A stretch of DNA of 32,000 nt from Geobacter sulfurreducens PCA (GTDB taxonomy: Bacteria; Desulfobacterota; Desulfuromonadia; Geobacterales; Geobacteraceae): contig NC_002939.5 in assembly GCF_000007985.2 (NCBI RefSeq), positions 2,340,001 to 2,372,000 on the forward strand, given 5' to 3'. Position 1 is the first letter of the stretch. The number at the start of each line of letters is the position of its first letter. This document shows positions 1 to 32,000 of this stretch, piece after piece. The position numbers were made by a program, and so were the translations under genes. Below the pieces are notes generated by a model, which did no database searches, was not told the origin of the DNA, and was given only the letters and a program-made list of their open reading frames with translations.

Positions 1-698
1 CTGAAAGTGGTTTGACCGAAGCTGACGCGTTGGATGCGATTGAGGTAGCCATTGCCAGAACACTGACTCATGCACTCAAGATAAATGTCACTGTCAGGAT
101 CAAGGATCAAATGCAAATTCTCGTTTATGCGCCTAGCGGTGCGCCGACAGCACTTTCTTTCACCGACATAGATAGAAAATTGAGACGGCATGTGCAACAT
201 CAGGTCGAACTGGAACTGCAAATGAGGAAAACCTTGAATGAAGCAGGAAAGTTGAAGGAGCTGAGAGGCTATACGGCTCCGGGCGAGATTACACGCATTT
301 CCGGCAATGGCTCACTGATCGTTACCCTGGAAATTGCAGACCACTATCGGCGGCTGATTCTTTCCGGAATTTGCCCGTTACGTTTTCAGCCCATACACGA
401 GCGCAGCAGCTATCTCTTAGGAACCGTAAAGGAGTTTCATGTAACCAGCGTTGTTCCGGTAATGATTGACCATAGGTCGTCCAGGGTACGGGTGCAGCTA
501 AGCCGCAGCTCGAAGCAATTGCCGCAATTGCTCCTGATGGAGCGCAGCCGCATTTACGGGATTGTATGCCTGAAACGTATCCCCGGGGCCTTCAGTTCAA
601 TCGTGACACCTACAAGAATACCAAAGGACATCATCAACTCAGTAGGGAAGGAACTGCAAGAGCACCTATATGTCTCTGTTCAAGAAGCGCATCATTAA
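1..698 (+). CDS. hypothetical protein, 5' end outside window; C-terminal part resembles the NusA S1/KH1 region
   Basis: The frame is open from base 3 with no upstream stop. The listed start at 12 is TTG, and the stop TAA is at 696-698. By eye it resembles NusA: GEITRISGNGSLIV (S1-like), LSRSSKQLPQLLL, IVCLKRIPGAFSSIV and INSVGKELQEHLYV (KH-like). It overlaps the next gene by 29 nt. Confidence 0.45.
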   Translation, partial: ESGLTEADALDAIEVAIARTLTHALKINVTVRIKDQMQILVYAPSGAPTALSFTDIDRKLRRHVQHQVELELQMRKTLNEAGKLKELRGYTAPGEITRISGNGSLIVTLEIADHYRRLILSGICPLRFQPIHERSSYLLGTVKEFHVTSVVPVMIDHRSSRVRVQLSRSSKQLPQLLLMERSRIYGIVCLKRIPGAFSSIVTPTRIPKDIINSVGKELQEHLYVSVQEAHH

Positions 699-2064
699 TC
701 CGGCCGGTGGCATGACAGACATCGGCAACGGTGTGAATCTGGACCGCCGTACAAAGATCGTTCCTATTGCCATCCCCGATGCAGACAGGAAACGGCACAC
801 TTTTGTCTTCGGAACCACAGGGGTCGGCAAAACCCGTCTGTGTGAAAATCTGATCGAACAGGACATCCGCAAGGGGTATTCGGTGGTCTATTTTGATCCC
901 AAGGGTGACCAGCAGATCTTCACCAAGATTTACGAAGTGGCCAGAGATAGTGATCGCCTTGAAGAATTGATGCTCGTCACTCCCATTTTCCCGGAATACT
1001 CAGCTGTGGTTGATCCCATGGCCTTCTATTTCATGCCGGATGAACTGGTTGGACATATTGTTTCGGGCATCATGGGCGGACGCGAGCCGTTTTACCGGAA
1101 CATCGCCAAGGAGATCACCACTGCCGTAATCTCCGCCTACATTATTCAGTCGAAACGACACGGCAACCTGCCCATCCTGAATATTGATGAAATACGGAAG
1201 CGCATACGCCGGGAGTCACTCGACTCAACCATGAAATCTCTCCGTAGCATCGGTAATGCTGAAGCTGACCTGACAGCTGGCATGATCGAGGACATCCTGA
1301 AATCCCCTATGGAATATTATGCCAAGGTCTCGTCAACGCTACGCACCGCCCTGATGGAACTCTCGTCGGGCAATATTGGCAAGATCATCGGTCAGGCCGA
1401 CTCCAACCGTTTCATAAAGAATCTTGAGTCCGGCAAACCGGTCATCCTGGTAGTCCATACCGGCGCCATGATCACCCGCGAGGCCTCTGCTACCCTCGGC
1501 AAAGTCCTTCTCTCCATGATTCAATCCTTTGTGGGACGGGTGTACCTCTCCAACCGCCAGAAGGTCAATCCTCCGCTCTCCATCTTCATCGATGAGGCGC
1601 AGAGCCTGCTTTACCAAGGCGTGGAGGAGCTGTTCGCCAAAGCTGGATCAGCCGATGTCATGGTAACCGCTTTCGCTCAATCGGTGAACCAGGTCTATGC
1701 CGTCATCGGTGAAGAGTTCGGCAAGAGTATCCTCGACAACACCAACACCAAAATTTTCATGCGCTGCTCCGATGCTGAGACAAGCGATTACGTGGTCAAG
1801 CATTTCGGCGTACAGAATGTGCTGACCGGGATATTCGGCTCGAATCAGGTTACGACCCGTGAGGTCGAACAGGACATTCTGCGGGTTCAGGATGTCTTGA
1901 GCCTGAAGCCGCGGGAATTTTACATGATGACCTACTCGGGACGCTTCAAGGGGACCACTAATGACGCCCATGAACCCAAGATGAAGATCATCTTTCCGGA
2001 AGCGCCGGCGGTTATCACCTCAAAGCTGTCTCAATCTAAGCCTGCAACGCCGCCCTCGCCATGA
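670..2064 (+). CDS. VirD4/TraD/TraG-family coupling-protein-like P-loop ATPase, no N-terminal TM segment
   Basis: ATG at 670. Walker A is FGTTGVGKTRL and Walker B-like is SIFIDEAQSL. The TraG/TraD C-terminal pattern NTNTKIFMRCSDAETSDYVVKHFG is present. No hydrophobic N-terminus is visible. The stop overlaps the next start (ATGA at 2061-2064). Confidence 0.7.
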   Translation: MSLFKKRIINPAGGMTDIGNGVNLDRRTKIVPIAIPDADRKRHTFVFGTTGVGKTRLCENLIEQDIRKGYSVVYFDPKGDQQIFTKIYEVARDSDRLEELMLVTPIFPEYSAVVDPMAFYFMPDELVGHIVSGIMGGREPFYRNIAKEITTAVISAYIIQSKRHGNLPILNIDEIRKRIRRESLDSTMKSLRSIGNAEADLTAGMIEDILKSPMEYYAKVSSTLRTALMELSSGNIGKIIGQADSNRFIKNLESGKPVILVVHTGAMITREASATLGKVLLSMIQSFVGRVYLSNRQKVNPPLSIFIDEAQSLLYQGVEELFAKAGSADVMVTAFAQSVNQVYAVIGEEFGKSILDNTNTKIFMRCSDAETSDYVVKHFGVQNVLTGIFGSNQVTTREVEQDILRVQDVLSLKPREFYMMTYSGRFKGTTNDAHEPKMKIIFPEAPAVITSKLSQSKPATPPSP

Positions 2065-3491
2065 ATGCGACGCTGTTAGGAATATCAGCAACTGTCGGAA
2101 TCGGCTTTGCTATTTATGGGACAAGGAAATGGCTGCCAAAGGAAACTCCTGAACCACAAGAGGAGAAACAGTTTGAGGTGGCCAAGCTGGCCGAGTTGAG
2201 CCACCTCTGGAAAGACCGTGAGGTACAAATAAAAGACGCAGCAAATCTCTGGAGGGAACAGTCCCAGGAGAACAACTCTGCTACGCCTCGCCCATCATTT
2301 ACCCATACAGAAATCGAGCGGTTTTTCAGCGAAATGATCGAACACCGCTCATCAATCAATGGAATCCGCAGAGACCTGATAATCTGGCTGCTCAATCTGC
2401 TCGACAAGGAGGGTGACTGCCCATCCGTTGTCAGGAAACACAAAGACGAGGCTGAACGGATCTATTCGGAGGATTCGTATGCCATGCTTGAGGCAGTTCC
2501 GCTCTACCGCCATACACTGACAGTGGCCCGCAACTTCATTGCCAAGGCTGACCAGGAGGCTTTGCTGGCGGATATTATCCTCATTGCCCTGGCCCATGAC
2601 ATCGGCAAGATCCCCTCGTATCACGACGGCATGTACAGCAGCGGCGACCATCCGATCATTGCCGGGCTCATCCTGAATGGAATACCGGAATTCGTTTCCC
2701 TCCCGAATAAGGAGGATATTCTTCGTGCCGTGACCGGTCACCATCTGATGAAGAGCGACAACATCCTGACGGATGGTCTCAAACAGAGCGATCATGAGGC
2801 ACGCCAGTCCGAACTGTCAGCACTTTATTTGAAGATGCGGGAGCAAAAGAACAGACGCACTGAAAACGGCGTTGACACGCAGTTCGCCGCGGAAGAAATG
2901 GAACCCACGTTCGCCAGACCAGCAACAACAGAACTTCCATCGGCAGAACGGGCAGACCCGCTCGGATTTGCTCTCGCCAAGGAGAAGTACACACCACAGC
3001 TGATAAATATCCCGGAATGCATTGATCCCGATGCAGTAATCGAGTCGCTGAAAAACAGGATAAATGTGGTTGAGTCCACCCCAAAAGGTGATCAGTGGTC
3101 TGTGGTTTCCATGCCCAACGGAGTGATCTATGTCAACCCCGATGCACTCTGGGAAACCATCAAGGAAGTCAGCAATTATGATCCCTTGGTTTATGCCTCG
3201 GAAGGCTTCGAGGCGGAGAAACGGAATCTGATGCACTCCGTTATCACGGAGTTGGCCAGAACCAAGCAGGCCCTGGCAACCGAATACGTGGCGGACGGGT
3301 ACTACACATCGAAGGTTTCCATCATTACCGGAGGAGGCAAACGACTATCCCATCTACTGATTCCCCTCACTGCTCAGTCGTTCGGCGTAACAGCGTCTGA
3401 ACTGGAAGAACAGAAATCAGCGCAACTGAAGAGAATGGTTAAAGATATCAAGCATAAGAACAAGGAGGTGGAACAATGCGTTGGCCGTTGA
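2061..3491 (+). CDS. membrane-anchored HD-superfamily (HDIG-type) phosphohydrolase domain protein
   Basis: ATGA overlap with the upstream gene. N-terminal hydrophobic segment LLGISATVGIGFAIYG. HD signature LIALAHDIGKIP, followed by GDHPIIAG and TGHHL. Confidence 0.7.
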   Translation: MNATLLGISATVGIGFAIYGTRKWLPKETPEPQEEKQFEVAKLAELSHLWKDREVQIKDAANLWREQSQENNSATPRPSFTHTEIERFFSEMIEHRSSINGIRRDLIIWLLNLLDKEGDCPSVVRKHKDEAERIYSEDSYAMLEAVPLYRHTLTVARNFIAKADQEALLADIILIALAHDIGKIPSYHDGMYSSGDHPIIAGLILNGIPEFVSLPNKEDILRAVTGHHLMKSDNILTDGLKQSDHEARQSELSALYLKMREQKNRRTENGVDTQFAAEEMEPTFARPATTELPSAERADPLGFALAKEKYTPQLINIPECIDPDAVIESLKNRINVVESTPKGDQWSVVSMPNGVIYVNPDALWETIKEVSNYDPLVYASEGFEAEKRNLMHSVITELARTKQALATEYVADGYYTSKVSIITGGGKRLSHLLIPLTAQSFGVTASELEEQKSAQLKRMVKDIKHKNKEVEQCVGR

Positions 3492-4315
3492 TGGCTGCGG
3501 CAATGCTCTCGCTGTCAGTATCCGCCTCTGCAAGCTACTACACCGATTCTGCCACTGGATGGTGGTGGTACCAGAAGGAACCGGAGAAGCAGGCCGAGAA
3601 GCCCGCCAGAAAGAAGAAGCCGGCAAAGCCCGTCCCGTCCCTCAAGGACTACACCTATGAGCAGATCTGGGAGATGCATCCCGACCAGTTTCAGGAATTC
3701 GCCGAGGCGTTGAAGAAGAAGGCGGTCCAGAAGCCGAGCGAAGAGAATGTGAAGGAGTATTTCGAGGTACAGGAGATAGCCCGCAAGAAGGCGCTCGCCT
3801 TTTCCAACGTGGCCCAGTTTGTCTGGCAGAAATACCCGGAGCTGACCACGAAAAAGGACTACCCAATCACCACCCCCGGCAACCTGGCCCGGATCTCACA
3901 GATCAACGAGGAACGGCAGCGCGTGTTGCGGGACAACCGGGACGACTTCGCTCTGGTCTACTTCCAGCGGCCCGACTGCAGCTACTGTGATGAGCAATCC
4001 CGCATTCTCGACTGGTTCACCAACGAAACGGGCTGGACCGTGAAGAAGGTCAACATCAGTGAGAACACGGGACTTGCCGCCAAATTCAGCGTGGAGATCA
4101 CCCCGACCCTGATCCTGATCCAGAAAGGGAATCAGGATTACCTGCCGGTTTCAGCCGGGGTCATCTCGGCCGACGAAATCGAGGACAAGGCGTACCGGGC
4201 AGTGCGTCTGCTGAGGGGGGACATCTCCCCGGAGGAGTATTCGCTCTATGAATTCCAGAAGGGAGGCGGCTTCGATGTGAAGAAGCGCCGCCTCCAAGAC
4301 AAGAATCAGCCGTGA
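3476..4315 (+). CDS. traF: F-type conjugal transfer protein TraF/TrbB-like, thioredoxin fold with CxxC
   Basis: RBS AAGGAGG lies just upstream of the ATG at 3476. Signal peptide MRWPLMAAAMLSLSVSASA and a GWWWYQ motif are present. The C-terminal thioredoxin-like half carries FQRPDCSYCDEQ. Confidence 0.7.
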   Translation: MRWPLMAAAMLSLSVSASASYYTDSATGWWWYQKEPEKQAEKPARKKKPAKPVPSLKDYTYEQIWEMHPDQFQEFAEALKKKAVQKPSEENVKEYFEVQEIARKKALAFSNVAQFVWQKYPELTTKKDYPITTPGNLARISQINEERQRVLRDNRDDFALVYFQRPDCSYCDEQSRILDWFTNETGWTVKKVNISENTGLAAKFSVEITPTLILIQKGNQDYLPVSAGVISADEIEDKAYRAVRLLRGDISPEEYSLYEFQKGGGFDVKKRRLQDKNQP

Positions 4316-4352
4316 GGTCCCGGTCCAACAGCTACAGAGAAGAGGTGCCCGT

Positions 4353-5837
4353 GTGAAACGAACCGTATGTACCAGAACTACCGCCGCCTGCCTGGCGGCA
4401 GCGATAGCATTGAACCCGGTCCTGTCCTGGTCCGGCTGGGTCGATGACTGGGTGCAGCAGAAAAGCTCCACCTCGCCCAGTTATTACGAAGGGTCAAAGC
4501 GTGGCTACTATACCGGGGGGAGCTTTTCGGCCAGGTGGGCGAACACCGACGACCACCTGTTCACTGCCTCGCTCCCGAAGCTGAAATCCGGCTGCGGCGG
4601 CATTGACATGTTCCTCGGCGGTTTCTCGTTCTTGAACGTGGACTACCTGGTGCAGAAGCTCCAGAACATTCTGTCGGCAGCACCGGCAGCGGCCTTTGAC
4701 ATCGCCCTTAAGACCCTGGCGCCCCAGGTGGCCGACACCATCAAAACCCTCGAAGCCATCACCGACCGGCTTAATTCGCTGCAGCTGAACGACTGCAAGG
4801 CGGCCAAGGCGCTGGTGGCGACCTCTGCCAGTCCGTTTTCGTCGGTCATGTCGGACAGCCTGAAGGCGGAGATGAAGACAGCCCAGACCGACTTCATGGT
4901 ATCAAGCGGCGCCAAGGATCTCTACCAGGATGTCAGCAAGCTGTTCGAGAGCGAGCAGAAGGCCAACGCCGGCAACAAACCTGGAGTTCCCGGCACTACC
5001 CAGACCTCGGCCACCAGTGCCACCGCCGGTTGCCCGGCCGAAGTCCTGCAGATATTCGGAGACGGTTCGGTTCTGGAAAACCTGGCCAGCAAGAAAGGGA
5101 TGAATAGTGATTACGTCAAACTGGTGCGCGGCTTCATCGGCGATGTAGTGATCCAGAGCCCTGCGACGACCGGCACCACCTACCAGGCCCAGTACGTTCC
5201 CCCGTGCGACAAGAACAACAGCTTCGATTCCTTCATCAGCGGCTCCGCTCAGGGGCGTGATACCGCCGGGGCCTGTGCCGACATCACCGACGCCAACAAG
5301 AACCTGATGGTCTATGTGGCCGGCAAGATGCAGTCCATCGCCGGAAAGATCAAATCAAAGACTGCTCTCACCGCCGATGAGGAAGCGTTCCTCAAGAGCA
5401 CGCCGCTGTCGGTCGGGCTGATCCTCAAGAACGCCACGGCCACCAATACTGAAAGCGAAGTCATCGGCAAGCTTGCTGAACTGACTGCTCGGGCCTACGG
5501 CTATTACATGCTGCTCGACCTGTTCGGGCGGGCGGTGCAGTTGCAAGAGATGGCCCGGAACATCATGTCCACCCAGAAGGGGAACAAGTCCGGCGCCTCT
5601 CCGGAGACCTGCCAACTGGCGCTCCTTGGTGAAGGGATGCAGCACATTCAGACTCTGGAGGAAAAGACGCTGCAACTACTCACTGTGGCCCAGCAGAGTT
5701 ACGCAAATGCGGCATCGGAAATCAATGCGGTGGAGATGATCGTCCAGAACATGAAGAAGTTCGACGATACGGTATTTTCGGAATTATCGGATCGCTTCGG
5801 CAAAGGGATTGCCCTGCGGGCAACCGGCAGAATCTAA
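4353..5837 (+). CDS. traH: F-type conjugal transfer protein TraH
   Basis: GTG start preceded by GAGAAGAGG. N-terminal signal-like segment. The SGCGGIDMFLGGFSFLN motif and the roughly 490-aa size are characteristic of TraH. Confidence 0.75.
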   Translation: MKRTVCTRTTAACLAAAIALNPVLSWSGWVDDWVQQKSSTSPSYYEGSKRGYYTGGSFSARWANTDDHLFTASLPKLKSGCGGIDMFLGGFSFLNVDYLVQKLQNILSAAPAAAFDIALKTLAPQVADTIKTLEAITDRLNSLQLNDCKAAKALVATSASPFSSVMSDSLKAEMKTAQTDFMVSSGAKDLYQDVSKLFESEQKANAGNKPGVPGTTQTSATSATAGCPAEVLQIFGDGSVLENLASKKGMNSDYVKLVRGFIGDVVIQSPATTGTTYQAQYVPPCDKNNSFDSFISGSAQGRDTAGACADITDANKNLMVYVAGKMQSIAGKIKSKTALTADEEAFLKSTPLSVGLILKNATATNTESEVIGKLAELTARAYGYYMLLDLFGRAVQLQEMARNIMSTQKGNKSGASPETCQLALLGEGMQHIQTLEEKTLQLLTVAQQSYANAASEINAVEMIVQNMKKFDDTVFSELSDRFGKGIALRATGRI

Positions 5838-5860
5838 CGTCAGAACACAGGGGAGGAATC

Positions 5861-6122
5861 ATGGCAGACAACAAACAGGAATCAAGCGGCAAAAAACCAT
5901 CGGGAAAGCAGTCCTGGCAGGATCGTAAGCTGAAAAAGGTAGTCCGGGATGACATCGATGTCATCTCCCGGAAGACCTTGGATCAAAGCGACTTCATCAC
6001 CATGCTCAACACCCACGACAACGTACTTCACCGATTACGCATGACCATGGGCCGCAACAAGAACATCACGTTTGAAAAGGCGCAGGAGTTTATAGAGAGG
6101 AGCCAGAAGATTCGTGAAGAAA
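5861..6122 (+). pseudogene. 5' fragment of a small (reconstructed 134 aa) hypothetical gene split by an IS insertion
   Basis: ATG at 5861 with a GGAGG RBS. The frame runs into the IS at 6123 and terminates at 6157 on IS-derived sequence. The original frame resumes after the IS (KIREEI | NLLNAEM...). Confidence 0.8.
6109..6122. repeat. 14-bp target-site duplication, left copy (GATTCGTGAAGAAA)
   Basis: The exact 14-mer recurs at 7474-7487, immediately after the IS right end. Confidence 0.9.
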
Positions 6123-6187
6123 TATGGCGGCCCCGGTTTTCTTGGACACGAAAATGAGGTAAATCTAGGTGTTCAAGGAGGTCGTCA

Positions 6188-6550
6188 ATGGAAAAGGATG
6201 TCAGTGTCTCCGGTGCGGCGGAAGGAGAGCGTAGCTCGACTGGAGCAGCACCGGAAGTCAAACGTTGGAGCGCCAACCGCAAAAAGGAGGTTGTCCTGCG
6301 GTTGATGCGCGGTGAACCAATCGATGCCTTGTCCCGTGAGTTGGGCATCGAAATCTATCGCCTGGAAGAGTGGCATCAGAAAGCACTCCAGGGGATAGAA
6401 TCTGCTCTCAAGGCTCGTGAAGGTGATCCGTTGGCAGCGGAACTCGATGCAGCCTTCAAGCGCATCGGTGAGATCACCATGGAAAACGAGCTACTGCGGG
6501 AGAAAGCGAGGCGTGCCCACCCTTTGGCCCAGAGGAGATCGAAGAAATGA
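6188..6550 (+). CDS. IS3-like transposase OrfA (HTH plus coiled coil)
   Basis: RBS AGGAGG upstream. HTH-like EVVLRLMRGEPIDALSRELGIEIYRLEEW is followed by a heptad-like region. The stop overlaps the orfB ATG (ATGA at 6547-6550). Confidence 0.85.
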   Translation: MEKDVSVSGAAEGERSSTGAAPEVKRWSANRKKEVVLRLMRGEPIDALSRELGIEIYRLEEWHQKALQGIESALKAREGDPLAAELDAAFKRIGEITMENELLREKARRAHPLAQRRSKK

Positions 6551-7437
6551 GTGCTACGATCTCCCCTGCCACCGGTAAAGCCTATGGCGTTCAGCGCGTC
6601 TGCCTTGCCTGGGGAGTGCCCCGCTCGTCGTTCTATAGCCGTGCAGGCAGAAAAACATTGCCTGCTGTACTGCTCAAGCGTGGTCCAAAAACACCGCTCT
6701 CTGACGACGAGGTACTTTCTCTCATCCGGACCGACCTGGAGACATCCCCCTTTGTCGGCGAAGGGCACCGTAAGGTCTGGGGACGACTACGCTTCGTCAA
6801 AGGGATAAAAGTCGGCCGCAAACGAGTGTTGCGTCTCATGCGGGAGAACAATCTGCTCTCCCCTCACCGGGTTGTTCAGGGACAGCCCAAGGACCACGCC
6901 GGCAAGATCATCACGGCGGCCCCCAACGTCATGTGGGGTACCGATGGCACCAAGATCTTCACCCTGGAAGAAGGGTGGTGCTGGTTGTTTACCGCCGTCG
7001 AGCATTGGAATGCCGAGTGCGTCGGTTGGCATGTGACCAAGAATGGCGACCGGTTTGCCGCATTGCAGCCGCTCGCCATGGGAATCAAGGCCCGTTTCGG
7101 CTCGGTCGGTGCCGCTGCTGCTCGAGGGTTGGCACTGAGGATGGATCACGGCAGCCAATACCTCTCAGAGCATTTCCAGAATCAGATCAAGTTCTGGGGA
7201 ATTGCCCCAAGTTTCTCATTTGTTGCCGAACCGCAGACCAACGGGGTGACGGAACGGTTTAATCGGACTATCAAAGAGCAGGTCATCTATGGCCGCCATT
7301 ACCGCACAATCGAAGAAGTAAGGATGGCAGTAGCTGACTTCATGGATCGTTACAACCGGCTGTGGCTGGTTGAAAAGCTCGGGTTCAGAAGCCCACGACA
7401 GGCTTTCGAGGAGTATCAACTCAAGAAGGCTGCGTGA
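6547..7437 (+). CDS. IS3-like transposase OrfB (integrase core, DDE)
   Basis: It lies in the -1 frame relative to orfA. Candidate catalytic residues are in WGTDGT, MDHGSQY and PQTNGVTERFNRTIKEQ. Confidence 0.85.
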   Translation: MSATISPATGKAYGVQRVCLAWGVPRSSFYSRAGRKTLPAVLLKRGPKTPLSDDEVLSLIRTDLETSPFVGEGHRKVWGRLRFVKGIKVGRKRVLRLMRENNLLSPHRVVQGQPKDHAGKIITAAPNVMWGTDGTKIFTLEEGWCWLFTAVEHWNAECVGWHVTKNGDRFAALQPLAMGIKARFGSVGAAAARGLALRMDHGSQYLSEHFQNQIKFWGIAPSFSFVAEPQTNGVTERFNRTIKEQVIYGRHYRTIEEVRMAVADFMDRYNRLWLVEKLGFRSPRQAFEEYQLKKAA

Positions 7438-7473
7438 CTCTTATCTTGTGTCCAGGGTACCGGGCGCGCTACA

Positions 7474-7487
7474 GATTCGTGAAGAAA
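7474..7487. repeat. 14-bp target-site duplication, right copy (GATTCGTGAAGAAA)
   Basis: Identical to 6109-6122. Confidence 0.9.
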
Positions 7488-7636
7488 TCAACCTGCTGAA
7501 TGCCGAGATGTGCGAGCTGATGGAGTGGGATTACACACCGCCACGGGGCTTTACCAACCCACTTGCGAAAAATGGCGCAGAAGAGGAAAAACGGGGGGGG
7601 AAGAAGGCGATGTCAACAGCTGCAGCTCACTCGTAA
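7474..7636 (+). pseudogene. 3' fragment of the IS-split small hypothetical gene
   Basis: Reading IREEINLLNAEMCELMEWDYTPPRGF...AAAHS to the stop at 7634-7636 continues the 5861 frame once the IS and one duplication copy are removed. Confidence 0.8.
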
Positions 7637-7658
7637 TTTTCAATGTCAGCAGAGACTG

Positions 7659-7689
7659 CGTGAGAGGGAACACGGGGTCCCCTCTCACG
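7659..7689. terminator. stem-loop between convergent genes, probable bidirectional intrinsic terminator
   Basis: CGTGAGAGGG (7659-7668) pairs with CCCTCTCACG (7680-7689). It is followed by TCTTTACTCTT on the plus strand. It sits between the plus-strand gene end (7636) and the minus-strand gene end (7703). Confidence 0.6.
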
Positions 7690-7702
7690 TCTTTACTCTT
7701 AA

Positions 7703-8011
7703 CTACAGACAGTTACATGGTTCAAGATTCATGCTCGCAGCAACTGAACTTATCTTCGCTTTTATTTCCTTTATATCCCCTTCCAGTTCATCGACTCGCC
7801 TCATATCAATACCGTCATGGGCATAGAGCCCACGTAATTCCAGATCTTTAGCTTTAAGCTGTTCCCTTAAATCAACTGTATGTTGCCTGAATTTATTCAA
7901 CGTATCAGCACTGATAGCCTTCACGCCTACCTGGCCGGTTTCGGCAAATGCAACACCACCAAAAGCCAAAATTGCTGCAACTAGCAGTAATGCCATAATT
8001 TTATTCTTCAT
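7703..8011 (-). CDS. periplasmic Spy/CpxP/ZraP-like small protein (heavy-metal-resistance family), C-terminal CNC motif
   Basis: AAGGAG RBS and ATG at 8011. Signal peptide ...AFGGVAFA. Helical body FRQHTVDLREQLKAKDLELRGLY...ELEGDIKEIKAKI. Ends in EPCNCL. It parallels the 20699-21091 protein. Confidence 0.55.
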   Translation of the reverse strand: MKNKIMALLLVAAILAFGGVAFAETGQVGVKAISADTLNKFRQHTVDLREQLKAKDLELRGLYAHDGIDMRRVDELEGDIKEIKAKISSVAASMNLEPCNCL

Positions 8012-8063
8012 CGTATTCTCCTTGAAAGTAGTGATAATTTGGATTTCATTGAACTAAACGATT

Positions 8064-8411
8064 TCAAGAATGTAGAAACCCACTTTTTAGTCTCGGAGGA
8101 TGAAAAATCTCGTTCACATACGGGTCTGGAATCGACTGCGCAAAATCCGGGAATTCAAATTCAACTATTTGGAAGGTGGTCTGTATTTCAACCGGTTGAA
8201 CAGTGTCGGCAACAGCGCACACACAAAAATGGCAGACAGGTGTGGTGCAAGGGAGCGGACAGCTCTGCGCCCTGTCTGGGATGCAATGATTATTGCTGAC
8301 CACTCCAATCGCTGGCGGAGACTCGGCGGTTGCCATGAGAGTAACACCTGAAAACATCGTCACAAACGATAGAAGCAGTACATAGATTGTCAGAAGTAGA
8401 AGAGTCCGCAT
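8064..8411 (-). CDS. small exported Cys-rich protein, paralog of 15994-16359
   Basis: Hydrophobic N-terminus. Cys cluster CPLPC...CHFCVC, then DPYVNEIFHPPR near the C-terminus. The same layout occurs in the gene upstream of the OMF gene. No clear RBS, so the start is uncertain. Confidence 0.5.
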   Translation of the reverse strand: MRTLLLLTIYVLLLSFVTMFSGVTLMATAESPPAIGVVSNNHCIPDRAQSCPLPCTTPVCHFCVCAVADTVQPVEIQTTFQIVEFEFPDFAQSIPDPYVNEIFHPPRLKSGFLHS

Positions 8412-8496
8412 TTAATACCCGAAAGGTCTTTGACATCAACTGAACAATCTCTTACAGTAAGTGACTTGTTCAGTACAGCTCGTCAGTTGTCAGTCC

Positions 8497-8772
8497 TTAT
8501 TTCCCAGGCTTGTTCAAAACTCTCATTGTCCTGTTGTCTTCTTTCAATTTGCGCTCAAGCAGGTTCAACTCTTCAGACGTGTAGACCTTTTCACCTTTTG
8601 CAATTTCCTTATTCAATTTTGCTATCCGTTCCGGCAAGCTATCAAGCACGTTCGGGCAGTTCTTGCCATACAGGAGGCAGTCGTCTTTCCCCTCTGGTGG
8701 CACAGAAGCAAATGCCGGAATAGCAGCCAATGCGAGAGCGGCAGCACAAACAGACACGATGATTTTCTTCAT
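8497..8772 (-). CDS. small secreted hypothetical protein
   Basis: AAGGAG RBS. Signal peptide MKKIIVSVCAAALALAAIPAFA. Two Cys (DDCLLYGKNC) followed by a charged helical tail. The ATG overlaps the upstream gene's stop (ATGA). Confidence 0.6.
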   Translation of the reverse strand: MKKIIVSVCAAALALAAIPAFASVPPEGKDDCLLYGKNCPNVLDSLPERIAKLNKEIAKGEKVYTSEELNLLERKLKEDNRTMRVLNKPGK

Positions 8773-9164
8773 GGGTTAGTCTCCTTTTGTGTAGCCTGCC
8801 ACGCTTTCCGCATGGCAGGACGGTTGAGGTTGTATTTAAGCAGAATCTTGTGAATAGACTGACGGCTCAAAGATATTCCTTGATCTGCAAGTGATTTTTT
8901 CAGCCGTTGTGTCCCCCGTTCGGGATTTAAAGCCACCAGCGCAAGTATTTTTTCCGGCGCTCCAAGTGCGGCTGCTTTCGAGAAGTATTTCTTGGCCTTT
9001 GCCTGGTGAATCTTTTCTGCTGCCCTCTCTTCAGCGAGTGGAGCAAGAGAGCATACGGTTTTGCTTTTCAACCTCTCAGCGACATCGTCAAGGATCTCTG
9101 CCAACTCTGCCATGGTGAGCCGCCTACGCTTTCCAACGTTTCCTGACCCCGTAGTAGCATCCAT
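8769..9164 (-). CDS. helix-turn-helix protein (resembles the N-terminal HTH of transposases)
   Basis: GGAGG RBS. ILALVALNPERGTQRLKKSLADQGISLSRQSIHKILLKYNL looks like a homeodomain-like or winged HTH. No catalytic domain follows. Confidence 0.5.
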   Translation of the reverse strand: MDATTGSGNVGKRRRLTMAELAEILDDVAERLKSKTVCSLAPLAEERAAEKIHQAKAKKYFSKAAALGAPEKILALVALNPERGTQRLKKSLADQGISLSRQSIHKILLKYNLNRPAMRKAWQATQKETNP

Positions 9165-9182
9165 TCGGCCCCTCCAAGTGGT

Positions 9183-9767
9183 CTAAACTTCCTTGCCATT
9201 CAACATTACTCTCAGCGATCTGATACCTTCGGTAAAACTGGTAGTGCTATACATTCCCGGACGCCGCTTCCCCGGCTTCGTACTGTATATTGGCTCTACC
9301 ACCAGGCTGTTGCGATCTCCCTCATTGAGGGTAATTTCCCTCGCAATGGCAACTTCGTCGTCGGGAAGCGCAACGACTATCTTGTGGATACCGGCCTTCA
9401 GACGGAGATTCTTGCTGAAGCGGTACCTGATACCGTCGCCAGCTTCCGGGTCCACCAGTTTCATCGGCTCGTTGTTTTCCTTCTGCAAACTTCCTTGTAG
9501 CAGCACGGCTTGACCGTCGATATTCAACAGCAGCTTATAATCTGGCGTTCCATGAATATCCTTTGCGGAATAAATGCCAGGTTTGTGTGTCTTGAAAGTG
9601 GCTGTTAGGCGCACATCAACATCCCCTTGCGGCGCAGTCACACCGTTCGTCAGCTCCTCAAATACATCGGTACGTAAGCTAACGCTGTTTGCCTTAATCA
9701 ACGCCGAGCTTTCCGCACAACCGCTTAACAACGAAATCGCCATTACCAATAGGCATAACCTTTTCAT
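9183..9767 (-). CDS. lipoprotein, unknown function
   Basis: Lipobox LLSGC at residues 13-17 and an otherwise beta-rich sequence. No recognisable motif. Confidence 0.6.
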   Translation of the reverse strand: MKRLCLLVMAISLLSGCAESSALIKANSVSLRTDVFEELTNGVTAPQGDVDVRLTATFKTHKPGIYSAKDIHGTPDYKLLLNIDGQAVLLQGSLQKENNEPMKLVDPEAGDGIRYRFSKNLRLKAGIHKIVVALPDDEVAIAREITLNEGDRNSLVVEPIYSTKPGKRRPGMYSTTSFTEGIRSLRVMLNGKEV

Positions 9768-9828
9768 GATTCAGCTCCTTTCATGTTTGGCTGTCGACTC
9801 ATGTCTATTCACTCGGGATTGTACGTAG

Positions 9829-10170
9829 TTAAATTGCTGAGCTTCCCCGTTCATTTGTTCTGATCTTCACTACGTCGTCGATTGTGGATATGAATATCTT
9901 CCCGTCACCCGTGTTGCCGGTATGGGCATACTTTTGAATCACGTTGACAACATCATCAACCATGTCATCAGCCACAACGACCTCCAGCTTGACACGAGGG
10001 ATGAACTCCACCATTTCATAGAGAATCTTGTCCGTGGCGTTCCTTGCTTTACCTTTGCCGAATCCCTTGATTTCCGAAACCGTCACGCCGGGCATGCCAT
10101 CAATGGCGTGAAGTTCCTCGGCGACATCCCGTAATTTCCCTGGCCGAATGATTGCTTTTATCTCTTTCAT
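9829..10170 (-). CDS. P-II (GlnB-like) family signal-transduction protein, efflux-pump-linked type
   Basis: MKEIKAIIRP...GFGKGK...VKLEVVV...TGNTGDGKIFIS...IRTNERG matches the P-II fold motifs (T-loop and B-loop). I prefer the ATG at 10170 (RBS AGGAG 7 nt upstream) over the listed 10197. It lies directly after the RND gene stop (10201). Confidence 0.8.
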   Translation of the reverse strand: MKEIKAIIRPGKLRDVAEELHAIDGMPGVTVSEIKGFGKGKARNATDKILYEMVEFIPRVKLEVVVADDMVDDVVNVIQKYAHTGNTGDGKIFISTIDDVVKIRTNERGSSAI

Positions 10171-10200
10171 CGCATTCTCCTTTCGAAGTTTATTCAAAAC

Positions 10201-13200
10201 CTACATCTCTTCTTCAATTTTCCGATTCTCAAACCAGCCGTACACCGCCGGGATGATCAACAGAGTCAGCAGGGTCGAGGTAATCAAGCCACCCACAACG
10301 ACCGTTGCCAGCGGCTTCTGGATCTCCGACCCGGTGCCCTGTGCCAGCAGCATCGGCATCAGGCTGAAGATGGCGATGGATGCTGTCATCAGCACCGGTC
10401 GCAACCGGTCAACGGCCCCTTTGCGGATCGCCTCACCGAGTTCCATCCCTTCATCCCTGAGCTGCGCGATGCGGGACACCAGTACCAGTCCGTTCAGCAC
10501 CGCCACCCCAAAGAGGACGATAAATCCGACCGACGCCGGGACCGAAAGATACTGACCGGAGAGGAAGAGCGAAAAGATGCCGCCGATGAGCGCGAATGGC
10601 AGGTTGGAAATCACCAGCAGCGCCAGGCGAATGGAGCGGAAGGTGACGTAGAGCAGCAAGAGGATCAGACCGATGGCTACCGGGCCGATGATCATCAGCT
10701 TGTTCATGGCCCGTTGCTGGTTTTCGAACTGGCCGCCCCATGTGAGATAATACCCGGGGGGAAGTTTGACCTGATCCTTGATCTTTGCTTTCGCCTCGGC
10801 CACAAAACTCCCCATATCCCGGCCGGTGACGTTCATCTCGATGCCGATCCTCCGCACGCCGTCCTGACGGCTGATCTGCACCGGTCCCTCTACCATCTTC
10901 ACTTCGGCCAGCTGTTCCAGCGGAATGTTCATCCCTGTTTTGGTGGTGATTAGCAGGTTCTTGATGGTCTCAATGGAGTTCCGCTTCTCCTCTGGCAGCC
11001 GGACCGTGATGTCGAAGCCCCGGTTTACCTCATAGAAAGTGGAAGCCGCCTTGCCTGCCACCGCTATCTCGATGACATTCTGCACGTCGCTGATATTGAG
11101 GCCGTAGCGGGCAATTTTGGCCCGGTCGATGGTGACGGTCAGGTAGGGCTGGCCCGAGACCTTTTCCGTGTTCAGATCGGTCCCACCCCTGACAGTGGAA
11201 AGCACCTTGGCTATTTCCGCCGACTTGTCCCGCAGTACGTCAAGGTCTTCGCCGAACAGCTTGACGATCAATTGGGCTCGTGTGCCGGCCACCAGTTCGT
11301 CGATGCGGCACTGGATCGGCTGGCTGAAGCCGAAGCTGATCCCCGGGATGGTCTCCAGCGCCTCACGCATCTCGTTGGTCAACTCTTCCTTGGAGATATC
11401 CCGCTTCCATTCGCTCTTCGGCTTGAACACGCCCACGTAGCCGGTTTTGTCCACGCCACGGGTGTCGAGGGCGACGCCGGTCTGGCCGATGCGACCGATA
11501 ACCACATCCAGTTCGTCGAACGTCTTCAATTTGGCGGCAGCCTGCTGGTTCACCTCCTGCGATTTGGCCAGGGAAACACCGGGAAGCATGGAGATATCCA
11601 TGTCAAAGGAGCCTTCATCCATAATCGGGATAAACTCCGATCCCAGCCTGGTCACCAGGAACAATGAGACCACCAGCAACCCGCCAGCAATGCCGAGGAC
11701 GACCTTTTTCTTGTTCAGCGCATACTCCAGCATCGGCAGATACTGGCTCTTGGCATAGGCCATGATCCTGCTGTCTTTTTCCTCCTCCGGTTTGAGAAAC
11801 AGGCTGCAGAGCACTGGGATGATAAAGATGGAAAGGAGCAGAGAGGAAAGCAAGGCGATGGCTACGGTGATGGCTAGCGGGCCGAACATCTTCCCTTCGA
11901 TCCCTTCCAGGGTCAGGATCGGGATGAAGGTGAGGGCGATTATCAGTTCACCGAAGATGCTCGGCTTGCGCACCTCCATGACCGCCTTGAGCACCGTAGC
12001 GAGCTTGGGGTGCAGATGCCCCTCCTCGCTCAGATGCCGCTGGACGTTCTCCACCTGTATGATGGTGGTGTCGATGATCATGCCGATGGAGATGGCCAGG
12101 CCGCCAAGGGACATGAGGTTGGCGGTAATCCCAGTCAGTTTCATGACGATGAAGGTCGCCAGGAGCGACAGCGGCAGCGCGAGCAGCACGACGATACTGC
12201 CGCGAATGCTGTTCAACAGCAGGTAGAGCACGATCAGCACCAGGATGGAGCCTTCGATCAGCGCCTTGTTGACCGTTCCGACACTGGCCTTGACGATATC
12301 GCTCCGGTCGTAATAGGGAACCATCTTGACCCCATCCGGCAGCATGTTGCTTTCGTTGATCTCCTTGACCTTGGCCGCCACCCGGCGCACTACGTCGCGG
12401 CTGTTCTCGCCCCGCAGCATCATGACAATGCCGCCAACCGCCTCGTCGGCACCGTTTTTGATGGCGGCCCCCATGCGAACCGCCTCGCCTACTTTGACTT
12501 GCGCCACGTCACGCAGATACGTGGGTGTGCCTCCGGTGGATTTCAGGACGATATTCTCGATATCACTGATGCTCTGTATCAGGCCGACGCCGCGCACGAT
12601 GTACTGGTCCGTGCCCCGTTCCAGGATATTGCCGCCGACGTTGCTGTTGTTGCTGCCGATGGCGTTATACACATCGTCCACGGTGACCCCGTATTTGACC
12701 AGCTTCTCCGGCGAGACGAGCACCTGGTACTGCTTGAAATAGCCGCCGAAGGAGTTGATCTCGTTCACCCCGGCGACGCTCTTCAACTGGGGAGTGATGA
12801 CCCATTCCTGCATGGTGCGCAGGTTGGTCAGATAGGCCCGTTTCTGTTCCGGGTCCTGGGGCACCTTCCCTTCCAGGGTGTACTGGTAGATCTCCCCCAT
12901 GGCGGTGCCGATGGGCCCCATGGCGACCTGAACACCCTTCGGCACCTTCTCCCGCGCCTCGGCCAGCCGTTCGAAAACCAGCTGCCGGGCGAAGTAGATA
13001 TCCACATTGTCCTTGAAGACGATGGTGACAATGGAGAGGCCGAACTTGGTCACGGAGCGGAGCTGCTCGATGTCCGGCAGGCCGCGCATGGACATTTCTA
13101 TCGGGTAGGTGACATTCCGTTCGATTTCGACCGCCGACAGGCCATCGGCGTGGCTGACCACTTCCACCTGGATGTTGGTTACATCCGGGAAGGCGTCAAT

Positions 13201-13305
13201 CGGCAATTTGGTGTACGAGTAGAAGCCGAAAACAACGATCACCAGCGCAGCGAAGATGACCATCCCTTTCTGCTTCAAGGTATATGCGATGAGTTTTTCT
13301 AGCAT
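10201..13305 (-). CDS. heavy-metal efflux RND transporter (CzcA/CusA family), inner-membrane subunit
   Basis: 1034 aa with AGGAG RBS. Typical HME-RND N-terminus LIAYTLKQKGMVIFAALVIV...DAFPDVTN. TM4 region GGLAISIGMIIDTTIIQVEN. 12-TM layout with two large periplasmic loops. Confidence 0.9.
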   Translation of the reverse strand: MLEKLIAYTLKQKGMVIFAALVIVVFGFYSYTKLPIDAFPDVTNIQVEVVSHADGLSAVEIERNVTYPIEMSMRGLPDIEQLRSVTKFGLSIVTIVFKDNVDIYFARQLVFERLAEAREKVPKGVQVAMGPIGTAMGEIYQYTLEGKVPQDPEQKRAYLTNLRTMQEWVITPQLKSVAGVNEINSFGGYFKQYQVLVSPEKLVKYGVTVDDVYNAIGSNNSNVGGNILERGTDQYIVRGVGLIQSISDIENIVLKSTGGTPTYLRDVAQVKVGEAVRMGAAIKNGADEAVGGIVMMLRGENSRDVVRRVAAKVKEINESNMLPDGVKMVPYYDRSDIVKASVGTVNKALIEGSILVLIVLYLLLNSIRGSIVVLLALPLSLLATFIVMKLTGITANLMSLGGLAISIGMIIDTTIIQVENVQRHLSEEGHLHPKLATVLKAVMEVRKPSIFGELIIALTFIPILTLEGIEGKMFGPLAITVAIALLSSLLLSIFIIPVLCSLFLKPEEEKDSRIMAYAKSQYLPMLEYALNKKKVVLGIAGGLLVVSLFLVTRLGSEFIPIMDEGSFDMDISMLPGVSLAKSQEVNQQAAAKLKTFDELDVVIGRIGQTGVALDTRGVDKTGYVGVFKPKSEWKRDISKEELTNEMREALETIPGISFGFSQPIQCRIDELVAGTRAQLIVKLFGEDLDVLRDKSAEIAKVLSTVRGGTDLNTEKVSGQPYLTVTIDRAKIARYGLNISDVQNVIEIAVAGKAASTFYEVNRGFDITVRLPEEKRNSIETIKNLLITTKTGMNIPLEQLAEVKMVEGPVQISRQDGVRRIGIEMNVTGRDMGSFVAEAKAKIKDQVKLPPGYYLTWGGQFENQQRAMNKLMIIGPVAIGLILLLLYVTFRSIRLALLVISNLPFALIGGIFSLFLSGQYLSVPASVGFIVLFGVAVLNGLVLVSRIAQLRDEGMELGEAIRKGAVDRLRPVLMTASIAIFSLMPMLLAQGTGSEIQKPLATVVVGGLITSTLLTLLIIPAVYGWFENRKIEEEM

Positions 13306-13319
13306 GGGTGGTTATCTCC

Positions 13320-14576
13320 TCAGTGTTCGTCGTCCTCTAGTTCTTCCTTCTTCAGTTCCGACTTCAGGGTGAAAGCGCCCTTGGTGGCATAGCGTTCACC
13401 TTCCTTGAGGCCGGAAACCACTTCCACCATGCCGCCCACAGTCCTTCCCAGCTCTACGACCCTCGGTTCGAACTCGGTCTCCTTTTCAGCGACAAAGATC
13501 ACCTTCTTGCCGTCCAGTTCCAGTACGGCCTCTTCAGGCACCGCCAGCACCGGCGGCGCGTCTGCGGCAATCGCCAGTTCGACGGTGGCGAACATCTCCG
13601 GTTTCAGCTTGCGGCCCGGATTGGGTACTTCGACCCGTGCCTTGACCGTGCGGGTAGCCTCGTCAACCAGGTCGGCAAGATAGGTTATCCGACCGCGGAA
13701 CTTCTTGTCGGGAAAGGCGCCGACGATGACGGTTGCCGCCTGTCCCCGGCGGACCTTGGCCAGGTCCTTTTCGTGAATATCCACCAGCACCCAGACCGAC
13801 GACAGGTCGGCCACGGTGTAAAGGCTCTTGGAGGGGTCGGACAGCTCGCCGACAATGGCGTGTTTCTCGGTGATGACCCCGCCGATCGGCGACCGCACCG
13901 GCAGGAGCGGCTTCTTGTGGTTATCTGACTTGAGATCGGAGAGGTTGATACCGTACAGAGAGAGACGCTCTTCGTCGGTATGCAGCTCGGTCTGGGCGGT
14001 CTTGTAATCGGTCTCAGCCTGGAGGATCTCCTTGCGGGCCGCAATCTTCTTGTCTACCAACACCTTGATCCGATCCATGTTGGATTGGGCCAGGGCCAGC
14101 TTGGTCCGTGACTGGTGGTAGCGATTGAGCGCTTCACCCAGCTCGACGCTGTCCAGCGTGACGAGCACCTGTCCGGCAGCAACGCTGTCACCCAGGGAAG
14201 ACCTGACCGCCACTATCTTGCCGGGGATGCGCGGGGAGACATGGGCGATCCGGTCGGCATTGGCCTCCACCTTGCCGGTGGCGCTGATGACGCCAGCCAG
14301 GCGCTGCTTTTTTGCCGGCGCCACGACCACGCCGCTCTGTTTCTGTACCTCGGCGGACATCTTGACGAGTTTTTCCTCGCCGTGCTCGTCATGCTCTTCC
14401 TTCTTTTCCTTCTCTTCCTTCCCTTCGTCGTGACCGCCTTTTTCGTCCTTATGGCCGGCCTCTTTTTGTTCGGCTTTTTCTCCGCCCCCGGTGGTGGAAT
14501 GGGTCAGCCGGTAAGCGACGCCGCCCCCCAGGGCCAGGGCCAGGATAAGTCCGATGATGATTGCTTTCTTGTTCAC
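13320..14576 (-). CDS. RND periplasmic adaptor (membrane fusion protein, CzcB-like) with His/Glu/Lys-rich N-terminal tract
   Basis: GTG start overlaps the OMF stop (GTGA), with a GGAGG RBS. N-terminal TM followed by GGGEKAEQKEAGHKDEKGGHDEGKEEKEKKEEHDEHGEEK. Typical HlyD/MFP barrel-sandwich segments are present. Confidence 0.85.
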   Translation of the reverse strand: MNKKAIIIGLILALALGGGVAYRLTHSTTGGGEKAEQKEAGHKDEKGGHDEGKEEKEKKEEHDEHGEEKLVKMSAEVQKQSGVVVAPAKKQRLAGVISATGKVEANADRIAHVSPRIPGKIVAVRSSLGDSVAAGQVLVTLDSVELGEALNRYHQSRTKLALAQSNMDRIKVLVDKKIAARKEILQAETDYKTAQTELHTDEERLSLYGINLSDLKSDNHKKPLLPVRSPIGGVITEKHAIVGELSDPSKSLYTVADLSSVWVLVDIHEKDLAKVRRGQAATVIVGAFPDKKFRGRITYLADLVDEATRTVKARVEVPNPGRKLKPEMFATVELAIAADAPPVLAVPEEAVLELDGKKVIFVAEKETEFEPRVVELGRTVGGMVEVVSGLKEGERYATKGAFTLKSELKKEELEDDEH

Positions 14577-15886
14577 TGCACACCTCCGTTGATGTCTGTC
14601 GCCACTGCTGATTCGAGTTTTACGAGTGCCAGCTGCCGGTCATGGAGCGCCGTCAGATAGCCGTCGCTGACCTCGAAGAATTTCTTCTGTTCCTGGATGA
14701 CTGAGAGAATCCCGACCTCACCCAGCCGGTACGCCTCCTGGGTCAGTTTCAGGTTTTCCTCAAGTTGGGGAATGATGTTTGACTTATAGAGCGACAGCAC
14801 CTTCTCGGCATTCAGAGCGCTGATATAGGCGGTCTCTACGTCCCGCTCCACGATCCTGGTAGCAGCAGTCAAACGGCTTTCACTGCTGCTCCGTTTGGCC
14901 CGGGCTTCCTGAAGGCCGGCCTGATTCTTGTCGAACACTGGGATCGGCATTGAAAGCCGGATGCCAAGCAGGTTGTCGCGGACTTTTTCTTCCCCTGTGC
15001 CGGTTGCGTCTGTTCTGCGGTCATGGGTATAGAAAAGGCCTGCCGTGAGGTTGGGAACTTTCTCAGCCTCGGCAAGGGTGATGTCCGCGTCACCCCGCCC
15101 TTTTTCGGCCTCCAGCGCCTTCAGATCGGGGCGTAGGCCAAGCGCCAGCTGCTTCAGGTCAGCCAGATTCTTGTTGAGGGAAAAGCCGTTATCCAGGGTC
15201 CCGGCAATCGCCGGTGCTTCACCGGCAGGCAGCCCCATGAAGGCAAAGAGTCTGGATCTTGTTTGCAGAAGCGCCCGCTCGACCTCGATCCGGGCACCTT
15301 CGCTACGGGTCAACTCAACCTTGGCCAGATTCATCTCCAGTTCGGGAATGTCACCGGCGGCCAGACGATCCTTGGTGACCTCAAGAAGTTGCCGGTTAAG
15401 ATCAATGGAGCGGTCCGTCAGCTTGAGCCGCTGTTCGGCAAGCATGACGTCATAGAATACGGCCTTTACTTCTTCCCGTAATGTTCGTTCGCGATCAGCC
15501 AACTGCCAGCGATAGGCTTCCAGTTCGCGTTCAGCAACGGTCAGGCGCTTGTCACGCTTGCCCGCCAGCAGAAATTCCTGGGAGACCCCAATCGTCAGGT
15601 TGTTTTCGTCGCTGCTGCCGGTCAGGGCACCGGTGCCGGCTTCCAGATCGAGAGTCGGGTTGGGCAGGAGACCGGCCCTGAACTTGCTGGCATCGCGGAC
15701 ACCTTTTTCCTCCCGCAGTGCTTTGAGTTCGCCATTATTTTGCAGCGAGTACTCGATAACCTTGGGCAATGACAGGGACGGCTCGTCAGCCCGAACCAGG
15801 GTGGACGACAATAAAACGGCAATTCCTGGCACTAGGAGCAAGGCTCCCCGTGCGAATACTGTTGTTCCCAATGAAATAACCTCCAT
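14573..15886 (-). CDS. outer-membrane efflux factor (CzcC/TolC family)
   Basis: Two OEP-type repeats with coiled-coil segments. The signal-like N-terminus is after MEVISLG. The listed start at 15940 is TTG. I prefer the ATG at 15886, but neither has a strong RBS. Confidence 0.8.
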   Translation of the reverse strand: MEVISLGTTVFARGALLLVPGIAVLLSSTLVRADEPSLSLPKVIEYSLQNNGELKALREEKGVRDASKFRAGLLPNPTLDLEAGTGALTGSSDENNLTIGVSQEFLLAGKRDKRLTVAERELEAYRWQLADRERTLREEVKAVFYDVMLAEQRLKLTDRSIDLNRQLLEVTKDRLAAGDIPELEMNLAKVELTRSEGARIEVERALLQTRSRLFAFMGLPAGEAPAIAGTLDNGFSLNKNLADLKQLALGLRPDLKALEAEKGRGDADITLAEAEKVPNLTAGLFYTHDRRTDATGTGEEKVRDNLLGIRLSMPIPVFDKNQAGLQEARAKRSSSESRLTAATRIVERDVETAYISALNAEKVLSLYKSNIIPQLEENLKLTQEAYRLGEVGILSVIQEQKKFFEVSDGYLTALHDRQLALVKLESAVATDINGGVQ

Positions 15887-15993
15887 ATTCAGTTTTGTTA
15901 CAACGATTAATAATAGGTGCGGACGTACCACGACGGACAACGCGGATGCAGTTGTCCCTTGGAATCAGGACAAACTACTCCCGACACAGGGGG

Positions 15994-16359
15994 TTAAGCG
16001 TGGATTTGAGGGGGGATAAACTTGGAAAGATAGACTTCGGGTAGATATTGGTACGGATCGGAAAAACCTAAACTCAAAATGATTGGATTGTAGTGCACCA
16101 CTAGTTGCTGAACAGCCAGAGGAGCATGGCATGCGCAGTTGATGCAGGTGTCGCAGCCATCGTAGTCCTTATGCTCAGCAGGCGGAGTGCAGGGGCACTG
16201 GTGCGGTACGGAAATCTGCGAGAGCGATGCTTGATCGCTCGATGCCTTGACATGATCCTGCATGGCGTGTGCGCTTTCATGCACACCATGAACCGTCATG
16301 ATCACCATTACGATGAGTAGCAATTTGGCTACGAATTTTAGGGGGATTAGTTTCTGCAT
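15994..16359 (-). CDS. small membrane-anchored/exported Cys-rich protein, first gene of the efflux operon, paralog of 8064-8411
   Basis: Hydrophobic N-terminus. CPCTPP...CDTCINCAC, then DPYQYLPEVYLSKFIPPQ. Same order of elements as the 8064-8411 product. Confidence 0.55.
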   Translation of the reverse strand: MQKLIPLKFVAKLLLIVMVIMTVHGVHESAHAMQDHVKASSDQASLSQISVPHQCPCTPPAEHKDYDGCDTCINCACHAPLAVQQLVVHYNPIILSLGFSDPYQYLPEVYLSKFIPPQIHA

Positions 16360-16371
16360 AGGTTTCTTGTC

Positions 16372-16401
16372 ACTTTAATCAAACACTAGGACAAATGTCA
16401 A
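16372..16401 (-). promoter_or_regulatory. candidate sigma70-type promoter of the efflux operon
   Basis: On the minus strand: TTGACA (16401-16396), an 18-nt spacer, then TAAAGT (16377-16372), just upstream of the ATG at 16359. Confidence 0.4.
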
Positions 16402-16438
16402 GAATCATCATCTGACAGGATTTTGTCGATTAGTTTGT

Positions 16439-16447
16439 GTGGTACCT
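16439..16447. repeat. 9-bp target-site duplication of the IS4-family element, left copy (GTGGTACCT)
   Basis: The same 9-mer occurs at 19053-19061, directly outside the perfect terminal inverted repeats. Confidence 0.85.
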
Positions 16448-16466
16448 CACTGCTGTCCCATAGTTT

Positions 16467-16568
16467 CTAAAGCAGCACCAGTTGTGGCGAAGCCTCTACT
16501 TTCGGTGGTTTGAATAGGCTTTCAAGGTCTCGCCGCTCGAACAAATTCAGCTGTAATAACCGTAATAT
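16467..16568 (-). pseudogene. 3' fragment of the IS4-family transposase gene
   Basis: On the minus strand, ...LRLLQLNLFERRDLESLFKPPKVEASPQLVLL then stop (TAG, 16469-16467) continues the frame of 17920-18950 once the nested IS is removed. The stop lies just inside the terminal repeat. Confidence 0.75.
16555..16568. repeat. 14-bp target-site duplication of IS3-like copy 2, left copy (AATAACCGTAATAT)
   Basis: The exact 14-mer recurs at 17920-17933. Confidence 0.9.
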
Positions 16569-16633
16569 TATGGCGGCCCCGGTTTTCTTGGACACGAAAA
16601 TGAGGTAAATCTAGGTGTTCAAGGAGGTCGTCA

Positions 16634-16996
16634 ATGGAAAAGGATGTCAGTGTCTCCGGTGCGGCGGAAGGAGAGCGTAGCTCGACTGGAGCAGCACCGG
16701 AAGTCAAACGTTGGAGCGCCAACCGCAAAAAGGAGGTTGTCCTGCGGTTGATGCGCGGTGAACCAATCGATGCCTTGTCCCGTGAGTTGGGCATCGAAAT
16801 CTATCGCCTGGAAGAGTGGCATCAGAAAGCACTCCAGGGGATAGAATCTGCTCTCAAGGCTCGTGAAGGTGATCCGTTGGCAGCGGAACTCGATGCAGCC
16901 TTCAAGCGCATCGGTGAGATCACCATGGAAAACGAGCTACTGCGGGAGAAAGCGAGGCGTGCCCACCCTTTGGCCCAGAGGAGATCGAAGAAATGA
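16634..16996 (+). CDS. IS3-like transposase OrfA (copy 2)
   Basis: Translation identical to 6188-6550. Confidence 0.85.
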   Translation: MEKDVSVSGAAEGERSSTGAAPEVKRWSANRKKEVVLRLMRGEPIDALSRELGIEIYRLEEWHQKALQGIESALKAREGDPLAAELDAAFKRIGEITMENELLREKARRAHPLAQRRSKK

Positions 16997-17883
16997 GTGC
17001 TACGATCTCCCCTGCCACCGGTAAAGCCTATGGCGTTCAGCGCGTCTGCCTTGCCTGGGGAGTGCCCCGCTCGTCGTTCTATAGCCGTGCAGGCAGAAAA
17101 ACATTGCCTGCTGTACTGCTCAAGCGTGGTCCAAAAACACCGCTCTCTGACGACGAGGTACTTTCTCTCATCCGGACCGACCTGGAGACATCCCCCTTTG
17201 TCGGCGAAGGGCACCGTAAGGTCTGGGGACGACTACGCTTCGTCAAAGGGATAAAAGTCGGCCGCAAACGAGTGTTGCGTCTCATGCGGGAGAACAATCT
17301 GCTCTCCCCTCACCGGGTTGTTCAGGGACAGCCCAAGGACCACGCCGGCAAGATCATCACGGCGGCCCCCAACGTCATGTGGGGTACCGATGGCACCAAG
17401 ATCTTCACCCTGGAAGAAGGGTGGTGCTGGTTGTTTACCGCCGTCGAGCATTGGAATGCCGAGTGCGTCGGTTGGCATGTGACCAAGAATGGCGACCGGT
17501 TTGCCGCATTGCAGCCGCTCGCCATGGGAATCAAGGCCCGTTTCGGCTCGGTCGGTGCCGCTGCTGCTCGAGGGTTGGCACTGAGGATGGATCACGGCAG
17601 CCAATACCTCTCAGAGCATTTCCAGAATCAGATCAAGTTCTGGGGAATTGCCCCAAGTTTCTCATTTGTTGCCGAACCGCAGACCAACGGGGTGACGGAA
17701 CGGTTTAATCGGACTATCAAAGAGCAGGTCATCTATGGCCGCCATTACCGCACAATCGAAGAAGTAAGGATGGCAGTAGCTGACTTCATGGATCGTTACA
17801 ACCGGCTGTGGCTGGTTGAAAAGCTCGGGTTCAGAAGCCCACGACAGGCTTTCGAGGAGTATCAACTCAAGAAGGCTGCGTGA
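16993..17883 (+). CDS. IS3-like transposase OrfB (copy 2)
   Basis: Translation identical to 6547-7437. Confidence 0.85.
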   Translation: MSATISPATGKAYGVQRVCLAWGVPRSSFYSRAGRKTLPAVLLKRGPKTPLSDDEVLSLIRTDLETSPFVGEGHRKVWGRLRFVKGIKVGRKRVLRLMRENNLLSPHRVVQGQPKDHAGKIITAAPNVMWGTDGTKIFTLEEGWCWLFTAVEHWNAECVGWHVTKNGDRFAALQPLAMGIKARFGSVGAAAARGLALRMDHGSQYLSEHFQNQIKFWGIAPSFSFVAEPQTNGVTERFNRTIKEQVIYGRHYRTIEEVRMAVADFMDRYNRLWLVEKLGFRSPRQAFEEYQLKKAA

Positions 17884-17919
17884 CTCTTATCTTGTGTCCA
17901 GGGTACCGGGCGCGCTACA

Positions 17920-17933
17920 AATAACCGTAATAT
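17920..17933. repeat. 14-bp target-site duplication of IS3-like copy 2, right copy
   Basis: Identical to 16555-16568. Confidence 0.9.
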
Positions 17934-18950
17934 CTGCTGCATCGACGATCCGATCTTTGACAGAAACGTCAAGTATGCCAGTACCAGATACACGCACAGG
18001 GCAATCCAGATCTGTGTGAGTACGGCATTCTCCGAGGTGCCGAGGAAGGTCTTGATCTTCAGGTTCTGTTTGATCCACTTGAAGAACAGTTCGATCTTCC
18101 AGCGCTCTTTGTAGAGATCCGCCACGATTGCTGCTTTCAGGTGATGCGCATTGGTCACGAAGCGGTAATCGTTGCCGTCATCGGCGATGAACTGGACAAG
18201 CCGCAGTTTGTCCTTCATCCCTTTGAGCCGAATCTCCTGGTCAAGAATGACGCCCGTTGCTTTCCTGCCGGGACGCTTCTTGAAGTATTCCACCAAGGCG
18301 TTCTCTTTCAGCCGGGTTACGAAGAAGATGCCGTTGGTCGTTAGTTGCTGCCACCAGTCGTAATCGGTGAAGCCCCGGTCAAAGACGGCCAGTGAACCGG
18401 CAGGCAGTTGTAGCATCCTGGCCCAGGACATCTCGTGCTTCTTGCCTTCGGTCACATCGATGAACTCAGGCAGATAGCCGTCAGCATCAAGACCGACATG
18501 CATCTTTATGGCACCCTTCTTCTGCCGGTAGGTGGCCCAAGGGAACGCCTCCAGACAGAGATTGATGGTGGTGGCATCCAGCAGATAGACTTTTTCATCG
18601 ATCTTGAAGCGATGACTGGGTGCAACTGCCTTGCATCGATGCAGCATTTTGTAAAAGAGCTCTTTGTACAACTCATGCGGCTGTTCATCGTTCACTCTGG
18701 CCAAGGTGGTACGGGAAACCGTCTTCATGCCCAGATGATAGAGCTTGTGGCCTTGGGCCTTGAGGTTTTCCACGATATCCCGCAGACTTTTTCTGCCGGA
18801 AAGTTGACAAACCATCATCGCCATGAACTGCGACCAACGGTTAAAAGAACGAAACTTCTGCCCGATGTGATGCTTGCGGGCAAGGGATTCAAATTCATGT
18901 CTCTTGAAAAAACCGACAACTTGGTTAAGGACTGTGTTACAATGTGCCAC
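17920..18950 (-). pseudogene. 5' part of the IS4-family transposase (DUF4372-like N-terminus plus DDE domain), C-terminus displaced by the nested IS
   Basis: GTG start at 18950. N-terminus NTVLNQVVGFFKRHEFESL...FMAMMVCQLSGRKSLRDI...LYHLGM is typical of IS4-family transposases. The listed ORF reads on into IS3-like sequence to 17862, giving a foreign C-terminal tail. Confidence 0.8.
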
Positions 18951-19052
18951 GGCTCTGATCTCCTTGTTAATATTGGTGTTTTGGCGAACTCAATATATCA
19001 CAAGTAGCTCTCAGGGCCTCTCTTTATTCAGTTAAACTATGGGACAGCAGTG

Positions 19053-19061
19053 GTGGTACCT
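19053..19061. repeat. 9-bp target-site duplication of the IS4-family element, right copy
   Basis: Identical to 16439-16447. Confidence 0.85.
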
Positions 19062-19296
19062 GTTCCTTCCTGTCAGACATTGTGAGTCCCCCGGCAAAAC
19101 CGGGGGGCCCAAAAATGTTAATTCATCTCCAGGGCAGCGCCAACTCTCGTTTTAAACTGGCCGAGGTCCTGAGCGGAGAAGTCTGTCACCACCTTGAGAT
19201 AGTTTATCCCGGGGTCATTTCTTACACATGGAGTTTTTCAGAACAATCTGCTGGTCTCTGCCGGGTGTCCACACTATTTGCTGGCAAGCAAACGGA

Positions 19297-19336
19297 AAGG
19301 CACTGAGATTGTCGACACGCCGGATCTCAGTGCCTT
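19297..19336 (-). terminator. intrinsic terminator after the Met-rich lipoprotein gene
   Basis: A perfect 13-bp stem: AAGGCACTGAGAT (19297-19309) with ATCTCAGTGCCTT (19324-19336). On the minus strand it is followed by TTCCGTTTGC. It lies 60 nt past the stop at 19396. Confidence 0.65.
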
Positions 19337-19395
19337 ACTGACAGGCAGTCCGTCTCAGCAGGGATGGACCGCTGCGCTTCCGACGACTTTTGGCG

Positions 19396-20283
19396 CTACA
19401 TCATCCCCCAGTTTCCTCCCATCATGCCGCCAGGCCGCCATGTGCCAGCGTTGTTGGTCCAGAATGATGAATGACTTGTGTAGTTCCTGAACATTGACGA
19501 GTAGTTGCCAAATCCGGTTCCTGTACCCGTATTTTGTAGCAAGGTAGTCATCTGATTACAGAAAGTAGTCATGGTAGGGCTGGTGATAGGAAGTCCGCTC
19601 GTGGCGTTCTGGACTATTTGTGGCATATAGAGGTTCATCTGCCCCATCATGTTTTGAAAGCGACTCTGGTTAACACCGGTACCGGTTATGACAAGCGGGG
19701 CCTGTTGAGCCATTATTGCTGCCATTTGCGTCGCCACCTGGTACATGGTCTGATAATTGGCGCTGCCTTGGCCACCCTGCGCTCCGTTGATATAATTGCC
19801 AAGCATGTTCACACCGGCAGGCAAATTGAGTTGATTACGCAGTTGGGTCATCGCATCAGTCATCGTCATGCCTGGATTGCCCGCTAGTTTCTGTTGAATC
19901 AGCGTTGACATGGGGCTAATGAAGTCGGTATATCCGGCAGGTGCTGTCAGGACGTAACCATTGGCAAGCGGAGATGAAGGATGATCTTCATCAACTGTCT
20001 GGCCAGCGATGGCTCTGACTATAATAGGGTATCTTCCGACAAGATTCGGAGCAATATCAAGAGTGTATGTGCCACCCTGTCCGGAAATGGCTTTCGGTTC
20101 ACCTGGCTCCCACTGATAATTGCCATTCATATCCATGAATACTTCTGCTCCACGCAGATAACCGTCTGCTACGACACCGCTGACGGTGCTCACGCCATTT
20201 CCGCCACCACCACCGCCACCACAACCTGCCAAGACACCCATCAACACCACTGAAGCAAAACCTAAACTCATAACTTTGTTCAT
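19396..20283 (-). CDS. lipoprotein with Gly linker and Met/Gln/Asn-rich helical C-terminal region
   Basis: Lipobox VLAGC followed by GGGGGGGNG. N-terminal beta domain VSGVVADGYLRGAEVFMDMNGNYQWEPGEP. The C-terminal two thirds are rich in Met, Gln and Asn and end WRPGGMMGGNWGMM. Confidence 0.65.
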   Translation of the reverse strand: MNKVMSLGFASVVLMGVLAGCGGGGGGGNGVSTVSGVVADGYLRGAEVFMDMNGNYQWEPGEPKAISGQGGTYTLDIAPNLVGRYPIIVRAIAGQTVDEDHPSSPLANGYVLTAPAGYTDFISPMSTLIQQKLAGNPGMTMTDAMTQLRNQLNLPAGVNMLGNYINGAQGGQGSANYQTMYQVATQMAAIMAQQAPLVITGTGVNQSRFQNMMGQMNLYMPQIVQNATSGLPITSPTMTTFCNQMTTLLQNTGTGTGFGNYSSMFRNYTSHSSFWTNNAGTWRPGGMMGGNWGMM

Positions 20284-20305
20284 CTCGTCACTCCTTATTG
20301 TACTG

Positions 20306-20647
20306 CTATTGTACTGAACGGATACGTCCGCTTCTCTTATGAATAATTACCCTGTCTACCGGCTTCTTGTTCCGGTCTAGAATCACTGCTTCGTAATAGC
20401 TTGTCTTCTCGACGATTTTACCAACCTGCACGTCTCTGTCGGCGTAGTATTCCGTGAGGTCGCGTCGTGCTTCCTCAAGGGAGGAGACGCTTTTGCGAGC
20501 CCCGTACCACCCCCATCGCTGATTGCTGCAATAGCCGTTGTAGGTCGTGTTGCAACCGCACTGTTCGCACGCTGAAGCTTCCGAGTGCAGAAGAGCGCCC
20601 GCGAGCAGTATCAGGCTGACCATCAATAATAGTTTGCCTCTCATCAT
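20306..20647 (-). CDS. exported PepSY-like domain protein with N-terminal Cys cluster
   Basis: Signal peptide, then CEQCGCNTTYNGYC. The C-terminus EEARRDLTEYYADRDVQVGKIVEKTSYYEAVILDRNKKPVDRVIIHKRSGRI fits the PepSY pattern. Confidence 0.5.
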   Translation of the reverse strand: MMRGKLLLMVSLILLAGALLHSEASACEQCGCNTTYNGYCSNQRWGWYGARKSVSSLEEARRDLTEYYADRDVQVGKIVEKTSYYEAVILDRNKKPVDRVIIHKRSGRIRSVQ

Positions 20648-20698
20648 AAGTAATTACCAGTTACGGATAGATTTGAACCCTGCCCGCTATCTCTGTTA

Positions 20699-21091
20699 CT
20701 ACCAATTACAATAGCCGCAGCCGCAACCGTAGCCAGAGCTCTGCCGGTAGTTCATGCCGCCACCCGTCCCCCAGTTGCCAACGCCGTATTTATCGCCCGT
20801 TGCCTGCAATTGATCCTGGAGGCTGGCGATTTCTTTGCGGAGGGCCGCTATTTTCCTGCCGTCCGGGACATCTTTACTGTACTCGTCCTGTAGTTCCAGT
20901 TGCTTGTCCATGAGGCTTTCCCTTGCCTTGAACGATTCCTTCTGGAAACTGCGCATCTTCTGAGTGCTGACATTCTGGCTGTTTCCGGTCATACACCAAC
21001 CGCCATTCCCCCAACCCCAGCCGGCATAGACAGCCGAACTTGCCATTAACGCCCCGACAACTGCTACTACTGCAATAATCCCCTTGTTCAT
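20699..21091 (-). CDS. periplasmic ZraP/Spy/CpxP-like protein with Gly/Trp/Cys-rich termini
   Basis: Signal peptide, GWGWGNGGWC, then the helical core FQKESFKARESLMDKQLELQDEY...ALRKEIASLQDQL. The C-terminus GYGCGCGYCNW recalls the Gly/Cys/His-rich tail of E. coli ZraP. Confidence 0.6.
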   Translation of the reverse strand: MNKGIIAVVAVVGALMASSAVYAGWGWGNGGWCMTGNSQNVSTQKMRSFQKESFKARESLMDKQLELQDEYSKDVPDGRKIAALRKEIASLQDQLQATGDKYGVGNWGTGGGMNYRQSSGYGCGCGYCNW

Positions 21092-21158
21092 GATAATTCT
21101 CCTTTGTGATGAAGTATTGCTATCGATGGTTTCATCGTAACAAAGGAGTGTGGGACAA

Positions 21159-22529
21159 TTATGAAGCGGTTGTGGAGAATTGTGGAGATTCCGCCTTGTC
21201 GGGAAACGCCAGTGAAATTGTTGTTCCTACCGCCTGGTTACTGGTGACGCTGATGGATGCGCCGTGCGCATCTGCCAGTTCCCTGACGATGGCGAGTCCG
21301 AGCCCGAGCCCGCCGTCTTTACCCCGGTAGAACCGCTCGAATATCAGGGGGAGTTCTTCTGCGGCGATGCCGCAACCGGTGTCGGCTACTGTGAGGGAGC
21401 AACCATCCGGGGTCCTCCTGGCACCAAGCGTTATGGCGCCTCCCGGAGCCGTTGCCTTGAGACTATTACTGATCAGATTGATGAGAATCTGCGAGAGCCG
21501 TTCGGGGTCGGCATAGACCGTGGCACCATCGTCAGTCTCTACCCTGAACTCTATCTCAAGGTTACGGGCGGCAGCCTCGAAGTATGTTGCCAGATTATCG
21601 AATATCTGCCTGACGTTCAGATTGACGGGGGCAAGACTGAGGGCGCTGGCCTGGGCCTGAAAAAACTCCTCCATCGAAGCCACAATCTTAGTGAGCCGCT
21701 GGTTCTCTTCAAGGAGCAGGCTCATGCGTGACGTGTCATTCGGCAATACACCGTCCAGAATACCTTCAAGCTGCCCTCGCATGACGGTCAGCGGGGTACG
21801 CAATTCATGGGCAAGGTTGGCGCAGATCTGCTTGCGCAGTTTGTTCTGTACCTGGAGAGTGTGCGCCATCTGGTTGAACGACTGGCCAAGGGCAGCCAGC
21901 TCATCGTTGCCGGATATAGCGACGCGTTCGGTCAGATTACCCTGGCTGATGTCGTGCGCTGCCTGCGATATCCTGATGATCGGACGGCTCAACCGGCGGG
22001 CAAAGATGACGCTCAGGATGCAGGCCGCAATACCGAGAATGATGGCCGAATAGGTGAGGAGCCGGTTGGTTCGCGCAATGAAGACACGGTTGCGCTCATC
22101 TGGAAGAAACCTGACTTCCAGTTGTCCGACTTCCTCGCCGTGGTGAAACAGAGGATAGGCGTGGTAGTCACCCTTGCCGGGCGCGGAGTCGGTGCGAGTT
22201 CCATGTTTGAAACGTGCCCGCTGTTCCGGCTGCAAAGAGTTCAGCGCTACGGCAGTTTCCATGACGGTTTTGCCGTCCAGGTCCACCAGACGGGTTTCCA
22301 GGCCGAGTTGAAGCGCCCAGATGGAGTCTTCCGCCGCCATCGCCTTGTCCCACCCTTTCTGGTTGGCAAAGGCGGATTCCAGGTCGGTGACGACCCATGA
22401 GACGCGGTCCTCCTGCTCTGCTTCGGCAAGAAGAGTGAAATCGCGCACGACCAATTCCCGGAGCAGAACCGCCGAAGTCACCCCCAGGCCGGCCATGAAC
22501 AGCAGTATGATCAGGAATTTCTTAAACAT
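21159..22529 (-). CDS. sensor histidine kinase (periplasmic sensor, HAMP, HisKA, HATPase), heavy-metal-type two-component system
   Basis: H-box LAHELRTPLT, N-box LINLISNSLKAT, G-boxes VADTGCGI and GGLGLGLAIV, and two TM segments. I prefer the ATG at 22529 (MFKKFLIILL), which overlaps the regulator stop by 8 nt. The listed start at 22541 is GTG. Confidence 0.85.
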   Translation of the reverse strand: MFKKFLIILLFMAGLGVTSAVLLRELVVRDFTLLAEAEQEDRVSWVVTDLESAFANQKGWDKAMAAEDSIWALQLGLETRLVDLDGKTVMETAVALNSLQPEQRARFKHGTRTDSAPGKGDYHAYPLFHHGEEVGQLEVRFLPDERNRVFIARTNRLLTYSAIILGIAACILSVIFARRLSRPIIRISQAAHDISQGNLTERVAISGNDELAALGQSFNQMAHTLQVQNKLRKQICANLAHELRTPLTVMRGQLEGILDGVLPNDTSRMSLLLEENQRLTKIVASMEEFFQAQASALSLAPVNLNVRQIFDNLATYFEAAARNLEIEFRVETDDGATVYADPERLSQILINLISNSLKATAPGGAITLGARRTPDGCSLTVADTGCGIAAEELPLIFERFYRGKDGGLGLGLAIVRELADAHGASISVTSNQAVGTTISLAFPDKAESPQFSTTAS

Positions 22530-23220
22530 CCGGTACGCCACCGAAGCGGTAGCCCAGGCCGTACACCGTTATGACATATGTCGGCGCCTTCGGGCTGTCA
22601 CTCAGCTTATGCCGGATGTTCTTGATGTGGGAATCGATATTCCGTTCATAGCCTTCGAACTGATACCCCATCGCCCTGTCTACCAGTTCCTCACGGGTAA
22701 AGGTTTTCTGCGGTCTGGCCGCGAGGGTGTGGAGCACCTTGAATTCCACTGCCGTCAATTTTACGGAAGTCCCCCGGCAGGTCACGGTATAGTTGCGGTC
22801 ATCGACAACCAATTCTCCCCTGTTGAAACTGAGCCGCTTTCCTCCATCCGCATTCTTTCCCGCCCGCTTCAGCACCGCCTGTACGCGTGCCACAAGTTCA
22901 CGTGGACTAAACGGCTTGACGACATAGTCATCGGCTCCCAGGGCGAACCCGGCCAGACGTTCCTCCTCTGAAGCCTTGGCGGTGATGATGACCACCGGAA
23001 TATCGGCAGTCTCCTTCAGTTCGCGGCACACTGCTTCGCCACTGAGGTCCGGGAGCATGAGATCGAGAACGACCAAAAGTGGAGATTCCGCTCTGGAGTT
23101 ATCCAGCGCATCCCTGCCTGTTGTCACGTGCACGACCTTGAGCCCGGCGTTCTCAAGATAGGCCAGAGCAACTTCTGCAATTCCGGCATCGTCCTCCACA
23201 AGGAGAATGTAATTATTCAT
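22522..23220 (-). CDS. OmpR/PhoB-family response regulator
   Basis: Receiver domain ILLVEDD...LVVLDLMLPD...KPF. Winged-helix output LTAVEFKVLHTL...ITVYGLGYRF. The start is taken as ATG 23220 (MNNYILLVEDD); ATG 23229 is also possible. The listed 23331 start adds an unlikely 37-aa extension that overlaps the DUF302 gene. Confidence 0.85.
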   Translation of the reverse strand: MNNYILLVEDDAGIAEVALAYLENAGLKVVHVTTGRDALDNSRAESPLLVVLDLMLPDLSGEAVCRELKETADIPVVIITAKASEEERLAGFALGADDYVVKPFSPRELVARVQAVLKRAGKNADGGKRLSFNRGELVVDDRNYTVTCRGTSVKLTAVEFKVLHTLAARPQKTFTREELVDRAMGYQFEGYERNIDSHIKNIRHKLSDSPKAPTYVITVYGLGYRFGGVPDV

Positions 23221-23287
23221 GTCGATCATCCCTTGTGCATGAGCTCCGACAGAGGGGAATCGGGCCTTGCCAATGACAGCTTTCTTC

Positions 23288-23674
23288 TCACTTCGCGAGA
23301 TTGATGATATCAAGCACAATCCGCTCAACATCCGACGCCAGGGTCTCTATGCCGGCTTCAGGGAAAAAATCCACGATGGCCGTCGGCAGCATGGTGCTGA
23401 TGAACGTCTCTCCCTTTTGCTCGTAAATGCTGATCGGGCAAGGAAGCATCAAGGCGATTCTGACATCCTTCTCAAGAACCTGACTGGCGTACTTGGCATT
23501 GCAGATTTCGACAATCTTCAACGGCTCACGGGCGAACCCTTTTTCCGTCAGCGTCTTGGCAACGTCGTGCGTATGCAAAACACGAAACCCTTTTTCTGCC
23601 GCTTTCTCTTCAATTGCGGATACGGCCTGATCAAATGACTTTTCTGACTTCACGGTGATTTCAAAACGTTTCAT
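23288..23674 (-). CDS. DUF302 domain protein
   Basis: GGGAGG RBS. FRVLHTHDVAKTLTEKG...LKIVEICNAKYASQVL...LMLPCPISIYE matches the DUF302 pattern often found in metal-resistance loci. Confidence 0.7.
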   Translation of the reverse strand: MKRFEITVKSEKSFDQAVSAIEEKAAEKGFRVLHTHDVAKTLTEKGFAREPLKIVEICNAKYASQVLEKDVRIALMLPCPISIYEQKGETFISTMLPTAIVDFFPEAGIETLASDVERIVLDIINLAK

Positions 23675-23714
23675 GTTGACCTCCCTTTGTAAGCAAGCTT
23701 AGTTGGGTTGATCC

Positions 23715-25982
23715 TCAGTGTATGTCATTGACTCGCAACAGTCGCAAGCTGTTGAGCGTTACCAGTAACGACGCCCCCATATCGGCAAGGATTGCCAGCC
23801 ACAGGGTAAGCCAACCCGGAAACACCGCCAGGATGGCAACCGCCTTGATGCAAAGCGAAAAGGTAATATTTTGCCGGATTATGGCGAGAGCCTTTCGGCT
23901 TAGCAGAATGGTAAACGGCAGCTTGGCAAGATCGTCCGACATCAGGGCTATATCCGCAGTTTCCAGCGCCGTGTCGGTCCCGGCACTCCCCATGGCGATG
24001 CCGACTGTCGAGAGGGCCAGGGCAGGCGCATCGTTAATGCCGTCGCCGACCATGGCCACCTTGCCGTACTCTTTCAAAAGTCCGTCGATTGCCGTGAGTT
24101 TGTCCTGAGGCAGCAGTTCAGCACGGAATTCATCAACGCCTACTTGTGCGGCAATATTTTTTGCAGTTGCGGTATTGTCTCCGGTCAGCATGACAGCATG
24201 CCGAATGCCGGCACGCTTCAGGGAGGATATAGCACCTGCACTGGCGCTCCTCACTTCGTCGGCAACGGCGATGATCCCGACAATCCTCTCCGCACTGCCG
24301 AGGATCATTACCGTTTTACCTTCTGATTCCAGTCGTTCAGCCTGCGGGACGATCTCGTCGATGGAAATATTCTTTTCGGAAAACAGCCTGGGGCTACCGA
24401 TATAGACCATCTTGCCGCTGATCGTGCCTTGAGCGCCCTGGCCGGCTACGGCGGTAAAATCAACCACCGGGGTAATGGTGCATCCCCGGTCTTTCGCCGC
24501 TTTGACAATAGAAGCTGCAAGCGGGTGTTCCGAACGGGCCTCCAGGTTGGCCGCCATCTGCAAAAGTTCGCCTTCCGCCGTTTCTCCGAGGGGTACGATG
24601 TCGGTGACAACCGGTTTTCCTTTGGTGAGCGTACCGGTCTTGTCGAAGGCAATGGCACTCAATGTACCAGCCTCTTCCAGATAGATTCCCCCTTTGATCA
24701 ATACACCATGTCTGGCAGCGTTACTGATTGCGCTGACAATGGCAACCGGCGTGGAGACGACCAGGGCACAGGGGCAGGCGACAACTAACAGGGCAAGGCC
24801 GCGATAAATCCACGGTACCCATGCATGCCCGAGAAAGAGCGGCGGAACGATAACGATGCCGACAGCCAGTGCCAATACCACCGGGGTGTATATGGCGGCA
24901 AATCTATCGACAAACGCCTGGGACGGGGCTCTCCTCGTCTGCGCCTCTTCCACCATATGAATGATCCTGGCGATAGTGGTATCCTGCACCAACTTGGTAA
25001 CCTTGACTTCAAGAGAGCCGTGGGTATTCAGCGTTCCGGCAAAGACCTCTGCTCCAACGCCCTTTTCCACAGGCATTGATTCACCGGTAATGGCAGCCTG
25101 GTTGATTGCCGACTCACCTCTGACAATGATGCCATCCATGGCGATTCTCTCGGCCGGCCGGATTATCATCACGTCGCCAATGACAATTTCCTCGACCGGG
25201 ATCACCGTCTCGCGGGAATCACGCCTTACCAACGCCACTTTCGGGGCTATATCCATGAGTTGACGGATGGAGCGTCGTGCCCTGTCCATGGTCCATGCTT
25301 CCAGCATCTCCGATATGGCATACAGAAAGGCCACTGATGCGCCTTCTTCATACTTGCCGATTGCAATGGCGCCGATGATTGCACCGCTCATCATGACACT
25401 CATGTTGAAATTTCCGCGAGGTAGAGAGCGGGCGGCCTTGCGGAAGTTCCCCCATCCGCCGAGGACCATTGCCGTCAGATAAACCGGTATGAAAACAATG
25501 GCCGGACCACCGAACCTCTCCAGTCCATAGGCAATTGCCAAGGCAATCCCCGAAATGAGCGCTCGCCGCATTTCCCAGTCCGGTTTTCCGATATGCTCAT
25601 CCGCTGAGACATCCTGTCTGGATTCCGGGCTGATGACGTAGTTTTCTTCCTCCCCCAGGCGTCTGATCTCTTCCAGATCAACACTCCCTTCAACCGTCAA
25701 TCTGCCGGACATTGTATTGAGAGTCGCCGATACGACACGGGGCAATGCGTTGACTGCCTTTTCGAATTTCTGGGCACAATCCAGGCAGGTGATGCCCTTG
25801 ACGTGGAAATATGCCTTTCCCTGACCACTTATCGAGGTAGGGGTATCTGTAGCCAAAGGCCCTCCTAACCCCCCGGATTCACCACTACAGTTGTTTTCAG
25901 CGGTTGGCGTCAATGAGCAGGCAGCAGATGAGCAGCCGCAACCAGATTGGTTATTTTCTGAATCACCTTTTCTGTTATCCAT
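23715..25982 (-). CDS. heavy-metal-translocating P1B-type ATPase, Zn/Cd/Pb-type (CadA/ZntA-like)
   Basis: N-terminal CGCSSAAC and an HMA domain with GITCLDCAQK. Also TGES, the CPC motif (VVACPCALVVSTP), DKTGTLT and GDGINDAPAL. The last TM carries Asp (LAILADMGASLLV), as in Zn/Cd/Pb pumps. Confidence 0.9.
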   Translation of the reverse strand: MDNRKGDSENNQSGCGCSSAACSLTPTAENNCSGESGGLGGPLATDTPTSISGQGKAYFHVKGITCLDCAQKFEKAVNALPRVVSATLNTMSGRLTVEGSVDLEEIRRLGEEENYVISPESRQDVSADEHIGKPDWEMRRALISGIALAIAYGLERFGGPAIVFIPVYLTAMVLGGWGNFRKAARSLPRGNFNMSVMMSGAIIGAIAIGKYEEGASVAFLYAISEMLEAWTMDRARRSIRQLMDIAPKVALVRRDSRETVIPVEEIVIGDVMIIRPAERIAMDGIIVRGESAINQAAITGESMPVEKGVGAEVFAGTLNTHGSLEVKVTKLVQDTTIARIIHMVEEAQTRRAPSQAFVDRFAAIYTPVVLALAVGIVIVPPLFLGHAWVPWIYRGLALLVVACPCALVVSTPVAIVSAISNAARHGVLIKGGIYLEEAGTLSAIAFDKTGTLTKGKPVVTDIVPLGETAEGELLQMAANLEARSEHPLAASIVKAAKDRGCTITPVVDFTAVAGQGAQGTISGKMVYIGSPRLFSEKNISIDEIVPQAERLESEGKTVMILGSAERIVGIIAVADEVRSASAGAISSLKRAGIRHAVMLTGDNTATAKNIAAQVGVDEFRAELLPQDKLTAIDGLLKEYGKVAMVGDGINDAPALALSTVGIAMGSAGTDTALETADIALMSDDLAKLPFTILLSRKALAIIRQNITFSLCIKAVAILAVFPGWLTLWLAILADMGASLLVTLNSLRLLRVNDIH

Positions 25983-26394
25983 TTTTCATCCCATCTGAGT
26001 TTCTAATTGCCCGTTCATACCAAAGCGACGCCACCAGACCGTAAATACAGTTCAGACCGATCACCACGGCAGGCGTAATCGTACCGAAGCCAAAACCGAA
26101 CGTCCCTTTGCCCATTCCGGGCAATACCAGGAAGAGCATCATTGCAGAAGGCAGGAGGCTGAATAGGCAACCACGCAGAATAGCCCTCTGGTTAAGAACC
26201 GGCAGAATAAGCAGCAACATCCAGATGCCTCCCCAGACCATGCGTTGATACAACCATGGTGCCGTGAATTCAGGTTTCATGCTTAATCCGATCAGATCAC
26301 TGATGCCGGCCTTGCCCATAAACCAGATATTGAAGCTATCGATGAAGGCGCCCAGGGCACCTCCTGCAAACGCAGCGCTGATCCTACGAATCAT
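25975..26394 (-). CDS. small integral membrane protein (about 4 TM), unknown function
   Basis: I prefer the ATG at 26394 (MIRRISAAF) with RBS AAGGGGGG. It overlaps the arsR-type gene end by 11 nt and the ATPase start by 8 nt. The sequence is strongly hydrophobic. Confidence 0.6.
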   Translation of the reverse strand: MIRRISAAFAGGALGAFIDSFNIWFMGKAGISDLIGLSMKPEFTAPWLYQRMVWGGIWMLLLILPVLNQRAILRGCLFSLLPSAMMLFLVLPGMGKGTFGFGFGTITPAVVIGLNCIYGLVASLWYERAIRNSDGMKNG

Positions 26395-26758
26395 GGTGCC
26401 CCCCTTGGGCGGTGATGTGGTCAAGACCTTCACTGAGCAGATTCCCCACATGACTGTCGTCAAGCGAATAGTAGACGATTCTGCCATCCTTACGGTATTT
26501 GACCACTCTCAGTGAACGAAGCAGGCGCAATTGATGGGAGACTGCGGATTTGGTCGTCCCGAGAAGACTGGCGATGTCGCACACGCAAAGCTCATCCAAT
26601 GAAACGGCGAGAAGAATTTTGAGTCGGGTGGGATCGCCCAAAACTTTGAATGTTTCTGCCAGGCGGTTCGTAATGTCATCTGAAGGCATGGCTTTTTTGG
26701 CGCTCATGACCTTAGCTTCGTTGATCAAGTTGATTCGGCATGTTGCAAATTCGGACAT
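26384..26758 (-). CDS. ArsR/SmtB-family metalloregulator, CadC-like
   Basis: GAGGTG RBS. ELCVCDIASLLGTTKSAVSHQLRLLRSLRVVKYRKDGRIVYYSL is the ArsR winged HTH. By my count Cys7, Cys58 and Cys60 are present, the arrangement of the CadC alpha3N thiolate site. Confidence 0.85.
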   Translation of the reverse strand: MSEFATCRINLINEAKVMSAKKAMPSDDITNRLAETFKVLGDPTRLKILLAVSLDELCVCDIASLLGTTKSAVSHQLRLLRSLRVVKYRKDGRIVYYSLDDSHVGNLLSEGLDHITAQGGHHDS

Positions 26759-26773
26759 GGTATCACCTCAATA

Positions 26774-26824
26774 GTTGAGCAACCTTTCAACAATAAAGAT
26801 ATTGTCTTTTGTCCAACGTGTCAA
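26774..26824 (-). promoter_or_regulatory. candidate promoter and ArsR-type operator of the cad-like operon
   Basis: On the minus strand: TTGACA (26824-26819), a 17-nt spacer, then TATCTT (26801-26796). It is followed by the inverted repeat GTTGA-N8-TCAAC (26774-26791), which lies between the -10 and the RBS. Confidence 0.45.
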
Positions 26825-27041
26825 TGAGGATTGTTCGTAAATTGCGTTAACGATGCGGGATTACATGCCGCCACGAGGGTTCAACAACCGGCGTGCGAAA
26901 ATGGTGATGTTAGCTGAGGACGAAAAGAGTATATCTGGAATAGCTACTATCGACGGTTTACCATAAACATTCTAAGCGCAATAAGATATATCCGTCAAAC
27001 CGTCATAACTATAGAGGGGGCCAACAGGACTCAATTGTCCC

Positions 27042-27584
27042 TTACCTCACCAAAGTGATCATTACCGAATCAGAAATCGAAGTGCTGCGCTTATTGTCAT
27101 GAATGGTCACGAGAATGTTCCATTCGCCTACTGGGTCTGAATTGTCGGCTTTAAGACGCATGAAGGCTTTTGCCAAATAAGCGTTGCTGTTTGATCTCTG
27201 AAGTTTACCCGTAATTCCTTCCAGTCTGGAATATTTCTTTATTATATTTCCGGGTTTGATGATTTGTACATCGAAGGTCACATCAGCAAAATTATTCTCA
27301 TCTATAAGTGGATTTGTAAATATGACATGGAGTTCAGCCTGTTCGCCGATCCTTAGGGTGTCAACTCTGGTAAAGTCAGTTCTGTTATCCGGTGGCATGT
27401 TCAATATCTTATCAAACTCATCACCAGGAGTGACAATCAAGGCGGCATTGAACCCGGGGAGTGGCTCAAAAGCTTCTTGGTGCAGATCCTGCGGGCTGAC
27501 CTGATGACGTTCCAAGCTGCCGGTAGACGCCAGGGAACAAACTGCCGGAACCGTCAGCAAGAATATTATCAGCCAAAACCTCAT
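27042..27584 (-). CDS. secreted hypothetical protein
   Basis: I prefer the ATG at 27584 (MRFWLIIFLLTVPAVCSLA) with a GGAGG RBS. The listed upstream start lacks support. AT-richer than its neighbours. No motif recognised. Confidence 0.55.
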   Translation of the reverse strand: MRFWLIIFLLTVPAVCSLASTGSLERHQVSPQDLHQEAFEPLPGFNAALIVTPGDEFDKILNMPPDNRTDFTRVDTLRIGEQAELHVIFTNPLIDENNFADVTFDVQIIKPGNIIKKYSRLEGITGKLQRSNSNAYLAKAFMRLKADNSDPVGEWNILVTIHDNKRSTSISDSVMITLVR

Positions 27585-27769
27585 GCGGCCTCCAGCCAAA
27601 ATAAGTTCACCCGTACAGCAATTACTTTTCGGATGCAATCCCCTTATCTTTAGCATATCGATAGCAAATGACCAGAATCTCGAAAATCACTTTATCGCCA
27701 AATTTGTTTCAAAGTATTTCAGCGCTATTCCGGCATATTAGCAATACATTTTGACATTGACACATGAAG

Positions 27770-28087
27770 TTATGGTCTGCTATGAAACTCGTATATTTTA
27801 GACTCTTTCAGAGAAAGAGACTCCGCAAGCCATAGCGCTTCCGGACAAACTTCTTCGGAAAGCCCGAGGAAGAATCGCCCCGGCAGGGATGAAATTCCCG
27901 GATAGATCAGGCTGCTGTTGCCCCTGTCCGGATGAGATTCGGAGGCATGTTTGCCAACCGAGCAGTCGTTTGGGTAAAGCGACGTAAATCCAAGCAGCAG
28001 TGCGTCCAATTTCCGGAGCACACACAATTCCCGCAAAATAATGACCCGTTCCGGCTTAGCTGGAGTGGGTTTTTTGTTGCTCGACAT
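27770..28087 (-). CDS. possible small hypothetical protein (105 aa), weak support
   Basis: Internal ATG at 28087 of the listed 148-aa ORF. No convincing RBS and no recognisable motif. It lies in an otherwise unassigned 0.6-kb region upstream of ssb. Confidence 0.2.
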
Positions 28088-28134
28088 CCGCGACAAGCCT
28101 TGTAAGCGGCGGGTACTTTCACCACATCCCGACC

Positions 28135-28209
28135 GGGAGACGATCTGTTCTCTCCCCACCGGGACGGACAAAAGTCTCCTTGCTTCGGGAAAACCAACAA
28201 GGAGGCAGT
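28135..28209 (+). promoter_or_regulatory. structured leader of ssb with a sequestered Shine-Dalgarno sequence
   Basis: GGGAGA (28135-28140) pairs with TCTCCC (28151-28156). GTCTCCTTG (28174-28182) pairs with CAAGGAGGC (28198-28206), which contains the SD for the ATG at 28210. Confidence 0.5.
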
Positions 28210-28629
28210 ATGGCAAGTCTGAATCGCGTGGAACTCATCGGCAACCTGGGACGTGACCCTGAAATCAGGTACACACCAGGAGGCACCGCTGTCGCAAGTT
28301 TTTCACTCGCGACCAGTGAGAAGGTCAAGAACAAGAGCGGCGAATGGGAAACCCGCACCGAGTGGCACAACATCGTCCTCTACGCACGTCTCGCAGAAGT
28401 AGCTGGCGAGTATTTGTCGAAAGGGAAAAGTGTCTACCTCGACGGTAAACTCAAGACCCGCAAATGGCAAGATCGGGACGGTAAAGATCGCTACACAACC
28501 GAGATCATCGGCGACAAGCTTCTTATGCTTGGTAGTAAAAATGGCAGCATTCCTGACGGGAGTGACGACCAGCCATCAAACAGCCAGGCACATGAGGACA
28601 TTCCGCACGATGACACCGATCCGTTCTAG
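28210..28629 (+). CDS. ssb: single-stranded DNA-binding protein
   Basis: AAGGAGG RBS. OB fold [25 protein letters not shown]...TEWHNIVLY...[13 protein letters not shown]. Acidic tail ending DDTDPF. Confidence 0.9.
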
Positions 28630-28659
28630 GTAACAAGCAACCACAACCAACAGTCCCAC

Positions 28660-28738
28660 GGGGAGACATTACCAAATCCCCAAAGGGATTGGTCTGTCTT
28701 CTCTGTCGGACACAACCCACAGAAAAGGAGACAGACAG
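28660..28738 (+). promoter_or_regulatory. structured leader with a sequestered Shine-Dalgarno sequence (same architecture as the ssb leader)
   Basis: GGGGA (28660-28664) pairs with TCCCC (28677-28681). TGTCTTCT (28695-28702) pairs with AGGAGACA (28726-28733). The ATG is at 28739. Confidence 0.5.
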
Positions 28739-29695
28739 ATGAACGCACCAGCTCAAATCATTCCCATCAGTCCCACCGCATCATCCCTAACTCACCACGC
28801 CGTCAACATCAGTGAACTGAAGGCCCAGGTAAACCTGATCCAGTACGTCATGCGTGACGTCATGAAATCAGGCGAGCACTACGGCACCATTCCCGGCTGC
28901 GGAGACAAAGCAGTTCTTCTCAAACCGGGCGCCGAAAAGCTCATGCTTACCTTCAGACTGGCGAACGACGTGGAGGTGGAAACCATCGATATGCATCTCG
29001 GCCATCGTGAGTATCGCATCAAGGTGACGCTCTACTCACCTGCAGGCCAGCGTCTTGGTACCGGTGTCGGTTCATGCTCGACCATGGAAAGCAAGTATCG
29101 TTTCCGTGTCGGGCCAGTTGAACTGACGAATAAACCGGTACCGAAGGAATACTGGGATATTCGCAAGGAGAACCCGGCAAAGGCGCAAGAGATCATTGGT
29201 GGACGCGGCTTCAGCGCAAAAAAGGATGACAGCGGCAACTGGAAAATTGCCAGGCAGGGAGAAAAAGTCGAACACGACAATCCTGCCGATTTCTACAACA
29301 CCTGCCTGAAAATGGCCAAGAAGCGGGGCTTGGTGGATGCAGTACTTACCTCAACCGCTGCTTCGGACATATTCACCCAGGACATTGAGGAAGATCCTGA
29401 CCTTTACGGACAGACGGAACACAACGGAGGAAACAGTGCCGGCAACACCAGCACTACCTCCGGGACTTCACAAACTGCCAAACCGGACAGTGCCCCATCA
29501 TCCAACGAAGCCGAACCTGTTTCGACTTCCGAGATCATCGGGTATCTGACCGCCAAAGGGATCAGGATGGAACTCTCCGCAGACGAATCGGAGATCTCCG
29601 CCTTCCCGGACTTCAACGACACCTCAGCCCGCCAATGGCTGAAAGACCACGGATTCAAATGGGACGGCAAAGGCAAATGCTGGCAGTACCGGTAG
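28739..29695 (+). CDS. putative recombination/single-strand-annealing protein with Ser/Thr-rich linker and small C-terminal domain
   Basis: It occupies the position between ssb and a nuclease. Motifs LLKPGAEKLMLTF, GVGSCSTMESKYRFR and NTCLKMAKKRGLVDAVL resemble the beta-beta-alpha core of Rad52-superfamily phage annealing proteins, but I cannot name the family. The C-terminus is WLKDHGFKWDGKGKCWQY. Confidence 0.4.
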   Translation: MNAPAQIIPISPTASSLTHHAVNISELKAQVNLIQYVMRDVMKSGEHYGTIPGCGDKAVLLKPGAEKLMLTFRLANDVEVETIDMHLGHREYRIKVTLYSPAGQRLGTGVGSCSTMESKYRFRVGPVELTNKPVPKEYWDIRKENPAKAQEIIGGRGFSAKKDDSGNWKIARQGEKVEHDNPADFYNTCLKMAKKRGLVDAVLTSTAASDIFTQDIEEDPDLYGQTEHNGGNSAGNTSTTSGTSQTAKPDSAPSSNEAEPVSTSEIIGYLTAKGIRMELSADESEISAFPDFNDTSARQWLKDHGFKWDGKGKCWQYR

Positions 29696-29739
29696 TGCCT
29701 GACGTTCCAGACTGAACTCCACTCACAACCTACCTCAGC

Positions 29740-29819
29740 AGGGAGACAACGACTTTCTCCCTACCGGGGGTGTCTTGTCTCTTCTGCCGGGTACAACCCA
29801 CAGACAAGGAGACAAGATC
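29740..29819 (+). promoter_or_regulatory. structured leader with a sequestered Shine-Dalgarno sequence (homologous to 28660-28738)
   Basis: AGGGAG (29740-29745) pairs with CTCCCT (29757-29762). TGTCTCTT (29776-29783) pairs with AGGAGACA (29807-29814). The 39-nt core is 33/39 identical to 28695-28733. Confidence 0.5.
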
Positions 29820-29984
29820 ATGACTACCCACATCATCAAGCACGTAACAATCAAAGGCTGCCAGGTGCCGGTCTATGCGCCCGTCAAGGAGCGACAAATC
29901 AGCATCGATGTCACCAGGATCATTGCCGGCGTTATTTTCGGTTCCCTGCTCACCGCAGTTGGAACCTTACCGTTTCTGATCTGA
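29820..29984 (+). CDS. small protein (54 aa) with C-terminal TM helix
   Basis: ATG at 29820 with an AAGGAGA RBS. The C-terminus IIAGVIFGSLLTAVGTLPFLI is hydrophobic. The listed start at 29775 lies inside the leader. Confidence 0.5.
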   Translation: MTTHIIKHVTIKGCQVPVYAPVKERQISIDVTRIIAGVIFGSLLTAVGTLPFLI

Positions 29985-29997
29985 AAAGGAGACAGCC

Positions 29998-30972
29998 ATG
30001 AGCAAACTCGCTGCATTTCTGGGACGGGCTATTCCGACCCATCAGCAGAAACAATCCTCACACCTCGGTGACCGAACCTTGTACGTCGGAGCATCCGATA
30101 TTGCCGGCTGTCCACGCAAAGCGGCACTCGGCAAACAAAACCCGACCGGTCACGACATCAAAACACTCCTTCGTTTTTCCCGTGGCCACGCCGCGCAAGC
30201 CATGTATGCCGATTTCTTCAGGACCGGTGGCGCTCTCTTCGAAGAAGAAGTCGAAGTGCGGCATCCGGCTATACCTGAGATCAGGTGTCACATCGACTTC
30301 CTGTTCTATGCAAACCGGCAGACCAAACGGCTGCACATCGTGGAGATGAAGTCGACCGACGGCATCCCCGACGAACCCTACGCATCATGGGTGGATCAAC
30401 TGCATGTCCAGATGGGCCTGCTGCAACTCACCCTTGATCCGGCAGTGGAAATCGGTGGTTCGATCCTGGTGGTGGACCTCAATGCGGGATCGTACCATGA
30501 GTTCAACAGCTATACACCCAACAGACTGGTATTCGACCAGCTTGTGGAAAAGGGAAAGCATATCCTTGCAGCAGCGCGAGGCGAGTGCGCTCCCCGAACC
30601 GAACCAGGTATTCTCTGCGGTTACTGTCCGTTTCGCACCGGCTGTCCTTCCCATGCCGTCGCCCTGGATCTCCCCCGGGAGATACTTGATACCGGCAGGA
30701 AGTATCTGGAGCTGAATGAACAAAAGAAGGCTCTCGAAAACCGACTGGACGTCCTGAAGAACGACATTCTCACCTTTGCGGATGGCACGTTCAAAGGGGC
30801 TTCGGACGGAATACTGATCAATGTCACCTCAGTGGCTGATTCGACAACCATCGACAGCTACAAGCTCAAGAGAAACTATCCAGATATATACGATCAGGTA
30901 ACGAAACCGAAGTCAGGTTACGTCAAACTTGAAATCAAGCCATTCACGCCGCTCGCAGCTCAAGCGGCTTGA
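29998..30972 (+). CDS. PD-(D/E)XK nuclease, Cas4/RecB-like with four-Cys cluster
   Basis: AAGGAGA RBS. N-terminal GASDIAGCPRKAAL. Catalytic HIDFLF...HIVEMKS (D...ExK). C-terminal CGYCPFRTGC (CX2CX5C), which together with the N-terminal Cys gives the Cas4/AddB-type Fe-S pattern. An extra C-terminal tail of about 100 aa follows. Confidence 0.75.
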   Translation: MSKLAAFLGRAIPTHQQKQSSHLGDRTLYVGASDIAGCPRKAALGKQNPTGHDIKTLLRFSRGHAAQAMYADFFRTGGALFEEEVEVRHPAIPEIRCHIDFLFYANRQTKRLHIVEMKSTDGIPDEPYASWVDQLHVQMGLLQLTLDPAVEIGGSILVVDLNAGSYHEFNSYTPNRLVFDQLVEKGKHILAAARGECAPRTEPGILCGYCPFRTGCPSHAVALDLPREILDTGRKYLELNEQKKALENRLDVLKNDILTFADGTFKGASDGILINVTSVADSTTIDSYKLKRNYPDIYDQVTKPKSGYVKLEIKPFTPLAAQAA

Positions 30973-30985
30973 ACCAACCCCACCA

Positions 30986-31056
30986 GGGGGCATCACGCTC
31001 CCCATGGGAACTCTCCATTCATGGAGGCGTGCGCCCCCATTGAAAGGAGATTATCG
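30986..31056 (+). promoter_or_regulatory. nested long-range stem-loop in the intergenic region
   Basis: The outer stem pairs GGGGGCATCACGC (30986-30998) with GCGTGCGCCCCC (31027-31038). The inner hairpin is CTCCAT-TC-ATGGAG (31013-31026). SD AAGGAG at 31044-31049 and ATG at 31057. Confidence 0.45.
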
Positions 31057-31260
31057 ATGAAAATCTATCGTACCGGCACGTTACCGCCTGACCTCAAGTC
31101 CTTCACCCGCGAGAACAGATTCGAAGATCTGAAGGAGGCTCTTCAGACCATAGCGTCGCTGATCCTCATAGCTGTAATGCTCTTCGTGTTCATGTTTGCC
31201 GCTGCAACTCCACCGGAACCCCAGGTTTATCCAAAGGGCTGGGAGGAGGTACGAGGATGA
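31057..31260 (+). CDS. small TM protein (67 aa)
   Basis: ATG at 31057 with an AAGGAG RBS. Central hydrophobic helix IASLILIAVMLFVFMFAAA. The stop overlaps the next ATG (ATGA). Confidence 0.5.
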   Translation: MKIYRTGTLPPDLKSFTRENRFEDLKEALQTIASLILIAVMLFVFMFAAATPPEPQVYPKGWEEVRG

Positions 31261-31526
31261 ATGGACCGGGCAACATTATCTGCTCAGGAGATGAAATACA
31301 TCTTCCTGCTGTCGCCATGGAAGAGGTCAACCTGTCACTGCATGGGGCAAACCGCTTCCTGGAGCGCGACATTCCGCTTGAGGCCGTCGAAGGTGTCCGT
31401 CACCTTCTGCCGCTCCTCAACGAGAAGCCGCTCAGATTCAGGTACAAAGGGGTACTTGTCGTTGCCCGACTGGTCAACGGTTCACCCAGGATCATCACTG
31501 CCTGGAAAGTCCCTCCCTCAGCATAG
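31257..31526 (+). CDS. small hypothetical protein, possibly DUF4258-like
   Basis: ATGA coupling to the upstream gene. LSLHGANRFLERDIPLEAVEGV...VLVVARLVNGSPRIITAWK loosely fits the DUF4258 pattern (H-A-x-x-R...ER-x-I...TV-x). Confidence 0.35.
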   Translation: MNGPGNIICSGDEIHLPAVAMEEVNLSLHGANRFLERDIPLEAVEGVRHLLPLLNEKPLRFRYKGVLVVARLVNGSPRIITAWKVPPSA

Positions 31527-31566
31527 CAATCACACGGCAGCACACTGCCGGAACAAGGAGGCCATT

Positions 31567-31971
31567 ATGAGCCCAAAGATTCCACGGCCAAAGGCTGTTA
31601 CCGGTTTCACCATCGAACGCCGGTCGTCATGCGGCAAAATCTACACTACGGTAACACTCTCTCCGGGCACCGCTGTTCCCATGGAAATATTCGTGCGCTT
31701 TGGCAAAGCCGGAGGGTGCGGTTCCGCCATGGCCGACGGCATTGCCCGGCTGGTCTCGTACGGTCTCCGTTCGGGACTTGAAGCAACCGATGCTGTCAAA
31801 GCATTGAGCGGTATCGGCTGTCATCTGGGGAGCAATACCTGTCTCAACTGCGTTGCCGAATCAATCCGCCTGGTACTTGTACATCTTGATACCGGACGGG
31901 ATCTGAACGACTTGATTGAGGAAGCGGCTCTTGCAGAGGCAAACGCCGTAAGCGCCCACGAATTCAACTGA
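31567..31971 (+). CDS. stand-alone TSCPD domain protein
   Basis: AAGGAGG RBS and ATG at 31567. PMEIFVRFGKAGGCGSAMADGIARLVSYGLRSG...LSGIGCH...CLNCVAESI matches the TSCPD domain known from the C-terminus of class II ribonucleotide reductases. The listed 31261 start is an out-of-frame overlap with the previous gene. Confidence 0.65.
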   Translation: MSPKIPRPKAVTGFTIERRSSCGKIYTTVTLSPGTAVPMEIFVRFGKAGGCGSAMADGIARLVSYGLRSGLEATDAVKALSGIGCHLGSNTCLNCVAESIRLVLVHLDTGRDLNDLIEEAALAEANAVSAHEFN

Positions 31972-32000
31972 CACACACTACCCATCGACACCTGGCAGGG

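Follow-up and report, generated by a model that had tools for sequence, protein, structure and literature searches.

The window, the whole 32,000-nt stretch of Geobacter sulfurreducens PCA DNA analysed here, carries near its end a series of + strand genes, identified from the open reading frame list, Pfam, and PHROGs. These are ssb (28210-28629), a gene for a 318-aa protein (28739-29695), a gene for a 54-aa membrane protein (29820-29984), a PD-(D/E)XK exonuclease gene (29998-30972), and a 67-aa gene (31057-31260). With ssb, a primase, radC, a DUF6094-domain protein, and the PD-(D/E)XK nuclease, the operon looks like one for establishment or a leading region. The ICE in which it lies also has TraF, TraH, and a type IV coupling protein (T4CP). 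In the 366 nt upstream of ssb, where a Frpo-like hairpin was sought, there is no significant ssDNA fold (z = -1.3); a sigma-70-like promoter and a terminator-like hairpin are found there instead.

Several of these genes are preceded by a recurring leader of 85-95 nt, typically about 90 nt. It contains a purine tract resembling a Shine-Dalgarno sequence (P1), a pyrimidine tract that pairs with it (Y1), a second pyrimidine tract (Y2), and the SD itself (P2). In the closed fold, P1 pairs with Y1, supplemented by an outer stem a:a', and Y2 pairs with the SD; in the open fold, P1 pairs with Y2 and the SD is free. The original prediction described this layout upstream of ssb, the 318-aa gene, and the 54-aa gene. 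The layout stands, and all tracts and start codons lie where they were placed, including narrower boundaries for the second leader (Y2 28695-28702, P2/SD 28726-28733), but the count was too low: four complete leaders (ATGs 28210, 28739, 29820, and 31057) and the beginning of a fifth lie in the window, all on the + strand.

Leader 1 (28123..28212) lies upstream of ssb (ATG 28210), with a at 28127-28131, P1 at 28135-28141, Y1 at 28151-28156, a' at 28160-28164, Y2 at 28174-28182, and P2/SD at 28198-28206. It scores 48 bits with covariance model R1 and 54 bits with R2, with a fold z of -3.1 against dinucleotide shuffles and computed energies of -35.6 (closed) versus -30.7 kcal/mol (open). Leader 2 (28649..28741) precedes the 318-aa gene (ATG 28739) and comprises a (28651-28657), P1 (28660-28668), Y1 (28677-28681), a' (28685-28691), Y2 (28692-28706), and P2/SD (28719-28737); its scores are 70 bits (R1) and 73 bits (R2), its fold z is -5.5, and its computed energies are -41.5 closed versus -32.3 kcal/mol open. 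For leader 3 (29729..29822), upstream of the 54-aa membrane-protein gene (ATG 29820), the tracts are P1 29741-29748, Y1 29757-29762, Y2 29776-29783, and P2/SD 29807-29814, with 67 bits (R1), 70 bits (R2), a fold z of -4.6, and -40.7 closed versus -33.0 kcal/mol open. When the search was confined to the window, these three reported leaders scored 48-70 bits, with E-values of 7e-16 to 2e-10. Each folds as RNA into two hairpins, the first of which includes the a:a' stem (e.g., TCCCG 28127-28131 with CGGGA 28160-28164), which the original prediction did not list. On recount, the 39-nt core of the two downstream leaders is identical at 33/39 positions, as claimed, and the TC/CT difference within Y2 does swap a G-C pair for a G-U pair; a repeat finder extends this similarity to 57 nt at 75%.

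Leader 4 (30973..31059), upstream of the 67-aa gene (ATG 31057), is a divergent variant that had been missed. It scores 25 bits with R1, whose seed did not include it, and 44.8 bits with R2. Its P1 (GGGGGC, 30986-30991) is complementary to GCCCCC (31034-31039) within the second hairpin, and orthologous copies were found in related loci. Of leader 5 (31986..32000), only the opening bases CGACACCTGGCAGGG are present before the window ends; these match the start of related leaders at L008 11332-11418 and L014 13247-13333, and the gene that follows this leader in related ICE copies encodes an AAA ATPase. The PD-(D/E)XK nuclease gene (ATG 29998) has a leaderless spacer (29985..29997, + strand) with the same SD, AAAGGAGACAG, and 29944-30000 gives just a weak covariance model match (E = 0.5). 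Since this gene directly follows the 54-aa gene, a single leader serves the two genes as a unit.

Leaders in related mobile elements

Covariance model searches returned 169 matches (E<0.01) across 33 related loci, in ICEs and plasmids of Geobacter and Pelobacter relatives, and all 169 are on the gene strand. The highest count is on pPRO1, where 14 copies lie in one 22-kb operon, each ending at an annotated start; the 49 kb examined hold no further + strand copy outside that operon. All 51 aligned leaders end with an SD and a start codon, at an SD-to-AUG spacing of 5-11 nt. The genes that follow them come from more than 20 unrelated families, and the elements differ in gene order. A REP/MITE-like mobile repeat is ruled out by the uniform orientation and these SD/start-codon endings. 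A phage origin was also rejected: among 2.9 million viral contigs, a pattern scan turned up 10 matches, and the model gave no more than two weak hits. The 318-aa gene has distant homologues in Verrucomicrobia, Chlorobi, Desulfovibrio, and others, and upstream of these no such leader was evident.

The leader begins a median of 13 nt after the upstream stop codon, within 19 nt in 34/51 copies, although some begin 34-388 nt past it. Most copies share GGGAG..CTCCC and GGAGACA/TGTCTCC cores. Outside the paired tracts there is little conservation among aligned copies, and the hairpin-1 loops vary in both length and sequence.

Covariation of two exclusive folds

The original prediction held that P1 is complementary to both Y1 and Y2, so that P1:Y1 plus Y2:P2 and P1:Y2 would be mutually exclusive. 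In related elements the tracts are kept by compensating changes in both folds, above shuffled and slid controls. The closed fold has 82.9% of alignment cells paired and 182 double-change cells, compared with 85.6 +/- 7.9 in shuffles (0/500), and its covariation score is 0.295, versus 0.06-0.12 with slid partners. For the open fold, 80.7% of cells are paired, with 107 double-change cells against 44 in shuffles (0/500) and a score of 0.304 versus 0.10-0.19 with slid partners; both-sided changes occur at 8/9 pairs of its P1:Y2 helix. We also used a register-free test on 51 leaders less than 85% identical, in which tracts were paired with cognate or non-cognate partners over 5000 permutations. Cognate partners paired better for P1:Y2 (-16.0 versus -11.6 kcal/mol), Y2:P2 (-12.7 versus -9.5 kcal/mol), and P1:Y1 (-9.9 versus -8.1 kcal/mol), with the observed mean reached in 0/5000 permutations in each case. 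This specificity is strongest for P1:Y2. Among six other tract pairings, five gave no cognate advantage and a:a' was marginal (p = 0.01). The Y1:a' mini-hairpin of the open fold was dropped as a selected helix, as it shows no covariation in the cognate test or the open-fold alignment.

P1 resembles the SD, with the same base as P2 at 208/339 aligned positions. Where the two differ, Y2 pairs with P2 only in 67 cases and with P1 only in 18, but this triple-column comparison is confounded by the closed-fitted register of the alignment, and a further register-free test was used instead. There, the cognate P1 outperforms P1s of leaders whose P2 is equally good, with a margin of 5.2 kcal/mol (33/39, p = 7e-7). 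By these sequence comparisons, P1:Y2 complementarity is not a mere by-product of P1 resembling the SD. For example, the P1/Y2 pairs GCGGATAT/ATATCCGC and GCGGATCA/TGATCCGC contrast while the SD is identical in both, and GGGGCAAGCA/TGCTTGCCCC is a further example. In three copies (L001 4944, L014 17412, and L003 17443), P1 binds a portion of Y2 that is left out of the pairing with the SD. Compensating mutations keep both folds in more than 50 diverged copies, which argues that the leader is a real RNA control element.

The original prediction recognised no named RNA family, and this holds for Rfam 15. At gathering thresholds neither the 32-kb window nor 128 kb of leader-rich related loci gave any match; at E<=10, positions 27600-31600 gave only three chance-level matches to unrelated families. 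The radC (RF01754) and STAXI covariance models likewise gave no match at gathering score. On the covariation evidence, the leader is an RNA control element absent from Rfam 15.

Wobble pairs in P1:Y2 favour G-U over A-C by 69:17 on the sense strand, and by 95:52 in the closed helices. Sense-strand wobble of this kind in P1:Y2 suggests that the structure belongs to mRNA and not to the antisense DNA strand. Sense and antisense show no significant difference in total folding energy with either RNA or DNA parameters, and as DNA both strands fold similarly well (z = -2.7 to -4.0 versus shuffles), so the strand call rests on the wobble asymmetry and on position. Several other element types were considered. 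A scan found no promoter-like -35/-10 hexamer pair inside any leader; this, the 85-95 nt length, and the lack of a significant ssDNA fold upstream of ssb speak against a Frpo/ssi-type ssDNA promoter. A leader peptide of the repZ/repA type was rejected: just 4/50 leaders have a start codon at a distance of 4-14 nt downstream of the SD-like P1. The leader is also not an intrinsic terminator or attenuator: hairpin 2 runs into the start codon, and a terminator scan flagged only short Y1:a' stems before the T-rich Y2.

Computed folds and proposed control of translation

Full-length leaders have the closed fold as MFE in 34/51 copies and the open fold in 12/51. The closed-minus-open energy has a median of -3.8 kcal/mol and a computed range of -17 to +6 kcal/mol among diverged copies, and the closed fold is usually predicted to be the more stable. 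Transcripts ending just after Y2 are computed to fold open in 46/51. In the window, the nascent transcripts of leaders 2 and 3 form P1:Y2 and the full-length ones close; leader 1, at ssb, retains hairpin 1 even when truncated. These computed folds fit a pattern of delayed folding, open when nascent and closed at equilibrium. The kinetic version is weak for some copies, namely leader 1 and the 12/51 in which the open fold is already the minimum. Bearing on an RNA thermometer of the ROSE or fourU type, whose SD hairpin melts at physiological temperatures, opening SD..AUG costs a median of 7 kcal/mol (37 C energies). When P1 was complemented in silico, this cost rose from 7.0 to 11.5 kcal/mol (p = 2e-8); complementing Y1 left average SD accessibility unchanged. 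A direct refolding path (findpath, nested model) has a barrier of about 22 kcal/mol, which we treat as an upper bound and do not trust as an estimate, because the nested model forbids a likely pseudoknot intermediate.

We propose, with a probability of about two in three, that the leader is a cis-acting two-state mRNA gate on ribosome access to the SD of the next cistron, and we infer that it thereby switches translation. In the closed state, hairpin 1 (a:a' and P1:Y1) would cage P1, while Y2 holds the SD. In the open state, P1, as an SD look-alike, would take Y2 and leave the SD free. The best reading of this logic from sequence is a riboswitch expression platform with SD, anti-SD, and anti-anti-SD, a fourth tract that cages, and no aptamer.

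What sets the state is more tentative; our favoured guess, based on the modelled folds, is folding order. The 3' part of P1, unpaired in the hairpin-1 loop, could serve as a toehold, and Y2 may capture P1 first. Given that a transcript cut after Y2 adopts P1:Y2, the SD would emerge unpaired and the mRNA would be translatable for a limited time. Y1 and P2 would later break up P1:Y2 by strand displacement, leaving the RNA in the usually more stable closed fold. Each translational unit of the operon would in this way receive a brief burst of translation that depends on continuing transcription, and its set-point would be specific to the gene. A still more speculative possibility, also drawn from the modelled folds, is that the leader is a natural toehold strand-displacement timer, its SD born free and its delay before closing programmed by sequence.

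The same two RNA states could instead be set by a trans-acting factor or an upstream ribosome, which we consider unlikely but worth weighing. An element-encoded RNA-binding protein or SSB could clamp hairpin 1 and turn translation off, a small RNA could titrate Y2 or P1, or a terminating upstream ribosome could loosen a:a'. The layout equals that of a riboswitch expression platform in which hairpin 1 replaces the aptamer helix, and the shared cores mean that a single factor could address all copies. Pairing in trans is also conceivable because non-cognate P1:Y2 duplexes still reach about -12 to -14 kcal/mol. However, the variable hairpin-1 loops and little-conserved bulges offer little to mark a protein or ligand site, and no candidate regulator was identified. 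Most leaders do lie close to the upstream stop codon, as ribosome coupling would have it, but the usual gap is 9-19 nt and other copies are 34-388 nt away. Judged by the ribosome footprint, a ribosome that terminates 9-19 nt upstream would just reach tract a or stop short of it. With its median of 13 nt and its wide tail, the spacing neither supports nor excludes such coupling. A different objection to the two-state gate is that the hairpins are static intercistronic structures (a stabiliser, an RNase site, or a damper) in which the closed fold alone matters and P1:Y2 is a side effect of P1 copying the SD. The predominance of the closed minimum, the P1/P2 identity, and the 67 to 18 excess in the closed-fitted alignment are in line with this idea, which nonetheless appears highly improbable: P1:Y2 covaries independently of P2, including in the three copies named above, its cognate specificity tops that of all helices, its G-U pairs exceed A-C by 4:1, and the two folds are near each other in energy across copies.

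Two further explanations place the function in DNA. The original prediction had offered structure on transferred ssDNA as an alternative, in which the hairpins would act during conjugation (priming, ssDNA promoter, or protection) and the SD overlap would be incidental. The establishment-like operon in an ICE with T4CP, TraF, and TraH suits this, as does the ability of both DNA strands to beat shuffles, but the wobble bias (69:17 and 95:52) belongs to the sense strand. F-like plasmids transfer the template (antisense) strand of their leading genes. Moreover, a DNA function needs neither the SD nor the start codon that all 51 aligned copies have at SD-type spacing, and all copies lie on the gene strand. 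Hairpin ssDNA promoters are known from leading regions (PMC11541004, PMC13478746); the leaders lack a -35/-10 pair and number as many as 14 in an operon, one for each translational unit, whereas Frpo-type promoters are single. We therefore regard an ssDNA role as quite improbable. Scarcely plausible at all is a role as DNA-level repeats, either as operators bound by a dimeric protein or as recombination boundaries at which elements exchange gene cassettes. The GGAGACA / TGTCTCC / GGAGACA tracts are indeed inverted repeats, and the many unrelated downstream families in variable order recall the start-associated sequences of Cluster K (PMC3203893). Against this, the tracts diverge in sequence, with compensating changes, instead of staying constant, G-U is tolerated in pairing and A-C is not, and orientation is strict. 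Recombination at leaders may still occur as a by-product.

Related systems and implications

The two-state gate resembles several known systems. The terms SD, anti-SD, and anti-anti-SD have been used for the E. coli thiM TPP riboswitch (PMC2018614). As in thiM-type platforms, the leader's anti-SD (Y2) has two alternative partners, the SD and an upstream anti-anti-SD (P1), and P1 can be locked in an upstream helix, P1:Y1, the counterpart of the aptamer closing helix. Unlike a riboswitch, which occurs once per operon, the leader lacks an aptamer (its hairpin 1 is a plain stem, interrupted and with a variable loop, that matches nothing in Rfam) and is repeated before many cistrons of one operon. 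In the phage MS2 maturation-protein gene and hok mRNA, the ribosome site is open in the nascent RNA and closed at equilibrium, which limits translation in time. The leaders show the same delayed folding by computation (open in 46/51 truncated, closed in 34/51 full-length), but MS2 and hok are single, idiosyncratic long-range structures, whereas the leader is a compact module that includes a dedicated fourth tract. In repZ (IncI-alpha/IncB) and lambda cIII, translation is allowed when a distant upstream sequence pairs close to or against the structure that sequesters the SD; cIII mRNA has two alternative folds that differ in ribosome access, and repZ needs leader-peptide translation and forms a pseudoknot. 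Both are single-gene cases, and in contrast to repZ the leaders do not carry a leader peptide (4/50).

Other resemblances are in genomic setting. The radC and STAXI motifs are candidate structured RNAs beside ssb, antirestriction, integrase, and radC genes (Weinberg et al. 2010, PMC2864571), and the leaders also recur in mobile elements near such genes. The question of RNA versus ssDNA was raised for STAXI as well, which is a tandem pseudoknot not tied to start codons (PMC2864571); by contrast, all aligned leaders contain the SD, and no similarity to radC or STAXI was detected. The SAS/ESAS of Cluster K mycobacteriophages combine a conserved ribosome-site sequence with one orientation before many unrelated genes, and about half of SAS copies have an upstream inverted repeat (PMC3203893). 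ESAS mRNA hairpins are little supported because departures are uncompensated (PMC3203893), while compensation in the leaders is strong; sequences and hosts are also unrelated. Frpo-type ssDNA promoters are long transferred-strand hairpins with -35/-10 boxes, found once per gene cluster (PMC11541004, PMC9849209, PMC13478746). They share with the leaders a structured nucleic acid in an establishment or leading region, where Frpo controls early genes, but the leaders are short, lack promoter boxes, contain the SD, stand one per translational unit, and show sense-strand wobble.

The leader is an unusually clean natural bistable RNA, with two exclusive, covariation-backed folds in more than 50 diverged copies that span wide set-points, and these properties make folding-order control directly testable. 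It also provides a well-defined family for RNA databases, would help to annotate the ICEs and plasmids of Geobacter-type bacteria better, and offers a compact ligand-free part for synthetic biology. Work on conjugative-element establishment has so far centred on transcription, through ssDNA promoters and zygotic induction; the leader suggests a second, translational layer, present at almost all cistrons of an operon of this kind. If the strand-displacement timer is true, the cistrons of an establishment operon would be translated solely from fresh transcripts, and an element entering a new cell would produce a self-limiting, gene-specific pulse of protein with no protein or small-RNA regulator.

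Leaders of the operon and its relatives

The first genes of the window (670-5837) encode a type IV coupling protein (T4CP), a 476-aa HD-domain protein that is possibly a MOBH-type relaxase, TraF, and TraH, which places the window inside an integrative conjugative element (ICE). Metal-resistance cargo and insertion sequence (IS) copies follow. Two 1356-bp IS copies with an rve-type transposase (6123-7478 and 16569-17924) are 99.8% identical and in direct orientation, and the block they bracket, including a 1034-aa ORF that we presume to be an RND-type efflux pump, looks like a composite-transposon-like cargo insertion.

After the cargo, Pfam and PHROGs indicate a one-directional operon of ssb, a 318-aa protein, a 54-aa membrane protein, a RecE-like PD-(D/E)XK exonuclease, small proteins, and a TSCPD protein. 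The 318-aa protein has no Pfam family and belongs to phrog_10048 ("unknown function", >7350 homologues). Matches to it at 93-97% identity reveal nearly identical copies of the ICE in genomes of Geobacteraceae and Desulfuromonadaceae. The operon also occurs in more divergent form on plasmids pPRO1 (Pelobacter propionicus) and pSD (Geobacter anodireducens), both MPF_F by PLSDB typing. Across elements, the gene set of ssb, primase, radC, a DUF6094-domain protein, MoxR/DUF3150/VWA, and a nuclease likely represents an establishment or leading-type region; an oriT was looked for and not located. The grouping of ssb, the 318-aa protein, and the exonuclease at 28210-30972 looks like a module for recombination composed of an SSB, an annealing protein, and an exonuclease; on this reading, the 318-aa family may comprise single-strand annealing proteins that have gone unrecognised.

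The original prediction placed tracts P1, Y1, Y2, and P2, the last being the Shine-Dalgarno sequence (SD), before ssb (28135-28206; ATG 28210), the 318-aa gene (28660-28733; ATG 28739), and the 54-aa gene (29741-29814; ATG 29820). All of these coordinates agree with the window sequence, and the 33/39 identity of a shared core and the G-C to G-U exchange inside Y2 are likewise correct. Folded as RNA, each leader forms two hairpins, with z = -3.1, -5.5, and -4.6 against dinucleotide shuffles. Hairpin 1 combines an outer stem, a:a', with P1:Y1, and hairpin 2 pairs Y2 with the SD. These three leaders stand, but the count was too low. A covariance model from copies in the window's and related elements identified a complete fourth, at 30973-31059, which precedes a 67-aa gene (ATG 31057), and comparison with related copies showed the window's final 15 bases to be the beginning of a fifth. 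The PD-(D/E)XK gene at 29998 has an SD identical to that of the leaders, lacks a leader, and directly follows the 54-aa gene; leaders therefore stand at the front of translational units, not of each single gene.

Other features were noted nearby. At 31257, an 89-aa ORF and the stop of the 67-aa gene overlap (ATGA). In place of a full leader, the TSCPD-domain gene (ATG 31567) has just a small hairpin (CGGCAG..CTGCCG) and an SD upstream of it, at 31527-31566. Approximately 465 nt upstream of ssb (27657-28122) are non-coding and resemble, by eye, positions 280-600 of the pSD locus. By reading, this stretch contains a sigma-70-like promoter (TTGACA-18-TATGAA, ~27759-27794), and by computation two hairpins, one 5' (27800-27822) and one resembling a terminator, with a T run (28043-28071); folding gave no long ssDNA hairpin. 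Candidate roles for the stretch are attenuator, antitermination RNA, and small RNA.

In pPRO1 and pSD, the same layout could be read in the intergenic spacers before successive genes. A sequence-only profile found 130 copies; with the covariance model, the number at E<0.01 was 169, in 33/82 sources, all on the gene strand and including AT-rich copies in a Desulforegulaceae contig. The 14 copies in 49 kb of pPRO1 all lie within the 22-kb operon, each finishing at an annotated start codon, with no + strand copy in the transfer genes examined. The genes downstream of the copies come from more than 20 unrelated families, and SD-to-AUG spacing is 5-11 nt. Almost no member of the family turned up in 2.9 million viral contigs, and no leader was evident upstream of distant 318-aa-gene homologues in other phyla. 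Upstream of the distant homologue in Nitratidesulfovibrio (loci L049/L051, ~9960-10003), CCCTGTC adjoins GGGAGGACAG-C-ATG, which may form a simpler SD-sequestering hairpin. In pSD, a complete leader at 1123-1218 precedes a five-codon ORF (MAGQT); either its gene was lost, or the unit it heads encodes just a very short peptide.

Comparative support for two folds

The original prediction's main interpretation was that P1:Y1 plus Y2:SD (closed) and P1:Y2 (open, SD free) are mutually exclusive folds, and the comparative evidence supports it. Alignments were fitted separately to the closed fold and to the open fold, the latter taken as P1:Y2 plus a small Y1:a' stem. Paired cells comprised 82.9% and 80.7%, respectively. 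Double-change cells numbered 182 in the closed fold versus 85.6 +/- 7.9 after shuffling, and 107 versus 44 in the open fold (0/500 for both). Covariation scores were 0.295 (0.06-0.12 with partners slid) and 0.304 (0.10-0.19), with two-sided changes in 8/9 P1:Y2 pairs.

Since these measures depend on the alignment, we added a register-free test comparing each tract's own partner with those of other leaders, using 51 leaders <85% identical. Cognate pairing was stronger for P1:Y2 (-16.0 versus -11.6 kcal/mol), Y2:P2 (-12.7 versus -9.5), and P1:Y1 (-9.9 versus -8.1), the observed means being reached in 0/5000 permutations. The advantage was marginal for a:a' (-7.1 versus -6.7 kcal/mol, p = 0.01) and absent in the five other tract pairings tested, Y1:a' (-7.1 for both, p = 0.6) among them. 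P1:Y2 could be a by-product of the likeness of P1 to the SD, but this is ruled out: compared with P1s of leaders whose SD fits Y2 equally well, the own P1 pairs better with Y2 by 5.2 kcal/mol (33/39, p = 7e-7). For example, P1/Y2 is GCGGATAT/ATATCCGC in one leader and GCGGATCA/TGATCCGC in another, with orthologous genes downstream and identical SDs. Another case is GCAGAACA/TGTTCTGC, and in GGGGCAAGCA/TGCTTGCCCC P1 pairs with the part of Y2 untouched by the SD.

Leaders of the 67-aa membrane-protein family (window 30973-31059; related loci L008, 10322-10408, and L026, 5213-5303) show this competition with different wiring. Here, the partner of P1 is a tract in the hairpin-2 loop just upstream of the SD, replacing the usual Y2 (GGGGGCA/TGCCCCC; GGGAGGCGAC/GTCGCTCCC).

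Relation to known systems

The leader has the same SD/anti-SD/anti-anti-SD logic as a riboswitch-type expression platform, terms used for thiM (PMC2018614), but lacks an aptamer and has an extra fourth tract. Its genomic setting recalls the radC and STAXI motifs (PMC2864571), though the leaders matched neither of these models and no other family in Rfam. Mycobacteriophage SAS/ESAS are also repeated, start-linked elements of a mobile genome, for which hairpin formation is unsupported (PMC3203893). The leaders were rejected as Frpo-type ssDNA promoters. The leading-region literature searched covers ssDNA promoters and codon adaptation, and SD-gating leaders were not found there. Judged by sequence comparison, the leader is a real feature and a new RNA family, a known principle in a new modular, highly repeated form.

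Strand, folding energies, and proposed control of translation

Whether the hairpins act as ssDNA was weighed against a role in mRNA. The two strands cannot be told apart by total folding energy. An A-C on the sense strand is a wobble pair on the opposite strand, yet G-U cells outnumber A-C cells in P1:Y2 (69 versus 17) and in the closed helices (95 versus 52; binomial p = 5e-4). This bias, the invariant orientation of the copies, and the SD and start codon contained in them indicate that the structure belongs to the mRNA (in formal terms, the sense strand of the DNA would also fit), and the ssDNA reading is disfavoured. The comparisons show an element of the sense strand whose two folds exclude each other and are both under selection, one hiding and the other freeing the SD, and we infer that it gates translation initiation of each unit.

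Computed closed and open energies were -35.6 and -30.7 kcal/mol for leader 1 (ssb), -41.5 and -32.3 for leader 2 (318-aa gene), -40.7 and -33.0 for leader 3 (54-aa gene), and -36.0 and -31.7 for leader 4 (67-aa gene). Among the 51 leaders, the minimum-energy fold is closed in 34 and open in 12, with a median closed-minus-open difference of -3.8 kcal/mol (range -17 to +6). In transcripts cut just after Y2, before the SD, 46/51 are computed to adopt P1:Y2, often as an 11-19 bp helix extending into tract a; leader 1 does not form this nascent open fold. With P1 complemented in silico, exposing SD..AUG costs 11.5 instead of 7.0 kcal/mol.

Delayed folding exerts control in MS2 and hok, and lambda cIII has alternative folds; the computed behaviour of the leader resembles both. 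Folding order is the favoured trigger, though not a proven one, and the computed behaviour of leader 1 runs against it. The 3' part of P1 (GACA; up to 8 nt in some copies) sits in the hairpin-1 loop, where it may nucleate pairing with Y2. P1:Y2 would then form before SD synthesis, so that the SD would emerge free, and Y1 and the SD would later displace this helix to give the closed fold. A factor clamping hairpin 1, a small RNA, or an upstream ribosome setting the state of the leader are live alternatives. For the ribosome, the typical gap of 9-19 nt from upstream stop to leader start is suggestive but ambiguous. A leader peptide was excluded by a survey of start codons in the leaders. If the timing by folding order is true, translation would be tied to fresh transcription, with set-points specific to each gene.
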